Source: an uncultured delta proteobacterium (GTDB lineage Bacteria > Myxococcota_A > Polyangia > Fen-1088). From it: DNA of 64,000 nucleotides. A program made the translations under genes and the position numbers. The stretch lies in assembly GCA_963796685.1 (NCBI GenBank), contig CAWCMR010000025.1, positions 1,664,001-1,728,000 of the forward strand, written 5' to 3'. Positions 1-64,000 of the stretch are shown here, piece by piece; the first letter of the stretch is position 1, and each line of letters begins with the position of its first letter. A model generated the notes under the pieces. The model did not search any database. It was not told where the DNA came from and worked only from the letters and a program-made list of their open reading frames with translations.

Positions 1-4
1 CCTC

Positions 5-160
5 CTAGAGAAAACCGATGCCGGCGCCGATCTTCAGAGCGTCCGACCAGCTCAGATCGCCCGATGGGGCCGGCGCGGGCTTGGCCAACACGACCACCAG
101 CACGAGCAAGGCCGCGGCCGCGGCCACAACGATGAGCGTGATTTCAGTACCCTTGGCCAT
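5..160 (-). CDS. Small single-TM protein (51 aa), putative virion membrane protein
   Basis: Translated by hand: MAKGTEITLIVVAAAAALLVLVVVLAKPAPAPSGDLSWSDALKIGAGIGFL. TGATG overlap with the upstream gene; the stop is followed by GAGG. Confidence 0.75.
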   Translation of the reverse strand: MAKGTEITLIVVAAAAALLVLVVVLAKPAPAPSGDLSWSDALKIGAGIGFL

Positions 161-411
161 CACCAGTTCCAGGGCATGGCGTCCTTCACGATCGACGTCG
201 TGCCTTTGACCACGCTCTGTCCAATTCCGAGCGTGGTGTTCACGGCGCCGCCCGCGAGACCGAAGACCGAGCTCGCGCCCGCGCTGACGGTGCCAAATAC
301 GCCCGTGCTTTGCGGCGCCGCCTTCTTCCCGCGGATGAAAAGCCAGACCAGGACGCCAACGAGGGCGACGGCGCCGACGATGAGCAGCGTCCTGGTGGTG
401 TTGTCTTTCAT
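160..411 (-). CDS. Small single-TM Gly-rich protein (83 aa), putative virion membrane protein
   Basis: MKDNTTRTLLIVGAVALVGVLVWLFIRGKK...; the ATG overlaps the stop of the capsid-like gene (TAATG). It is the real part of track ORF 160..1290. Confidence 0.8.
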   Translation of the reverse strand: MKDNTTRTLLIVGAVALVGVLVWLFIRGKKAAPQSTGVFGTVSAGASSVFGLAGGAVNTTLGIGQSVVKGTTSIVKDAMPWNW

Positions 412-2048
412 TAGGTCACGTCGATGAGGGTCGACGGGTTCCGGAAGTGCTTTGCCTTGCGGTAGGTGGACGGCATGAGGCCGCCGGAGAGCGCGACCTG
501 TTCCTTGATCTTCGCGGACGAGAGCTCGCGGAGGGATAGGGTCAGGAAGGCGTCGGGTCCGGTGCGAGGAACAGAGAACACCCCGCGCAGCTTCGGCTTG
601 GTGTCGGCGTTGAACTTCGGCAACGCCATCGGAACCATTTCGAGGCTCGGCTGTCGGAGCCACAGCATGAGCAGCTTGTCGAGCGAGGCGCCGTTGGCCA
701 CGGTGCCCTGCACGTAGTTGCCGTCGTTGGCGTAGTCGTAGGCACCGATGCGGCCCACGCTCTGCGCTTGCCGGCGCGCGAGCACCAGCATGTCGATCGC
801 CTTCACGTCCTCGAGGCCGAAGTCGGGCCCGATGATGTTGGTCAGGGTGTCGAAGGTCAGGTTGCCAGGCAACCCAGCCAGCTTCGAGAGCCAGGCCAAT
901 CCGAGCACCATGTCCTCGGCCTTGCTGGCCGCGGGGCCGGTGCCGCCGAAGTTCTGGAAGATCAGACCGTCTTCGCCGGAGGCCGGCGTGTCGAGCCGGG
1001 CGTAGGGCAAATAGTTCTGCCGCCACAGCGGGCTGATCGCGTAGCTCGTGCCGAGACGGACCGTGCTCGGATTCTTGGTGTTGGCGTCGGTCGAAACCGC
1101 CGCCAGAGCCGTGCTGGCCGCGATCCCGATCTGGAATCGCATGTTGTCCAGCGTGCGTAGCCACGGGCACGTGGCCGAGGGGTCGCCCAGGGTGCGCTGT
1201 GCCCACGGAAATACGAAGTACTTCGTCAACGGGACGTCGTTCGGATCCGTCGTGGGTACGGTGATCGTCACCGACGGGGCGTCTCCCCACCGGCTGAAGC
1301 CCTGGCCGACGAAGGAGATCCCGCTCTCGAGGATGGGCCCGGTCCCCGTCACCTTGTCCAGGATGGTTCCATGGAACAGGCTGGAGATCTGCAGGTAGTC
1401 GAGCAACCGTGCCAGGTCCTGGCTCAAGATCGGGTTCGTTCCGGTCGAGACCTGTTCGACGGTGGTATCGACGGCGACGATGCTATCGACGCCGATCAGC
1501 GGCTGCCCGCCAGCCGTCTTGTTCTTCGTCGTCGTCTGCATGTAGAGCGAGAGCTCTTGGGTCGCACCAGGCGTGTACGCGAGGCTCTTGCCCTGCCCTG
1601 GCATGGTGACGCCGTCGAGCGTGTCCGGCGCTGAAAGATGGCTGATACCGAAAGCGACGCCGAGGCCTAGCAGGCCTCCCAAGAATCCCAAGACTTGACC
1701 AAGCCAACCGCTCGAGCTCTGCACAAAGCAAGGAACGCTCCCAGCGCATGCGGCGAAGGCGTAGTCAGCGCCGAGCAACACGAAGCCCACGGGCAGCAGC
1801 AAGCCGCTGATGCGCAGCAAGCTCCGCAGGACGCTGGGCAGCTTGTCGCCGTTTCCGGCCGCGGTGATCGTACCGTCGGCGGCCTTGGTAGTCGTCAAGC
1901 TGGTGAACCAGGGCTTGAGCGCCATGCCCACGCCCACCAGCACCAGCACGATGATCGGGCCCATGAACCAGTACTTTTTGCAAAAGTCGATGAAGGCCAT
2001 CGGGGCTTTTGTGACCTGCTCGGTGACGGTGGGGGACGCATCGGCCAT
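411..2048 (-). CDS. Putative double-jelly-roll major capsid protein with N-terminal multi-TM extension
   Basis: SD GAAAGGTG before ATG 2048. About 140 aa with three hydrophobic segments, then about 400 aa rich in beta-strand-like, Thr/Gly-rich sequence. Lies downstream of the packaging ATPase. LTKYFVFPWA and RFQIGIAASTALAAVS recall PRD1 P3 (from memory). Confidence 0.6.
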   Translation of the reverse strand: MADASPTVTEQVTKAPMAFIDFCKKYWFMGPIIVLVLVGVGMALKPWFTSLTTTKAADGTITAAGNGDKLPSVLRSLLRISGLLLPVGFVLLGADYAFAACAGSVPCFVQSSSGWLGQVLGFLGGLLGLGVAFGISHLSAPDTLDGVTMPGQGKSLAYTPGATQELSLYMQTTTKNKTAGGQPLIGVDSIVAVDTTVEQVSTGTNPILSQDLARLLDYLQISSLFHGTILDKVTGTGPILESGISFVGQGFSRWGDAPSVTITVPTTDPNDVPLTKYFVFPWAQRTLGDPSATCPWLRTLDNMRFQIGIAASTALAAVSTDANTKNPSTVRLGTSYAISPLWRQNYLPYARLDTPASGEDGLIFQNFGGTGPAASKAEDMVLGLAWLSKLAGLPGNLTFDTLTNIIGPDFGLEDVKAIDMLVLARRQAQSVGRIGAYDYANDGNYVQGTVANGASLDKLLMLWLRQPSLEMVPMALPKFNADTKPKLRGVFSVPRTGPDAFLTLSLRELSSAKIKEQVALSGGLMPSTYRKAKHFRNPSTLIDVT

Positions 2049-2154
2049 AGGAAACACCTTTCTCGGCGCTGGGCGCTGTTGACGTTGTGTCCAGTCTCAG
2101 GCCAATCGCCGTCGACGTCCGCTGAGGATCTGTCTCCGTCGCTGGCGATGGCGT

Positions 2155-2313
2155 CTAGCGATGAGGGATAGGCGCGGGACCGACGGTGGTCAGTTTCCCG
2201 CACGTGTTGCATCGGTAGGCTCTCATCAATACCCCGTCGCTCCAGTAGGCGTCGGAGCGGCAGGCGTTGAGCCGGAACAAATGCGCAAGGCTGTGCAGAA
2301 TCTTCCGCAGCAT
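2155..2313 (-). CDS. Small Zn-ribbon-like protein (52 aa)
   Basis: Translated by hand: MLRKILHSLAHLFRLNACRSDAYWSDGVLMRAYRCNTCGKLTTVGPAPIPHR. ATG directly abuts the ATPase stop; contains CxxC. Confidence 0.55.
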   Translation of the reverse strand: MLRKILHSLAHLFRLNACRSDAYWSDGVLMRAYRCNTCGKLTTVGPAPIPHR

Positions 2314-3114
2314 TCACGCCGGACCGTAGATCACACCGTCCCAGGCGCGATCGGTGAAGAGGACGATGCATTCGCCCCGCTCCATCCGAGTGAGCAACAT
2401 CGCCGCCTCTTTCGGGATGAGCCGCAGATCGAGGGAGTAGTCGAGCGAGCGGCCACCGAGGCCAAAGAAAATGTAAGCCGTGGCGTTGTCCAGCGCCGAG
2501 CCGGGCATGTGGCTCGGCAGCTGCAGCAGGATGATCGAGCTCGCCCCGGGCCCGCGTCCTTGGAGCTGCAGCCAGACGAGCGCCGGGCCAGCAAACACGC
2601 GCGGTGTGGGCTCGAGCGTGTCTTGGTTCACCCGCAGAAGCGGCGTCAGCTCGTCACCGAGGAACGCGAAGTGCTCCCCTGATTCGGCCGCGTCCCGGAC
2701 GAGTGAGGCCGCATCGTCGCCGCCGATGCCGGGCCGGCAGACGATGAAGGCCGGCGCATCCTCGACGATCGCGCGCCTGGCCTCCGTCATCGAATGGACC
2801 AGCTTCCCCTTGTACTGCGGTCGCTCGGGATCCTTCACGTCGTGGATAACGGCCGTCGAGCAGATGTGCCGGCGCTGCATCTCCTCGACGAACTTCACCG
2901 TGAACCAGGTCTTCCCCTTGCCGCTGGCACCGCCGATCACGAACCGGCCGCCCTCGCCCTCGGGGACGGCGTCGAGAGCAAGCGCAATCGCAGCGCTCTG
3001 AGTGCCGCGAGGCTGGCCGGCCGGGCGAGCCTCGGCTTTTTGAGGCCCCAGTAGTGGTTTCGGCTGTTGTACGCGTTTCGGAATCTTCGCCAGACTTCGT
3101 GATGTACCAGACAT
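2314..3114 (-). CDS. FtsK/HerA-superfamily genome-packaging ATPase (PRD1 P9 / A32-like)
   Basis: Walker A GASGKGKT, Walker B FAFLGDE, arginine-finger/Q motif QGRGPGASSIILLQLP followed by N-ATAYIFF. No TM segment. AAGGA SD before ATG 3114. Confidence 0.8.
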   Translation of the reverse strand: MSGTSRSLAKIPKRVQQPKPLLGPQKAEARPAGQPRGTQSAAIALALDAVPEGEGGRFVIGGASGKGKTWFTVKFVEEMQRRHICSTAVIHDVKDPERPQYKGKLVHSMTEARRAIVEDAPAFIVCRPGIGGDDAASLVRDAAESGEHFAFLGDELTPLLRVNQDTLEPTPRVFAGPALVWLQLQGRGPGASSIILLQLPSHMPGSALDNATAYIFFGLGGRSLDYSLDLRLIPKEAAMLLTRMERGECIVLFTDRAWDGVIYGPA

Positions 3115-3127
3115 AGACGATCCTTTG

Positions 3128-3943
3128 TCACTCGACCGAGGAGGAGGGCGCCGCACCAGTCGCAGCACCATCGTTTGGCACTACGGACAGCCGCGGAGGA
3201 AGGGCGGAGCTCGGCGGGGATCGCGGCTGGTCCTCGCTCTCGGAAGTATCGTGGGCATGCGGCGGGACGCTCTCCTCGGTGGTACTGGGCGCACCAGGAT
3301 CGCGCTCCGCAGGTGGCACACGGCGCTTGGGCCGCAGCGGCTCTCCCGTCATGTACATCTGGATCCACATCACGATGCCCAGGAGGAGCGAGGCCGGGCC
3401 GGGCGCGAGCTCTATCTTCGGCATCTTGCCCTTGCCCTTCGTCCACTTCTCGAATGCCTCGTCGAACTTGTCCTTGATCTCCTCGTTCGGTTCGTCGGGG
3501 TTCCGGCCGCACCACTTGATCGTCTTCTGCTCTCCCGCGACGATCAGCTCGGGCGCGCCCTTGCGGAAGAGTTGCCCGATATCGACCTTCTCCGACTCCT
3601 CCGCCGGCGGCGGCTGCGCTGGTTGCGGGGTGGCTTGCTGCGCTTGCTGCGCTTGCTGCGGCTGCTGCGCCTGCTGTGCGGTGAATCCCCACTTTGCGCG
3701 CAGGGCTTCGTTTGGCGCCCGGCTTGGCGTCGCCGGCGCCGCCGGTTGGCTGGTTGCCGAGCTCGCCGAGGCCTCGGCCGAGCTCGCCGGCGGCTGACCA
3801 GATGCCACCGCCCGCGGTTTGAGTGGGCGATCGCCGCATTTCTTGTCGCAATCCAGGCACTTCGAGATCCCCGAGATGCCCTTGCCGTTGGCGTCCTTCT
3901 TGTCCCAGCGGTGGTTTCGCGTTTCGCATCCTGGTCTACCCAT
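3128..3943 (-). CDS. Viral hypothetical protein: N-terminal Cys/His cluster, Q/A/P-rich linker, hydrophobic helix (possible assembly factor)
   Basis: C-x4-H...CLDC motif, QQA repeats, hydrophobic SLLLGIVMWIQMYM. Sits directly upstream of the ATPase. Confidence 0.7.
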   Translation of the reverse strand: MGRPGCETRNHRWDKKDANGKGISGISKCLDCDKKCGDRPLKPRAVASGQPPASSAEASASSATSQPAAPATPSRAPNEALRAKWGFTAQQAQQPQQAQQAQQATPQPAQPPPAEESEKVDIGQLFRKGAPELIVAGEQKTIKWCGRNPDEPNEEIKDKFDEAFEKWTKGKGKMPKIELAPGPASLLLGIVMWIQMYMTGEPLRPKRRVPPAERDPGAPSTTEESVPPHAHDTSESEDQPRSPPSSALPPRLSVVPNDGAATGAAPSSSVE

Positions 3944-4382
3944 TTTTCATCGGCTCCAGCAGTTTCGGTCCTACAAGCTCCGCCTCGATCACGTTCGTGC
4001 GCCCGTCCGCAGCCTCGAGTTTGAGGGTGGTCAGCTGCGCCCGCTCTCGCTTGTATCGCTCGACTTGCGCAAGGAAGATCCGTTGGATGTTCGGTGCGTG
4101 CGTCTCGACGGCGACTAGGATCGCCTTCACGCAGTCGACCGGCGAGAGCGCTCGCCAGAGGAGCTTTTTGCCCTCCTTCATGATCGTATCCTTCACTTCC
4201 ACGAGGAAGGGCGACGTCGGACGGGAGGCGTGAGCGATCAGGAGGGGGATGTAGTCGAAGATCCAATCCGAGAATTCCTCAACTTGCGGCTCGGCCGCTC
4301 TCGCAACCACCGCGTCGAGCTTCGCTACGAACTTCTCTTCGAGGGTCAGCTTCCGTTCTTCGCTCCGCGTGAAGATGCCCAT
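3936..4382 (-). CDS. Viral hypothetical alpha-helical protein
   Basis: 148-aa ORF with protein-like composition, overlapping the next gene by 8 nt. Confidence 0.75.
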   Translation of the reverse strand: MGIFTRSEERKLTLEEKFVAKLDAVVARAAEPQVEEFSDWIFDYIPLLIAHASRPTSPFLVEVKDTIMKEGKKLLWRALSPVDCVKAILVAVETHAPNIQRIFLAQVERYKRERAQLTTLKLEAADGRTNVIEAELVGPKLLEPMKNG

Positions 4383-4429
4383 GCGCAGAGGGTAACACGT
4401 TTCTGCGCAATCGTGCTACCATCCTCACC
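4382..4429. promoter_or_regulatory. Divergent back-to-back extended -10 promoters with inverted-repeat operator
   Basis: Plus strand TGcTACCAT-N7-ATG(4430); minus strand TGtTACCCT-N6-ATG(4382); inverted repeat TGCGCAGA-N12-TCTGCGCA at 4382-4409. Confidence 0.5.
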
Positions 4430-4900
4430 ATGGAGCTCCTGCTCAACCGGACGAGGGATCGGCCGCCGACGCCGCGAGAGGTACAAACGGACATCCGCAA
4501 GCTGGGCTACGTGAACGGGGGAGCGCTTCACGGCAGCTTCAACCGCGATCTCGGGATCTGGCTCTGCATGGTCGTAGCCTTCTGTGATCAGGACGATCTC
4601 TACGCGGCCAACCACTTTTCCGGCGCGCAAGCCGAGCTCGAGTGGTGGCAGCGCGATCACGTTCTCACGGGCCTGGCCTTCGATCGCAGCGAACCGGATT
4701 CGCACTGGGAAGCGCTGGCCTGCGCAAAGCGCGGTCAGCTCGAGCGGGCACGGATCTGCGCATGGTTCGACCGCGGCTCGCTGCCCCGCCTGATCCCTCA
4801 CTTCGAATTCTTCCGGCGGGCGCCTCGAGATCGCGAAAGGTTCCGGCCGCGTGGTGAACCGATCGACGTCCGAGAGATGCGCCGAATGCTCGGCGTTTGA
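4430..4900 (+). CDS. Viral hypothetical protein
   Basis: 156-aa ORF of globular composition, divergent from the structural operon. Confidence 0.65.
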   Translation: MELLLNRTRDRPPTPREVQTDIRKLGYVNGGALHGSFNRDLGIWLCMVVAFCDQDDLYAANHFSGAQAELEWWQRDHVLTGLAFDRSEPDSHWEALACAKRGQLERARICAWFDRGSLPRLIPHFEFFRRAPRDRERFRPRGEPIDVREMRRMLGV

Positions 4901-4922
4901 ATCCCCCACAAAAAGGAGTCCC

Positions 4923-5354
4923 ATGGATCTGCAGAAGCTCTTCGTCGCCCTCGAACAAGCAGGAGTCACCACGATCGGACAGGCGCGCAGCGCACTGGTG
5001 TCCCTCGGCATCCAGCCCGCATCGCTGGCCCTCAACCACTCCGATTTGCCGAAAGCGCTCTCGACTCTCAAGCCGGTGACAGCGAAGCCTGGAACCGCGG
5101 CCGCGGCCACTGCCGTACCGGCGCCCGCCTCGCCAAAGCCATCGGACGTTGCCGTCAGCCAGGCCGCCGAGCTCGCCGTGAAGATCGTGGCTCCCCAGCT
5201 CGAGCACCTCCTCGAGGTTGCGATCAACCAGATCCACTCCTCGATCGCGCAGCACATGGATCCCGTGCACGCGACTCTGACCCAGGTTCAGACCACGCTG
5301 GCGGCCGCCGCAGCCAAGGCGTCCGCGCCCGCGGCCGCACCGGCGCAAACGTAA
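4923..5354 (+). CDS. Viral hypothetical Ala-rich protein
   Basis: Strong SD AAAAGGAG before ATG 4923 (MDLQKLF...); GC3-biased codons. Confidence 0.75.
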   Translation: MDLQKLFVALEQAGVTTIGQARSALVSLGIQPASLALNHSDLPKALSTLKPVTAKPGTAAAATAVPAPASPKPSDVAVSQAAELAVKIVAPQLEHLLEVAINQIHSSIAQHMDPVHATLTQVQTTLAAAAAKASAPAAAPAQT

Positions 5355-5371
5355 TCCTACGGAAGGGCCGG

Positions 5372-5587
5372 CTATGTCCGGCCCGCCATATCCGTTGAGT
5401 GGCAGTCCGGCCCGCCCCTGGTTTTGGTTGATTTCCCAGGGGCGGGCCGTTTTGCTGGCTTGAGCCTTGACGGCGGGCACCAGCTCCACCAGAGCTCGAA
5501 GAGCTCGCGGCTGATCTCGGTGCACCTCGAGATCCTTGGGAGATCCACCACGTCGCGGACCTTTCGGTCTGTCACTTCTTTTCCCAT
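5372..5587 (-). CDS. Small hypothetical protein
   Basis: 71-aa ORF overlapping the end of the replication gene. Confidence 0.4.
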   Translation of the reverse strand: MGKEVTDRKVRDVVDLPRISRCTEISRELFELWWSWCPPSRLKPAKRPAPGKSTKTRGGPDCHSTDMAGRT

Positions 5588-6510
5588 GGCCGATCGCCGT
5601 AGGTCTTTTCCCAGTGGTCCTTTGCCTCCTGCTGCTTCCGGTGCAAGCGCTTGAGCTCGTGCGCGTCCAGGCCAGCTCCGAGATCTGCCAGAAGCGAATC
5701 CAGGTACCTCCGCGCGAAGGCCTTCGGATTTTCCTCCGCGGCCTTCTTGGTCTCTGCTTTCGTGGCCGGCTTCGCAGGCGCAACTTTTCGTTCAGCGATG
5801 AACATCTGCTTTTCGAGGTAAACGTCGGCCCACGGACGCCATCTCTCACTCCGCGACATATATCTAGGGACCTGCAGTGGTAACGCATACTGCAATTGCT
5901 CCCACTCTTCCGTGGTCAGCTTGGCCAGCAGGCGCTTGCATTTAGGCGGATCTCTCAGCTTCCAGTGCAGGTTCTTGAACCACTCCCACCGCGTCAGCGC
6001 TACCTTTCCACCCCCCTTCAGGGGGGCCCCGGGGGGCGCGTCCACGGGACGCCCTTTATTACTTTCTGCAGAATGTCTCTGAGACGTCCCGTTGATGTCC
6101 CGTGGACGTCCCGTGGACGTCCCGTTTTCACTTCTCGCTTCCTCCAAGGCATCTTCGTGGAGCTGCTCGCGGAATTTCGCCTTTGCCTTCTTCCAGCGGA
6201 GCCGCTCCTTCTCGTAGCTGCCCATCGGCGTCTTGTCCCAATCGGGGTAGTACCAGGTCCGTCGCCGACGGCGGAGAAAGTGATTCGAGCCCAAGGCCTT
6301 GACCAGCGTTCGAGTGGATGCCCTCACGCGCATCCGGGATCGGATGTGTTCGATCTGGTACTTCTTGGGCAACTTTCCGTCGCTGCCCTCGAGCATGACA
6401 AACTCCCGCAAGCGCATGATCGCCTCGGCGCCCGCACAGTCCTTGATTTGCTCGGCGAAGGTTTTGGTGAAGACGTCGTCCCAGAATCCGATCTCACAGG
6501 GGACGTACAT
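5572..6510 (-). CDS. Putative phage replication initiator (replisome organizer / lambda O-like layout)
   Basis: N-terminal wHTH-like region ending WYYPDWDK, basic helix ERLRWKKAKAKFRE, low-complexity linker containing DNA iterons, helical C-terminal domain. Likely start MYVPCE at 6510. Confidence 0.6.
   Translation of the reverse strand: MYVPCEIGFWDDVFTKTFAEQIKDCAGAEAIMRLREFVMLEGSDGKLPKKYQIEHIRSRMRVRASTRTLVKALGSNHFLRRRRRTWYYPDWDKTPMGSYEKERLRWKKAKAKFREQLHEDALEEARSENGTSTGRPRDINGTSQRHSAESNKGRPVDAPPGAPLKGGGKVALTRWEWFKNLHWKLRDPPKCKRLLAKLTTEEWEQLQYALPLQVPRYMSRSERWRPWADVYLEKQMFIAERKVAPAKPATKAETKKAAEENPKAFARRYLDSLLADLGAGLDAHELKRLHRKQQEAKDHWEKTYGDRPWEKK
6083..6126. repeat. Four tandem 11-bp repeats GA(C/T)GTCCCGT(G/T), putative origin iterons
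   Basis: GACGTCCCGTT GATGTCCCGTG GACGTCCCGTG GACGTCCCGTT; partial inverted copy CACGGGACG near 6043-6051 and a short AT-rich stretch between. Confidence 0.8.
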
Positions 6511-6817
6511 CTGTACCCCACTTCGCCAAGCAAGTTTCTGCGTGCCTGGACCATCGATCGCCCTTGTAGTCCAGGTGTTCAAGGATCTCCCGGAACCACT
6601 GCGGTCCGATGGTCTTGTGCTTGGCCGTGACCTCGTACCACAGCACGATGGTTCCCGTCTTGTCGGGGTTCGGTTCGACGTTAATGAGATCCCCAATGTT
6701 CTTTTCCGGGAACCGATCGTCCCTGGCCCAGATGATCTTGGCCTTGCAACCGAGACACACAGTGAAGTGCCCCGGCTGCGATCCTTTTACCTGGGCCCTC
6801 TGCACCTTCTTTTCCAT
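6494..6817 (-). CDS. Phage Zn-finger protein
   Basis: CLGC-KAKIIW ... RHAETC pattern, common in small phage proteins. Confidence 0.65.
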   Translation of the reverse strand: MEKKVQRAQVKGSQPGHFTVCLGCKAKIIWARDDRFPEKNIGDLINVEPNPDKTGTIVLWYEVTAKHKTIGPQWFREILEHLDYKGDRWSRHAETCLAKWGTDVRPL

Positions 6818-6819
6818 CT

Positions 6820-7035
6820 TCACCGCCGCACCGCCTTTCTTCGCAAGCACAGCCGGCGGATAGTTGCCGGATCCGGTGGCCACGTCTCACCTGCAGGCCG
6901 CGAGAACACCTTACCCAGGTGCGCGGAGATCTGCCGGAAGTTCATGCCCTGGCCACGTGCGCGGATCGCCTCGTCGGTGGCCGCCGGCGTCCAGGGGAAC
7001 TTGTGCGGAGCTCCGATCTTGCGTCCGCCGCTCAT
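6820..7035 (-). CDS. Small HTH DNA-binding protein
   Basis: WTPAATDEAIRARGQGMNFRQISAHL...PDPATIRRL; ATGA coupling with the upstream gene. Confidence 0.65.
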   Translation of the reverse strand: MSGGRKIGAPHKFPWTPAATDEAIRARGQGMNFRQISAHLGKVFSRPAGETWPPDPATIRRLCLRRKAVRR

Positions 7036-7367
7036 GCTGCACCTCCGGAGTTGGCGAGAAGGATCCGATCGATGTGAACCTTCAACGCACTGGTGAGAAC
7101 CTCGGAAACATTGACTGGCAGTAGAACCTGCCGGACGTCGGGACGTAGACGCGTACACGCGACGGTGAACTCTCCCGAGATGAAACCCACGAAGAAGAGC
7201 TCAGGCCGGAGGCTGCGTTGATCGAATTCTCGCGCAACCGCGTTCGAGAGCTCGTGGACCAGTTGATCGCGGTAGGCGGTCGAATCGAAACAAACGGGCA
7301 CCCTGCGCAGTTGCTGCGGCGGCCGCGGCCGGCGGAGGATGTTACGGAACCACGCGAGGCCGATCAT
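7032..7367 (-). CDS. Viral hypothetical protein
   Basis: ATGA overlaps at both ends. Confidence 0.65.
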   Translation of the reverse strand: MIGLAWFRNILRRPRPPQQLRRVPVCFDSTAYRDQLVHELSNAVAREFDQRSLRPELFFVGFISGEFTVACTRLRPDVRQVLLPVNVSEVLTSALKVHIDRILLANSGGAA

Positions 7368-7645
7368 CGGAGATCTCCGGCCGCGAGCTCCCACATGGTG
7401 ACCTCGTCATCGGTCATTGCTCGGGCGATCGTCGAGCCGCAGTTGCGACACGTGCCAAGCTCGAGGACCTGGGCGCCGGCGTCTTTCGGGTCATCCGGCT
7501 TGTCATCGCCGGCGCGGCAATCCTGGAAACCGCAGGGTGAGGTCAGAGTACGGAATAAAGCGACGCTGCGCTTGATTGCTTCATGGGACTGTGGTGTGCA
7601 GGCGCGTTGTGGCTTGCCATCGCGGTCCAGCTGAGATAGATGCAT
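7364..7645 (-). CDS. Viral Cys-rich hypothetical protein
   Basis: SD GGAGGAAG; CRNC motif plus other Cys; first gene of the leftward operon. Confidence 0.7.
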   Translation of the reverse strand: MHLSQLDRDGKPQRACTPQSHEAIKRSVALFRTLTSPCGFQDCRAGDDKPDDPKDAGAQVLELGTCRNCGSTIARAMTDDEVTMWELAAGDLR

Positions 7646-7711
7646 GTGAACTTCCTCCGAGGAGGAAGGCAGCGATGGAAGCGACGAGGGATGAAAGGCA
7701 GCCTACAACCG

Positions 7712-7757
7712 GGACTGAAAATCCGTGTGTAGACAGTTCGACTCTGTCCCTGGGCAC
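7712..7757 (+). other. att site: 3' half of tRNA-Phe(GAA) duplicated by integration
   Basis: GGA-CTGAAAA-TCC anticodon loop, T-arm GACAG-TTCGACT-CTGTC, acceptor 3' strand CCTGGGC-A. No D-arm or 5' acceptor strand upstream. Confidence 0.85.
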
Positions 7758-7820
7758 TGCCAGAGTAAATACCTCGTACGTAAAGAGGACGCTTGCTTAG
7801 AGCGTCGAAGGAGACATTCA

Positions 7821-10433
7821 ATGGCTCGTAAAGTCATCATTTTCATTTTAGCCATCGGGGCCGTCACCGGCGGGTACTTCCTGGGGCGAAAGAACTGGAA
7901 CCTGGGCGGCGGCAACGCCGTTGCCAAGTTCACTTGTCCCAATCCCGGCGCCGCGGTGGCGGGTGATGACGTCGAGCGCAAGTGCGTTCCCTTCGACGGC
8001 AAGGCCGAGGGCTCGAGCAAGGCGATGGTCACCATCGTCGAGTTCTCCGACTTTCAGTGCCCGTTCTGCAGCAGGGTCCTGCCCACCCTGGACAAGCTGC
8101 TCAAGGAATACCCGGACAAGGTTCGGATCTTCTTCAAGAACAACCCGCTGCCCTTCCATAGCGACGCACCGCTGGCAGCCCAGGCCGCCGTGGCCGCCGA
8201 GGACCAGGGCAAGTTCTGGCAGATGCACGACATCCTGTTCAAGAACCAGCAGAACCTCAAGCGCCCTGATCTCGAGAAGTACGCCAAGGAAATCGGCCTG
8301 GACGTCGAGAAATTCAAGAAGGACATCGATTCGCCCGCCACCAAGAAGCACGTCGCGGACGACATGGAGCTTGCCAAGAAGCTGGGCGTGCAGGGCACCC
8401 CGAACTTCTTCATCGATGGTCGCCCCATCCGCGGCGCCGTGCCCTACGAACAGTTCAAGTCGGCGGTGGATGACGAGCTCGCCCGTGGCAAGAAGCTGAT
8501 GGCCAAGGGCGTCGCGTCCGGCAAGGTGTTCGCCGCGCTCATGAAGGGCGAGGGCAAGGGCCTCGGCACCCCGACGCCGCCTGCGCCGCCACCGCACATT
8601 CCAATCGGTTCCGAAGTCTACAAGGTCGAACCCGGAGACGCGCCGCAGGTGGGCGGCAAGGAGCCCAAGGTTACCCTCATCGAGTTCTCGGACTTCCAGT
8701 GCCCCTACTGCTCTCGCGCCAAGGGCACGCTGGACGAGCTGCAGAAGATCTACAAGGACGACCTGCAGATCACTTTCCGGAACTTCCCGCTTCCCTTCCA
8801 CCAGAACGCCATGCCCGCGGCCATCGCCGCCAAGGCCGCCGAGGAGCAGGGCAAGTTCTGGCCGATGTATGACAAGCTGTTCGCCAACCAGCAGGCGCTT
8901 TCATCGGCGGATCTCGAGAAGTACGCCTCCGAGATCGGCCTGGACATGGCCAAGTACAAGGCTGCCATCGCGAACCCCAAGACCAAGGCCGCCGTAGAAG
9001 CCGACGCGAAGATGGGCAGCAACTTCGGCGTGGGAGGAACGCCTTCGTTCTTCATCAACGGCCACGCTTTCAGCGGTGCCTATCCTCTCGAAAGCTTCAA
9101 GATGGCCATCGACGACGAGATCAAGAAGGTCGATGCCAAGATCGCGTCCGGTACACCGCGCGCGGGTCTGTACGCCGCGCTCGTCAAGGACGGCCTTACC
9201 AAGGCCGAGCCCAAGAAGGAGCAGGCGCGCCCCGGCGAGCCGCAGGCCGGCGAGGTCTACAAGGCTGATATCAAGGGCGCGCCGATCAAGGGCGCCAAGG
9301 ACGCCCTCGTCACCATCGTGCAGTTCTCGGACTTCCAGTGCCCGTTCTGCTCGCGCGTCGAGCCCACCATCGACCAGGTCATGAAAGAGTACGCCGGCAA
9401 GGTCCGCGTGGCGTGGCGCAACCTGCCGCTTCCCTTCCACAACAACGCCAAGCCGGCCGCCATCGCGGCCATGGCCGCCAACGAGCAGGGCAAGTTCTGG
9501 CAGATGCACGACATCCTGTTCAAGAACCAGCAGGCCCTTTCCGCCGCCGATCTCGACAAGTACGCCAAGGAGATCGGCCTCAACATGACCAAGTTCAAGG
9601 CCGCCCTCGAAGACAAGAAGCTCGCGGAGCGGGTCGAAGCCGATGCGGCCATGGGGGCCAAGATCGGCGCGCGCGGCACGCCGGCTTTCTTCATCAACGG
9701 CACCTTCCTGTCGGGTGCTCAGCCGTTCGAGCAGTTCAAGGCTCGCATCGATGAGGAGCTCAAGAAGGCCGAAGCGCTGGCCAAGAAGGTTGGCGGCAAG
9801 GCGAAAGTCTATGACGCCCTCATGAAGACGGCCAAGGCCGAGGTCGGCGGTGCACCGGCGCCCTCGGCTGACAACGAGGCGGCCCCTGGTCCGGCCAAGA
9901 AGGTCGAAGTGGGCAATGCGCCGGTTCGCGGCCCCAAGAATGCACCCATCACCGTGGTGCTCTTCTCGGACTTCCAGTGCCCGTTCTGTAGCCGCGTCGA
10001 GCCCTCGATTGCCGAGCTACAGAAGCTGTACCCCGGCAAGGTGCGCGTGGCATGGAAGAACTACCCGCTTCCGTTCCACAACAACGCCAAGCCCGCGGCC
10101 GAGGCCGCCTTGGCCGCCAACGAGCAGGGCAAGTTCTGGGAGATGCACGACATCCTGTTCAAGAACCAGCAGGCCCTGACTGCCGACGACCTCGAGAAGT
10201 ACGCCAAGGAAATCGGTCTCGACATGACCAAGTTCAAGGCCGCCATCGACAGCCACAAGTTCGCGGCTCAGATCGAGGCGGACACGAAGCAGGGTTCGGC
10301 GCTGGGGGTGCAGGGAACCCCGGCGGCGTTCGTCAATGGACAGCTGGTCTCGGGCGCGCAGCCCGTCGATGCCTTCAAGAAGATCGTCGAGGCCGATCTC
10401 AAGGGCGGCAAAGCCAAGGCCAAGGCCAACTAG
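7821..10433 (+). CDS. Membrane-anchored DsbA-family protein with four tandem thioredoxin domains
   Basis: N-terminal TM; four FSDFQCP(F/Y)C motifs, each with a GTP cis-Pro loop. Confidence 0.93.
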   Translation: MARKVIIFILAIGAVTGGYFLGRKNWNLGGGNAVAKFTCPNPGAAVAGDDVERKCVPFDGKAEGSSKAMVTIVEFSDFQCPFCSRVLPTLDKLLKEYPDKVRIFFKNNPLPFHSDAPLAAQAAVAAEDQGKFWQMHDILFKNQQNLKRPDLEKYAKEIGLDVEKFKKDIDSPATKKHVADDMELAKKLGVQGTPNFFIDGRPIRGAVPYEQFKSAVDDELARGKKLMAKGVASGKVFAALMKGEGKGLGTPTPPAPPPHIPIGSEVYKVEPGDAPQVGGKEPKVTLIEFSDFQCPYCSRAKGTLDELQKIYKDDLQITFRNFPLPFHQNAMPAAIAAKAAEEQGKFWPMYDKLFANQQALSSADLEKYASEIGLDMAKYKAAIANPKTKAAVEADAKMGSNFGVGGTPSFFINGHAFSGAYPLESFKMAIDDEIKKVDAKIASGTPRAGLYAALVKDGLTKAEPKKEQARPGEPQAGEVYKADIKGAPIKGAKDALVTIVQFSDFQCPFCSRVEPTIDQVMKEYAGKVRVAWRNLPLPFHNNAKPAAIAAMAANEQGKFWQMHDILFKNQQALSAADLDKYAKEIGLNMTKFKAALEDKKLAERVEADAAMGAKIGARGTPAFFINGTFLSGAQPFEQFKARIDEELKKAEALAKKVGGKAKVYDALMKTAKAEVGGAPAPSADNEAAPGPAKKVEVGNAPVRGPKNAPITVVLFSDFQCPFCSRVEPSIAELQKLYPGKVRVAWKNYPLPFHNNAKPAAEAALAANEQGKFWEMHDILFKNQQALTADDLEKYAKEIGLDMTKFKAAIDSHKFAAQIEADTKQGSALGVQGTPAAFVNGQLVSGAQPVDAFKKIVEADLKGGKAKAKAN

Positions 10434-10505
10434 CGCAAGAGCACCGTCGGGCGTGCCTGACGGTGCTGATCGCGCGATTGGGAGGCGCAGGCCATCGATC
10501 CGAAA

Positions 10506-11084
10506 TTGGCGCAAATCAAGAAGCAGCGAACGCGAAGGTTGCTGGCGGCGTGCATGGCCGCTGCCGTGACCGTCGCCGCGGGTGCGCTGCTCATCGAGGG
10601 TGCGGCCTCGACGGTGAAATCCGCCGAGGAGGTTGCTTGTGCCGCACTTCGCCCTGATCCGCTTTCGGCCAAGCTGCGTGCGTTGGTGCCGGACTTTCAA
10701 CTGCCCGATCTCACCGGTAGGAAGGTGTCGCTGCGTAGCTTGCTCGGCCGGCCGGTACTGGTCAGCTTCTTCGCCACGTGGTGCCCGCCTTGTGTCGCGG
10801 AAGCGCCGACGCTCGAAATCCTGGCCGGGCGCCTCGGCGACAAGGGCACCGTGGCCGTCGTCAGCGTGGACGAGGATCTGGAGGCGCTCAAGAAGTTCTA
10901 CGCCAAGGGATCGCAGACCCTCGTGCTTCGCGACGAGAGCCGCGGGGTCCCGTCGAGCTTCGGCACCACCCAGTTTCCCGAGTCGTTCCTCCTCGATGCC
11001 AGGGGCAAGGTCCGCTACGCCTTTCTCAACCGGCGCGACTGGTCGCTGCCCGAAGCCGTCGCTTGCGTCGAAGGCTTGCGGTAA
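10506..11084 (+). CDS. TlpA/ResA-family thiol-disulfide oxidoreductase
   Basis: FFATWCPPC motif, FPESFLLD, N-terminal hydrophobic segment. Confidence 0.88.
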   Translation: MAQIKKQRTRRLLAACMAAAVTVAAGALLIEGAASTVKSAEEVACAALRPDPLSAKLRALVPDFQLPDLTGRKVSLRSLLGRPVLVSFFATWCPPCVAEAPTLEILAGRLGDKGTVAVVSVDEDLEALKKFYAKGSQTLVLRDESRGVPSSFGTTQFPESFLLDARGKVRYAFLNRRDWSLPEAVACVEGLR

Positions 11085-11235
11085 GGGCGTCGGAAGCCCA
11101 CGACCGACGGCGCACTGTCACGCACGACGAGACGACTGCCGTGGTCGCGCAACGCGACCGCCCTCACTACGAGAGCGCCCGGTGCCCTGACGCCTGTTGA
11201 CTGGCGGCGCTCCTCGCACGTAGGTTCTTGCTGAA

Positions 11236-13614
11236 ATGTCCTTCTCAAACGTCGTGCTTTCCATCACACCGGCGCGCGGCAGCGCGCGCCGGGTAGGTCC
11301 GTGGCTGCTCGGTGCTTTGGTCTTGCTCGTGGCGAGTATCTTCGCCCCGTCGGCCATGGCGCAGCCGGAAGATCTGTTGGTCGGCCGCCGCCCCGTGCAC
11401 AGCGAAGGGGTAAAGAATGCCGTCCGCCTCACCGATGGCCTCCTGAGCAACGAGGGAGACGAGTGGTTGACCGACGTGACCTCGCGCTTCTCGTCGGCGC
11501 GATCCTTCGTCGAGTACGACCTGGGCCAGCCGCGATCGTTGCGCTGCGTGATGGTCCAGGCGGACAACAACGATGTCTATTTCATGGCCGGCTCGCTCGA
11601 CGGGCACGAATGGCAGCAACTTTGGCGGGTGGGCGCGGAATCCGGCGCGGGCATGCGCGTGCGCGCCACCAAGCTCGACACCACGGCTCGCTACCTTCGC
11701 CTGTCGGCCACCGGCGGCGACGCGCTCTACAGCGTGGCCGAGATCGCGGTCTACTCGGAATGCCCCGTGCCCTGGCCGGCGGACTTGCCCCGCGCGCACG
11801 GCATTCCGGTGGACGACGCCCTCAACGTCAAGGTGCTCGCGTTCGGAATCCTGGCCGGCCTCTTCGTGCTGGTTCATCGTCGCAAGGGGCCGAAGCTGCA
11901 ATACGTGCTGGTCATGCCGGTGCTCGGGGCGCTATGGATGCTCACCTCGGATCTGGTCGACCTGTATCCCTTCTTCAACCAGGAGCCGCCCTTGCGCGCG
12001 CTGGTGGCCGGGCTGGCAGCCTTGGTGGTGATCAAAGAGGCGTTCCTGTCGAAACGCTGGGAGCCCCATCGCGCGGTGTCCTTGGCGACGCTAGCGTTTT
12101 GCGCCATCACCGCCTTCGGCACCTACTACCACTTCGGCATGCCGCAGTTCTTCGACCAGGCCAAGGGACGCCGAACCTTCGTGCACACCTGGGACATGCG
12201 CCACTACTATCCGGTCGCGAAGTACTTTCCCGAGCTGCGCTTCGACGGGCTCTACCTGGCCAGCCTGGCCGCCTACATCGACAACACGCCGGGTTTCACG
12301 AAGGAGCAACTCGCCCACGTGCGCTTGCGCGATTTGCGCACCGCCGAGATCGTTACCGGCACCGAGGCGGAGGCCGAGCTTCCCGCGATCCGCGCGCGTT
12401 TCACGCCCGAGCGCTGGGAAGAGTTCAAGCGCGACATGAAGTACTTCTCGGACACCATGGGCGGCGCCGACTACCTGGGCAGCATGCAGGACCACGGCGG
12501 CAACGCCACGCCGGTGTGGATCCTGCCGGCGTACTTCATGTTCAACGCCGCACCGGCCAGCGAGCTCGTCATCTCGCTGGCTGGTCTCATCGATCCCATC
12601 CTGGTGCTCTTCCTGTTCTGGATGCTGTATCGCACGTTCGGGCTGCGCATCATGCTCTACGTGGTGGTCATCTGGGGGGCCACCGATTTCTACAACTTCG
12701 GCTCGAACCTGATGGGCTCGACCCTGCGCCAGGATTGGTTGGTGGCGCTGGGGTTGGGGGCGTGCGCGCTCAAACGGGGCCGCTATGCCCTGGGCGGCGT
12801 GCTCATCGCCTATGGCGGGTTGATTCGCGCCTTCCCGGCCATGGCCACCTTCTTTTTCCTGGTGCCCATGGGGTGGTTCGCCTTCGATTCTTGGTGGTCG
12901 AGGCGAAGGCTGCCGACCCGCGCCGAGTGGCGAGCGGGTCAGCGCCCGGCCCTACGCGCGTTCACCGCCGCCGCCATCTGCGTGGTCGTGTTGGTCGCCG
13001 CCACCAGCGCGCTCTTCGGCTTCCGTGGCTCGTGGATCGCGTGGAAGGACAAAATCGAGATTCACGCCACCGGTCCCAGCACCAACAACGTGGGGCTGCG
13101 CAACGTGTTGGCCTTCGACCCCAATTTTTCGGCCAAGTCTCTGGCCGAGCATCACCGGGCCGGGATGTGGGGCGACTGGGGCTACGCGCAGAAGATGACC
13201 TTTGCGGCGCGGCGGCCACTGTTCTACGCCATCCTCCTGCTGGCCACGGCCCTGGCCCTGCTCGCTTGCCGCGGGCGCACCCTCGAGGAAGTTTCGCTCA
13301 TCGGCCTCCTGCTGATCCCGTTCTACTTCTATCCATCGAACTACTACTGCCACTTCGTGTTCCTGTTACCCTTGGCCGTGGTGCGCCCGAGTCTGGACCG
13401 CGACAAGACCTTCGCCATCGTGTTTCTCGTGCTCGCGGGCATGTGTATCGGGCAGTACTTCACCCTGGCCGAGGGCTGGACCGATCTCCGCTACACCTAC
13501 CAGAGCTTCCTGCTCCTCATCGGGTTCGGTATCATCCTGGCATACCTCGCCTGGGAATCCCTGAAGCTGGCGCCCTTCACCAAGCGTGGCGAAGTCGCAG
13601 CCGACGGCGGGTAG
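11236..13614 (+). CDS. Multi-TM membrane protein with N-terminal discoidin (F5/8C)-like domain; probable GT-C glycosyltransferase
   Basis: Signal peptide; EYDLG..., ARYLRL and SVAEIAVY discoidin-like strands; more than 10 TM helices. Confidence 0.65.
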   Translation: MSFSNVVLSITPARGSARRVGPWLLGALVLLVASIFAPSAMAQPEDLLVGRRPVHSEGVKNAVRLTDGLLSNEGDEWLTDVTSRFSSARSFVEYDLGQPRSLRCVMVQADNNDVYFMAGSLDGHEWQQLWRVGAESGAGMRVRATKLDTTARYLRLSATGGDALYSVAEIAVYSECPVPWPADLPRAHGIPVDDALNVKVLAFGILAGLFVLVHRRKGPKLQYVLVMPVLGALWMLTSDLVDLYPFFNQEPPLRALVAGLAALVVIKEAFLSKRWEPHRAVSLATLAFCAITAFGTYYHFGMPQFFDQAKGRRTFVHTWDMRHYYPVAKYFPELRFDGLYLASLAAYIDNTPGFTKEQLAHVRLRDLRTAEIVTGTEAEAELPAIRARFTPERWEEFKRDMKYFSDTMGGADYLGSMQDHGGNATPVWILPAYFMFNAAPASELVISLAGLIDPILVLFLFWMLYRTFGLRIMLYVVVIWGATDFYNFGSNLMGSTLRQDWLVALGLGACALKRGRYALGGVLIAYGGLIRAFPAMATFFFLVPMGWFAFDSWWSRRRLPTRAEWRAGQRPALRAFTAAAICVVVLVAATSALFGFRGSWIAWKDKIEIHATGPSTNNVGLRNVLAFDPNFSAKSLAEHHRAGMWGDWGYAQKMTFAARRPLFYAILLLATALALLACRGRTLEEVSLIGLLLIPFYFYPSNYYCHFVFLLPLAVVRPSLDRDKTFAIVFLVLAGMCIGQYFTLAEGWTDLRYTYQSFLLLIGFGIILAYLAWESLKLAPFTKRGEVAADGG

Positions 13615-13639
13615 GGGCGGGTTTCAAACCCGCCCCTAC
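13611..13639. repeat. GTAG-type REP palindrome / bidirectional terminator
   Basis: GTAGGGGCGGGTTT-C-AAACCCGCCCCTAC, a perfect 14-bp inverted repeat that contains both convergent stop codons. Confidence 0.8.
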
Positions 13640-14730
13640 GGTTTCTCGAGATCGGCCAGGATCTGCTTGATGGTCATGGCTGCCGGTTTACCGCGCGGGG
13701 TGTAACTGGTGGTTCCCGGTCCCCCGTAGCCGTACCAGTTCCAGATGTATAGGCCGTCCAGTCGCGTCCGGGCCGCGAGCGGCTCGGTCCACGCCAGGCG
13801 GAAGGCCTCGAAGCCGCGTTGTTGTTCGCCGAGATCGGGGGTTCCCCCCGAGGATTCGTCCCAGGGCGAGGCCGTGGCGCCCGCGCGCGAACGGTAGCCG
13901 ACCTCGGTGAAGAGGAAGGGCTTGTCGTACTTTGCCAGGTCGGATTCGATGGTGCGGCCGATACGCCGCCAGCTCGCGGCCAAGGCTTGCACGTCGGACG
14001 GCGCGGAGGGTTCGCGCAGGTTGAAGTATGCGGTAATGCCGATCTCGTCGACCAAGTCGAACAGCCGGGCGTCGCGGTAGTGATCCCAGTTGGCCGAGTA
14101 GACGAGGGTGCCCGTAAAGACGGCGCGAACGAAGGTGATGAGCTTGCCCCAACGGTCGAGATCGCCGTCGAGCGAGGACAGCTCGCTACCGATGACCAGC
14201 CGGGTGGCGCCGGTCAAGGTCGCCAGCGAGGCCAGATCGCCGACCATTTGTCCGTAGCTTGCAAACCAGGCGTCGGGATCGGCCGGGTGCAGGGTGCCGC
14301 GCCACTCGTCGGACGAGCGCGGAGCAGACAGCCGGACAATCGGGAACAGCGTGACCTCCAGGCCAGCGCGACGTGCGTCGCGAATGGCGTCGGCGACGGC
14401 CTCCAGGGTCGGCGAATACCGGGTGTGAAGGTAGAGTCGGTTGGAGGCAGCGTCGGTCTGATAGAGCGGGACTACCAGCGCGACGTGGCTCGCGCCGAGC
14501 GCGGCAATTTCCTCGAGCAACGGCGCGTACGAAAAACTCACGTCCTCGGCAAACAGCCCGAGCGCCACGCCTCGCTGCACGGGATCGCGGTTCACGCGGC
14601 GGCGCGACGGCAGCGGCGGCGCAGACGATTGCGGCGAGGCGGTGGGTTGCTCCGGCAGGGACGAGGCATGCGCGGCCAAAATGCCCACGGTCGCGAACAC
14701 GAGGAGCCCGATGGCAAGGCGGCGATACAT
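13636..14730 (-). CDS. Secreted glycoside hydrolase family 113-like TIM-barrel protein
   Basis: VIGSEL, YSANWD, KPFLFTEVGYRS, YTPRGKPA motifs; signal peptide. Confidence 0.82.
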   Translation of the reverse strand: MYRRLAIGLLVFATVGILAAHASSLPEQPTASPQSSAPPLPSRRRVNRDPVQRGVALGLFAEDVSFSYAPLLEEIAALGASHVALVVPLYQTDAASNRLYLHTRYSPTLEAVADAIRDARRAGLEVTLFPIVRLSAPRSSDEWRGTLHPADPDAWFASYGQMVGDLASLATLTGATRLVIGSELSSLDGDLDRWGKLITFVRAVFTGTLVYSANWDHYRDARLFDLVDEIGITAYFNLREPSAPSDVQALAASWRRIGRTIESDLAKYDKPFLFTEVGYRSRAGATASPWDESSGGTPDLGEQQRGFEAFRLAWTEPLAARTRLDGLYIWNWYGYGGPGTTSYTPRGKPAAMTIKQILADLEKP

Positions 14731-14948
14731 CGAAGGAAGTTAACCATAGGGAACACAGGGAGCCCAGAGGTCCCGGACGAATCGGACGACCCCAAGCCCG
14801 CGATAGCCGCAGAAGGTCTTGGTCGTGGCCGTGACCGTGGCCGGTTGCAATTACCGTCGGCCATGGCCACGGCCACGGTAAGCCGTCTACGTCCACGACC
14901 ACCGTCATGGCTTCGATTGCGTGCGTACGTCCTTCGTGGAAAGGTGTA

Positions 14949-16242
14949 TCACTCGCCGAGCGCACGGGACAGGCGGATTCGGGCCAGGGCGTACTCGTAG
15001 CGGGCGCGCGCGAAGTTGAGACGGGCCTGGGTCAGGGCCGACTGCGCGTCGAGCAGATCGGTCGTGTTGGCGCTGCCGGCTGCGAGGAGGACGGTGGTCA
15101 CGCGGTAGGCCTCCTCGGCGCTGCCGATGGTGGTGCGGCCCGTTTCGAGGGCGCTGGCCGTGGCGCGTACGTTGGCAAGCTTGGCCGCCACGTCGGTCTC
15201 GATCCTACGACGGGCGTCATCGGCCTGCGCTTGGGCTGCCACGGCGTGCGATTCGGCGGCGCGGTGCTGGAACCAGCGCGCGCCCCAGTCCCAGATTTGC
15301 CAGGCCGCCTTGAGGCCGATGAAGGCCGAGTCCGTCTTCACGAACGCTTGTCCTGTCATGTGCATGTAGCCCGCTTCCAGATCGACATCGGGAAGCAGAT
15401 CGTAGGTGCGCGCACGCGACGTGGTGCTTGCCGCCTTCGCGGCAAGAGCAGCGCTGTGAATCTCGCTGCGGTCGCGCAGGGCCTTGGCCACGAGAGGCGC
15501 CAGATCGGTTTCGACGGTTGCCGCGCTTTCCGGTGTCGCGGGCTCGACGAAATCCACGCTTCGATCGTCGGAGTCGTGGCCGATGGCCACGAGCAGGCTG
15601 GCGCGCGACACTTGCTCCGCCGCGCTCGCCTGGATCTCCTGTTGCTTGGCATTGGCGGCAGCCACGTTCAGGCGCAGCACGTCCGCCGGGGTGAGCACCC
15701 CGGCCGAGAGTTTCTCCTTGGCGACGGCGATCTGTTCGGCCAGCTCGATCCTGCGATGCATGCGCTACGCCGGCCAGGGTGCGCGCCTCGAACATGCGTA
15801 AGTATTCCGCGCGGACCTCGTCGCGCAGATTGGCCTCGACGGTCTTCGCATCGAAGGTTGCAGCCTCGGCCGCCGTGGAAAGTGCGCTGTGATCGGAGGA
15901 CAGATGCAAGAGCCCGAGCAAGGGTTGCCCGGCCGCGACGACGAAGGCATTGGTGGAGGCATCGCGGGCGCTGAGTGCTGGATAGTCGGGTGGAATGGGA
16001 AAGGTAACCTTGAACGGCGAATCCCAGCGCTGATACTCATCCGACACATTCACCGACGGTAGCAGTCTCCCGCGCAGGCTCTTGGCCTGTTCCTCGTCGC
16101 CGCGGGCACGCGCACGCGCGGCCTCGAGCGCGGGGCTGGAGGCGACCGCCATTTGCACGACCTCCTCCATGGTCAGCCGCTGCGACGCCGGCGCATCCGC
16201 GGCGTCGAGCGCGAGCAAAGCCAGCAGCGCGATGGCATGCAT
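14949..16242 (-). pseudogene. TolC-family outer membrane efflux protein, frameshifted near 15747
   Basis: N-half (LLPSVNVS) and C-half (DLLDAQSALTQARLNFARARYEY) lie in different frames. Removing one base gives ...AHASQD-ELAEQIAVA... May be a sequencing error. Confidence 0.8.
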
Positions 16243-16245
16243 GGT

Positions 16246-17466
16246 CTAGTTCTCCTTGCTCACGTAGACCGTGACGTCGGTGGAAAGGCCGGCCTGCAGC
16301 GGTAGATCCGGACGCTTGCTCCAGGCGATGCGGACCGGAACGCGCTGCACGACCTTGACGAAGTTGCCCGAGGCATTGTCGGGTGGCAGCAGGGAGAAGC
16401 GCGCGCCCGTGCCGCCCGAAAGGCTCTCGACCTTGGCTTCGAGCTCGACGCCCGGGAAGGCGTCGATGCGCACCTTCGCCCGCTGCCCCGGCCGCATGCG
16501 TCCCACCTGGGTCTCCTTGAAATTCGCCACCACGTAGGTTCGGTCGGGCACCAATTCGGCCAGCGGCTGGCCAATCTGGATCATCTGGCCCGGCTGGACC
16601 GTGAGCCTTGTGACCAGTCCGTCTTCACTGGCCGTCACCTTGGTGTAGCTGAGTTGTAGGCGAGCGAGCTCCAGGGTCGCCTCGGCGACCTTGATACGGG
16701 CGTGGGCCAGATTGGCGTTGGCCGTGGCCGCGGCGATTTGGGACGCTATCGGCGTACTTTGGTCGAGCCGGCCGCGCGCTTCGCCCACCCGCGTGCCGGC
16801 AAGACGCCGCATCTCGTTCGCGGCGGCGACCTGCGCCTCGGCCTGGGCCAGCGCGGCCTGCGAGGCATCGTAGGCCACCTGGGCGTTGTCCAGGCGCTCG
16901 CGCGGCAGGGCATTGCCGAGGACAAGTTGCTTGGTTCGTTGTAGATCCAGCTCGCCCTTGCGGGCCTCTGCCTTGGCCCGTTCCAGGGCGGCACGCGAAG
17001 CCGCCAATTGGGCCTCGGCGTTGGCCACGCCGAGCGACGATCCCGAGTAGTTGGCGCGCGCGTACTGCAGCCCGCCCTTGGCGCTGGCCTCGACCACGTG
17101 CACCTGGGCGTCGGCTGCCTCGGCCTGCGCGCGGGCGGTGTCGAGCTCGGCCTCGGCCTGCTTCACGCGCGCGGCGAAGTCCGCATCGTCGATCTGGATG
17201 AGCACGTCGCCCTTCTTTACCCGCTGGTTGTCCTCGACCAGGCGCTTGGCGATCTGGCCGTTCACGCGCGCGGCAATGGGCACCACGTCGGCCTCGACCT
17301 GGGCATCGTCGGTGGCTTCCTGATTCGCCGTCAGCAGCAGGTAGACGCCGGTGATCGCGGCCAACACAATCACCGCAGCACCCAGAATGAGAAACGGTTT
17401 CTTGCCTCGCCTAGGCGCGCTGGGCACGATTTCCGGTTTGAGCGTCGGGGCTGTATTCGATTCCAT
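16246..17466 (-). CDS. HlyD/EmrA-family membrane fusion protein
   Basis: TDDAQV, ANFKETQ, FSLLPPDNASGNFVKVVQRVPVRI. Confidence 0.93.
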   Translation of the reverse strand: MESNTAPTLKPEIVPSAPRRGKKPFLILGAAVIVLAAITGVYLLLTANQEATDDAQVEADVVPIAARVNGQIAKRLVEDNQRVKKGDVLIQIDDADFAARVKQAEAELDTARAQAEAADAQVHVVEASAKGGLQYARANYSGSSLGVANAEAQLAASRAALERAKAEARKGELDLQRTKQLVLGNALPRERLDNAQVAYDASQAALAQAEAQVAAANEMRRLAGTRVGEARGRLDQSTPIASQIAAATANANLAHARIKVAEATLELARLQLSYTKVTASEDGLVTRLTVQPGQMIQIGQPLAELVPDRTYVVANFKETQVGRMRPGQRAKVRIDAFPGVELEAKVESLSGGTGARFSLLPPDNASGNFVKVVQRVPVRIAWSKRPDLPLQAGLSTDVTVYVSKEN

Positions 17467-17469
17467 GAG

Positions 17470-19047
17470 CTACTCCAAATGAAGGGGACCCGTGGGCTTG
17501 CGTGCGAGCTTGAGAAAGTACAGAAGCGGCAGGACGGTGAGGAACACGATTCCCGCCAGGTAGAACGTGCGTTCGAAGGCCAAGGTCATGCCCTGGCCGA
17601 AGACCAGCCCGTGCAGAGCCTGGAGAGCGCCATCGCGCGCCGAAGCGGGATCGAGCCCACGCGCGCGAAGCCCCGCCGTGATTTGGGCGAGACGCGTGAC
17701 GACCTCGGGGCGGAACGCGGTGATGTGCACGCCGAGACTGGCGCGCGCAACGGTTCCGGAGCGCGTGAGCAGGGTGGCGAAGATGGCGAGGCCGATGGAG
17801 CCGCCGAGCTGGCGAAACAGCGAGTTGAGCCCGGCCGCATCGGCAAGGCGGGGCTTGGGAATATTCGAAAGAGCCGCAGCCGCGAGAGGAATGAAGAGAC
17901 ACGAGAAGCCCACGCCTTGAACGAGCGTGGCCAGGATGATTTGCGCCAAGCTCGTCTGCAGGGTGAAGGTGGCCATGGCGAACGAGCCCACCGAGACCCA
18001 AACCACGCCGTTGCCCACGAGCACGCGCAGCGGCACCTTGTTGTACAGCTTGCCCACGATGGGGTTGACCACGAACATGATGCCTGCACGCGGGAGCAGC
18101 GCGAGGCCCGTGTCGATGGCCGAGTAGCCGAGCAATTCCTGCATGAAGACGGGCAGGAGAAAGAGGTTGGCCATGAGGACGGCGAATTGCACGGCGCCGA
18201 TGAGCGTGGCGGACATGAAGGTCTTGTCCTTGAACAGCCGCAGATCCACCGCGGGCACGGCGGCGGTGAATTCCCGAATGACGAACGCGACCAGCGCGAT
18301 GATGCCGATGGACAGGAAGGCGCAAATAGTGCGCGATTCGAACCAGTCGTCGCGCGTGCCTTCTTCGAGCACATACTGGATGAGCGCCAGCCCGACGGCC
18401 ATCATGGCGATGCCGATCCAATCGACGTTCTTCTTTTCGCGCGCGGCCTGGGCGTGGTTGGCGTGCAGGGTTTCCTCGTCTTCGTGGACGAAGGTCGAGA
18501 CCATCAGCATGCCGAGGGCACCTACCGGCAGGTTGATGAAGAAGATCCACTCCCAGCTGTAGTGGTCGACGATGAATCCCCCGAGCGTCGGCCCGATCGC
18601 CGGCCCCAGCACGACCGCCATGCCGAACACGGCCATGGCCATGCCCTGCTCGTGCGGCGGGAAGGTTCGGCGCAGGATGGCCTGCTCGGTGGGCTGCAAG
18701 GCGCCGGCACCCAGACCTTGCAGGATTCGGAAGACCGTCAGGGTCGTCAGCGTGTGCGCCGTCCCGCACAAAGCCGAGCCGAGCAGAAAGATCATCAGTG
18801 AAGTGAGGTACACGCGCTTCTGGCCGAACATGCGCGAGAGGAACCCCGTCAGCGGCATCACGATGACGTTGGCCACCACGAAGCCCGTCGTGATCCAGGT
18901 GATTTCCTCCAGCGTGGCGCCGACCGAGCCGCGGATGTGCGGCAAGGCCACGTTCACGATGGAGGCATCGATGGTGCCCATCAAGGTGCCGAAGGTAACC
19001 GACAGGGTGACCAGCCACTTGTTGACTGGCGGGTGTTTGACCGTCAT
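17470..19047 (-). CDS. DHA2-family MFS efflux permease (EmrB/QacA)
   Basis: DASIVNVALPHI, GPAIGPTLGG, WEWIFFINLPVG; start MTVKHPP coupled to tetR. Confidence 0.93.
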   Translation of the reverse strand: MTVKHPPVNKWLVTLSVTFGTLMGTIDASIVNVALPHIRGSVGATLEEITWITTGFVVANVIVMPLTGFLSRMFGQKRVYLTSLMIFLLGSALCGTAHTLTTLTVFRILQGLGAGALQPTEQAILRRTFPPHEQGMAMAVFGMAVVLGPAIGPTLGGFIVDHYSWEWIFFINLPVGALGMLMVSTFVHEDEETLHANHAQAAREKKNVDWIGIAMMAVGLALIQYVLEEGTRDDWFESRTICAFLSIGIIALVAFVIREFTAAVPAVDLRLFKDKTFMSATLIGAVQFAVLMANLFLLPVFMQELLGYSAIDTGLALLPRAGIMFVVNPIVGKLYNKVPLRVLVGNGVVWVSVGSFAMATFTLQTSLAQIILATLVQGVGFSCLFIPLAAAALSNIPKPRLADAAGLNSLFRQLGGSIGLAIFATLLTRSGTVARASLGVHITAFRPEVVTRLAQITAGLRARGLDPASARDGALQALHGLVFGQGMTLAFERTFYLAGIVFLTVLPLLYFLKLARKPTGPLHLE

Positions 19048-19643
19048 CAGGAGGTCCTTGCCGGCGTCGACGGCACCGCCGGGGCGATGCCCTGCCAAAG
19101 CCCGGCGATGAGCCGCTCGGCGAATACCTTCGCCGACATGGAGCGGTCGCCGGCCACGGTTTGCAGAAAACAGTAGTTCCACACCGACCCCATGAACATG
19201 CGCGCGATGATGGGCGGATCGCCGCCGACCCGGCCGAGGGCCTTTTCGGCCTTGAAGAAGGCGGTCAGGGCACGCAAAACCTCGCGCGGTCGGTCGCAAA
19301 CCTTGGCGTGGGCGGCGCGCTCGCGCTCGGACCAGCGCAACATCAGCTTGGGTAAGAGGCTGTTCAGGTAGTGCACGCTCTCGATGGTGATGCGCATGAG
19401 GTTCTTGCGTAGGTCGCCCTGTCCGGTGTAGCGGTCCAACCCGAAGGCTGGCGGCTGGGCGTCGTCCATGGCCGCGCGGAAGAGATCGTCCTTGGTCGCG
19501 AAGCGATTGAAGACGCTGCCCTCGGATACGCCGGCGCGCCGGGCGATGTCCACCGTGCTGGCCTTGGTGAAACCATGGGTAAAGAACTCGGCGCGCGCGG
19601 CGTCGAGGATCTGCTGATTCGAGATGGTGGAAGGCCGGGCCAT
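19047..19643 (-). CDS. TetR/AcrR-family transcriptional regulator
   Basis: DIARRAGVSEGSVFNRFATKDDL HTH. Confidence 0.93.
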   Translation of the reverse strand: MARPSTISNQQILDAARAEFFTHGFTKASTVDIARRAGVSEGSVFNRFATKDDLFRAAMDDAQPPAFGLDRYTGQGDLRKNLMRITIESVHYLNSLLPKLMLRWSERERAAHAKVCDRPREVLRALTAFFKAEKALGRVGGDPPIIARMFMGSVWNYCFLQTVAGDRSMSAKVFAERLIAGLWQGIAPAVPSTPARTS

Positions 19644-19646
19644 TTA

Positions 19647-19660
19647 TGAGTAGTGACTCA
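19647..19660. promoter_or_regulatory. Putative TetR operator
   Basis: TGAGT-AGTG-ACTCA inverted repeat 3 nt upstream of the tetR start. Confidence 0.55.
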
Positions 19661-19799
19661 AATATGATGAGTGCAGGGCCGCTCGGCAAGACCAAAAATA
19701 GAGGAATTCCATCCGAAAACCCGGTCTGCGAAAGTTACTTTCGCGTTACAAGGATTCTAACTATGCTGAATCCGTGACCTCTTACCGATCACGGATGGC

Positions 19800-21206
19800 A
19801 TGCTGACGCGAACCCGAATCGCCCTGGTCGCCGTGGCCGCGGCCCTGGCGGTCGGCCTGCCGACCTTGCGCAACGGATTCGCCATCGACGACATCTATGT
19901 CTTCGTCGACCAGCCGGCGGCGCACAGCCTGGGCAACCTTCCCAAGTTCTTCGTGGGCGGATGGGGCATGGAAACCACCAACGCCCAAGAGCGCGCGCTC
20001 AACACCCGCTACTACCGCCCGGTCGCTACAACCCTGGGGGCGCTGGAGTACACCCTCTTCGGCTTGCATCCGGCCGGCTACCATCTCACGAGCATGCTCT
20101 TGCACGCGGCCACGGCGGCCCTGGTGGCGCTCCTGCTCTGGCAGCTCACCGGGGGCGCTGCGCTCGCCGCACTTTTCGGCGGCGTTCTGTTCGCGATTCA
20201 CCCTGCGCAAAGCGAGGCCTTCTGCGCGGCATGCTACCAGACGACCTTGCTGGCGGGGTTCTTCGGCACGCTGACGCTGGTCGTTTTTGGGCGCGTGCTC
20301 GAGCGCGGGCCGCGCCCGCTCGAGTTGGCTCTGCTCGGCACCAGCCTGCTCTTCGCGCTCCTCTCCAAGGAAGAATCGTTCGCCATTCCCTTGTTCGCGG
20401 TGGCCTGGGCGGTGCTGCTGCGGCCGGCGGGTTGGCGGAGAGCGCTTGCATCCAGCGCCATCGCGATGGGCATACCCTTGATCCTGGTGTTGCTGCTGCG
20501 CAACGCCTTTCTCACCCCATCCAGGGTGACTTATTTCGCCGACGAGCCTGCGCGCGTGGTCGTGCTGACCATGGTGCGCGTGGCCGGGCTCTACGCAGAG
20601 CTCCTGTTGGCGCCGCTTCGCTTCTGCCCGTTCTACGACTGGTTCATCATCGGCTACGAAACCACGCTTTCCTCGGGCGTGCTGACGGGCGCGGCCGTTC
20701 TTTGCCTCGCCGTGGTCGCGGCGCTGTACTGCGTGCGACGTGCTCCGCTCGTCGCGCTGGGCATCGCCTGGATCCTGCTCGGGCTCGCGCCGGTCAGCCA
20801 AGCCATCCCCATCATCGTGGTGGCCGCCGAACGCTTCCTCTACATTCCCATGCTCGGCTGGGTCTTGCTGGTGGGGCTGTTGCTCGAACGCGCACTCCAC
20901 CGTGCGCGAACGGCCGGCTGGAACAAGCTGCCGGCAGCCGTCGTCGCGCTCTTGTTTCTCGCGTACGCGGTCCGCACCGTGACCCGTGTACCCGACTGGC
21001 GCAACGACGAAACGCTGAACCTCGCCACCGCCGAATTCTTTCCCGAAACCCCGGCGCCGTTCCTCAATCTGGCGACCTACTACGAACGGGTGGAAAGGGA
21101 TCCCGCCAAAGCCCTCGAGGCCCTCGCCGAGGCCGACCGTCGTGCGCCCGGCTGGCGCCCCGCCCGCGAACGAGCGGCTCGGCTGAGGATGGAAATCGCG
21201 CCGTAG
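19800..21206 (+). CDS. TMTC-like GT-C glycosyltransferase with C-terminal TPR-like region
   Basis: FAIDD, YYRP, LFAIHPAQSEA, LLSKEE, AERFLYIP motifs. Confidence 0.8.
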   Translation: MLTRTRIALVAVAAALAVGLPTLRNGFAIDDIYVFVDQPAAHSLGNLPKFFVGGWGMETTNAQERALNTRYYRPVATTLGALEYTLFGLHPAGYHLTSMLLHAATAALVALLLWQLTGGAALAALFGGVLFAIHPAQSEAFCAACYQTTLLAGFFGTLTLVVFGRVLERGPRPLELALLGTSLLFALLSKEESFAIPLFAVAWAVLLRPAGWRRALASSAIAMGIPLILVLLLRNAFLTPSRVTYFADEPARVVVLTMVRVAGLYAELLLAPLRFCPFYDWFIIGYETTLSSGVLTGAAVLCLAVVAALYCVRRAPLVALGIAWILLGLAPVSQAIPIIVVAAERFLYIPMLGWVLLVGLLLERALHRARTAGWNKLPAAVVALLFLAYAVRTVTRVPDWRNDETLNLATAEFFPETPAPFLNLATYYERVERDPAKALEALAEADRRAPGWRPARERAARLRMEIAP

Positions 21207-21245
21207 ACGGGATTCGAATCCCTATTTCCATGAACGTCCTCGCGC

Positions 21246-22511
21246 CTACAGCTTCTGGAAGACGCGCACGTAGTCGACCTCGTACTGCACCGGGAAGGTG
21301 GTGCCCGACGGATCGCCGCCGTTGTCGCCGCCGATGGCGAGGTTCAGGATCATGTAGACCTTCTGTTTGAAGGGACTCGACCCGTCGGAGTTGAGCATGT
21401 TCGCCAGCGCCACTCCGTTCATCAAGGTGTCGTCGAGATAGAGGTTGATGTTCTGGTCGTCCCAGTCCATGCGCCAGACGTGGAAATTGGATGCCCAGTC
21501 GGCGCCCAGCGAGGAGATGGCCTTGGACGACGAATCCCACTTGGCGGTCCAGCGCGTGGCCGTGCCGCAGGCCACGTTGGCCAGCACGTTGCCCTTGTAG
21601 AACTCCATGATGTCGATCTCGCCGTTCGACGGCCATTCGCCGCTGACCCCGAGGGTCCACCAGGCCGGCCACATTCCGGTGCTGGTGGGAATGCGGGCGC
21701 GCATTTCGAAGCGGCCGTATTGCCAGGTCTGCAGGCCGGAGGTGGTCATGCTGGAGGACGTGTACTGGGCGTACTGTCGACTGGTCTTCCAGTCCGAGCT
21801 GCCCGCGGAATAGTTGGGATTGGCGACCTGCTCCTTGCGGCCTTCGATGACGAGCACGCCGCCTTTCACGGTGGCGTTGTCGGGCTGGTACCACTGCAGC
21901 TCGTTGTTGCGCACGAAGCCCTTCTCGTAGTTCCAGTTCTTGGGGTCGGGCGTGCCATCGGTGTTGAACTCGTCGGACCAGACCAGCTTGTAACCGTCGG
22001 GGACATTGATGCCGCCATCGCCGGCCGAGCCATCACCCGGTGTAGCTCCGGCGTCGAGGGGAGCATCCTTGGGCGGCTGCGCGTCGGCTTTACCGTCCTT
22101 GGCCGATCCCGCGTCGCCGATGGCTCCGCCCGTGGCAACCGGGCCGCCGTCGCTCTTTCCGCCACCCATGCCAGAGGTCGATCCGCCCGTGCCGGTCGTG
22201 CTGCCCCCCGCGGAAGTGCCTCCGTTGCCCGTGCCTGTCGTCGCTCCCCCGGTGCCGGGTGTGCTGCCTCCCGTGGAAGTGGTCCGGCCGCCCGTTCCGC
22301 CGGTGACGCCGCCAGTGCTGGTCGTGCCGCCGCTCGCGCCAGTCGTGGATCCACCGCCGCCGCCATTCCCACCGGCGGAGACCTCTGCGGCGTCTGCCTT
22401 CATCGCCGGCAGGTCGCTCGTCGTGCCCTTTCCACAACCAAACAATCCCAGCACGGCCGCCGGAGCGAGCCACACGAAGAACCACGCGTGACGCATTGAA
22501 GGTGCTGCCAT
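21246..22511 (-). CDS. Glycoside hydrolase family 16 lipoprotein with Gly/Thr-rich linker
   Basis: Lipobox LFGC; WSDEF, WPAWW, catalytic EIDIME, VDYVRVFQ. Confidence 0.92.
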   Translation of the reverse strand: MAAPSMRHAWFFVWLAPAAVLGLFGCGKGTTSDLPAMKADAAEVSAGGNGGGGGSTTGASGGTTSTGGVTGGTGGRTTSTGGSTPGTGGATTGTGNGGTSAGGSTTGTGGSTSGMGGGKSDGGPVATGGAIGDAGSAKDGKADAQPPKDAPLDAGATPGDGSAGDGGINVPDGYKLVWSDEFNTDGTPDPKNWNYEKGFVRNNELQWYQPDNATVKGGVLVIEGRKEQVANPNYSAGSSDWKTSRQYAQYTSSSMTTSGLQTWQYGRFEMRARIPTSTGMWPAWWTLGVSGEWPSNGEIDIMEFYKGNVLANVACGTATRWTAKWDSSSKAISSLGADWASNFHVWRMDWDDQNINLYLDDTLMNGVALANMLNSDGSSPFKQKVYMILNLAIGGDNGGDPSGTTFPVQYEVDYVRVFQKL

Positions 22512-22608
22512 GTCTTCCCTCCGGCTGGTATGACGCGGCCAGGTCGGTTGGCCCGTGGACAGAATGTTAGCGCCTTATACGGCGGTCGCAGGTAGCACTT
22601 TCGTGCTG

Positions 22609-25050
22609 CTACGCGAACGGCCAAGTCCAGTCGGATTCGCTCGGCCGGTCGATGCCCTCGGCGTGCGCGTGGGCGCGACATTCGAGCTGGATGTTGCGGA
22701 AGCGCTCGCGCGCGTGGGCGCCGATGGCGCTCAGGCGAGGCACGCGATCGATGACGTCGATGGCCAGGCTGAAGCGGTCGACCTCGTTCTGGATGGCCAG
22801 CTCCAGCGGGGTGTTGATGTTGCCCTTCTCTTTGTAGCCGCGCACGTGCAGGTTCTTGTGGTTGGTGCGGCGGTAGGCCAGGCGGTGGATCAGCCAAGGG
22901 TAGCCGTGGAACGCGAAAATGACCGGCCGGTCGACGGTGAACAGGCTGTCGAAATCGCGGTTCGAGAGCCCGTGCGGGTGCTCGGTGTCGGGTTGCAGGC
23001 GGAACAGATCCACGACGTTGATGAAGCGCAGCTTGATGTCGGGGAATTCCTGGCGCAGCAAGGCCGAGGCAGCCAGGGCTTCCTTCGTGGGCACGTCGCC
23101 CGCCGAGACCAGGACCACGTCCGGCTCCTGTCCGCCGTCGGTGCTGGCCCATTCCCAGATCCCTACCCCCTTGGTGCAGTGGCGGATGGCCGCGTCCATG
23201 TCCAGGTACTGCAAGTGCTTCTGCTTGTCGGCCACGATCACGTTGACGTAGTTGCGGCTGCGCAGACAATGGTCGGCGACCGACAGGAGGCAATTGGCGT
23301 CGGGTGGCAAGTAGATGCGCGTGACGGACGCGCTCTTGTTGACCACCAAATCGAGGAAGCCCGGATCCTGGTGGGTGAAGCCGTTGTGATCCTGACGCCA
23401 CACCGTCGAGGTGATGAGCAGATTGAGCGACGCCAGATCGGCCCGCCAGGGCAGGTGGCTGCAGATCTCCAGCCACTTGGCGTGTTGGTTGAACATGGAA
23501 TCGATGACGTGGGCGAAGGCTTCGTAGGTCGAGAAGAAACCGTGCCGGCCGGTGAGCAGGTAACCTTCCAGCCAACCTTCCAGGGTGTGCTCGGACAGCA
23601 TCTCCATCACGCGGCCGTCGGGGCTAAGCTCGGTCCCGTCGCTGTCGTCGGGCAAGGGCTCGGCCATCCAGCACTTCTTGGTGACCTCGTAGACCGCATC
23701 GAGCTTGTTCGAGGTGTTCTCGTCGGGGCCGAACACCCGGAAGCTCACCGGGTTGGCGGCCAGGGTGTCGCGCAAAAGCGCGCCCAAGGGCCGCGTGTTC
23801 TCGGCCGTGGTCTGGCCCGGCACCACGTCCTTGATGGCGTAGGCGCAGAAGTCGGGCAGGCGCAGATCCTTGCGCAGAAGCCCGCCGTTGGCGTGCGGGT
23901 TGGAACCCATGCGCCGCGCTCCCTTGGGCGCGAGGTCGCGGAGCTCGGGCGCCAGGCGTCCGTCACGGTCGAACAGCTCGTCGGGTTTGTAACTGTTGAG
24001 CCAATTCTCGAGCAGCTTCAGGTTCTCGGGTTTGGTGGCGACCTCGGTCAGCGGCACTTGATGCGCGCGCCACGTGCCCGCGATCTTGTGCCCGCCCACC
24101 ATGGCCGGCCCGGTCCATCCCTTGGGCGAGCGCAAGACGATCATGGGCCAGCGCGGACGCACCACCGCGCCCGAACCGCGCGCCTCGGCCTGGATGCGGT
24201 TGATCTCCTCGACCGCGTGGTTGAGCGTGGCCGCCATCGCCTGGTGCATGCTCGCCGGCTCCGAGCCCTCGACGAAAAGTGGCTCCCAGCCGTAGCCGCG
24301 CATGAGGCTCGCCAGCTCGTCCCGGGCGATGCGCGCGAGGATGGTCGGGTTGTTGATCTTGTAGCCGTTCAAATTGAGGATGGGCAGCACGGCCCCGTCG
24401 CGTGCGGGGTTGAGGAACTTGTTGCCGTGCCAAGAGGTGGCCAGGGGGCCGGTCTCGGCCTCGCCGTCGCCCACCACCACGGCGACCAGCAGGTCGGGAT
24501 TGTCGAACGCCGCACCGAAGGCGTGCGAGAGGCTGTAGCCGAGCTCGCCGCCCTCGTGAATCGAGCCGGGCGTTTCCGGGGTGCAGTGGCTGCCGATGCC
24601 GCCGGGGAAGGAAAACTGTTGGAAGAAGAGCTGCAGCCCGCGCAGATCCTGGCTCCGATCGGGATAGATCTCGCTGTACGAGCCTTCGAGATAGATGGGC
24701 GCGAGCACGCCGGGCGCGCCGTGGCCCGGCCCGGCCAGGAAGATGGCGTTCAAGTCGTATTCGCGGATCACGCGATTCATGTGCGTGTAGACGAAGCTGA
24801 GACCCGGGCTCGAGCCCCAGTGGCCGAGCAGGCGCTTCTTGATGTGCTCGGGTTTGAGGGGCTCGTGCAAGAGCGGGTTGTCGCGCAGATAGATCATACC
24901 GGCCGCCAGGTAGTTGCAGGCGCGCCAGAATCCATCGGTGCGCGCCAGCGCCTCGGGCGACAGCGGCGTGCCGCTGATGGTGGATTTGGCCGGGCCGAAG
25001 GCGCGCGTTCCGACCAGTTCGTCGTTCGTGTGTCCCATGATGGGGGCCAT
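22609..25050 (-). CDS. xfp: Phosphoketolase
   Basis: [37 protein letters not shown]. Confidence 0.96.
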
Positions 25051-25109
25051 GATAGCAGCCTCCTTTGTCCGTGGCGCGTCGGGTTCTCGCTGCGTAGACT
25101 AGCGCCGTC

Positions 25110-25748
25110 ATGAACAGAAAAGCCCTTCTTGCACTCTGTGCGCTGTCATTCGGTCTCGGCTGCAAACAAGACCAGCCCAGGATCCTGCGGACCCCGCCGC
25201 AGCCCATGGCCCAGTCCGCGCAGCCGCTAAATCAGGAATTGCCCCCAGGGCACCCGCCCATTCCCAGCGAACCTCAAGGCAACGGGCCGAGCATGCCCAT
25301 GCCGCCGCCGTCCATGCCGGCTGGCGCCGAGGCGATTGCGTGGGATCTGCCCAAGGGCTGGACCGAGGCCCGCGCGGGCGGCATGCGCCTGGCCACGCTG
25401 AAACCGCCGGCCGCGGGAAAGATAGACGTCAGCGTGATCGTGTTGCCGGGCACGGCGGGCGGCGAGCTTGCCAACGTGAATCGCTGGCGCGGTCAGATCG
25501 GCTTGCCACCCGTCGATGAAGCCACCCGCGCGCACATGCGCAAGGAGGTCAAGTCCAAGGCCGGCTCCATCTCGCTGTACGATTTCTCCGGGCAGGGCGC
25601 GAACAAGGAGCGAATGATCGCCGGTCTACTGTTTGCCGATGGCCGCTCCTGGTTCGTGAAGATGGTGGGCGACGAAGGTCCGGTCGCGGCGTCGCGCGCG
25701 GATTTGGTGAAGCTGCTCGAAAGCTTGCACTTCCCCCCGGGCAAGTAG
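25110..25748 (+). CDS. Lipoprotein, conserved hypothetical
   Basis: Lipobox GLGC; LPPGHPP and ANVNRWRGQ motifs. Confidence 0.8.
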
Positions 25749-25753
25749 CCCCG

Positions 25754-26137
25754 ATGGAAGCCGAGGATCTCGAGCAGCAACGTTCTGTCGCCCAGTCGAT
25801 GGGCGTGATGAACGCCCGCCGGCACATTTTTCTGTGCTGCGACCAGACCGTTCCCAAGTGCTGCGACGCAGTCCGTGGCAACCAGGCATGGGACTACTTG
25901 AAGAGGCGTCTGCGGGAGCTGGGGCTGTCGGAGAAAGGCGGCATCCAGCGCACCAAGGCCAATTGCCTGCGCATCTGCCAGGGCGGACCCATCGCCGTGG
26001 TCTATCCCGAGGGTGCCTGGTACCACTCGTGCGATCCGCCCGTGCTCGAGCGCATCATCCAAGAGCACCTCATCGGCGGCAAGCTCGTCGAGGATTTCCT
26101 GATTACCCAGAAGACGCTTCAGGGCGCCGCCGGTTAG
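25754..26137 (+). CDS. Thioredoxin-like [2Fe-2S] ferredoxin
   Basis: RHIFLC...CC...CLRIC..GP..VVYPEG.WY. Confidence 0.9.
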
Positions 26138-26601
26138 CCGAGTGCCTTGTCGACGGCGCGGAGCAGTCGCTTGCTGTCGGGCGAGGTGACCGACACGAAA
26201 TAGTCCGCCACCTCGCCATCGCGTCCGACGAGGTATTTGTAGAAGTTCCACTTCGGCTTGGGGTGTTTCGCGGTCAGGAAAGCAAACACCGGGGACTGGC
26301 CGTCGCCCCTGGTGACCACCTTGGCGAACATGGGGAAGGTCACGTGGAAGTTGAGATCGCAGAAGGTGCGGATCTCTTCGGCCGTTCCCGGCTCCTGGTG
26401 GCCAAAGTCGTTCGACGGAAACCCCAGCACCACCAGGCCGCGCTCGCGGTAGGACTGCCAAAGGTTTTCGAGCTCGGCGTACTGGGGCGTGAAGCCGCAC
26501 TGCGAGGCGGTGTTGACGGCCAGCACCACCTTGCCCTGATAGGCGGTCATGGGCTGCTCGCGCCCGTCGAGCATGGGCACCGACAGATCGAAGAAAGTCA
26601 T
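26134..26601 (-). CDS. Glutathione peroxidase (Cys type)
   Basis: [25 protein letters not shown]. Confidence 0.93.
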
Positions 26602-26692
26602 GGCACGACTTGGATGCTCGCGCGGCCTCCGAGGTGCCGGTGTTTCTGTCGACCTGCCCAGGTCATGGACAGGTCAACAGAAACGATTCCTC

Positions 26693-27103
26693 CTAACTTG
26701 CCCTGACCGTGATCTGTCTCGGTCGGGCGCGTTCGAGCTTGGGCAGCTCCAGCTTCAGCACGCCGTCGGTGAGCTTGGCGTCGATCTTGGCCTGGTCGAT
26801 GACCTCCGAGAGGGTGAACTGTCTGAAGAACGTTCCCGTCTCGTATTCGCGCAGGACATGCGTCTCCTTCGCGGACTCGGGTGTGGCCACGTGCCCGCTC
26901 AGGGTCAGCACGTTCTCGCGCAGATCGATCTTGAGGTCTTGCGCCTTCACGCCCGGCATGTCGGCCAGCAGCGAAATGCGGTCGTCGCTCTCGAAGATAT
27001 CGACGGCCGGTGAATAGGTCGGGCCGGGCCGGGTTTGCTCGGGCGCGGCAGGCAAATTTCCCTGCTCAGCTTTCTGCATCTCTCTCGTGGATTCCTTCAA
27101 CAT
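26693..27103 (-). CDS. Hsp20/alpha-crystallin small heat-shock protein
   Basis: PAVDIFE, ADMPGV, DGVLKLELPK. Confidence 0.92.
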   Translation of the reverse strand: MLKESTREMQKAEQGNLPAAPEQTRPGPTYSPAVDIFESDDRISLLADMPGVKAQDLKIDLRENVLTLSGHVATPESAKETHVLREYETGTFFRQFTLSEVIDQAKIDAKLTDGVLKLELPKLERARPRQITVRAS

Positions 27104-27136
27104 GGCGACTCTCCTCCTGCATGGGTCCAATCGTGA

Positions 27137-27598
27137 TCAGGATTTCACCGCGATCTGCCTCGGCTTGGCCTCTTCGGCCTTGGGCAGCGTGAGGGTGATG
27201 ATGCCGTCGGCGAAACGCGCCTCGACGCGATCCGCGGCGATCTCGCCGGGCAGGGTGACGGTGCGGCTGAATTCTCCTTCGGCGCGCTCCTTGCGGTGGT
27301 AGCTGACGTGTCCGTTCTCCTGCGGGATCTCGCGCTTGCCCGAGATGGATACCCGGTTGCGCAGCGCCGAGACGGACAGATCCTTGGCGCCGATCCCCGG
27401 CACTTCCGCCCGCAGGTAGAAGTTGTTGTCGTCCTGGGTGATGTTCATGGGCGGGAAGACCCCGGCCGAGAGATCGTGACCGCTGTCGTTGCCGGTGACT
27501 GTGTCGAACACGCGCAGCATCTCGCGACGCAGTTGATCGAATTCGGCGAAGGGGCTTTCGAACGCTGGCCTCGAGGGCCAGACTCTCCTGAGAAGCAT
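27137..27598 (-). CDS. Hsp20/alpha-crystallin small heat-shock protein
   Basis: FPPMNI, AEVPG, GEFSRTVTLP, DGIITLTLPK. Confidence 0.92.
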   Translation of the reverse strand: MLLRRVWPSRPAFESPFAEFDQLRREMLRVFDTVTGNDSGHDLSAGVFPPMNITQDDNNFYLRAEVPGIGAKDLSVSALRNRVSISGKREIPQENGHVSYHRKERAEGEFSRTVTLPGEIAADRVEARFADGIITLTLPKAEEAKPRQIAVKS

Positions 27599-27737
27599 GG
27601 CGTTCCTCCTTGGTTGTTGTTTCGAATGGGCTGTCGACAACCGCTTCGATGATGGGTCCATTATTCACCCCAGGGTGGCCGTCAAGCGGGGCGCAGGGGC
27701 ACGGCGATTGCCCCGGGAATTGGCGCCCCTGGGCTCC

Positions 27738-27766
27738 TTGACATCATGACATCACAGCATCATAGT
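27738..27766 (+). promoter_or_regulatory. Sigma70 promoter of vapBC with overlapping CATCA repeats
   Basis: TTGACA-N17-CATAGT, 6 nt before ATG 27773; CATCA repeated three times at 8-bp spacing. Confidence 0.65.
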
Positions 27767-27772
27767 TTGTCC

Positions 27773-28012
27773 ATGGGAGCAGTCGTTCGGACCACCCTTC
27801 ACCTCGACGGCGACGTCTACCGGGCCGCACGCAGCTTGGCCGGGGCCGGGGGCAAGGGACTGGGCGCCGTGATATCCGATTTGGCGCGCAAAGGACTGCG
27901 GGCGCCGCTTCCGACCGGATGCACGCGACGCGGTTTTCCGACGTTCGATGTGCCCGCCAAGGCTGCTCCCATCACGGCCGAGATGGTTCGCTTCGCACTC
28001 GAGGACGAATGA
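27773..28012 (+). CDS. VapB-like ribbon-helix-helix antitoxin
   Basis: RTTLHLDGDV...GAVISDLARKGL; ATGA-coupled to the PIN toxin. Confidence 0.8.
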   Translation: MGAVVRTTLHLDGDVYRAARSLAGAGGKGLGAVISDLARKGLRAPLPTGCTRRGFPTFDVPAKAAPITAEMVRFALEDE

Positions 28013-28512
28013 CCGAGCCGAGTCGAAGATCGGCGCTGCATCGTGGACCGGGCGCAAGGCGTCGTTCCAAGGAGCAGCCAATCCTTCTCGACGTCAACAT
28101 CTTGGTGGCCTTGGCCTGGCCGAATCACGTGCACCATTCCGCCGCGCATGCCTGGTTCGACCAGGTCGGCCGGGCCGGGTTCGCCACTTGCTCGGTCACC
28201 CAATCAGGATTCGTGCGAGTCTCCTCGAACGCGCGCGCCATTCCCGACGCGCGCTCGCCCCGCGAGGCGAGCGAAATCCTGCGACGGATCACGGCCCTGC
28301 CGGGCCATGTCTTCTGGAGTGACGACGTCGAGATCGCCAGCAGCGTGCACATCGCCTGGGAGCGGCTGGGCAGCCATAACCGGGTGGCGGACGCGCACCT
28401 GCTGGCCCTTGCGCTTCAGCGCGGCGCTCGATTGGCGACCTTCGACCGTGCAATGCCCGACCTGGCGCCAGAGGGAAAGGCCGAACGCGTCGTCGTCCTC
28501 GGTGGCGGCTAG
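28009..28512 (+). CDS. vapC: VapC PIN-domain toxin
   Basis: LLDVNILVAL...DAHLLALA...LATFD. Confidence 0.88.
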   Translation: MTEPSRRSALHRGPGARRRSKEQPILLDVNILVALAWPNHVHHSAAHAWFDQVGRAGFATCSVTQSGFVRVSSNARAIPDARSPREASEILRRITALPGHVFWSDDVEIASSVHIAWERLGSHNRVADAHLLALALQRGARLATFDRAMPDLAPEGKAERVVVLGGG

Positions 28513-28529
28513 AGGCTGGACAGGGCCGG

Positions 28530-28871
28530 CTACGAGCCCATCTGCAGGACCTTGGTCAGCTTGGTGATGAGCGCGGGATCGCCGGTGATCTTGAGCTTCC
28601 CCGCGAACAAGATCTGCATCGCGGCCTGCATGCCGCCGTCGATCATCGTGCAAAAATCCTGGTCCGCGACCTCGATGGTGCACTGGGGCTGGCCGGTTGC
28701 GCCGGGGGTGCAAGTGGGGGGGGTGGCCAGCAAGTCGGCGGTCCAGGTACCGCCCTCGCTGCCGCTGATCTTGAACAAATAGATCGCCGCAACCTCCTTG
28801 GCCCGGCCGGGATTGGCCAGCAAGGCTTCGGGTACGCGTTTGTCGAAAAATTCCCTTGCCGTAGTGGCCAT
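28530..28871 (-). CDS. SCP2 sterol/lipid-binding domain protein
   Basis: GGTWTAD ... FAGKLKITGD. Confidence 0.85.
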   Translation of the reverse strand: MATTAREFFDKRVPEALLANPGRAKEVAAIYLFKISGSEGGTWTADLLATPPTCTPGATGQPQCTIEVADQDFCTMIDGGMQAAMQILFAGKLKITGDPALITKLTKVLQMGS

Positions 28872-28903
28872 CCAGTCCTCCGATGCGTCCTTCCGGGACG
28901 TTC

Positions 28904-30325
28904 CTAGCGTGTCGCCTTCTTCTTGCCGCCATAACGATCGGCCAGACGGTCGGCGTAGCCGTCGACTTGCTTGCATGGAGCGCGAGAAATGGCCAGGGCG
29001 CCATCGCGCACATCCTCGGTGATGGTCGCGCCCGCCGCGATCACCGCGCGCTTGCCCACGCGCACCGGTGCCACGAGCTGCGTGTCCGAGCCGATGAACG
29101 CGCCATCCTCGATGATGGTCTGGCGCTTTTCGAAGCCGTTGTAGTTGCAGGTGATGGTGCCGGCGCCCACGTTCACCTTCTCGCCCACGATGGTGTCGCC
29201 GAGATAGGTCAGGTGATTGGCCTTGCTGCCGCGCCCGAGGGTGGTCTTCTTTGTCTCGACGAAATTGCCCACGTGCACGTCCGGACCGAGCCTGGTGCCC
29301 GGGCGCAGATGGGCGAAGGGACCGATCTTGTTGTTCTCGCCGATGGTCGAATCGCTGGCCACGCAGTAGGGCAGGACGTGCGTGCCTTTGCCCACCACGG
29401 TGTCGGTCAGGATGCTGCCGTCGTCGATGCGCGCGCAGGCGCCGATATGCGTGCGTCCGCGCAAAACCACATGGCGGCCGATCTCCGCGTCGGGCTCGAT
29501 GGTCACCGAAGCCTCGACCACGACCTCGTCCGGAGCGCGGAAGGTGGCGTGCTTCATGTGCTCGTGCACGATGCGGCCGGCGAGGATCCGCTCCGCGGCG
29601 ACCAGTTGCTCGCGGTCGTTCACCCCCGACACTTCCTCGGCCGAAACGTCGACGGAAACCACACCGATGGTGGCCGCCGCCCGCGCCACGATATCCGTCA
29701 GGTAGTACTCGGCCTGGGCGTTGCGCACCGATAGCTTGGCCGTGGCCTTGCGCAGGAACTCGGCCGGGGCGGCGTAGATGCCGGCGTTCACCTCGACGAT
29801 GCGGCGCTGGACGAGGGTCGTGTCCTTGTGCTCGACCACCTCGAGGATCTTTCCCGCATCGTTGCGGACGATGCGCCCGTAGCCCGTGGGATCGCGCATC
29901 ACCGACGTCAGCATGGCCAGTCCGCGGGTCTTCTTCGCCTGCTCGATCAAGGCGGCCACGGTCTCGGCGCGCAAAAGCGGCACATCGCCGTACAGGATCA
30001 CCACCAGCCCGTCGAAATCGGCCAGCGGCCTAAGCCCCAAGCGCACGGCGTGGCCCGTGCCCTTCTGCACCTTCTGCTCGACCACGGTGACGCTGCCCGG
30101 GCCAAAGCGCTCGGCCAGCACCTTGCCGACCTCGTCGATCTGGTGGCCGAGCACGGCCACGATGGGAGTAGCGCCCAAAGCACGCGCGTTCTCGACCGCA
30201 TAGGCCACCATGGGGACCCCGAGCAGCGTGTGAAGCACCTTGTTCTTGGCCGAGGCCATCCGGGTTCCCTTCCCGGCAGCCAGGATCATGCAGGCGGTTG
30301 TGGACTTGCGGCGGCGACTGGTCAC
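28904..30325 (-). CDS. glmU: Bifunctional UDP-GlcNAc pyrophosphorylase / glucosamine-1-P acetyltransferase
   Basis: ILAAGKGTRM, EYYLTD, GPFAHLRP, GNFVETKK, TCNY. Confidence 0.96.
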   Translation of the reverse strand: MTSRRRKSTTACMILAAGKGTRMASAKNKVLHTLLGVPMVAYAVENARALGATPIVAVLGHQIDEVGKVLAERFGPGSVTVVEQKVQKGTGHAVRLGLRPLADFDGLVVILYGDVPLLRAETVAALIEQAKKTRGLAMLTSVMRDPTGYGRIVRNDAGKILEVVEHKDTTLVQRRIVEVNAGIYAAPAEFLRKATAKLSVRNAQAEYYLTDIVARAAATIGVVSVDVSAEEVSGVNDREQLVAAERILAGRIVHEHMKHATFRAPDEVVVEASVTIEPDAEIGRHVVLRGRTHIGACARIDDGSILTDTVVGKGTHVLPYCVASDSTIGENNKIGPFAHLRPGTRLGPDVHVGNFVETKKTTLGRGSKANHLTYLGDTIVGEKVNVGAGTITCNYNGFEKRQTIIEDGAFIGSDTQLVAPVRVGKRAVIAAGATITEDVRDGALAISRAPCKQVDGYADRLADRYGGKKKATR

Positions 30326-30416
30326 TGAGGAAGCTCCTTCATGGGATGGGGCATTCTACGTCAAAGAACTCGTCAGGCGTCTTTTCCGCACGAATACGGT
30401 ATACAATCCCTCGCCC

Positions 30417-32393
30417 ATGTCGCCCTACGTGCTCGTGGTCGAAAGTGACCCCGAAATGCAGCGTCGCATCGGGGATACCCTCTCCGAGGCGCACTACGCG
30501 CTTGCGTCCGAGGCCGAAATCGGCTGGGCCAAGCGCAGCATGCTGATCCAGCCTCCTGACGCGGTGGTCATCGACACCAGGCTGTCCGATGGCACCGGTT
30601 TCGCGCTGGCTGAGGAAATCCGTCGCACCCCCGAGACCGAGCACGCCCCCATCTTTTTCGTGGCCAGCACCCACCGCGGGGCCAGCCACGCCTCCGAGGC
30701 CAGGCGCCGTTTCGCCCCGGCCGAGTACCTGCCCACCCCCCTTGACGTGTCGCGCCTTTTGGCCTTGCTGCTGGAAATGGTTCCACCCAAGGAAGTCACC
30801 CTAGAGCCGCTGGTTCCCAATTACCCTGGGTCGGCCATCCTCGATCTCGAGGAGAAGCGCGAACGTCGCTACGTCGAGAGCGCGGCCAAGTCCATGGGCA
30901 CGGGCGATCCCGATTTGCGCGGCTCGCTGGCGCGCCAGCCGTTCGCCCACCTGCTCCAGCGTGTCTACGCCGGTCGCCTGACCGGTGCGCTCTTGCTCAC
31001 CAGCGACAAGGTCAAGAAGATCGTCTACGTCGAAGACGGATATCCCGTCGCCGTGCGCTCCAACGATCCCCGCGAGTGCCTCGGCCAGATTCTCCTCGAA
31101 CAAAGGATGATCTCGGCGGAGACCCTGGCCGAATCCCTGCGCCAGATGAAGGCCAGCAAAAAGCGCCAAGGCGAGCTGCTGGTCGAGATGGGGGCGCTGT
31201 CGCCCTACAACCTGTCGCGTGCCCTGGTGCTGCAGATGGAGGCCAAGCTGCTCGAGGTCTTCTCCTGGCGCGAGGGCCGCTTTGCCTTCAAGAAGGGCCA
31301 GCCCGCGCACGACCAGCCGGTGCGCCTCGATCGCACGCCCGCGGCGCTCATTCTCGAAGGCATCCGGCGTTCGTACGATGCCGAGCGCATGCGCAGCGTG
31401 CTGGATCCGTACACCGGACAATACCTCATGCCCTCGCCCGAGCGCCGGCAGCGTCTGCAGGACATCACCGCCGATCCCAACGAGCAGCGCTTCGTCGACA
31501 GCCTGGACGGTACCGTGAAATACGAGGCCGCGCTGGCCACGACCATGATTCCCACCGACCGCGCCCGGCTCCTCCTCGTCGCCATGGCCGAGGCCGGTAT
31601 GATCGTCCCGTCCCATCAGCCCGCGACGAAAGCCGGGGATGCGGTCGAAGATTTGCAACCGTTGGTGGACTCGCAGCCCCATCTGGCCGCGGGTGGGCGC
31701 ACCCGCGAGGATCTGGTGGCCATTCTCGAAGTCATGCACCATCAGACCCACTTCGAGGTCCTGGCGCTCGATCGCGAGGCCACCGAAACCGAGGTCGATA
31801 CCGCCTACGAGGTGCGGGCGCGCGATTTTCACCCCGACCGCTTCCGCATGCGTACCGAGGCCGTGCGCGTGGTGGCCGAGCGCATCTTCGAGAGGTTGGA
31901 AGAGGCGCACGCGGTACTGTCCGACCCCACTGCGCGGAGGCGCTATGTCGCCCAGCTCGACAAGAACCCTTCGAAATCTCCCGGTGCCGACGAGGAGGCA
32001 CCCGCCAGCGAGTCGCCCCAGGTGGTGGCCGAGCGCATCTATTTTCAGGGCGTGGCACACCTGCGCGCCCGCCGTTACCGGGACGCCGCCGAGGCCTTCC
32101 GCCAGGCCACGGCCCTTGCCCCAACCCAGGCCAGCTATCGCAGCGCCCTCGGCTGGGCTCTGTACCGGCAAGCACCCGCCGATCCGCGCGCGGTGGCCGC
32201 GGGGCTGGGCGAGCTTTTGCGCGCCGCCGATTCGGATCCCAAGAATCCCTGGTCGCGCGTTTCGCTCGGACGTTTCTATGCCGAGACCGGCATGCCCGAC
32301 GAGGCCATCCGCATCTTCGAGGAGGTTTTGCGCATGAGCCCCGGGCTTTCTGATATCGAAGAAGAAATTCGCCGTCTCAAAGGAGCATCATGA
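30417..32393 (+). CDS. Receiver + DUF4388-like + DnaJ + TPR protein
   Basis: N-terminal REC fold (VLVVESD; conserved Lys absent), LGQILL repeat, J-domain HPD (DFHPDRF), C-terminal TPRs. Confidence 0.82.
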
Positions 32394-33307
32394 TCGAGTC
32401 CCAATTCGCGTGGATGAACGGGAAGCTGATTCCGTTCGCCCAAGCGACCACGCACATCTCGGCCTTCACCCTGCACTACGGGGTCGCGGCGTTCGAAGGC
32501 ATCCGCTGCTACAAGCGCGCCGACGGGCGCAGCGCCGTGTTCCGCCTGCGCGAGCACATCGAACGCCTGTTCGGGTCGATGAAGGTGTGCGGGAACGATG
32601 TCCCCTGGTCCATCGAGCAAGTCGAGGCCGCGTGCCTCGATGTCCTGCGGGCCAACAAGCTCGACGAGGCCTACCTGAGGCCGCTCGTGTACGCGGGCGC
32701 CGGTTCGCTGGGACTCGGCGCGAAGGACGCGCCGATCGAGGCGGTGGTGATCGCGTTTCCCTGGGGCGCCTACCTCGGCGAGGAGGCGCTGACCAAGGGG
32801 ATTCGCGCGCACGTGTCCACCTTCGTGCGCGGACACGTGAACAACATCATGAGCAAGGCCAAGATCTCGGGTCAGTACGTGAATTCGGTGCTGGCCAAGC
32901 GCGAGGCGCAGCGCCAGGGCTTCGACGAAGCGGTCATGCTCGACGCCGACGGCCGCGTGGCCGAAGGCACGGGCGAGAACATCTTCGCGGTTCACAAGGG
33001 CCGCATCTATACCCCGCCGCTCGACATGCCCATTCTCGAAGGCATCACCCGCGACGCGGTCATCACCCTGGCCAAGGAAGCCGGCTTCGAGATCGTCGAG
33101 CAGTCGTTCACGCGCGACTTCCTTTACCAAGTCGCCGAGGTCTTCTTCACCGGCACGGCCTGCGAGGTCACCCCGGTGCGCGAGATCGACTGCCGCACCA
33201 TCGGCAGCGGGCAACCAGGTCCGGTGACACGCAAGCTGCAAGCCGCCTACACCGCCGTGGTGAAGGGCCCGGGCGAACCCAAGCCTAAGTGGCTGGCCTA
33301 CCTCTAA
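32390..33307 (+). CDS. ilvE: Branched-chain amino acid aminotransferase
   Basis: [41 protein letters not shown]. Confidence 0.95.
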
Positions 33308-33311
33308 GATC

Positions 33312-34259
<948 letters not shown>

Positions 34260-34277
34260 TTCCGGTTCTCCTCCGGT

Positions 34278-34322
34278 CCCCTCGCCCCGCGTCCGCGCGG
34301 GGAGAGGGCTAGGGTGAGGGGC
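34278..34322. repeat. REP-like element (CCCCTCGCCCCGC...GGGGAGAGGG.TAGGGTGAGGGG family)
   Basis: Hairpin plus G-rich tail; near-identical copy at about 37276-37317. Confidence 0.75.
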
Positions 34323-34390
34323 GCGAGACCCCTTCTCCTCGTTCCCGAAATGGGACCATGATGTAAGGAATTTGTGGAGGCGCTCACCCC

Positions 34391-34759
34391 ATGGAGATTC
34401 ACCCGATAAGGACTGCCCGCGACCATGCCCAAGCGCTAGGCAAAATCGAACGCCTGTGGGGCGCGCGGCGCGGGACCAGGGAAGCCGACGAGCTGGAAGT
34501 GCTCGTTACCCTAGTTGATGCTTACGAGGCGAGACACCATTCCATCGATCCGTCGGATCCCATCGACGCCATTCTCTTTCGCCTGGAGCAAATGGGTCTC
34601 GGGCGCAGTGAGCTGGTCGACATCATGGGAACCCGAGCCCGCGTCTCCGAGGTGCTCAATCGCCGCCGGCCGCTCAGCATCGCCATGATTGCGAAGCTGC
34701 GCGACAAGCTGGGGATCTCTGCCGATATTCTCATCGGCTCGCGTCGTCGAGCCGCGTAG
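34391..34759 (+). CDS. higA: HigA-family antitoxin (orphan)
   Basis: PIRT..D...L...LEVLVTLVDAYE; C-terminal HTH RVSEVLNRRRPLS. No higB upstream. Confidence 0.85.
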   Translation: MEIHPIRTARDHAQALGKIERLWGARRGTREADELEVLVTLVDAYEARHHSIDPSDPIDAILFRLEQMGLGRSELVDIMGTRARVSEVLNRRRPLSIAMIAKLRDKLGISADILIGSRRRAA

Positions 34760-35113
34760 GAAGGGGCGCTGTCCGGGCCCACCCCCATCGTGTTTTGCTG
34801 GCCGGCGATTCTTGCGTTCATGCGCATCGCCAGCCATCGCAAAGCCATGGCCAGGCCGCTTGCGGTGGGCGACGCGCGCAAGATCGTGGAGTCGTGGCTC
34901 GAGCACCCCATCTCGACCATCGTGTCACCAACAGAACGGCACTGGGCCATCCTCTCCGGTCTGCTCACCCCTGGACAGGTCAGCGGCGCGCTTGTCTCCG
35001 ACGCCCACCTCGCTGCCCTGGCCATCGAGCACGGCGCCACGCTGGTCACGAACGCCCGCGACTTCGCCAGATTTCCAGGTCTGAACGCCGCGTACCCGCT
35101 CATGGGCGGGTGA
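34760..35113 (+). pseudogene. 5'-truncated VapC PIN toxin
   Basis: WPAILAFMRI...DAHLAALAIEHGATLVTNARDFARFPGL; the N-terminal catalytic Asp strand is missing. Confidence 0.75.
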
Positions 35114-35118
35114 ACCCG

Positions 35119-35493
35119 TCACAGCCGCGCAAGCAGGGCGCGAACATCCCGTGAAACCTTGGCCAGCAAGGCGGCTGTTTCTGAGTGGTCCGGCGCGATG
35201 GACTTCAAGATGAAGGCCGGCGCGAAGAGATCGTCGTCGAGCGCGGGCAGCGCGTTCGCGTACGCGACGATGGCGGGCAGGAACTTGTCACGGCTCCAGC
35301 CCATGGCGAGGACGAAGCGCTCCAGCGAGGCACGGAGGGTGGCGATGCGAACGTTATCCGTCTCATTCATGGCCGCGACCAGCGCCTCGCCGAGGACATT
35401 CACATCGTCGAGCTGGCGGGCAACGAGGTCGTGGCGCCAATCGAGCAGCACTTCAATGGGGAATGCCGGAGTGGTTGGTGGTGAAGAAGACAT
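35119..35493 (-). CDS. Hypothetical protein
   Basis: 124-aa helical ORF; SD GGAG upstream. Confidence 0.6.
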   Translation of the reverse strand: MSSSPPTTPAFPIEVLLDWRHDLVARQLDDVNVLGEALVAAMNETDNVRIATLRASLERFVLAMGWSRDKFLPAIVAYANALPALDDDLFAPAFILKSIAPDHSETAALLAKVSRDVRALLARL

Positions 35494-35566
35494 GACTCTC
35501 CACCGATGCTACCGCAAACCGAGGCTCATCATGTGGCCGGTGTCGCGGGCCCACCATTCGCCCATG

Positions 35567-37261
35567 TCAGAACGGACCAGCAGACGGCACCTGGCACGGA
35601 TAGCTCCCGGGCTTGTGGCGATACACGAGGATGTCGAAGAGCCCCGAGCCCGGCCCGTTCTCTGTCGGTGGGTATACCTCGGGGATCTCGTAGCACGTCA
35701 TGACGTACAAGCGGAAATACGGGCTCTGGGCGATGAACCAGGGTGAAGTGACGATGGCAGCTACATGATCGCCCTCGATTCGAGAGACGACATCCTCGTG
35801 CTTGACGGTTCCAGCTTCCAGCCAGCGGTAGTCGAAATCCGCCAGCTCACCGGCTACGCGGGAACCTCCATCCAACGCCACCGCGGAGACGATCGTTGGA
35901 TCACCGAAGATGGTTTCGTCTTTGCGCAGTGCCAGATCCCCTGCCACCCGTCCGGCCACATCTAGCCGTTGATACTGGGCCAGCTCTCCGGAACGAAGCT
36001 GTGGCAAAAAGGAATACTGGCGCTCGTCAAGCCCCTCGCGGCTGGACTGGGCGGCGGCCCACCCACCGCAAGTTACGGCGAGGGTGGCAATTGTTCCCAA
36101 GAGCATGAGTCGCGAGGCCCGTCGACGCAAAATCGGTGAACCTCTTCTGCTGTCGGCCCACCACGTAGCTACCGCGTCGAAGCCAATTCCCGCCAGAAGG
36201 GCCAACAGGGGCGCAATCAGCACCATGTAGAGAAAGGCCGTCTGGTTCATTGCCATCACGACCACAACGTGTATCCCTATCGCGAGTAAGAGCGCGAGTA
36301 CTGTCCTCGAGGGTAGCCGTGAGAGATCGCGGCTTGCTCCATCTCTTACCCATGACCGCAAGAGGGTCAAGCTCAGTCCGACTCCGACCATAAGGTACGC
36401 GTGGTCGTAGAGCCAAGGCGTAAGACGTTCCCCAAATTGAGTGTCGCCGCCACCCTGGCCCGAGCTCAAGTGATAGAGGTGGTGACCGAATAGGCTTTCC
36501 CACACGTGATGGCCACCCATGAGCCACACAGGGCAAAAAACGAGCGCACCAACGCCCAACGACCCCAACAAGAATCGAACACCATCGCGTGGTCTCCGGA
36601 CCAGCGTCCAGAGAGCTACAAGGCCGCCAATCGCGAGACCATGCTGGCCGGTCGCCAGAATGAAACCGAAACACAACCCGGATCGAAATGGCATCGACCT
36701 CAGAAAATACAGGAAGCAGGCAACCGTGGTCAGGACTGTAAGCTGGATACCCGTATAGTGGACTCTGTCGAAGACCTCCGGCGAGGTCAGGAAGAGTAGC
36801 GCCGCCAGTGCTCCGGCCCGCCACGAAATCAGGCGCCAGCCGCCCCACAACATGAATCCGGCTGTCGCAAGCTGGCTGACCAAGACCAATGCTCGACCTG
36901 CTAGCAGCGGTGAGCAGCCTAGTTTGATCAGCCAGGCGACTGGCAAGATCGCCAAGGGCGGACGCGAGCTATCGATGTCCCGGTAGAGGACTGCCCCCTC
37001 GGCCACTCGGCGCGCTACGTACAGGTGGATCTGCTCGTCGGTCCAGGACAGGAAAAAGCCCGTACGGTGTCTCCAGACCAGTGCGACAGTCGCAACCACG
37101 AATAGAGCGCACCAGATGGCGATTTCGGTCTTCGAAATTCCGCGTTGCGTTTCGCTTCGAGAGTCTGGCTCGGCAGGAAGGACGGCCCTAGGCTTACGGC
37201 GGGACCCTCTAGAGCACCGAACGGGTTGAAAGTGCAGAGAATTCAAGAAGTTGCTACGCAC
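35567..37261 (-). CDS. ArnT/PMT-like GT-C glycosyltransferase; native start displaced by a MITE
   Basis: DEQIH, LYRDI...PPL, multiple TM helices; less GC-biased than its neighbours. Confidence 0.75.
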   Translation of the reverse strand: MRSNFLNSLHFQPVRCSRGSRRKPRAVLPAEPDSRSETQRGISKTEIAIWCALFVVATVALVWRHRTGFFLSWTDEQIHLYVARRVAEGAVLYRDIDSSRPPLAILPVAWLIKLGCSPLLAGRALVLVSQLATAGFMLWGGWRLISWRAGALAALLFLTSPEVFDRVHYTGIQLTVLTTVACFLYFLRSMPFRSGLCFGFILATGQHGLAIGGLVALWTLVRRPRDGVRFLLGSLGVGALVFCPVWLMGGHHVWESLFGHHLYHLSSGQGGGDTQFGERLTPWLYDHAYLMVGVGLSLTLLRSWVRDGASRDLSRLPSRTVLALLLAIGIHVVVVMAMNQTAFLYMVLIAPLLALLAGIGFDAVATWWADSRRGSPILRRRASRLMLLGTIATLAVTCGGWAAAQSSREGLDERQYSFLPQLRSGELAQYQRLDVAGRVAGDLALRKDETIFGDPTIVSAVALDGGSRVAGELADFDYRWLEAGTVKHEDVVSRIEGDHVAAIVTSPWFIAQSPYFRLYVMTCYEIPEVYPPTENGPGSGLFDILVYRHKPGSYPCQVPSAGPF

Positions 37262-37460
37262 GTGCCCCCTCCAATCCCCTCGCCCCGCGCAGCGGGGAGA
37301 GGGTTAGGGTGAGGGGCCAGCGCACTCTCTCGCATGGCCGAACCCCTCACCCGACGCGCTTCGCGCGTCGACCTCTCCCCGCTTCGCGGGGCGAGGTGAA
37401 TTTTCCGAGCACTCGCAAGCTCTCGATCCTGCACAGCATTCAACCCGTTCGGTGCTCTAG
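37209..37460. mobile_element. MITE-like element with 22-bp perfect terminal inverted repeats and an internal REP pair
   Basis: CTAGAGCACCGAACGGGTTGAA (37209-37230) and TTCAACCCGTTCGGTGCTCTAG (37439-37460); no transposase. Confidence 0.8.
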
Positions 37461-37496
37461 CCATGGTCCTGCCACAGGCCGTCCAGGGATCGTCGG

Positions 37497-39305
37497 CTAA
37501 AGCCCATTGATCACGACATCATCAACGTACATGGTCCCGGTCCAGTTGGTGGCAGGAGAGAGGGAGAGGCCTATGCGATCGACTGGAGTCGGGCTGGTGA
37601 AGCCGAGCGAAACCTCGAACCATTGGTTGATCGGAATGTTCCCGAAGAACGGGACGTTGTGATCTGCCTGGGTACCCGAGGAAGTCCACGTGTCCACGAT
37701 CAGCTGATTGCCAAAGTCTGAAAGCGGATAGCTTCCGTCGAAATACACGTAGGCCGAACCCGTGTATCCGGAGAGGTTCACCTTGCAGGGAAGCGATACC
37801 GTCACCTCCACGGCAAAGGTCGTAGAATAGTCTATCTGAACCGGCACGATCAGCGAGTGACTGCCTCCATGGTACTTCGACTGGGTCACACCGATGTTGG
37901 TCCCCCCATTGGGGCCCGGCGATCCTGGCACCATTTCGAGGTTCCATGGCGCGGGGCTCGAGCTGGATTCGAAGTCCCAGGCGAGACAGCCACCACAAGC
38001 CAAGGCACCGCTGCTACAGGCGCACGTGCCCGCGCTGCAGTATTGGTTCGAGGAACACACGGCAGTGCAGGATCCACAGTGATTTGCGTCGGAACCGGAG
38101 GTGTTGATGCACCCACTGGTTCCACAGTCGGTCGTCCCTTGCGGACAGGAACATGTCGAGCCCGAACAGTTGGCGCCGATCCTACAAGAAACCGGAGCCG
38201 GCATGTCGCAGGTGCCTGCGTTGCACGTCCCGGCGGCTTGCGTAGAAGTCGTGGTTGCACACCCCGCGGTTCCGCACGAGGTCGTCGGGAAAGTGCAAGT
38301 GCCGTCGGTCTTGCCCTGGCAGGTGCCGGCGCAGGTTCCGCTTCCGGCGCAGAGACCGTGGCGGGCGGTGCTGTTCGCCGGAAGCACGGTGCATGTGCCC
38401 GGAGATGTCGCCAGGTCGCACGCCTCGCACGTCCCGGTGCAGGCGCGATTGCAGCAGTAGCCGTCGGCACAGGTCGTTCCAGTGATGCATCCCGCGGCGA
38501 CGGCGTCGCACTTCTGTCCCGCCTTGGCTTTGCACTCGCCATTGGAATCACAGGTGCCCGCGCACCTGCTGGCGTCATCGGCGCTCTTGACCGCCACACA
38601 CGCACCGGCGCTGCAGGTCTGGCAGGCGCCAGGACAATCGCTTCGTTGCGTGCAACCGACGCACTTGTTCGTGGTCGTGTCACACACTGCCGAGGTCCCG
38701 CACTGACCGTTCTTCGTGCATTGAACGCAGGCACCTGTTGTCGCGTCACAGGCTGTCGCGGAGCGTCCCGAGCAGTCATTGTCGGAGCCGCAATTGGTGC
38801 ATTGGTTGGAGCTGCTACACACGGGCGCCGTGAGCGGACAGTCCGCGGTCGTGCAGCAGCCACCATTACACGGCAGCGGCAGGTCCACCGGCACATCGGC
38901 GGGAACGTCCGCTGCGGCGTAGGCCCCATCTGGTTGTACCTCAGGCGCGATCGGGCTCGCACCATCAGGCTGGCCAGTGGGAAGATCTTGGCCACCGATC
39001 GAGAAATCGACGGCGGCATCGGGAACGACACCTCCACTGCCCTCACTGGACATGTCGATGATTTTGCCGTCCGAGCTCGCTGTCACGTCGACACTGCCGT
39101 CGATGCCCCCAGCACTCTTCCGGCATCCACCGGGCTGTCCCTTGATCGCGCAGACGTAGCCGTCTGGGCAGTTGTTGTCTCCCTGGCAGATAATCGTGTC
39201 CACGTTGGGGCTGACGCGATGAAAGCATCCGGCGAACCCAACGGCCAAGATCACGCAAACGAGAAGGAACGAGTGGCGGAACGTGGAGAAATGGTGAAGG
39301 TGCAT
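37497..39305 (-). CDS. Cys-rich repeat lipoprotein with C-terminal beta-sandwich (CBM-like) domain
   Basis: Lipobox FAGC; many Cys repeats including CADGYCCNRAC; ends GTMYVDDVVI. Confidence 0.82.
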   Translation of the reverse strand: MHLHHFSTFRHSFLLVCVILAVGFAGCFHRVSPNVDTIICQGDNNCPDGYVCAIKGQPGGCRKSAGGIDGSVDVTASSDGKIIDMSSEGSGGVVPDAAVDFSIGGQDLPTGQPDGASPIAPEVQPDGAYAAADVPADVPVDLPLPCNGGCCTTADCPLTAPVCSSSNQCTNCGSDNDCSGRSATACDATTGACVQCTKNGQCGTSAVCDTTTNKCVGCTQRSDCPGACQTCSAGACVAVKSADDASRCAGTCDSNGECKAKAGQKCDAVAAGCITGTTCADGYCCNRACTGTCEACDLATSPGTCTVLPANSTARHGLCAGSGTCAGTCQGKTDGTCTFPTTSCGTAGCATTTSTQAAGTCNAGTCDMPAPVSCRIGANCSGSTCSCPQGTTDCGTSGCINTSGSDANHCGSCTAVCSSNQYCSAGTCACSSGALACGGCLAWDFESSSSPAPWNLEMVPGSPGPNGGTNIGVTQSKYHGGSHSLIVPVQIDYSTTFAVEVTVSLPCKVNLSGYTGSAYVYFDGSYPLSDFGNQLIVDTWTSSGTQADHNVPFFGNIPINQWFEVSLGFTSPTPVDRIGLSLSPATNWTGTMYVDDVVINGL

Positions 39306-40132
39306 CAGAAGCCTCCGCGAAACGCGACACCGGCGTGGTCGGGAGCAACAAGAGGAAGAAGCGCAACCGCACTCGAGCTTTCGGCGCTGCGGCCGAGGTA
39401 GTAGAGGATGGCTCCGCCAACGAGACAGGCGGAGCCGAGGCCGTACCCGACCCAGCTACCGGTCTCGTAGTTCGAGCGCTGCGATACTTTTCCACGGTCG
39501 TAGCCAGTCGGTGTGTTCAGGTCGTCGGCCATGCTGTTCGCCTTGATGTTCAGGACCACGGCCGTGACCAGTGACGCGACGCCCAGCGCCCCTGTGGTGA
39601 TACCGGCGATGCGAAGCCCACGTCCAGGCGGCGACGGGACGGCCTTGGACCGGGCCACGGTCTCCACAGGTCTTGGCTCCGTTGGGAAGGAGGGTTGGAC
39701 TACGATCGGCGGCGGCGGAACAGGTGGAGGCGCAACGGAGGCGCTCTTCGCGACCTTGGACTGACAGTCGGCAATGTGTTCCTCGGCATCCGCTCTGTCT
39801 TTGGCGCCTGAGCCCTTGGTGACCCTGAGGTATTCCTCGAAGCGCACGATCGCCTCCTCGTATCGCGCGTTCTGCTCAAGACACCGCCCTTGGTTGTAGA
39901 TGTAGTTCGGCGCTTCGGTCTTGACGAAAAGGTCCGAGAGTATGGCGATCCCCTTCTGGTAATCCCCGTTGAGGCAAGCCTTCCTGGCCTCGGCGACCTG
40001 GCGGTCCGAGGGGTCAGCACCCTTCGCATAGGCTGTTGAAGTCGCGACCGCAGCGAGAATTACAAGCAGCGGCGAAAGACGCGCGTTGGCTCGTGCCTTC
40101 CAGCCAGCGATGTGTCGCAGTCCACGATCCAT
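39305..40132 (-). CDS. Secreted TPR protein with C-terminal hydrophobic hairpin
   Basis: Signal peptide; YNQGRCLEQ..RYEEAI..FEEYL TPR; Pro linker; ends GVAFRGGF. Confidence 0.78.
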   Translation of the reverse strand: MDRGLRHIAGWKARANARLSPLLVILAAVATSTAYAKGADPSDRQVAEARKACLNGDYQKGIAILSDLFVKTEAPNYIYNQGRCLEQNARYEEAIVRFEEYLRVTKGSGAKDRADAEEHIADCQSKVAKSASVAPPPVPPPPIVVQPSFPTEPRPVETVARSKAVPSPPGRGLRIAGITTGALGVASLVTAVVLNIKANSMADDLNTPTGYDRGKVSQRSNYETGSWVGYGLGSACLVGGAILYYLGRSAESSSAVALLPLVAPDHAGVAFRGGF

Positions 40133-40406
40133 GGAGGCATCTTCACCTAGGGTCTAACGCCGTGCCACCGAAATCTTGAGCAGGTCGGGCGCGTCGCATG
40201 CCACCGAGGGGACACCGAGTCGATGGCGTTCACCGCAAACCACAGGGCCGACGGACGGAGGCTCGTCTCGTGTCGCAGCACCTTGTCGCAGACTGGGCCA
40301 GTGGCACGAACAAGGCCTTCCATTGCGGACCACCGGGCCGCGACGACCGGCGGCATATCCTTCTTGCACCCGGGCAGAAGGCTGGTGGCTAGACAAGACA
40401 TCACGA

Positions 40407-42521
40407 CTACGAAGACGAGCTTGCGAGACATACGCCATCCAGAAACCGACGGGTACCCTCCACATCCAAGAGCTTTTCGGCCAAGAGTCTGTCCTCATCC
40501 TTCTCGGGCAAGCAGGGCTGGAATTTGCTGACCATGCCACGGGCCATGCCTCGAGCAGCGGCGGCGGCGACTTGCTCCCATTCCATTCCGGGGAGTGCCT
40601 GCACGGCCTTGCGCGCGGCAACCATGGAAAGCTCTTTGCAGCGAAGGGACAGATTGCCTGCCACCCATTTCTTGCCGGACTTCTGCTCAAGTCCCGCCGC
40701 CAGTAGGCGGTTCACAGCGCCGCCTGAGAAGGTGTGCCAGACGATGCCGTCTGGCTGTTCCTCAAGGGGCGCTTGCCCCTGCACTAACACGCCAGAGTAG
40801 GATTCACGCAGACTTGCCAGCTCCAGAGCCGCTGGCCGGGATAACCAGCCCGCCTCGCCTTCCTCGCGCAGCAGAACATCGAGCATGGTCTGGCAGATTC
40901 TGGTCGAAAGAGCGCCCGGAAAGCCAATCCAGCTCGGGACCCTACCTCGGTCGGCGGGTTTGACATGCAGCACGCCCTTCGACCACTCGCTCTGACCGAC
41001 CTCCCAGGCACGACCACCCAGCCGGAAACAGAGCGGGCCCTGGCTGTAGTCGTGCATGGCAACGAAGGTCGCCTGAATGTGTCCCACTTCCTCCTTGCCG
41101 TGCAGAACCAGCATGACGGGCGGAGCAGTGAAGACGGCATAGAGCTCGAAGAAATTCTTCCGGCCATACAGCTTCTCGCCATGTTTGCCGAGCGAAAGGA
41201 CGCCGTCCGCTTCGTAGAGGATCTCTCGCGCCACCATGGTGTCGACAAGGTTCTGTAGACGCTCGTTTCCGATGCCTGAGAACGAGTACGCAGCCTCGAT
41301 CCACGACAACAGACGATGCCGGGACAGCCCACCCTCTTGCAGCACCAGCGCCATCACCTGGTGTGCAAGGACGTGCATGGCTTGGGCGGCAGGCTTCACA
41401 TCTTCTACCCAGCCGGACTCGGCCAGGCGCAAAAGTGCGACTGACTGAAGCAGCGATTCGGGGGTGAGGCAGAAGAAGGTGCAGTTGGTTCGCGTGTTGG
41501 CGCGCCGGCCCGTGCGCCCGAGGCGCTGAAGGAAGGATGCCACGGAACCCGGCGCATCGACTTGGATCACCTGGTCCAGATCGCCCACGTCGATGCCCAA
41601 CTCCATGGTGGACGTACACACGATCGCCGTGTTTTGGCCTCGAGCGAACTGTTCCTCGGCAAGCGTCCTATCGGCCCTGCTGACGGAGCTGTGGTGGATG
41701 AACACCTCCACGCCGGATCCGCCAAGCGCCTGGGCCACACGCTCGGCCTTGGAACGACTCTCGACAAAGACCAGGCTCTTCTTGCCGCGGGCGATGTGCG
41801 AGATCCCCAATGCCGCTTGTTGGACGTCATCGCAGTAGTCGATGTGGAGCTCGCGCTGGGCCTTCGCCTTCGGCGGATCGACAAGTCGAAATGCCCGCTT
41901 GCTCGATCCCCGAAGCCACTCCCCAATGACCAACGGGTTGCCGACCGTCGCGGAAAGTCCGATGCGCTGGACGTCGCGCTTACACAACGTTACCAGACGC
42001 TCCAAGAGCGCAGCCAAGTGGGCGCCACGGTCGTCACCTGCAAAAGCGTGGACCTCATCAATGACCACGGCGGAGAGATTCTGGAACAGCGCCTTGGCGT
42101 CCGTCCGGTCGCTGATCAGCATGACCTCAAGCGACTCGGGTGTGGTCATCAAAATGTGGGCGGGCGACTCTCTGAAGCCCTGCTTCCTCGAATCGCTCAC
42201 ATCGCCGTGCCACTTGAACACGTCCAGCCCAACCATGCGCGCGTAACTGCGCAGTCGCTCTTCCTGGTTGTTTAGCAGCGCGCGGATGGGGCACACGTAG
42301 AGAACCGAGACTGGAGACAGGCCCTCGGTCAAGATGCGCGAAAGCAGCGGAAAAATGGCGGCCTCGGTCTTGCCGCCCGCAGTGGGTGCCAAGACGACAG
42401 CGTTGCAGCCGTCCAGAACGGCCTCAATGGTCAGATCCTGGACCGGCCGAAGAGAGCGCCACCCAAGGTCGTGAACGATTCCGTGCTGCAGGTGCGGGTG
42501 AAGTCGCTCAAGCCCTGGCAT
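40407..42521 (-). CDS. brxHI: BREX Lhr-like DEAD/DEAH helicase
   Basis: APTAGGKT, DEVH, SAT, ELGIDVG, QRLGRTGR; follows brxD. Confidence 0.88.
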   Translation of the reverse strand: MPGLERLHPHLQHGIVHDLGWRSLRPVQDLTIEAVLDGCNAVVLAPTAGGKTEAAIFPLLSRILTEGLSPVSVLYVCPIRALLNNQEERLRSYARMVGLDVFKWHGDVSDSRKQGFRESPAHILMTTPESLEVMLISDRTDAKALFQNLSAVVIDEVHAFAGDDRGAHLAALLERLVTLCKRDVQRIGLSATVGNPLVIGEWLRGSSKRAFRLVDPPKAKAQRELHIDYCDDVQQAALGISHIARGKKSLVFVESRSKAERVAQALGGSGVEVFIHHSSVSRADRTLAEEQFARGQNTAIVCTSTMELGIDVGDLDQVIQVDAPGSVASFLQRLGRTGRRANTRTNCTFFCLTPESLLQSVALLRLAESGWVEDVKPAAQAMHVLAHQVMALVLQEGGLSRHRLLSWIEAAYSFSGIGNERLQNLVDTMVAREILYEADGVLSLGKHGEKLYGRKNFFELYAVFTAPPVMLVLHGKEEVGHIQATFVAMHDYSQGPLCFRLGGRAWEVGQSEWSKGVLHVKPADRGRVPSWIGFPGALSTRICQTMLDVLLREEGEAGWLSRPAALELASLRESYSGVLVQGQAPLEEQPDGIVWHTFSGGAVNRLLAAGLEQKSGKKWVAGNLSLRCKELSMVAARKAVQALPGMEWEQVAAAAARGMARGMVSKFQPCLPEKDEDRLLAEKLLDVEGTRRFLDGVCLASSSS

Positions 42522-42524
42522 AGC

Positions 42525-43880
42525 CTACCCGTCCAGTCGCTTGGGCTTCGCCGGAGTAGGCGTTTCCCCCTCGCCTTCCTCGCTCTCGGCTTCGACCTCG
42601 ATGGGCCGTCCAAGCTTGGCGGCCAGCTCCTCAGCCGTCAGCTTCGCGTCTTCGAGCTCCAGCTTGTAGTGCTGCGCGGGCGAGTAGTCCTCGTGCAGGT
42701 CAACCCGATCCATGACATCCACCAGCTCACGAAGAAACAGCCTCGGTGCGAGTGCCACCTTGCCACCGAAACCGGCGGTGACCTGCGACACCAAGGCCGC
42801 GAGAAATTGGTCATCCACGCGGGCGGCAACTCGGTCAGCATGCTTGGCGGGGTACAGATCGCGTACACGATGGGCAACTGTCAGCAGACGATCCTCGGTG
42901 AAGGGAAGGAGCCGAACTTGGGGCGCACGCAGATTGTCGAAGCGAGGATCCTCACTGAAGCTGACCTGAACCCGCTGGTGAAGCGCCCCAGAGCCCTTCA
43001 GACCTTTGTATCCCTCGAAGAAGTCCCTGGTGCCGGTGATGACCAGATAGAGCCCGGGCAACTGGTCGTTCGCCAACATGTCCATGAACTGCCGGAGGGC
43101 AAGGAGGGACTTTTCCCTGGTCTGAGAATTCATCCTCTGAATCGTCTCGACCTCGTCGAGCACAACGACCAGCCCCTTGTAGCTGGACTGGCGCAACAAC
43201 TGGAGCAGCCCCGCCAGGAATGTTAGCGAAGCCTGCCCGTCCACCTTCCCCTTGGTACCGGCTTCCTTCAGGACCGAACGGTCGGTATGGGGCTGGCCAG
43301 CCACCCACGCCAGCAGCCCTTGCGCTGTGGCAAAATCACCATCGTGCGTGGCGCGATGGTAGGCGCGCAGGACCTGGGCGAAGGCCGGATTCCGTCGCGA
43401 CAGATCCGCCAGCTTGTCCTCCAGCCGTTGCTCAGTCGCATCCGCGAACCCGGGATCTTCCTCCGTCATGCCCTTCAGGCGAATGACCTCGTCCCCAATT
43501 TGATACAGCCATCCGTCCACGACGGCCTGAAAGGCGTTGGGACCATCGGCAGCGGTCGCAAGGTGTTCTATCAGCCGCCGGTAGACGGTCTCAAGATGGT
43601 GCAGTGGAGTGTCGTTGATCGAGATCTGCACCTCGGAAGTGGCGAAGCCTCGCTGCCGCGCCTTCGCACACAGGTAGCGGGCGGCAAAGGTCTTGCCAGT
43701 CCCGTACTCGCCACGAATCCACTTGGAAACACCCTTGCCCGTGGCGACGAAGTCTAAGTCTTGGTTCACGGCATCCAGCAACGGATCCAGCCCTGTCGCG
43801 AAGTGCTCCAGGCCCTGCGCCGGCACTAGCCCGCTCCGTAGTGCGTTGATGATGGTCGGAGATTCAGGAAACACAGCCAT
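42525..43880 (-). CDS. brxD: BREX ATP-binding protein
   Basis: IINALRSGLVP, GEYGTGKT, VVVLDEVE. Confidence 0.9.
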   Translation of the reverse strand: MAVFPESPTIINALRSGLVPAQGLEHFATGLDPLLDAVNQDLDFVATGKGVSKWIRGEYGTGKTFAARYLCAKARQRGFATSEVQISINDTPLHHLETVYRRLIEHLATAADGPNAFQAVVDGWLYQIGDEVIRLKGMTEEDPGFADATEQRLEDKLADLSRRNPAFAQVLRAYHRATHDGDFATAQGLLAWVAGQPHTDRSVLKEAGTKGKVDGQASLTFLAGLLQLLRQSSYKGLVVVLDEVETIQRMNSQTREKSLLALRQFMDMLANDQLPGLYLVITGTRDFFEGYKGLKGSGALHQRVQVSFSEDPRFDNLRAPQVRLLPFTEDRLLTVAHRVRDLYPAKHADRVAARVDDQFLAALVSQVTAGFGGKVALAPRLFLRELVDVMDRVDLHEDYSPAQHYKLELEDAKLTAEELAAKLGRPIEVEAESEEGEGETPTPAKPKRLDG

Positions 43881-46462
43881 CAGCCCGCCTCCTTACCCTG
43901 GTAGCGATACATGGTTTCGCCGCTCGGTAGCCGCTCATCCGTAAACAGAACGTACCCTTCTACGTGCAAGGTTCGGCGCAAGGTCACCATCAGGCCGTTG
44001 AGGCGACCTGGATTCTTTTTCAAACGCTCGGCCAACTCGCTGGCACGGGCAGACCCGTTGTCGCGCAACAACACCAGAACTCCCTTTTCGTCCAGACTTA
44101 GGCGTTCGACAAGTGCCGCAGGCAGCGGTAGCGAGCCCGCCCGATCAGCCGGGTTGAACAACGAGAGTTGTGGCTTTGTCTTGGGCAACAACTTGTCCGA
44201 AGGCAGGGGCGTCCGGATCGGCGGCTCAACCGGACGCGCCTCTGGAGTAGCTTCGGCCAAGGCTCCGCGCCCAAACCACCAGGCCGGCTCGTCCGCCGGC
44301 AAACCATCTCGTTCGATCCAAGCCAGTGGCACCACCATTTCCTCCAACCCACATCCCCCGTGGAACCCCACCTGCTGTCCCCCAAGGTACACACCAGAAC
44401 GCCAAGCAAAGGCCCGTCTCTGAGGTGGCCCACCCAACCCTGCCAGATCGATCTCCATGAACCCTTCTGGCACCGGATCGTGTTTAGCCAGCACGGCATA
44501 GCGGGGCGCCTTGCCTGCTCCTTGTCGCAAAGTCTTGTCGACGAAGGGGCTGTGCCCGTGGTCGGCGGTCAGCAGAACGCGCCGATTGGCTTTGAGCGCC
44601 GCCCGCAAGGCCGGTTTGAACGCAGTGATGCTCTCGGGAGAGAGCGCCACCGTCGCGCCAGTATTCGAAGAGCCAATCTGGTCATCCACGGCGTTAAAGA
44701 CAGCCGCTACCACCTCAATGGATGGGTCTTGCAGCGCTGACAACAACGCCTGCCCGCCGTCGCCAAGATCCGACTTGAGGAACAACCGACGGGTCCGAGC
44801 GCCCAGCGCCGCATTCTGATTGAAGCGCGCTTTGTCGGTCTTGGTCTCCTCTTCATCGCGAAATACGGTCTCGGCAACAAGGGGGTCGTTCGGCAGCTCA
44901 CCCAGGAAAATCGCGCCTCGGGCGTGGCTGGTGATGGTTGGCAGTGCCGAGAGCGCAGGCAGCCCCGCCACACGACCATCGGGATCGGGTTTCACGCCGA
45001 GTGGGAAACCGCCGTCCTGTGAAAGCGCATAGAGAAGCTCCAAGAATACGGGATAGCTGCACCCATCCAGGACCACGACAAACAGCTGGGCGTCGGACTC
45101 ACGCTGCCACAGCGGCGCGACAGTCCGTTTCCAGATTCGATGAACAGGCACCAGCCCCTCGGTGTGAAGGGTCGCCTCGTAGCCCTTGGCCAGCGACTCT
45201 GCGAATTGGCGGTTCTGGCGATCGCGACGATCTCGGCAGGCAGCCAGCAGCTTCTTCGCCTCACTGTGGTAGTGCGCGCTATTGGCTAGCGCCCGGCGGA
45301 GCCGCAGCATCGCCAGATCCGCAAAGGCGCCCTGACGCTGGTATTCCTGCACCTGCTCCAGGATGTCGGTCTTCAGCGATGGCGGTTGATCGAGATAGCG
45401 GGACACCCGCGCCATCGCGTCCAGCATGGCGAGATCTTCGCGATTCATGGCGGCCGCACGGTGTCCGGTTAGCCAGGCAATATCGACTGCGCTGATGGCC
45501 TTGCCGTTTGCCGCCTGCTGCGCCAGAGCGTGGCAGCGATCTTCGAAGGCCAATGGAAGCACGCGACTGGTCTGCAACTGTGACGGCGTCAGGCACTCGC
45601 GGCCAACACGGTCGGCTGCTGCCAACAACTTGCCGGCGGCATCTCCCAAGGCGATCAACGTGTCCTCGGCCAGGCGCGACAACACCCGCCGCAGAATCCT
45701 GCGATCCATTTCCAGTGGCGCCTCGGTGGCTGCCTTCCACAGCGCTCCCCACGCTGGCTTGGGCAGCTCGGGCGCCTCCACCGTCAGCACGGCACCGTGG
45801 ACGACCAGCTCTCGCAGTCTCGACTCTGGCTCTGCCAGCGCCCAGGCCAGCAATCGGCCTTCGTCACCATGAAGCGTGGGCAAAGCCTCCCGGACCAGCT
45901 TGTTTACATTTTCTGACCATCGTGGCGGCTCTTGCACCCACGCCGCCAACAGCCGCGCCGGGGTCTGCGTTCGGACCTGCTCGCCCACACTGACATCCAC
46001 CAGCATTTCAGTCAGCAGGCGACGGTCGATCACGGTGGGAAGCGTCCGGTGGCTCATGGCCAGGCCCAACTTGTCCACGTTCTCGAGAGCAAGCTGTTGC
46101 ATGTAGGGCGCGTCGGCCCCCACCACCCGAACGCCAAGAACGACTTCCAGCACGTCGTTCACCGACAAAGCGTGGACCCGCTGGTTGCGCGCACGGCGCA
46201 GAATATCGGGCGACCTCTGGATGCGCTGGGCGATCTCCTCGGGCATGACAGCGATCAGTGGCGCGCCCTTCGCCTTCCATAGCAAGTGCCGAAGTCCCAG
46301 CTCGGTCGCAACCCTGTGCACGCGGTAGGCGCCTTTCGGCGTGGGCATCTGGTCCGGGAGGTCCTCAAGTCCCTCGCCGTCGATAACCAGCAGATAGCCA
46401 GTCTCCGTTGCACCACCGGCCTGGTCCAGCAAGCGGCGCAGAAGTAGCTGGGCTGCGCTCAC
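43880..46462 (-). CDS. pglZ: BREX-2 alkaline-phosphatase-fold protein with C-terminal wHTH
   Basis: VVLDG, LPTIT..AR, TADHGH, HGG...EEMVVP. Confidence 0.9.
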   Translation of the reverse strand: MSAAQLLLRRLLDQAGGATETGYLLVIDGEGLEDLPDQMPTPKGAYRVHRVATELGLRHLLWKAKGAPLIAVMPEEIAQRIQRSPDILRRARNQRVHALSVNDVLEVVLGVRVVGADAPYMQQLALENVDKLGLAMSHRTLPTVIDRRLLTEMLVDVSVGEQVRTQTPARLLAAWVQEPPRWSENVNKLVREALPTLHGDEGRLLAWALAEPESRLRELVVHGAVLTVEAPELPKPAWGALWKAATEAPLEMDRRILRRVLSRLAEDTLIALGDAAGKLLAAADRVGRECLTPSQLQTSRVLPLAFEDRCHALAQQAANGKAISAVDIAWLTGHRAAAMNREDLAMLDAMARVSRYLDQPPSLKTDILEQVQEYQRQGAFADLAMLRLRRALANSAHYHSEAKKLLAACRDRRDRQNRQFAESLAKGYEATLHTEGLVPVHRIWKRTVAPLWQRESDAQLFVVVLDGCSYPVFLELLYALSQDGGFPLGVKPDPDGRVAGLPALSALPTITSHARGAIFLGELPNDPLVAETVFRDEEETKTDKARFNQNAALGARTRRLFLKSDLGDGGQALLSALQDPSIEVVAAVFNAVDDQIGSSNTGATVALSPESITAFKPALRAALKANRRVLLTADHGHSPFVDKTLRQGAGKAPRYAVLAKHDPVPEGFMEIDLAGLGGPPQRRAFAWRSGVYLGGQQVGFHGGCGLEEMVVPLAWIERDGLPADEPAWWFGRGALAEATPEARPVEPPIRTPLPSDKLLPKTKPQLSLFNPADRAGSLPLPAALVERLSLDEKGVLVLLRDNGSARASELAERLKKNPGRLNGLMVTLRRTLHVEGYVLFTDERLPSGETMYRYQGKEAG

Positions 46463-49400
46463 TCGCTGTCCTCCTCCTGGATCAGCTTGAGGCTGATGCT
46501 TCCGCTACCCGCTTTCGACAGGGCTTTTCCAACCTCCTTCATGAAAGCAGAGACGGCGGTGGTATCGCCTGGATTCAGGCGGGCTTTGTACAGAACGACA
46601 CGCGCTGGCAGCGGCGGTGGCAAAGGCACTGGAATTGGCGTTGGCGTCGGCTGCTCGATCAGCTTCCTGGTCAGATCCTGCGCCTTGGTGTTCCAGGATT
46701 GGACCCAAACCGTCGTCAGCGGTTGATCTGTCTGCGCGCCAGCCATGCGGCTGGCAAGCGTTCCCAGGTGCTCGCGCACTTCTGCTCCAAAGGCGCCGTG
46801 CTGGGTCCCTGCGTTCAAGTTTGCGCGCGCGTGCTCATTGAGCTCGCCCACGGCGGCGAGGATCAAGTCCGCCTCGTGGACAATGGAGCGCAAAGGGTCA
46901 GCTGTGTTGTCGGGCCAAACCGAGAGCAGCTCGGTAAGCACCTTGTGGCTGTCCGAGGTGGGCTGGCCAAGCGCGGCCAGCCGCGCGTTTGCCTCTGATA
47001 GCTCTTTCAGGCGCTCTCCGGTATCCACGCCAAGCTTGACCAGCCGCTCGTGCAACCGCTGCAGCACCGTGCGCTTCGCCTGCCCTGACTCTTTCAGCTT
47101 GGCCGCAAAGCGGTCCTGGCCCTGCAGCGAACGATGGGCCATCGGGCGCTCCAGGTTGAAGAGTTGGTTTCCCAGGTCGCGCAACCGATGCCATTCCGCC
47201 GCACCCACCAATTTGCCCCGCTGCAAACGCAAGCGCGCAGTCGGGGCCATTCCGATGCGTACCTCAACGGCCTCTCCATCGATTTCCTGCAAGGCTCGGT
47301 GGTCACGCTGGCACAGGAAGCACAGGAACAGATCGGTCACCAACGGTTGGAAACCGAAGTCCTCGCGTAGGTGGTCCGCAATGGGCACCCAAGCCACCGA
47401 ATCCTGATCCGTCCGCTGAAGGACGTCCTTGATGTAGCGCGAATCCAGACGCAACATCGCCTTGGTCTGCCCTAGATTGACCAGTTCCAGCGGTTGGCCA
47501 AGTGTCCGCAGCACCTTGCCCGTGGCTTCGTCATACGCGACCGACACATTGGTCTCGCCCGCGTCGACCATCCACTTGAGCAAGGCTTCCAGATCCTGCT
47601 TCTTGGGCTCGGCCAGGAAGGTCGGGTGCTGCGGATAACGCCGGTCCATCAGCAGCGTCGCGATGTGCTCCAGGTTCTCGCTCAAGGTCTCGCGTGGGCG
47701 GCTGCTGTCCACGTCTGAGATCAGCGCGACGAACTCGCCGTGGTGAACGTAGACCTCTTTCAGCAATTCCTCTAGCTGTCCGACCAGCGTCCTTTCGCGA
47801 ATTCCGGCCTGTTCCAGAATCTTGCCGCGATCTTGTGGCCCCAGGGTTTCGAGCAGATCCTCTTGCCCGGGCGTGGACAGCAAATACCTCACCGCTGCGA
47901 GCTCGGTCAGAACGCCAAGCTCGGCCGGGGTCATGTGACGGGGCAGCCAGCACACCGTGTGCAGCAGGCCCTTGTTCTTTCGCACGTTGGCGGCCCGCAG
48001 ACGATCTTCGTCGACCGTATGGCCTGGTTCGTCCCAGGGGTAGTCGATCAAGACCCTGAACGCGCCATCCGGTGGCACGAAATCGTCGTAGGACAGCTCG
48101 CGAATGTTGCCCAGCTTGATGCGGCCACGGCGCTTGGTGCCCCGCCAGGTCAGATCCCAGTCACCCTCGTTCACACCGCCCTCCTCGAAACCGCGACTGT
48201 TCTCAAGCTCCAGAGCCTGCTTCAGCGCCTTCCAGAAAATCTCGAACTGCTTGGCTACGCTGCCCTCGACCTTGGAACGCGCGCGCACGAGAACTGCACC
48301 TAGGCTTACTCGTCCAAGAACGTAGCGAACGATCGCGGTCTTGCCCTGCCCAGCCACCTGCAGGTCGGGAACAAGCTGGGAAAGTGCCAGTAGATCCGTC
48401 TCGGCCACGCGCACGCGACTACGGAAGGTCTCACCCTCTACGTCCACTGAGTTGAGCTGGACCAAGCGCTCGATGGTCAGTCCGCCCTGCTTCAAGCGCG
48501 GCGACACCTCGGCCAACAGCACCGTCTTCACGAGCTGATCCAGCGCACGCTGGCGTTCGGCATTGAACTCGGTCGCGCGCTCCTCGGCGATCTTCTGCAT
48601 GGCCGGCGCAAGGCGCGAATAGTACTGGTGGTGAACGTCCTGCATCACCTCCACCTTCTTGCTCGCCTCGACCCCGGATTCGGGGAAGATGGCGGCAAAG
48701 GCCGAGCCCACGGGCAGAAACTCGCCCAGCGGCAGATTCGGATAGTGCAGAACCAGCAATTCGTAGAGTAGGCGAAGCGCCGAGCGCTCGCGCTGCATGA
48801 GCGAGGTGACATCCACGAGCATTTCGATCAGGGCCGGGTGGAATGGATACACGTCACGCAGGTACTCGATGTCCCCGCCGGCCAGGAGCGCTGGGAGCAC
48901 CTTCTCGTGCCGCTTGGAAAGCGAGGCCACCGCCTCTGCCACTGCGGCCGCATCTTTGGGCCGTAGCACGCGCCCCTTCACGATGTGGCGCAACTCCACG
49001 TCCTGCAGCTTGGTCACCTCGAAGCGTTTCGAGTGATGGTCGAGGTGCTCGTGGATCTTGCTCTCGTCCACCAGATCCGGAAAAAACTCCTGCAAGTTCC
49101 GCTGGCGCGCGACGAAGGCGAAGATGGGCACCGTGCGCTGCCCGGTGTTGTGGTCGACGATGACGTTCAGGTTGTTGATCTCCTGCACGAACTCCTGCCC
49201 CGACTTTTCAGCCAGCCACAGCAAGAACTCGTCGATCATCAGCACGATGCCGCCAAAGCCCTGGGCCTTGGCGTGGGCTGCCATCCGCTTCAAACCCTCG
49301 CTCCAGTGTGGGTCGATACCCGCGTCCGCGGCGTCGCGCCCCTTGTACTTCAGCCATTCCCGGGCCAGCCGCTCGCGCTTCTGCGCCGAGCCGGTCGCCA

Positions 49401-49998
49401 GGGCCTCGAAGTCTTCCCGACTGCCCACCACGCCCGCGGCGGTCAGCCGCTTCCAGACGATGTCGCCGTACTCCTTCGACTCCCGCCGAACCTCATCGAA
49501 GATGGCCTCCACATTCAGGAACTCGAACTGCGCCTTGCCCCGGCGTTTCAGGGCGGCGTTGAACGCCTCGTAGATAGCCCGATCAAGGCCCGTGTTCTTC
49601 CCGCGCACGGACAGCATGTGGATGCGCACCACCAACAGCCCGGCCTTGCCCAGCCACGTTTCATGGTCGGCAGATTTGAAAAGCGGCCGAAACTTCTTCC
49701 ACGCCGGATCCGCTCCCTCTAGCAGCATGGAAAGCATGGTCAGGAAGTGCGACTTACCGCTGCCGAAGCTGCCGTGGATGAAACGCCCGTACTCCTCGCC
49801 TCGGTCGAAAACCTGTCTCATGTCTTCGAGGATGCGTGGCAGCTCGCTTTCAATGGCAGGCGTGATGACGTAGTCATCCACCAGTTGCCTGACCTCGTCC
49901 GAGCCAGGCTCGGCCTCGCGCAGCTTGACCACGAAGCCCATGGCCCGGATGTCCTGCGGCTTCGGCAGATCAAAGACGTCGGTGATGGTGGTGGTCAT
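46459..49998 (-). CDS. pglY: BREX-2 P-loop ATPase
   Basis: IHGSFGSGKSHF, LMIDE, FVARQR, YPFHPAL, RERSAL. Confidence 0.88.
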   Translation of the reverse strand: MTTTITDVFDLPKPQDIRAMGFVVKLREAEPGSDEVRQLVDDYVITPAIESELPRILEDMRQVFDRGEEYGRFIHGSFGSGKSHFLTMLSMLLEGADPAWKKFRPLFKSADHETWLGKAGLLVVRIHMLSVRGKNTGLDRAIYEAFNAALKRRGKAQFEFLNVEAIFDEVRRESKEYGDIVWKRLTAAGVVGSREDFEALATGSAQKRERLAREWLKYKGRDAADAGIDPHWSEGLKRMAAHAKAQGFGGIVLMIDEFLLWLAEKSGQEFVQEINNLNVIVDHNTGQRTVPIFAFVARQRNLQEFFPDLVDESKIHEHLDHHSKRFEVTKLQDVELRHIVKGRVLRPKDAAAVAEAVASLSKRHEKVLPALLAGGDIEYLRDVYPFHPALIEMLVDVTSLMQRERSALRLLYELLVLHYPNLPLGEFLPVGSAFAAIFPESGVEASKKVEVMQDVHHQYYSRLAPAMQKIAEERATEFNAERQRALDQLVKTVLLAEVSPRLKQGGLTIERLVQLNSVDVEGETFRSRVRVAETDLLALSQLVPDLQVAGQGKTAIVRYVLGRVSLGAVLVRARSKVEGSVAKQFEIFWKALKQALELENSRGFEEGGVNEGDWDLTWRGTKRRGRIKLGNIRELSYDDFVPPDGAFRVLIDYPWDEPGHTVDEDRLRAANVRKNKGLLHTVCWLPRHMTPAELGVLTELAAVRYLLSTPGQEDLLETLGPQDRGKILEQAGIRERTLVGQLEELLKEVYVHHGEFVALISDVDSSRPRETLSENLEHIATLLMDRRYPQHPTFLAEPKKQDLEALLKWMVDAGETNVSVAYDEATGKVLRTLGQPLELVNLGQTKAMLRLDSRYIKDVLQRTDQDSVAWVPIADHLREDFGFQPLVTDLFLCFLCQRDHRALQEIDGEAVEVRIGMAPTARLRLQRGKLVGAAEWHRLRDLGNQLFNLERPMAHRSLQGQDRFAAKLKESGQAKRTVLQRLHERLVKLGVDTGERLKELSEANARLAALGQPTSDSHKVLTELLSVWPDNTADPLRSIVHEADLILAAVGELNEHARANLNAGTQHGAFGAEVREHLGTLASRMAGAQTDQPLTTVWVQSWNTKAQDLTRKLIEQPTPTPIPVPLPPPLPARVVLYKARLNPGDTTAVSAFMKEVGKALSKAGSGSISLKLIQEEDSE

Positions 49999-50681
49999 TG
50001 CGCCTCTCCCAGGGCTTCCAGTTTCGCGATCCAGGCATCAAAGCGGGGACATTTCGCGCGTAGTGCCGCCAGGCCCAAAGCCTCGATCACCGAAGGCCCC
50101 ATGGTGACCTTGCGATAGCCCGGGACATGTTCCAACAGCCGCTTGGATGGTGCGGTTTCGTTGCCATCATTGACGTCCTCTGGGGAAAAATCCCCAAGCG
50201 AACGTTGGAGCGCCTCGACTCCCTCCCGGTCCACTTGTCCCGGCAGAAGGGCCGGCAGCTTGTCCAGGCCGGCCAGCACCAACGCCTCGAACTCGTGGCG
50301 TTGCAGGTAGGGAAGAAATCGATAATCGTCGATCTCTTTGGCCATGGCGAGCTCCAGCAGCCCCGCACGAACTGTTGTGTCCTGCTGCACCTCGCAACTG
50401 GACAGCTCCGGAAAATCTTCGGGCAACCCATACAGGTCGAACAGGGTTGTGATTCGAACGTCGCTGCCTGGGTTGGACTTGGACAAATTTGCAATGTCTT
50501 TGCGCCAATGCTTCCAGTGTCCGCCGCCACGGCCTAGCTTCTGGCCGGTCTTCCTATCGCGCTTCGTGGTCACTTCGATTGGCGTTGTCCATACATTCCT
50601 AGCGTCCAGGTGCGGTGCCAGCGTCGCCTTGGCGAAGGCTATCTCGGTGTCGCCCTCGACTACGACGAACAGCCGCCTCAC
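49995..50681 (-). CDS. DUF4276-family (TOPRIM-like) protein
   Basis: VVVEGDTE, DLYGLP, HEFEAL, PEDVND...APSKRL, CPRFDAW; GTGA-coupled to the ATPase. Confidence 0.82.
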   Translation of the reverse strand: MRRLFVVVEGDTEIAFAKATLAPHLDARNVWTTPIEVTTKRDRKTGQKLGRGGGHWKHWRKDIANLSKSNPGSDVRITTLFDLYGLPEDFPELSSCEVQQDTTVRAGLLELAMAKEIDDYRFLPYLQRHEFEALVLAGLDKLPALLPGQVDREGVEALQRSLGDFSPEDVNDGNETAPSKRLLEHVPGYRKVTMGPSVIEALGLAALRAKCPRFDAWIAKLEALGEAQ

Positions 50682-51811
50682 GGCCGCCCCCCAAGGACGT
50701 TCTTCTCGTAGAGCTGGGAGAGGCTGTAGTCCTCGAGCCACGCGGTCAGCGCAGCAGGATCTAGCCGCTTGAAGGAAGTCTCGCCCCGGCTGCGTTCGGT
50801 GACGACCACCTCGTCAGGCTCGAACTCGTCCAGCAGGGCTGGTGACTGCGTCGTGATCAGTACCTGGCAGCGAGTCGACACCGAGTGTACGAGCGACGCG
50901 AAGATGCCGATCGCCGCTGGATGCAGTCCCAACTCGGGCTCGTCGATGACGACGAGCCCGGGCAGGCTAGTCGAGGGTTGCGCCAGGGCAGCGATCAGCG
51001 CGATGGCACGCAGGGTCCCGTCCGAGAGGTCGTGGGTATCGAAACGATGGTCTCTTTCATCGGTCCAGTACAAGCGCACTGCAGATGTCTCGGGATGGTC
51101 GGGATCTACTAAATCGGGATCCAGGGTCTTGATGAACGGTGCAATTCGCTGAATGAGAGCGCTGATGAGGTTCCACGACTGGGTCGTTCCCTCCGCATCA
51201 CTGCCCTTGAGGCGATAGAGAAACGCCGCCAGGTTGGCACCGTCTGAATGAAGAGCGCGGTTGTCGACCTGGCGCCAGTTCTGTCGCAGCGGCGCGGTCG
51301 GCGATGTGTCGGGAAAGTGGAAGAAGCCGATGCCACTGACCAGACGGCCAAGAATTCGCAGTTGATTCTCGCCGCCCGGACGGTCGGCATCGGCAAGAAT
51401 AGATTCCCTCAGCCCGGCGCTGCCTAGAAATGTGTCCAGATGTTGGTCGGACAGACGCTCGGCCGCCACGTACTCATCCCGAAAGGAGAGGACGTCGCCT
51501 GCCGCGTACCCAAGCCGGCCCGTGTAGCTGAAGCGATTCTCGCTCGATATGAATTCCAACCCGATGCTCAGCTCCTGGGTAATTTGAGCCCCGTAGTGCA
51601 GAAGCGCTGAAGCTCCGCCCTGATCACCAACGAATCGCGCCAAGGACCCGGCGCGCATCAACGGTACCAACCGGAGGGCGGAGAGTAGGTTGGACTTCCC
51701 TGATCCGTTGGGCCCGATGAGCACCGTCACTGGCCCAAGATCCAGGGTGACATCGCGCAATGAGCGAAAGCCCGCCACGTGAATTTTGTTGAGCTTGGCT
51801 TCAGTCATCAT
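50678..51811 (-). CDS. ABC/AAA_21-family ATPase
   Basis: GPNGSGKSN, LSDGT signature, IDEPELGLHP, TTQSP. Confidence 0.9.
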   Translation of the reverse strand: MMTEAKLNKIHVAGFRSLRDVTLDLGPVTVLIGPNGSGKSNLLSALRLVPLMRAGSLARFVGDQGGASALLHYGAQITQELSIGLEFISSENRFSYTGRLGYAAGDVLSFRDEYVAAERLSDQHLDTFLGSAGLRESILADADRPGGENQLRILGRLVSGIGFFHFPDTSPTAPLRQNWRQVDNRALHSDGANLAAFLYRLKGSDAEGTTQSWNLISALIQRIAPFIKTLDPDLVDPDHPETSAVRLYWTDERDHRFDTHDLSDGTLRAIALIAALAQPSTSLPGLVVIDEPELGLHPAAIGIFASLVHSVSTRCQVLITTQSPALLDEFEPDEVVVTERSRGETSFKRLDPAALTAWLEDYSLSQLYEKNVLGGRP

Positions 51812-54800
51812 TCGTCGTTCTCCTCGTTCTCGAGGTCTTTCTCACGGGCCTTGGCGGCGCGCTTGGCCTTGCTGGCGCGCGTGCTGGGTGGTGGGAAGCG
51901 TTTGCGCCAGTCTTCGATCAGCTCGGGGCTGGGGCCTTGGGGGCCGACCAGGGCTTGTAGCTCGGCCTTGAGGCGCGCGGCTGCTGCGGGATCTTCGCGG
52001 AACACGTCGGGCAGCAGGCGCCAGGCGCTGTCGAGAAGGCCGATGCGATCGGCCAGCGGCACGTCGGCGTCTTCCAGGTTCTCGTCGATGGCCAGGATGG
52101 CGCGCAAGCGTTGCACCGGGGTCCAACCGGCCCAGCCGTAGAGGGTTTCGACGCCGGAGCGGCCGGGGACTTCGGTGAAGGCGATGAAACGTTCTTTGGG
52201 AACGTCGAGCTTGCCGCGGAGTTGCCAGTATTCCGTTTTGAGGAAGTCGCCTGAGCCGTAGCTCGGTGGCACCTCGGGCGTGACCTTTTCGCCGGCATCC
52301 TCGCGTCGCTGGTCCTCCCAGGTGCGCTCCCAGGCGTCTCGCTTCACAAGGCCGGCGGGCTTGTAGACGTGGAAGCGGTGATTCGGCACCATATCGCCGA
52401 ACAACGCCTCGGCCACGAGCTGCGACAGATTGAAGTCGCGCCGCCCGGCTAACAATTCGCTGACGGCCAGGACATGCGGATCGTCCTGCAACGAGGCCAC
52501 AGTCTGATCGAGCGAAAACACGCCTTGCCGATCCTTGGCGGCGGCCTCGACTCGGTCGGCAAGCCAAGTCTGCATGGCCTCTTTCTCTTCTGCCTCGTAG
52601 TCCGGGCAATACCAACGCCGCTTGAAGCTTGGGTTTTCGATAAGGGCAAGAGCAGGAACAGTGCGAATCCGCTGGCGGCGCACCTCAATGCGGGCACGAA
52701 GCTCGTGTGGCACTTCAGGTGGAAGCTCGGTCAAAGGTTGCCAACGATGACGTTCGAACCAGACAGTCGGCAGTGCTCCAGGATTCCGTTCTTGCGCTAG
52801 TTCGGCGCGAGTATCAGCATCTCGGGCGGCGAAGCTCAGGCACCACGGAAGCCAGTTTGGCGAGACCGGCTCCACCTTATCGGGTGAAACGATAGTAGGG
52901 GTGTCATCAAAGCCATAGAGGCTGTAGACCAACCAGTCGAGTTCTTCCTGGAGACCGACCATGTTCAGTAGACAGCGAAAATCAGATTCTCGTCTGCGAT
53001 TAAGCAACAGCCGGAGATCGGACTGGCTCACCCAAGTTGGCTCAGAGAGCGTCCCAACAACGCTCGCAGCAGCTCGTTCGCGCGCGAGTTTGTCGATTGC
53101 AACAGCGTACTCGCGAGTGGAATTCGCCCCAGCCGGCACGGGCATGGCCGCCAACTTCGTGGAGTCTCGAACATAGCGCTCCATCCATGGCTCAGGTTCA
53201 AGCCCGCGCCCGACGCCACCGGCAGCCTTCGGTTGGAACACCTGCTTCATCCAAAATTCGGCTGAAGAGGAATTCAAGATGCCCAGAACTGCAAGGTATG
53301 AACTTTCGTCAGCTTCCGGCGGAAGCTTGATTACAGGCGCCTCGCTGTTGAAAAGATGCCGTCCTCGAACAAGCGCAAAATGATTGTGCGTTGAGACCCT
53401 TGGACTCGCGAGCTGGATTCCCTGCTGAACTAGGCTTTTCGTAAACTGCATATATTCAAACCACTCAAGACCGGCATCCGCCATAACCCCCTGAAACGTC
53501 GCCCGGTTCGCGAGAGAAGTGCGAAATCTCCACAGGCTTCTGAAGTCGCCCGACCATTCCTCCTTTGAAAGAGAAGCATCAACTCCGCCGTCGGATAGCA
53601 TGTAGGGGAACCATGCCCGCTCGGATGACATAGACGACCAGTCCCGGATGTGTCTTCCGCGAAAGTGGGCCAGGCAGTGACTAGGGTCGAATGAACGCCG
53701 AAGCACCTCGAGTTCATCGTGGCAAACGAAGACATTCTCGAGCGCTATCCGCACCCCACGCCCAATTGGCGACTCGACAGTACTAGACAGAGAATTTGCC
53801 GATGCTACTTCCATGCGCCGCTTCGTTTCGCCGGTTGTTCCACCGACAATGCTCCACGGATACCGTCGAAGTCGCAATCTATCCACGTCCTCAACGCTCA
53901 CGTACTCATTCTCGAATCCGACTTGAGTGTAGCCATAGAGAATGCTCTTCCACACCTCCCCCTGGGACGGATCTGCGAGTTTCACTAGCTCCCCCCGTTT
54001 GCTCATCACGATTCGCACGTACTTGTTTGTCGGGGGCTGGCTCCTGACGAAGAGGAGTACCGTCGCAGTTCCGTGGTGTGGTATTTGAGCCTGCGACGAA
54101 TCGACCACCAATGACAGGTCAACATTGGCGAGAACCTTCTCAATGAATGGCCGACCGTAGTCACTGCGCATAAACTGGTTATCAACTATTAGACCAACAT
54201 GACCGCCAGATACTGCACATTGGAAAGCGCGTTCAGCGAAAGGGCAACTCAAGTGATACTGTTTATGGGCAGATATATATCGCTGTTTCGAGCCCACCTT
54301 CTCCTTTTGATAGGCCTTGCGGCGAGCATCGCTCTCCACAATATACGGCGGATTCGCAACCACGGCGTGGAACTTCTTCGCAAACACCTTTCGCAATGCC
54401 GTCCGCACATCCGCTCGCGTGAGAGTGGCGCGCGGACGTTCTTCGGTCTTCTCGAAAAGGTCCGTCTGCAACGGCTGCTTGACCTCGTCGCGTTCGACCT
54501 GCTCCAGCCCGTCGGCCCAGTACACATGCGGATGGAACCGCGCCGCCTCAGCCAGAGCGCCCTTGCCGGCCAGCTCTGCGGCGGTCATCACCAACCGCGC
54601 ACGCGCCAGTCCGCAGGCGTAGTCGTTCAGATCAATGCCCACCACGCGGTCGAGGGCATGGTTGACAACAGCCTCGCGCTCCCAGTCTGGGTGCTTCGCG
54701 GCGGTGGCGGCAACGAGGCGCTTCAGTCCGTCGATCAGGAAGTGCCCTGAGCCGCAGGCCGGATCCAGCAGTCGAACGTCGTCGGCACCGAAGGTTTCGA

Positions 54801-55425
54801 TGGCGGGTGTCAGCGTGCGATCCAGGATGAACCCGCGCACGAAGTCGGGCGTCTGGCACAGAGCAAAGCGATCCTTCACCACCGGATCCAGCTCTTGGTA
54901 CAAATCGCCCATCAGCTCGCCTTCGAAGTGCTCGTCGGCAAAGCTCCAGGTAGCGCCCGTGTCCGCGTCGCGCTCGCGCCAGAAGCGAATCAAGGCGCGC
55001 GACAGCTCGTCCGAGGGCAGAGCGACCTCAGCGGGCTGCGGGCTGAACAGCTCGGGTAGGCCACCCTTTACGCTGGCCAGGTCGCGGTACACCCAACGCA
55101 GGAAGGCGGTCTCGCCCAGGTGTGGGGCCAGGCGCTCGAAAAGCTGCTGCGCCTCGGGATCCAGCAGGCGCCCAGGCGAGAGCAGTCCGCGATCTTCCAG
55201 CACGCGCAGGTAGACCGACTTCAGCACCCACAGCACGGCGGCCCGGCGCGAAAGTAGATCGGTCCAGACGTCGAAATCCTCGGCCACCTGCTCGTCGGCG
55301 TGAAGCCGCTGTGCCCGCTCGCGCGTGGGCCCGGGCGCGCGCATCTTGCCGCGCAGGTCAGCCGCGATCTTGGCGACTTGATCGCGCAGGGCTGAGGTCA
55401 GTCGGGCTCGCTCGGTCGGCTTCAT
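51808..55425 (-). CDS. pglX: BREX-2 N6-adenine DNA methyltransferase
   Basis: GDLYQ, QTPDFV, DPACGSGHF, NPPY, LQEELDW, RGKLDVPKERFI. Confidence 0.93.
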   Translation of the reverse strand: MKPTERARLTSALRDQVAKIAADLRGKMRAPGPTRERAQRLHADEQVAEDFDVWTDLLSRRAAVLWVLKSVYLRVLEDRGLLSPGRLLDPEAQQLFERLAPHLGETAFLRWVYRDLASVKGGLPELFSPQPAEVALPSDELSRALIRFWRERDADTGATWSFADEHFEGELMGDLYQELDPVVKDRFALCQTPDFVRGFILDRTLTPAIETFGADDVRLLDPACGSGHFLIDGLKRLVAATAAKHPDWEREAVVNHALDRVVGIDLNDYACGLARARLVMTAAELAGKGALAEAARFHPHVYWADGLEQVERDEVKQPLQTDLFEKTEERPRATLTRADVRTALRKVFAKKFHAVVANPPYIVESDARRKAYQKEKVGSKQRYISAHKQYHLSCPFAERAFQCAVSGGHVGLIVDNQFMRSDYGRPFIEKVLANVDLSLVVDSSQAQIPHHGTATVLLFVRSQPPTNKYVRIVMSKRGELVKLADPSQGEVWKSILYGYTQVGFENEYVSVEDVDRLRLRRYPWSIVGGTTGETKRRMEVASANSLSSTVESPIGRGVRIALENVFVCHDELEVLRRSFDPSHCLAHFRGRHIRDWSSMSSERAWFPYMLSDGGVDASLSKEEWSGDFRSLWRFRTSLANRATFQGVMADAGLEWFEYMQFTKSLVQQGIQLASPRVSTHNHFALVRGRHLFNSEAPVIKLPPEADESSYLAVLGILNSSSAEFWMKQVFQPKAAGGVGRGLEPEPWMERYVRDSTKLAAMPVPAGANSTREYAVAIDKLARERAAASVVGTLSEPTWVSQSDLRLLLNRRRESDFRCLLNMVGLQEELDWLVYSLYGFDDTPTIVSPDKVEPVSPNWLPWCLSFAARDADTRAELAQERNPGALPTVWFERHRWQPLTELPPEVPHELRARIEVRRQRIRTVPALALIENPSFKRRWYCPDYEAEEKEAMQTWLADRVEAAAKDRQGVFSLDQTVASLQDDPHVLAVSELLAGRRDFNLSQLVAEALFGDMVPNHRFHVYKPAGLVKRDAWERTWEDQRREDAGEKVTPEVPPSYGSGDFLKTEYWQLRGKLDVPKERFIAFTEVPGRSGVETLYGWAGWTPVQRLRAILAIDENLEDADVPLADRIGLLDSAWRLLPDVFREDPAAAARLKAELQALVGPQGPSPELIEDWRKRFPPPSTRASKAKRAAKAREKDLENEENDE

Positions 55426-57293
55426 GGTTCTTTCTTCGCTGTGCGATAGGCTTGAAAGGGATGCTGCGGGTTGTCCGGATGGCGTCGCTCCAGCTCGCCG
55501 CGCTCGATCAGCGGGCGCAGATACATGGTACGGACGGTGCTCTCACGCCGGCCGATGGCCTCGGCAATTTCTGGCAATGTGCGCCAAGCCCCGGTGCAGA
55601 ATTGCAGGACTGCGCCAAGCTGCTCCTGCATGGGCTTCCAGCCACGTCTTTCCTCGGAGCTTTCCTCGGAGGTTTCCTCGGAGGTTTCCTCGGAGCCTGG
55701 CGAACTTTCCTCGGAGCTTTGCTCGGAGCTGGCCCCACTTTGCCCGGAGCTTTGCCCGATGGTTTGCCCGGAGCTTTCCTCGATGCCGGGCAGACGGACT
55801 TGGGCCGGGACCAGCAGGGTATAGGTCTTGCTTCGTGACGGCCCCGAGGACGCGAGCAGCTTCTTGCGCAGCAGCTCCTGCAACTTCAGTGTGACGTCGC
55901 GCGTGTGGGCGTCGGTCAAGGTGGCCAAGCGGGCGTGGGTAATCCCGCCTTCGGCATGGGCAGTCACCAGGGCCAGGCGGCCCAGCTCGTTTTGGGCGTC
56001 GAACTGCGGCCCCAGAAGCTGCTGCAGCGCCACGATGGACGCCTCGGGCAGCAGGCTGAGCTGGCGCAGGCGTAGATGGGCCTCGGAATGCTCGACGTCT
56101 TCGGTCAGCGCTGGGGGCTGCCAGTGCTGGTGGGCCCATGCCTGCCGGATAGCCGGACCGCCCGATCCCTCGTGCTCGCCAAGCTGAATCAAGCCAAAGA
56201 GGTGCTGCAAGACGGGGTTGCGACATTCGCTGATGCCGCCCTTCCACACCTGTTGCGGGGAGACGAGCAGCAGGCCCGGGTTGATGAACTCGTACCCCGA
56301 AAGGTCGCGGAGAGCGCGAACGCCCGACCGCCCCTCGTAGTCGGCGTGGATGATGGTGTTCACCAGTGCCTCGCGCACTGCCTTGTGGGCAGGGGTCTCG
56401 TCGCGCCGGAACTGCCCTGCTTCAAGTGCGAACGGAACCTTCAGGCCCTGGTAAAGCTTGCTGATGACCCTGCTGTAGAACTGGAAGGCATTGGCGTTCC
56501 ACGTGCCGTCGCAGGCGATGCGGTCCACCCAGCGCTCCCCGCTCGACGGATCCGGCGGAAGCTCGCGGTAACTCAGGTGCCAGTGCGGAAAGCGCTCGCG
56601 CAGTGCCTGCTCGCGTCCGAGCATCAACAGGCCACCAAGGGTCAGGCCATCGACGTCGTTAACACGGTCGCGGGCGATCACGCCGGATTGGCGAAGAAAG
56701 CCTGCGTCGTCCTCGCTGACGAAGGGGTGATCGGGCCGCTTGGCGGCGAAGACGTTCCGGTAGGCGCGCACACTGTCCGGATCGAGGTCGGCGTCGCCAT
56801 AGCCCTCCAGCACCGAGCCGTCTCGTTCCGGCAGAGCGTCCGCCATCATCCGTCGCGCGACATCGCGATCAGCCAAGCGGTCGCCCTCGTGCACTCGCAG
56901 ATAGGTTCCGCGCTCCCACGATCCGTTGAGAAAGACCGGGCGCTGGCCGCGTGGGGCTTTGGGGACTCGGACCACGAGCAAGAGGTGCCCATCGACTGGT
57001 TCGCGAGTCACGCCCTGGCGCACAAGGATGTTGGCGCTGACCTTCTGCGGGTTCTGCAGGCAATTCCAAAGATCGCGTTCGACCTTGTCGATGTCGGGAA
57101 TGCCACGAAGATCGAACGATCCGTCGGCGCGCTCTTTGGCACCAAGGACGATCATCCCGCCTTCGGTGTTCGCCATGGCGCTGTAGGTTTCCCAGAACGA
57201 TTCCGGCAACTCGCCCTGCCCGTCCCGGCCAAGGGCAAGCTTGGCCTCGAAGTCCCAGCCTTCGCGCAAGACCTCGAATTCGTCGCGGGTCAT
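55422..57293 (-). CDS. Schlafen/AlbA_2 domain + HATPase_c_4-like + wHTH protein
   Basis: E...FEAK, SAMANTEGG.IVLG, REALVNTIIHADY, RNP; C-terminal HTH. Confidence 0.87.
   Translation of the reverse strand: MTRDEFEVLREGWDFEAKLALGRDGQGELPESFWETYSAMANTEGGMIVLGAKERADGSFDLRGIPDIDKVERDLWNCLQNPQKVSANILVRQGVTREPVDGHLLLVVRVPKAPRGQRPVFLNGSWERGTYLRVHEGDRLADRDVARRMMADALPERDGSVLEGYGDADLDPDSVRAYRNVFAAKRPDHPFVSEDDAGFLRQSGVIARDRVNDVDGLTLGGLLMLGREQALRERFPHWHLSYRELPPDPSSGERWVDRIACDGTWNANAFQFYSRVISKLYQGLKVPFALEAGQFRRDETPAHKAVREALVNTIIHADYEGRSGVRALRDLSGYEFINPGLLLVSPQQVWKGGISECRNPVLQHLFGLIQLGEHEGSGGPAIRQAWAHQHWQPPALTEDVEHSEAHLRLRQLSLLPEASIVALQQLLGPQFDAQNELGRLALVTAHAEGGITHARLATLTDAHTRDVTLKLQELLRKKLLASSGPSRSKTYTLLVPAQVRLPGIEESSGQTIGQSSGQSGASSEQSSEESSPGSEETSEETSEESSEERRGWKPMQEQLGAVLQFCTGAWRTLPEIAEAIGRRESTVRTMYLRPLIERGELERRHPDNPQHPFQAYRTAKKEP
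55649..55783. repeat. Degenerate 12-bp tandem repeats encoding (S/T)SEE/SSGQ linker
   Basis: TTTCCTCGGAG(C/G) and TTTGCCCGGAGC units. Confidence 0.8.
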
Positions 57294-60200
57294 GCGCCCT
57301 GGCCTCCCACGCGCTTGGCATCAATGCAAAGCGGGTTGGCAAGGGGCAGCGTGGCGCCATCCAGGTGCCACATGGGTGAGCCTTCGTTGAATAGCGGCTG
57401 CTGTTTGTGGATCACGCCGGGAACAACCAGGATCCAGAAGCCATGGCTGCCAGATAAGGTTTCGTCGTAGAGCCGCCGCGGCAAATCGAGGGCGTCGCAA
57501 AGGGCAAACAGCGCTGTGTCGCCAACAACAATGGTCTTGCCCACGCCGCCGTGTTCCTCCAGCAGACGGAAGAGCGTGGCCTCGGCGGCCTCGGTCAAGG
57601 CGTCTCGCTGGGCAACGAATTTCTCTGCCCGTTCGAGTGAAAGCATGTCGGCGGCATGATCGGAGAAGAAGGCGTCTTCGAACGAGACCCAGGTGCCGCC
57701 GAGGCAGGCGGCGACCGAGCGACCGATCTCGGGATGGCGCTCGGGCGGCGTGACGAGCATGCGAAACCCACGCGTACCGGCAGCGTCGCGCAGCATGTCC
57801 CGAACTGCATCCTCGGGGCTGCGTTCGCTGCGGAAGGTGGACGGCAACTCGTCAGGGGCGAGTGCTGGTGTGGCGATGATCGATCCGGTTCGTCCGGGCA
57901 GGACGGTATCGCCCTGCACGCGACATTCGAGCTCGCGAAGGATCTCGAGCAGGTGGTCAGGCGCGGGATAGGGGGTGTCTTCGCCAAAAGCGCGACGGAC
58001 ACGACGCTCTAGCTCGTCCAGCGACATGGGGTCGCGCGCCAGCTCGAGTACAAACCCGATGCTCTGCTTGGGTTCAAGGGGCCCAACGAAAAGGTGGCCT
58101 GACTCAGTAGTCAGGACGTCGTCACAAAGGCGCACCCCCAGCGCGAGAGCGTCACCTTCAAAATGCGGCAAGAGTGCGGCGAGGGTCTTGCGGGCGGTCT
58201 CGGGTTCGACGGGGGGCCACTGGCTGGCCAGGCGTACGGTCTCGGCGGCGAAGTCATAGAGGGTCTTTCGATCGTAAATCGGACGCGCCACCAGGGGCTG
58301 GTCTGCGCCATCCACCTCGATCAGATGAGCCCGGCCCGAGGAGGTACGGACCAGAAGACGAACGATGCCGGAGCCGGTCACGACCGCCGCCGGCCACTCT
58401 TCTTCGAAGCGCGCGCCGATGTCGTCCAGACGAGCGATGCCACTGAACCCGTCGAGCACGTTGTCGAGGGCCTGCATCAGGTCGGCCAGCGCGCCCTGGT
58501 CGAACCGTTCGAGGCCGATGGAAAGGTCGATGCTGATCTGGGACTGGCTCTTGTGAAGATCCTCGGCGATCTCGCCCTGCTGCTCAGGTTCTCCCGTGAT
58601 GCCGATGGTGCGCTCGACCGCGATTCGCTGACCATCGCTCAGCGGACGAGATGCAAGCTCCCAAATTCGATCGAGCGTGTAGGCGCCTTCGGCGGATTCC
58701 GGGCTGTGCGACTGAAAACGATGAAGTGCCTCCACGACCTGGGCCAGTCGGGTCCGACCGATTCCATCGACTTCGAGCAGCTCGTCGCGTGACAGGGCGG
58801 CCACGGCACCGACGGTCGGAAGATCGGCGGCGACCAATGCCGCCCTTAGCGTGGCGGGAAGGGGCAGCTTCTCGACGGGCTCGGGGCAGTCGACGAGATC
58901 GGGCATGAGGGAAGTCTCGATCGGCTGCCCGGGCACCGGCGCAGTCGGGGCAACGCCCTGAGCGCGCATGGACTCTTGGAATCTGATGATATCGGAGGCT
59001 GTCTTGCTGCCGATGGCGTGAATCGTCCGAATCTGGGTCGGCTGCAAGGCCAGAAGCTGGCCAACCGTGTGTACGTGGCTGCGAACGAGCGCGTTGATTG
59101 CCCTTCGAGAGAGTCCGGCGGTTCGAAGAGAGGCCGTGGGCTCAAGGCGCGGCGGTGGCTGGCCAGAGGACGCTGCAGCGGAGTCATCTCCGAGAGCGAC
59201 CAGCAGTGCGTCTCGCATCGAGCGTGCAGAGGGGAAGCGTTTTTCGGGAACGGGATCGAGCGCCTTGCGAAAGAAGGAGGCAAGGCCGGACGGCGAGATA
59301 TCGTCCTCGCGAACGGAGGGTGCCTGGCCCGGTTCGGGCACGTGCCCATCAAAGGCGTGTCGTCCGGCGTAGAGCTCGAACAGGCAAAGCGCGGCGGCGA
59401 AACGGTCCGTAGCGTGCGTCCACATGGCGCTGGCCGGGTCGCGGTACAGGGCTGTCCCGCCGTAGGGCGCATCCACGGGAATTCCCGCCAGGCTGAAGTC
59501 GATGATGGTGAGGCGGCCGTCGCTGACCAGCAGGTTGTCAGGCTTGAGATCTTTGTGCGTGACCGCCTTCTGTTCGAGGTAATCCAGGCCCGCCAGCAAA
59601 TCCTCGGCGAGCCGTCGTTGGGCGGTTGGTTCTGGTGTCGGGTGCTTTGCCAACCACTCGCGCAAGCTCTCGTCACCCACGCGCTCCATCACCAAGGTCA
59701 AGCGACCTTCGACCATCTTGGTCAGGTCGATCACCCGCACGATGTTGGGGTGGTCTAACGATGAGAGGGCGTGGTACTCGCCCTGCAGTGCCTCTTCGGC
59801 GGCATTTTCTGAACGGGCGATCTTGAGTGCGCGGGTGCGTCCGCTGAGCAGGTGGCGAGCGGCGTAGACCACCGCCATCCCACCCTGGCCAAGGCGGCCC
59901 GTGATCTCGTAGTCGGTGCCGACGAGCGTGCGGGGCTGAAGATTGTCGGCGTCGAGCGGCACGCGCCTGTCTGGGGGAATTCCCGGAAGCGCGGGCGACT
60001 CGGGCTCACGCGCCAGGCGAACGGCGGTGATGGCCTCCGGCAGCGACGAGAAGCGGTCGGTCGGCCGCAATTCGAGCATGCGCGCGACGGCCTCATCGAG
60101 TCGCAACGGAACCCGCGGGGCCACGTCGCGAACCCTCCGCATGAGCCGGCGCGCGGCCATCAACTGCCGGGTGCTGTCGAAGAGCGGCTTGCCCGTCAGC

Positions 60201-61402
60201 AAGAAGGCCAAGATGACGCCCAGGCTGAACTGGTCGGAGGCCGGCTCGGCGCTGCTGAACGCCGTCACCACCTCAGGTGCCGAGAAAATCAGCCGGTCAT
60301 CGGCGATGGTCGTCAGCGAAATGGTGGTGTCGACGGCGAGCTGTTTGGCGAGATCGAAGCCCGTCACGCGGATCTGCTCCGGATCGGGCTTGTCCTCGAC
60401 AAGGAGCACCTCCGGCCGCAGCAGCCGATGCACGACACCCTGACGGTGGGCCTCGTCCAGCGTCTGGGCAATGCGCATCCAGAGATCGGTGCGCGTCCGC
60501 AGATCCGCCTTCGACTTGCCACGCGCATCGGAGCCATAACGCTCGATCCACGTCGTGAGCGTGATGCCTTTGAAGTACTCGAAGGGCAGGACGATGCCTG
60601 CTTCGTCCGAGAAGGGCTGGTCGGCCTTGCGGATGCCCTCGCTGCGGCCCAAGCGTCCGAGCACCTGCGCTTCCCAGCGTGCGCGCTCTTCGATGCGCGC
60701 CCTTTGCGCATCCGTCGCAAGCTGAGGCACGCTGTAGATGCGCAGGATGCGTTCGGCTGATGAAAGTGTGTTGCGCCCGAGTAGCTCGGTGTAGGTGTCG
60801 TGGTGGCTCAGGGTTTCGACGATCTCGTATTCGCGCACGCGCCGTACGGGCTTGGTTCCCGCGGGCACACCGGTCAGAACGCGCAGAAGGTCCTGTTCGG
60901 CGGCGGAAGTCGGGGCAAGCGAGGTCCGGCTGCTGAGCCTCTCTACAAGAGCACGATCCTGCAGAGCGGTGAGGATTGTCTTCCTGGTGTGAATTCGGTC
61001 CTTGCTGGCCGGACCGCGGACGCCAACGTCGTTCGTGGCCGATAGGAAGACGAGTCCCTCGACCCAGAGCTGACCGGCCCGGAAGCTTTCGCGCTTGAGC
61101 TGGCTCTTCAGGACCTGCGCGGTCACGCGATTCAACCGGAGCGGACTGGGAACAGGGTGCGGTACGTACCAGTCGTGGTCGGTGCCCTCGATCCTCCCAC
61201 GGTAGGACTTGATCTCGACGACGAATACGGCGTGCGGTGCAACGACCACGGCATCCAGCTCGTAAATGACGCCCGTGCGTTCGACAAGCCAGGTGTTGCC
61301 GTAGACGGTGTAGTCGGACGAGAGCCCTTCGACGAGGTAGCGCAGTGCCTGCCTCTCGGCATCGTGCGCGGATTCGCCGACCGGGATGAAGTTCGCGGGC
61401 AT
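57290..61402 (-). CDS. pglW: BREX-2 NERD + pseudokinase + Ser/Thr kinase + alphaCTD-like protein
   Basis: NERD ELDAVV...VEIKS; first kinase degenerate (HRLLRP, GFD); second intact (GQGGMA, ALK, HKDLKPDN, DFS); start MPANFIP at 61402. Confidence 0.88.
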   Translation of the reverse strand: MPANFIPVGESAHDAERQALRYLVEGLSSDYTVYGNTWLVERTGVIYELDAVVVAPHAVFVVEIKSYRGRIEGTDHDWYVPHPVPSPLRLNRVTAQVLKSQLKRESFRAGQLWVEGLVFLSATNDVGVRGPASKDRIHTRKTILTALQDRALVERLSSRTSLAPTSAAEQDLLRVLTGVPAGTKPVRRVREYEIVETLSHHDTYTELLGRNTLSSAERILRIYSVPQLATDAQRARIEERARWEAQVLGRLGRSEGIRKADQPFSDEAGIVLPFEYFKGITLTTWIERYGSDARGKSKADLRTRTDLWMRIAQTLDEAHRQGVVHRLLRPEVLLVEDKPDPEQIRVTGFDLAKQLAVDTTISLTTIADDRLIFSAPEVVTAFSSAEPASDQFSLGVILAFLLTGKPLFDSTRQLMAARRLMRRVRDVAPRVPLRLDEAVARMLELRPTDRFSSLPEAITAVRLAREPESPALPGIPPDRRVPLDADNLQPRTLVGTDYEITGRLGQGGMAVVYAARHLLSGRTRALKIARSENAAEEALQGEYHALSSLDHPNIVRVIDLTKMVEGRLTLVMERVGDESLREWLAKHPTPEPTAQRRLAEDLLAGLDYLEQKAVTHKDLKPDNLLVSDGRLTIIDFSLAGIPVDAPYGGTALYRDPASAMWTHATDRFAAALCLFELYAGRHAFDGHVPEPGQAPSVREDDISPSGLASFFRKALDPVPEKRFPSARSMRDALLVALGDDSAAASSGQPPPRLEPTASLRTAGLSRRAINALVRSHVHTVGQLLALQPTQIRTIHAIGSKTASDIIRFQESMRAQGVAPTAPVPGQPIETSLMPDLVDCPEPVEKLPLPATLRAALVAADLPTVGAVAALSRDELLEVDGIGRTRLAQVVEALHRFQSHSPESAEGAYTLDRIWELASRPLSDGQRIAVERTIGITGEPEQQGEIAEDLHKSQSQISIDLSIGLERFDQGALADLMQALDNVLDGFSGIARLDDIGARFEEEWPAAVVTGSGIVRLLVRTSSGRAHLIEVDGADQPLVARPIYDRKTLYDFAAETVRLASQWPPVEPETARKTLAALLPHFEGDALALGVRLCDDVLTTESGHLFVGPLEPKQSIGFVLELARDPMSLDELERRVRRAFGEDTPYPAPDHLLEILRELECRVQGDTVLPGRTGSIIATPALAPDELPSTFRSERSPEDAVRDMLRDAAGTRGFRMLVTPPERHPEIGRSVAACLGGTWVSFEDAFFSDHAADMLSLERAEKFVAQRDALTEAAEATLFRLLEEHGGVGKTIVVGDTALFALCDALDLPRRLYDETLSGSHGFWILVVPGVIHKQQPLFNEGSPMWHLDGATLPLANPLCIDAKRVGGQGA

Positions 61403-61404
61403 CG

Positions 61405-62154
61405 TTACACCAGCAGAACCTTCGCCGTGGGGAACCAGATGGCCAGCTGGTCCTGGACACGGTACGTGCCGCCCTTGTCCGGGTGGACCCCGATCACGAA
61501 ATCGAAGCTGCGCTGACGAAGCGGATGGTTCTGGTCGCGAAGACCGTCGGGCTGGATGCGGGTGATGAAGTCGGGATGGGGCGCGCCGAGGTCGAGAGCA
61601 ATCACGCCAGCAAGGGTCAGTTCTTGCCACGTGCCGCAGGCGATGGCGAAGTTGTCCTGCAGGGTAAGGTCGCGCTGGCTCGACACCAGATGGTGTGCGA
61701 GCTGGCCGCCGGTGCCGGGAAGCTCAAGCACCCTCTGGTGGGCCTTGACCACGTGCAAGTCCGAGCGGGCGAGCTTGGTTGAAACGCCCAGCAGCCGGGA
61801 CTGTTCGCCCACGTAGTCCGGTCCCGCGGTCTTGAGATCGAGGGACGCAAGGGCACCAAGCCAGTCGTTGGCCAGCCCGTCAGAAAGTCGATTGAGCTCT
61901 AGGTGGTCGTCGACGACCGCGGCGTCGAATGGGATCCGATGAAGCACGGCCGCGTCTTCGAACAGCAGCTCGATGAGGTCAGCGGCCGATAGACGGCCAC
62001 GGAAACGGGACCACGTGGCAAGGTCGGGCTCGGTAAGCCGCGGGGGCCGCCGACCGGCGGCTTCGTCGCGGGCGAGGGAGTGCAGCAGTACTGCCGTCCA
62101 GGTGCCGGTAGGAAGCTGGTGCGACTCAAGGCGAGAAATGTCGAGCCCTGCCAT
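61405..62154 (-). CDS. Hypothetical protein leading the BREX operon
   Basis: 249-aa ORF ending 2 nt before the pglW start. Confidence 0.75.
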   Translation of the reverse strand: MAGLDISRLESHQLPTGTWTAVLLHSLARDEAAGRRPPRLTEPDLATWSRFRGRLSAADLIELLFEDAAVLHRIPFDAAVVDDHLELNRLSDGLANDWLGALASLDLKTAGPDYVGEQSRLLGVSTKLARSDLHVVKAHQRVLELPGTGGQLAHHLVSSQRDLTLQDNFAIACGTWQELTLAGVIALDLGAPHPDFITRIQPDGLRDQNHPLRQRSFDFVIGVHPDKGGTYRVQDQLAIWFPTAKVLLV

Positions 62155-62359
62155 CAGAGAGCCTCGCTTGCCATGCTGCCGGCCCGCGTCTGCGGATCGT
62201 CAGGGATGAATCTGTTCAATGATAATGAGGGGTTACGCATGGTCCAGCTCGGGAGGCTGTCGAGTCATCGCCACAGCAGGTCAAAGGACTCGGCGCCCAA
62301 CGACGGTACCACGTGCGACCTACGGGCAGAAGGGCCACCCGAAGGGCTGTGCCGCATCG

Positions 62360-62903
62360 CCGGCAAGTCAGATAGAGCGCTCCACTTTGCGGGTCCTCAC
62401 CGAGATGCTCGCGTACAACCAGCGCCAACCAGTCGAACGACCGCCGCATGTCCTGCGGCTCGAGACATACAAAATGCGCACCGATGCTGGAATCATCGTC
62501 GTGTCTCCAGCGCATCGACCACTCTGCAAAACGCCCCAGCGTCGAAGCCGGACGAAACCATCACGCGAGCGCCACTGGCCAGCACAACCTCGATTCTATC
62601 GCCGGCGTCCGAGCCGTCAGCGGGCACCACAACGCCCGTGCGCACCTCGACGAAGCCAACCTCAGTCTTCGACCGCGGTCGCCTTGTCACTGAACCCCTT
62701 GAATCTCGGCCAATCAGCCACTTGTAGTACTGCAGGGTCCCCGCGTTGATCCTCGCCTCGGCTGCGAACTTGTTTGCCGTCAGCCCGCTACGCGCCCACC
62801 GTGCAACCAGCTCCACCCGCTTCTTGCGTGTCTCTCGTACCATCGCCGCATCTGAACCGCCTCCACCCGGGCGTTGTCAGCACGCGGATCGATGAACGGA
62901 TAC
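62360..62903 (-). mobile_element. IS66-family remnant (tnpA, truncated tnpB, no tnpC)
   Basis: TnpA 62493-62843 (WARSGLT...FVEV...IEVVLASGARV); TnpB fragment DMRRSFD.L...GEDPQSGALY; possible left end GTATCCG at 62903. Confidence 0.8.
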
Positions 62904-62994
62904 AGTTTGTCACCTGCTCTGCCGCAATTCGCCGAGAGCATGGGGAATAGAGGGGGACGGCGAACGCCGAACCACACCATGGTATGGTGCGCGA

Positions 62995-64000
62995 ATGCGA
63001 ACGAACCTGCGCTTGCTGTCCATTGCACGAGTGACGCTGACGGTGACCCTATTACTGTCGTGGGGCGCATGTGCCCACCGTGGTGAGGCGACCGCGACGC
63101 CTGCCGTCTCAGCGCAGTCCATCGATGGTGAGTGGGTGCTGGTGGGAAGAACGCCAATTGTCTCGGCCAAGCTGACCGTCGCCCAGGGAAACGCGCGGCT
63201 CGTCGCTTCCGAAGGCCGCGAAAGCGAGACTGAGGACTATCGGATCGTTGGGACGGCCGGCCGGCGCACTGACTTCGCGCGCGTGAGAAATGGCCAAGTG
63301 GAGCCGAAGGACATCACGCCGTTCGTCGTGTTGTCTGCCGGCCACGCCCTTTGGCTCAGTCACGGCCCGCTCGCAGCAGCCAGAGCCTATCGATTCACGC
63401 CGATTCCTGACACCTTCTTCGGCACGCATCCCATGGATCCCAACCCAGATCAGTGCTCGACGGTTGCTGTCAGCGACCGTTCGATCCTGTTGACCTTTGG
63501 CAACGGCAAGACAGAGGAATTCTTGGCGCGGACCGTAACCAATCAAGATGCCACGACCGTTCGGGTGGCGACCAACCTGGGCACGCTCGTTCTCACGCGC
63601 GAGGGCGAGCGGTTGCGACTGGAGGTCGAGCCTTCTCTCGTCAACTCTCGAATCCAATACACGGGCCATTTCCAAGGAAACGCCAAGGCGAAGGGAACCC
63701 CGGCCGCGCTATCCTCGCAGGTGGTCCCGGACGGTCGATACGCGGTCGCATGCCTGCGTGGCATATCAGATCTCCGCGGTCAGTTCGACGTCAGGGGGAA
63801 CACATGGACACGGGTCGGATCCAATGCGAAGCCGTCGCAGGTCACACTTAGACCTGTGAAGGCCATTGGCGACAACTGGCAGCTCGTCGAAGCGACCCTC
63901 ACCGGGGTGCGGGACCCTCGAGAACTGATCGTCGAACGGTTCTCCGAAGGATACATCATCCAAAGCCGTGAGGACGTAGTGGTGTCCTATCCCACGACGA
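62995..64000 (+). CDS. Putative lipoprotein, partial (runs off the window)
   Basis: Translated by hand: MRTNLRLLSIARVTLTVTLLLSWGAC...; open to the window end, so it is missing from the ORF track. Confidence 0.65.
   Translation, partial: MRTNLRLLSIARVTLTVTLLLSWGACAHRGEATATPAVSAQSIDGEWVLVGRTPIVSAKLTVAQGNARLVASEGRESETEDYRIVGTAGRRTDFARVRNGQVEPKDITPFVVLSAGHALWLSHGPLAAARAYRFTPIPDTFFGTHPMDPNPDQCSTVAVSDRSILLTFGNGKTEEFLARTVTNQDATTVRVATNLGTLVLTREGERLRLEVEPSLVNSRIQYTGHFQGNAKAKGTPAALSSQVVPDGRYAVACLRGISDLRGQFDVRGNTWTRVGSNAKPSQVTLRPVKAIGDNWQLVEATLTGVRDPRELIVERFSEGYIIQSREDVVVSYPTT

What the first reader, a model, noticed from the sequence alone, without database searches (positions are those of the whole stretch)
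411..2048. Capsid-like protein fused to a three-helix membrane leader with a possible signal-peptidase site
Seen: three hydrophobic segments (FMGPIIVLVLVGVGMAL; ISGLLLPVGFVLLG; WLGQVLGFLGGLLGLGVAFG) in frame with the beta-rich body, with an AFA-A motif after the second. Established: characterised DJR capsid proteins are soluble, and PRD1 encodes its small membrane protein P20 as a separate gene between ATPase and capsid. Inference: this is a membrane-tethered capsid precursor or polyprotein matured by proteolysis, which would be an unusual assembly route.
Basis: partly seen in the sequence, partly recalled or inferred. Interest (0 to 1): 0.8.

Follow-up and report, generated by a model that had tools for sequence, protein, structure and literature searches.

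The report
Membrane-anchored capsid protein of a prophage
A small integrated virus makes its main shell protein joined to three membrane-spanning helices, so the shell probably assembles directly on the cell membrane, which has not been described for this kind of virus.

Summary
ORF 411-2057 (-), most likely starting at ATG 2048, encodes about 140 residues with three hydrophobic helices in frame with a 406-residue body. With a 58-sequence alignment the body folds as a double jelly-roll (DJR) major capsid protein: pLDDT about 90-97, VIA Z 21.0 to PR772/PRD1 P3.

The gene lies in a 15.76-kb element inserted in tRNA-Phe. The element has 46-nt att repeats and a tyrosine integrase, and the site is empty in 4 congeners. 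Two metagenomic relatives carry direct terminal repeats, read as circular 15-17 kb genomes.

The fusion is not an artefact. 39 of 58 full-length homologues carry the leader, including all 30 in the window's clade, and it is nearly as conserved as the body. Its most conserved stretch is TM2 plus an A-x-A|A motif. Charges and cysteines fit an N-out topology with the capsid body in the cytoplasm.

The other 19 homologues lack the leader. One of them, seen in context, has no leader gene between ATPase and capsid gene. The internal ATG at 1604 occurs in only 4 of 58.

Best reading: an integral-membrane DJR capsid precursor, possibly cut by signal peptidase I after TM2. Cleavage is inferred, not shown.

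The parts
411..2057 (-). Whole ORF (548 codons from GTG 2057; likely start ATG 2048, 545 aa; stop 411-413): membrane leader plus DJR major capsid protein
   Evidence: own protein P0003, 545 aa; AAAGG 8-14 nt before ATG 2048
1968..2048 (-). N-tail (residues 4-30) with the conserved T-K-A-P ... F-x-K-K-Y-W motif; K27 is K in 30 and R in 5 of 39 long forms; inferred to lie on the periplasmic or virion-lumen side
1917..1967 (-). TM1 (residues 31-47)
   Evidence: helix 32-55 in the model
1812..1916 (-). Loop 1 (residues 48-82). Mean K+R 4.95 against D+E 0.92 over 39 long forms; inferred cytoplasmic. Its end (L-P-x-x-L-R-x-x-L-R) acts as a positively charged n-region before TM2
1770..1811 (-). TM2 (residues 83-96). 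The hydrophobic stretch is only about 14 residues, like the h-region of a signal peptide
1749..1760 (-). A-F-A|A (residues 100-103): candidate signal peptidase I site, cut predicted between A102 and A103
   Evidence: over 39 long forms: position -3 is A in 29 and V in 7; -1 is A in 34 and G in 1; +1 is A in 29, S in 5, G in 3; D98 in 29
1707..1748 (-). Cys-rich loop 2 (residues 104-117). K+R 0.18 on average; 29 of 39 long forms have at least 2 Cys; Cys density 7.3% against 0.64% in the body; inferred periplasmic
1644..1706 (-). TM3 (residues 118-138), Gly-rich. Its C-terminal half superposes on the N-terminal helix region of PRD1 P3
   Evidence: helix 118-140; model 128/135 onward aligns to P3 residue 13/26 onward
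414..1631 (-). DJR capsid body (residues 143-548), starting with the conserved S-A-P-D-x-L-D strand that is also the N-terminus of the short-form homologues
1602..1604 (-). Internal ATG (Met152) proposed as an alternative start: not conserved
   Evidence: M in 4 of 58; no Shine-Dalgarno-like sequence upstream
2314..3171 (-). P-loop ATPase directly upstream (Walker A G-A-S-G-K-G-K-T; Walker B hhhhDE), the presumed packaging ATPase
   Evidence: only generic P-loop matches
2155..2313 (-). 52-codon Cys-containing ORF in the ATPase-capsid spacer. It is not a membrane protein, no counterpart was seen in related loci, and its coding status is doubtful
160..411 (-). 83-aa single-TM protein (start overlaps the capsid gene's stop, TAATG), weakly conserved in relatives
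5..163 (-). 52-aa single-TM protein
7712..7757 (+). attR: 46-nt copy (96%) of the 3' part of tRNA-Phe. The other copy lies 15,760 bp to the left, outside the window. The element therefore occupies window 1-7757 and continues about 8 kb beyond the window's left edge

Best explanation
The gene encodes the major capsid protein of a temperate, internal-membrane-containing DJR virus of a previously undescribed family (integrated copy 15.76 kb; 15-17 kb in related contigs). The protein is made as an integral inner-membrane protein.

Proposed topology:
- The N-tail is outside.
- TM1 runs from outside to inside.
- A lysine/arginine-rich loop lies in the cytoplasm.
- TM2 runs from inside to outside and looks like a Sec signal peptide: a positive n-region, a 14-residue h-region and an A-x-A|A c-region.
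- A short Cys-rich loop lies in the periplasm.
- TM3 runs back in.
- The 406-residue double jelly-roll body stays in the cytoplasm, hanging from the membrane by its N-terminus. That is the end which faces the membrane in PRD1 P3.

Consequences: capsomers would form directly on the cytoplasmic face of a virus-specific membrane patch and carry it into the particle. They would not be recruited as soluble trimers.

Most likely, host signal peptidase I cuts after A102. That would give a two-helix hairpin protein (about 98 residues) and a capsid protein held by the single helix TM3.

Shown: the fold, the conservation of the fusion, the motif, the charge and Cys pattern, and the prophage context. Inferred: topology, membrane insertion, cleavage and the assembly route. 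I put about 0.75 on 'membrane-inserted capsid protein' and about 0.4 on this full version with the peptidase cut.
For: Fold:
- The model with alignment A2 has pLDDT 85.5, and the body scores about 90-97.
- Foldseek ranks PRD1 P3 first (E 2.7e-10), with STIV and PM2 chains further down the list. In BFVD the top named hits are the GC1 and Wip1 capsid proteins.
- VIA-align gives Z 21.0 to PR772/PRD1 P3, 17.2 to STIV and 16.9 to PM2.
- The end of TM3 aligns to the N-terminal helix region of P3.

The fusion is real and under selection:
- All 18 homologues are 521-581 aa and cover 94-99% of the query.
- 39 of 58 full-length relatives have the leader, including 30 of 30 in the window's clade.
- Leader identity to the window averages 38%, against 43% for the body. 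TM2 plus A-x-A reaches 52%.
- The reading frame is continuous in 6 of 6 loci that hold the complete gene.

Peptidase-like site: position -3 is A or V in 36 of 39, -1 is A or G in 35 of 39, +1 is A, S or G in 37 of 39 and never P, and the h-region averages 14.2 residues.

Topology:
- Loop 1 has K+R 4.95 against D+E 0.92.
- Loop 2 has K+R 0.18, and 29 of 39 sequences have at least 2 Cys there.

Virus context:
- 46-nt att repeats lie 15,760 bp apart at tRNA-Phe.
- The integrase matches PF00589 at E 8e-11.
- The site is empty in 4 of 4 congeners checked.
- The ATPase, capsid gene and small membrane-protein genes keep their order in 5 loci.
- Terminal direct repeats of L005 and L007 imply units of 15,045 and 17,033 bp.
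- No separate membrane-protein ORF lies between ATPase and capsid gene in 7 related loci. PRD1 has two such ORFs there.
Against: - No TM or signal-peptide predictor was available. Topology rests on my own hydropathy and charge counts.
- The N-tail carries 3.05 K+R on average (net about +1). That is not ideal for a translocated tail.
- The leader's model confidence is only 46-82.
- The A-x-A-A conservation could reflect helix packing rather than a cleavage site.
- 19 of 58 homologues have no leader, and long and short forms are sisters at least twice (P0039/P0049 and P0046/P0056). The leader is therefore dispensable for this capsid fold.
- P0056 has only a roughly 12-residue third hydrophobic stretch. 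That strains the three-span topology for this one sequence.
- No expression, protein or particle data exist.
Confidence: 0.4

Rival explanations
1. Same membrane-inserted capsid protein, but it is never cut. All three helices stay attached, so each trimeric capsomer carries nine helices in the internal membrane.
For: Everything that supports membrane insertion applies here too. No protease gene was recognised in the element. The N-tail and TM1 are conserved along with the rest, as expected if they stay part of the structural protein.
Against: The -3/-1/+1 pattern and the short h-region of TM2 are the best-conserved features of the leader, which a plain anchor would not need. By my own estimate (no call), 720 copies with three helices each would fill roughly a third of a PRD1-sized vesicle. 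That is crowded but possible.
Confidence: 0.3
2. The leader is a transient targeting or assembly device that is removed completely, by a second cut near the TM3-body junction. The mature capsid protein would then be soluble like PRD1 P3 and like the 19 short-form relatives.
For: Short forms start exactly at the conserved P-x-x-x-D-L strand that follows TM3. The S-A-P-D-x-L-D junction is highly conserved: P144 in 30 of 39, D145 in 32 of 39, D148 in 32 of 39.
Against: The junction motif is also the N-terminus of the leaderless forms, so its conservation is explained by the fold itself (first strand 145-148). No cytoplasmic protease candidate was found in the element.
Confidence: 0.12
3. Translation (also) starts inside the ORF, at ATG 1604 or nearby, and gives a soluble capsid protein. 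The long product would be minor or have a separate role.
For: An in-frame ATG exists at 1602-1604. 21 of 39 long forms have some Met between query residues 136 and 160.
Against: Met152 is present in 4 of 58 sequences and is an insertion in that small clade. No Shine-Dalgarno-like sequence precedes it. It lies after the conserved first strand (145-148), so this start would truncate the fold.
Confidence: 0.05
4. The fusion is an artefact (lost stop codon or mis-assembly), or the protein is a cellular DJR-like enzyme rather than a capsid protein.
For: Cellular DUF2961/GH172 proteins share the fold (Z 8.3-8.9).
Against: 39 independent long forms and 6 of 6 continuous loci exist. Z is 21 to PRD1 P3 against 8-9 to the cellular proteins. 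The context is a mobile element with a neighbouring ATPase.
Confidence: 0.02

Closest known systems
PRD1/PR772 major capsid protein P3 (Tectiviridae)
   Same: Best structural match: Z 21.0, rmsd 3.7 A, 310 residues aligned. The body is of similar size (406 aa here; the PRD1 gene III CDS is 395 codons). The gene lies directly after a small P-loop ATPase and before small membrane-protein genes. The P3 N-terminal helix region superposes on the end of TM3.
   Different: No sequence-level match: Pfam and PHROGs give 0 families at E up to 1, and there is no tblastn hit in 50,697 phage records. P3 is made soluble (PMC6356626, passages read). PRD1's membrane proteins ORFi and P20 are separate 42-aa genes. 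PRD1 is linear; here the copy is integrated through a tyrosine integrase, and relatives carry direct terminal repeats.
STIV B345 major capsid protein
   Same: A DJR capsid protein (Z 17.2) that itself carries a hydrophobic helix contacting the internal membrane (PMC10551542, passages read).
   Different: In STIV it is a single C-terminal helix. Here there are three N-terminal helices with a signal-peptidase-like motif. STIV is an archaeal virus.
PM2 P2 with membrane proteins P3/P6, and NO16 GP19 with GP18
   Same: Phages with an internal membrane in which capsomers are thought to be positioned on the membrane through transmembrane proteins (PMC6356626; PMC13552765). Z to PM2 P2 is 16.9.
   Different: In those phages the linker proteins are separate gene products. 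Here the membrane part is covalently joined to the capsid protein. The PM2 capsid protein is much smaller (269 residues in chain 2vvf_A).
Vaccinia D13 scaffold with membrane protein A17 (recalled, not from a call)
   Same: A DJR trimer (Z 15.5) held on a membrane through a transmembrane partner and released by proteolysis. That description is recalled knowledge.
   Different: Two separate proteins, a eukaryotic virus, and the DJR lattice is transient.
Filamentous-phage procoat pVIII and the flavivirus anchored capsid (recalled, not from a call)
   Same: Coat or capsid proteins made as membrane-inserted precursors and processed by host signal peptidase before assembly.
   Different: Unrelated folds and virion architectures. 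No DJR virus is known to me to do this, and five full-text searches found none.

Membership tests
DJR major capsid proteins (Varidnaviria/Bamfordvirae type) | Two vertical jelly-roll barrels in one chain | tested here: met
   Model pLDDT about 90-97 over residues 145-548. Z 21.0 to PR772/PRD1 P3, 17.2 to STIV, 16.9 to PM2, 15-16.6 to PBCV-1, D13 and p72. Foldseek probability 1.00.
DJR major capsid proteins (Varidnaviria/Bamfordvirae type) | Adjacent FtsK/HerA-type genome-packaging ATPase | tested here: inconclusive
   A conserved 230-285 aa P-loop protein with Walker A and B motifs lies directly upstream in all 6 loci checked. Only generic P-loop matches were found (AAA_16 at E 0.003; FtsK_SpoIIIE at E 0.058 in 1 of 6 members).
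DJR major capsid proteins (Varidnaviria/Bamfordvirae type) | Forms pseudo-hexameric trimers; single jelly-roll penton protein present | not tested
The conserved 198-aa ORF downstream (L003 8174-8770) is a penton candidate by position only.
Tectiviridae (PRD1-like) | Sequence membership in the P3 families (PF09018 / PF25514) | tested here: not met
   Pfam gives 0 families at E up to 1 for the window protein. ESM Atlas neighbours of short form P0042 include clusters where 11-18% of members carry these families. That is a lead only.
Tectiviridae (PRD1-like) | Linear genome with inverted terminal repeats and a protein-primed family B polymerase | tested here: not met
   The window copy is integrated at tRNA-Phe with direct 46-nt repeats and a tyrosine integrase. 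L005 and L007 carry direct, not inverted, terminal repeats. No polymerase family matched in any element ORF scanned. Absence of a polymerase is itself inconclusive, because most ORFs are orphans.
Corticoviridae / Vinavirales (PM2-like) | Small (about 270 aa) PM2-type capsid protein, roughly 10-kb circular genome | tested here: not met
   The body has 406 residues and matches P3 better than PM2 P2 (Z 21.0 against 16.9). Genome units are 15.0-17.0 kb. A circular form is suggested by the direct terminal repeats.
Sec-type signal peptide / signal peptidase I substrate (TM2 region) | Positive n-region, 10-15 residue h-region, small residues at -3 and -1, no Pro at +1 | tested here: met
   Loop 1 K+R 4.95. 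h-region averages 14.2 residues. Position -3 is A or V in 36 of 39, -1 is A or G in 35 of 39, +1 is A, S or G in 37 of 39. The rule itself is recalled knowledge.
Sec-type signal peptide / signal peptidase I substrate (TM2 region) | Site exposed on the periplasmic face and actually cleaved | not testable with these tools
   Only indirect support: loop 2 has almost no K or R and is Cys-rich.
Bacterial lipoprotein (lipobox, signal peptidase II) | L-[AS]-[GA]-C at a fixed distance, with no charged residue in the preceding stretch | tested here: not met
   The first Cys lies 1 to 8 residues after the A-x-A across homologues. A conserved Asp (29 of 39) lies 6 residues before it in the window protein. 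The pattern definition is recalled.
PRD1 P20 / ORFi small packaging-vertex membrane proteins | Detectable homology of the leader to these proteins | tested here: inconclusive
   hhalign of the 39-sequence leader profile against ORFi and P20 gives probability 0.2% and 0.9%, E 0.3 and 0.064. The proteins are too short for a firm negative. The correspondence in position is real.

The most novel reading that the evidence does not exclude
A family of bacterial DJR viruses makes its capsid protein as a polytopic inner-membrane polyprotein. Host signal peptidase splits it into a two-helix membrane protein and a single-pass, membrane-anchored capsid protein. The coat and its membrane would then be physically one unit from synthesis onward, and the particle would form by budding of a self-coating membrane patch into the cytoplasm, without a separate membrane-recruiting assembly factor. 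Repeated gain or loss of the leader (at least 3 changes on the tree) would make this a natural experiment on how internal-membrane viruses couple shell and lipid.
Probability: 0.35. Interest if true: 0.85.

Novelty: new variant of a known kind. Interest (0 to 1): 0.72.

Why it matters
How tailless phages with an internal membrane obtain and shape that membrane is still largely a model built on PRD1 and PM2. In that model, soluble capsomers are recruited to a membrane patch through separate small membrane proteins and assembly factors.

A capsid protein that is itself an integral membrane protein would be a different and simpler solution. It would be testable directly, by expressing one gene and asking whether it is inserted, whether it is cut, and whether it buds vesicles.

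The family also adds a deep new branch of temperate DJR viruses. Apart from the integrase it matches no protein family, and it has no match in the phage records, IMG/VR or plasmids searched. Its closely related leader-bearing and leaderless forms allow comparative tests.

Tried and rejected
Searches that found nothing useful:
- Pfam and PHROGs on the capsid ORF: 0 families at E up to 1.
- PDB by sequence with the 58-row profile: only one chance hit, to an ABC permease at E 0.32.
- tblastn of the window protein and of short form P0042 against phage records, and of P0042 against plasmids: no match.
- IMG/VR scans with A1, A3, P0039, P0046 and P0042: no relative.

Structure and atlas:
- Single-sequence AlphaFold2 failed (pLDDT 37.8). 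It was repeated with alignment A2.
- ESM Atlas on the leader: no usable hit.

Stand-alone leader proteins:
- The window leader against proteins of 30-300 aa: none at E up to 0.1.
- A profile of five leaders from the mixed clade (A4) against proteins of 48-210 aa: none at E up to 0.01.
- Both are word-seeded searches with hydrophobic queries, so the negatives are weak.

Homology of the leader to PRD1 ORFi/P20: not significant.

Lipobox reading of A-A-C: rejected because the Cys position varies and an Asp is conserved nearby.

Whole-genome searches with A2:
- Own phylum: 1 of 401 genomes, the window's own.
- Class and phylum of G401: only G401 itself among 401 genomes each, plus one weak hit in G787. 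That hit is an off-frame match inside a transporter gene and was discarded.
- Own family: 2 of 89, the window's own genome and G1216.

Context of the 19 short forms:
- The only leaderless relative seen in context is the distant G1216 element. Its contig carries NN pairs that break frames.

Sequencing runs:
- No RNA holder was listed.
- One DNA run held 0.09 of the words.

Tools not used or unavailable:
- Complex prediction was not used, because no claim here depends on a protein-protein contact.
- Supplementary files of papers were not opened. The supplementary gene tables of the DJR survey (PMC5894146) could list related contigs that I could not see.

Literature: five full-text searches found no DJR capsid protein with an N-terminal polytopic leader or signal-peptidase processing. 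Searches returned 0 papers. Searches were read as listings, plus passages of PMC10589892, PMC10551542, PMC13552765, PMC6356626, PMC12934983 and PMC5894146. That library lacks most subscription-journal papers.
Full report
WHAT IS THERE

Window 411-2057 (-) is one open frame of 548 codons. The likely start is ATG 2048. It is the start used by the database copy of this protein (P0003, 545 aa), it matches the M-A-E/D start of the homologues, and AAAGG lies 8-14 nt before it.

A-F-A-A is at residues 100-103. Hydropathy peaks are 2.54, 2.19 and 2.19, against a maximum of 1.51 in the rest of the protein. GC3 is 0.80 in the leader and 0.90 in the body, in the same frame.

THE BODY IS A DJR CAPSID PROTEIN

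Sequence libraries say nothing. Pfam and PHROGs give 0 families, the PDB sequence search gives no real hit, and there is no match in phage records.

A single-sequence fold failed (pLDDT 37.8). With a 58-row alignment (A2) the model reached pLDDT 85.5, and residues 145-548 score about 90-97.

- Foldseek ranks PRD1 P3 first (E 2.7e-10), followed by PR772; STIV, Sputnik and PM2 chains come further down the list.
- In BFVD the top named hits are the capsid proteins of Gluconobacter phage GC1 and Bacillus phage Wip1.
- VIA-align gives Z 21.0 (rmsd 3.7 A, 310 aligned) to PR772/PRD1 P3, 17.2 to STIV and 16.9 to PM2 P2.
- It gives 15-16.6 to PBCV-1, faustovirus, D13 and p72, and only 8.3-8.9 to cellular DUF2961/GH172 proteins.
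- Model residues 128/135 onward align to P3 residues 13/26 onward. TM3 therefore continues into the position of P3's N-terminal helix region.

THE CONTEXT IS A PROPHAGE OF A NEW KIND

The window starts inside the element, so I fetched the DNA to its left.

- A 46-nt direct repeat (96%) lies at the 3' end of tRNA-Phe and at window 7712-7757, 15,760 bp apart.
- A tyrosine integrase sits next to the tRNA (PF00589 at E 8.2e-11, phrog_1 at E 6.4e-25).
- In 4 of 4 congeneric genomes checked, tRNA-Phe lies directly beside the right-flank gene, a protein with four DsbA domains. The site is therefore empty there.
- None of 12 congeners has the capsid gene.
- Gene order on the minus strand is: 271-aa ORF, P-loop ATPase, capsid gene, three small single-helix proteins, then 198-aa and 238-aa ORFs and more small membrane proteins.
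- This order is shared by metagenomic loci L005, L007, L009, L010 and L012.
- L005 and L007 carry direct terminal repeats of 99 and 136 nt. These imply units of 15,045 and 17,033 bp, which I read as circular or terminally redundant genomes.
- Apart from the integrase, no element ORF matched a family. The ATPase gives only generic P-loop matches.
- The family is rare in reference genomes. In the own phylum, 1 of 401 genomes has it, the window's own. In the own family, 2 of 89 do. In the class and phylum of G401, only G401 itself has it among 401 genomes each.

IS THE FUSION REAL?

Yes.

- All 18 relatives found by the word-seeded search are 521-581 aa and cover 94-99% of the query, down to 36% identity.
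- The exhaustive HMMER search found 49 cluster representatives. I dropped 8 fragments of under 330 aa (P0023, 28, 30, 33, 38, 43, 59, 62). The remaining sequences were merged with those and the window protein, giving the 58 rows of A2.
- Of these 58, 39 have 89-180 residues before the body and 19 have at most 12.
- The leader has the same layout in distant long forms: an N-tail ending in K-K-x-W, TM1, a positive cluster, L-P-x-x-L-K, TM2, D-x-A-x-A-A, a Cys-rich stretch and a Gly-rich TM3.
- Leader identity to the window averages 38%, against 43% for the body. TM2 plus A-x-A reaches 52%.
- In 6 of 6 independent loci with the whole gene, one tblastn segment spans leader and body.
- The Met encoded by ATG 1604 is present in 4 of 58 rows and has no Shine-Dalgarno-like sequence upstream.

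LONG AND SHORT FORMS

A tree of the body alone (quick IQ-TREE, 424 columns, leader columns left out) puts all 30 members of the window's clade among the long forms. The long/short trait nevertheless needs 4 changes on the tree, at least 3 of them forced by well-supported branches. There are two sister pairs of opposite state: P0039/P0049 (support 99) and P0046/P0056 (support 98). The tree is unrooted, so gain and loss cannot be told apart.

Short forms begin exactly at the conserved P-x-x-x-D-L strand that follows TM3.

I could not fetch the contigs of these 19 proteins. I did find one further, more distant leaderless relative in context, in G1216, a genome of the host's own family (profile E 4.4e-36). 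Its order is ATPase, a 156-nt spacer, a capsid gene starting at the body, then two single-helix proteins. There is no room for a leader gene in between. That contig has NN pairs that break frames.

Two searches for free-standing leader-like proteins found none. These negatives are weak.

In 7 leader-bearing loci, the 190-370 nt spacer between ATPase and capsid gene holds no conserved or hydrophobic ORF. PRD1 has two 42-aa single-helix genes at that place, ORFi and P20. Homology between the leader and those two proteins is not supported.

HOW IT PROBABLY WORKS

Charges over the 39 long forms:

- Loop 1: 4.95 K+R against 0.92 D+E.
- Loop 2: 0.18 K+R against 1.44 D+E.
- N-tail: 3.05 K+R against 1.97 D+E.
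- Loop 2 has at least 2 Cys in 29 of 39 sequences. Cys density there is 7.3%, against 0.64% in the body.

By the positive-inside rule (established knowledge), loop 1 is cytoplasmic and loop 2 periplasmic. With three spans, that leaves the N-tail outside and the capsid body in the cytoplasm, where capsids assemble.

TM2 then has the orientation and the anatomy of a cleavable signal peptide. It has a positive n-region and an h-region of 14.2 residues on average. Position -3 is A or V in 36 of 39, -1 is A or G in 35 of 39, and +1 is A, S or G in 37 of 39. A102, at -1, is the single most conserved leader residue (34 of 39).

I therefore favour insertion followed by a signal peptidase I cut. The products would be a two-helix hairpin and a capsid protein anchored by TM3. 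TM3 leaves the body at the end that faces the membrane in PRD1 (plus recalled structural knowledge).

In PRD1, soluble capsid protein is recruited to a patch of cytoplasmic membrane that carries phage membrane proteins and is pinched off (PMC6356626, passages read). Here the capsid protein would itself mark, coat and perhaps bend that patch. After pinching off, the periplasmic loop and N-tail would face the particle's interior.

None of this has been observed. Insertion, topology and cleavage are all inferences.

WHAT COUNTS AGAINST IT

- No dedicated predictor was available.
- The N-tail is slightly positive.
- The leader's model confidence is modest (46-82).
- P0056 has a very short third hydrophobic stretch.
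- The many leaderless relatives show the shell can be built without a covalent anchor.
- The small-residue motif could serve helix packing.

COMPARISON WITH WHAT IS KNOWN

- The nearest structure is PRD1 P3, but the protein fails sequence membership in the P3 Pfam families. The element also fails the tectivirus genome features.
- STIV's capsid protein has a C-terminal membrane-interacting helix (PMC10551542). That is the one precedent I found for a DJR capsid protein touching the bilayer itself.
- PM2 and NO16 use separate transmembrane linker proteins.
- Processing of a membrane-inserted coat precursor by signal peptidase is known to me from filamentous phage procoat and from flavivirus polyproteins. 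This is recalled, and those folds are unrelated.
- Five full-text searches found no report of a DJR capsid protein with an N-terminal polytopic leader. The library lacks most subscription-journal papers, and no supplements were read.

VERDICT

This is a new variant of a known kind, a DJR internal-membrane phage whose capsid protein is an integral membrane protein, inside an otherwise unannotated virus family.

Noticed in passing
window 1-7757 and about 8 kb to the left of the window (L003 952-16757): A complete 15.76-kb prophage is inserted in the 3' end of tRNA-Phe, with 46-nt att repeats and a tyrosine integrase. The site is empty in 4 of 4 congeneric genomes checked. Apart from the integrase, none of the roughly 25 ORFs scanned matches Pfam or PHROGs.
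   Followed up: yes
window 7725-10433 (+): The host gene flanking attR encodes four tandem DsbA/Thioredoxin_4 domains (PF13462 at E 9e-126, 4 stretches). Its listed GTG start overlaps attR, so the true start is probably the later M-A-R-K.
   Followed up: partly
L003 8174-8770 (-) and L003 7516-8232 (-), left of the window: A 198-aa beta-rich ORF and a 238-aa ORF with an N-terminal helix are the best-conserved genes after the capsid gene and ATPase (26-39% and 40-61% identity, 6 loci each). They are candidates for the penton and a lytic or vertex protein. They were not folded.
   Followed up: partly
window 2155-2313 (-): A 52-codon ORF with a C-x-x-C motif fills the spacer between ATPase and capsid gene. 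It has weak PHROG hits (E 6e-4) but no counterpart in related loci. It may not be coding, and the spacer may hold the late promoter.
   Followed up: partly
L005 and L011; L009 and L010: These two pairs of metagenomic loci give identical tblastn identities and alignment lengths for every shared gene. Nearly the same virus genome was probably assembled twice in each pair, so they are not independent witnesses.
   Followed up: no
L028 (G1216:C719), 2774-5366: A second, very distant DJR element sits in a genome of the host's own family: ATPase, leaderless capsid gene, two small membrane proteins. The 12-kb contig is peppered with NN pairs.
   Followed up: partly
L005 145-306: Only the last 54 residues of the window's integrase find a match (83%) in the L005 contig, and none in L007. 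The relatives with direct terminal repeats may lack this integrase or carry a remnant.
   Followed up: no
window 4430-4900 (+): This 156-aa ORF, together with the overlapping 167-aa ORF at 4851-5354 (+), lies on the opposite strand to the rest of the element. It is conserved in L005, L011, L012 and L007 (28-48%). It may be a lysogeny or regulatory gene; no family match.
   Followed up: no
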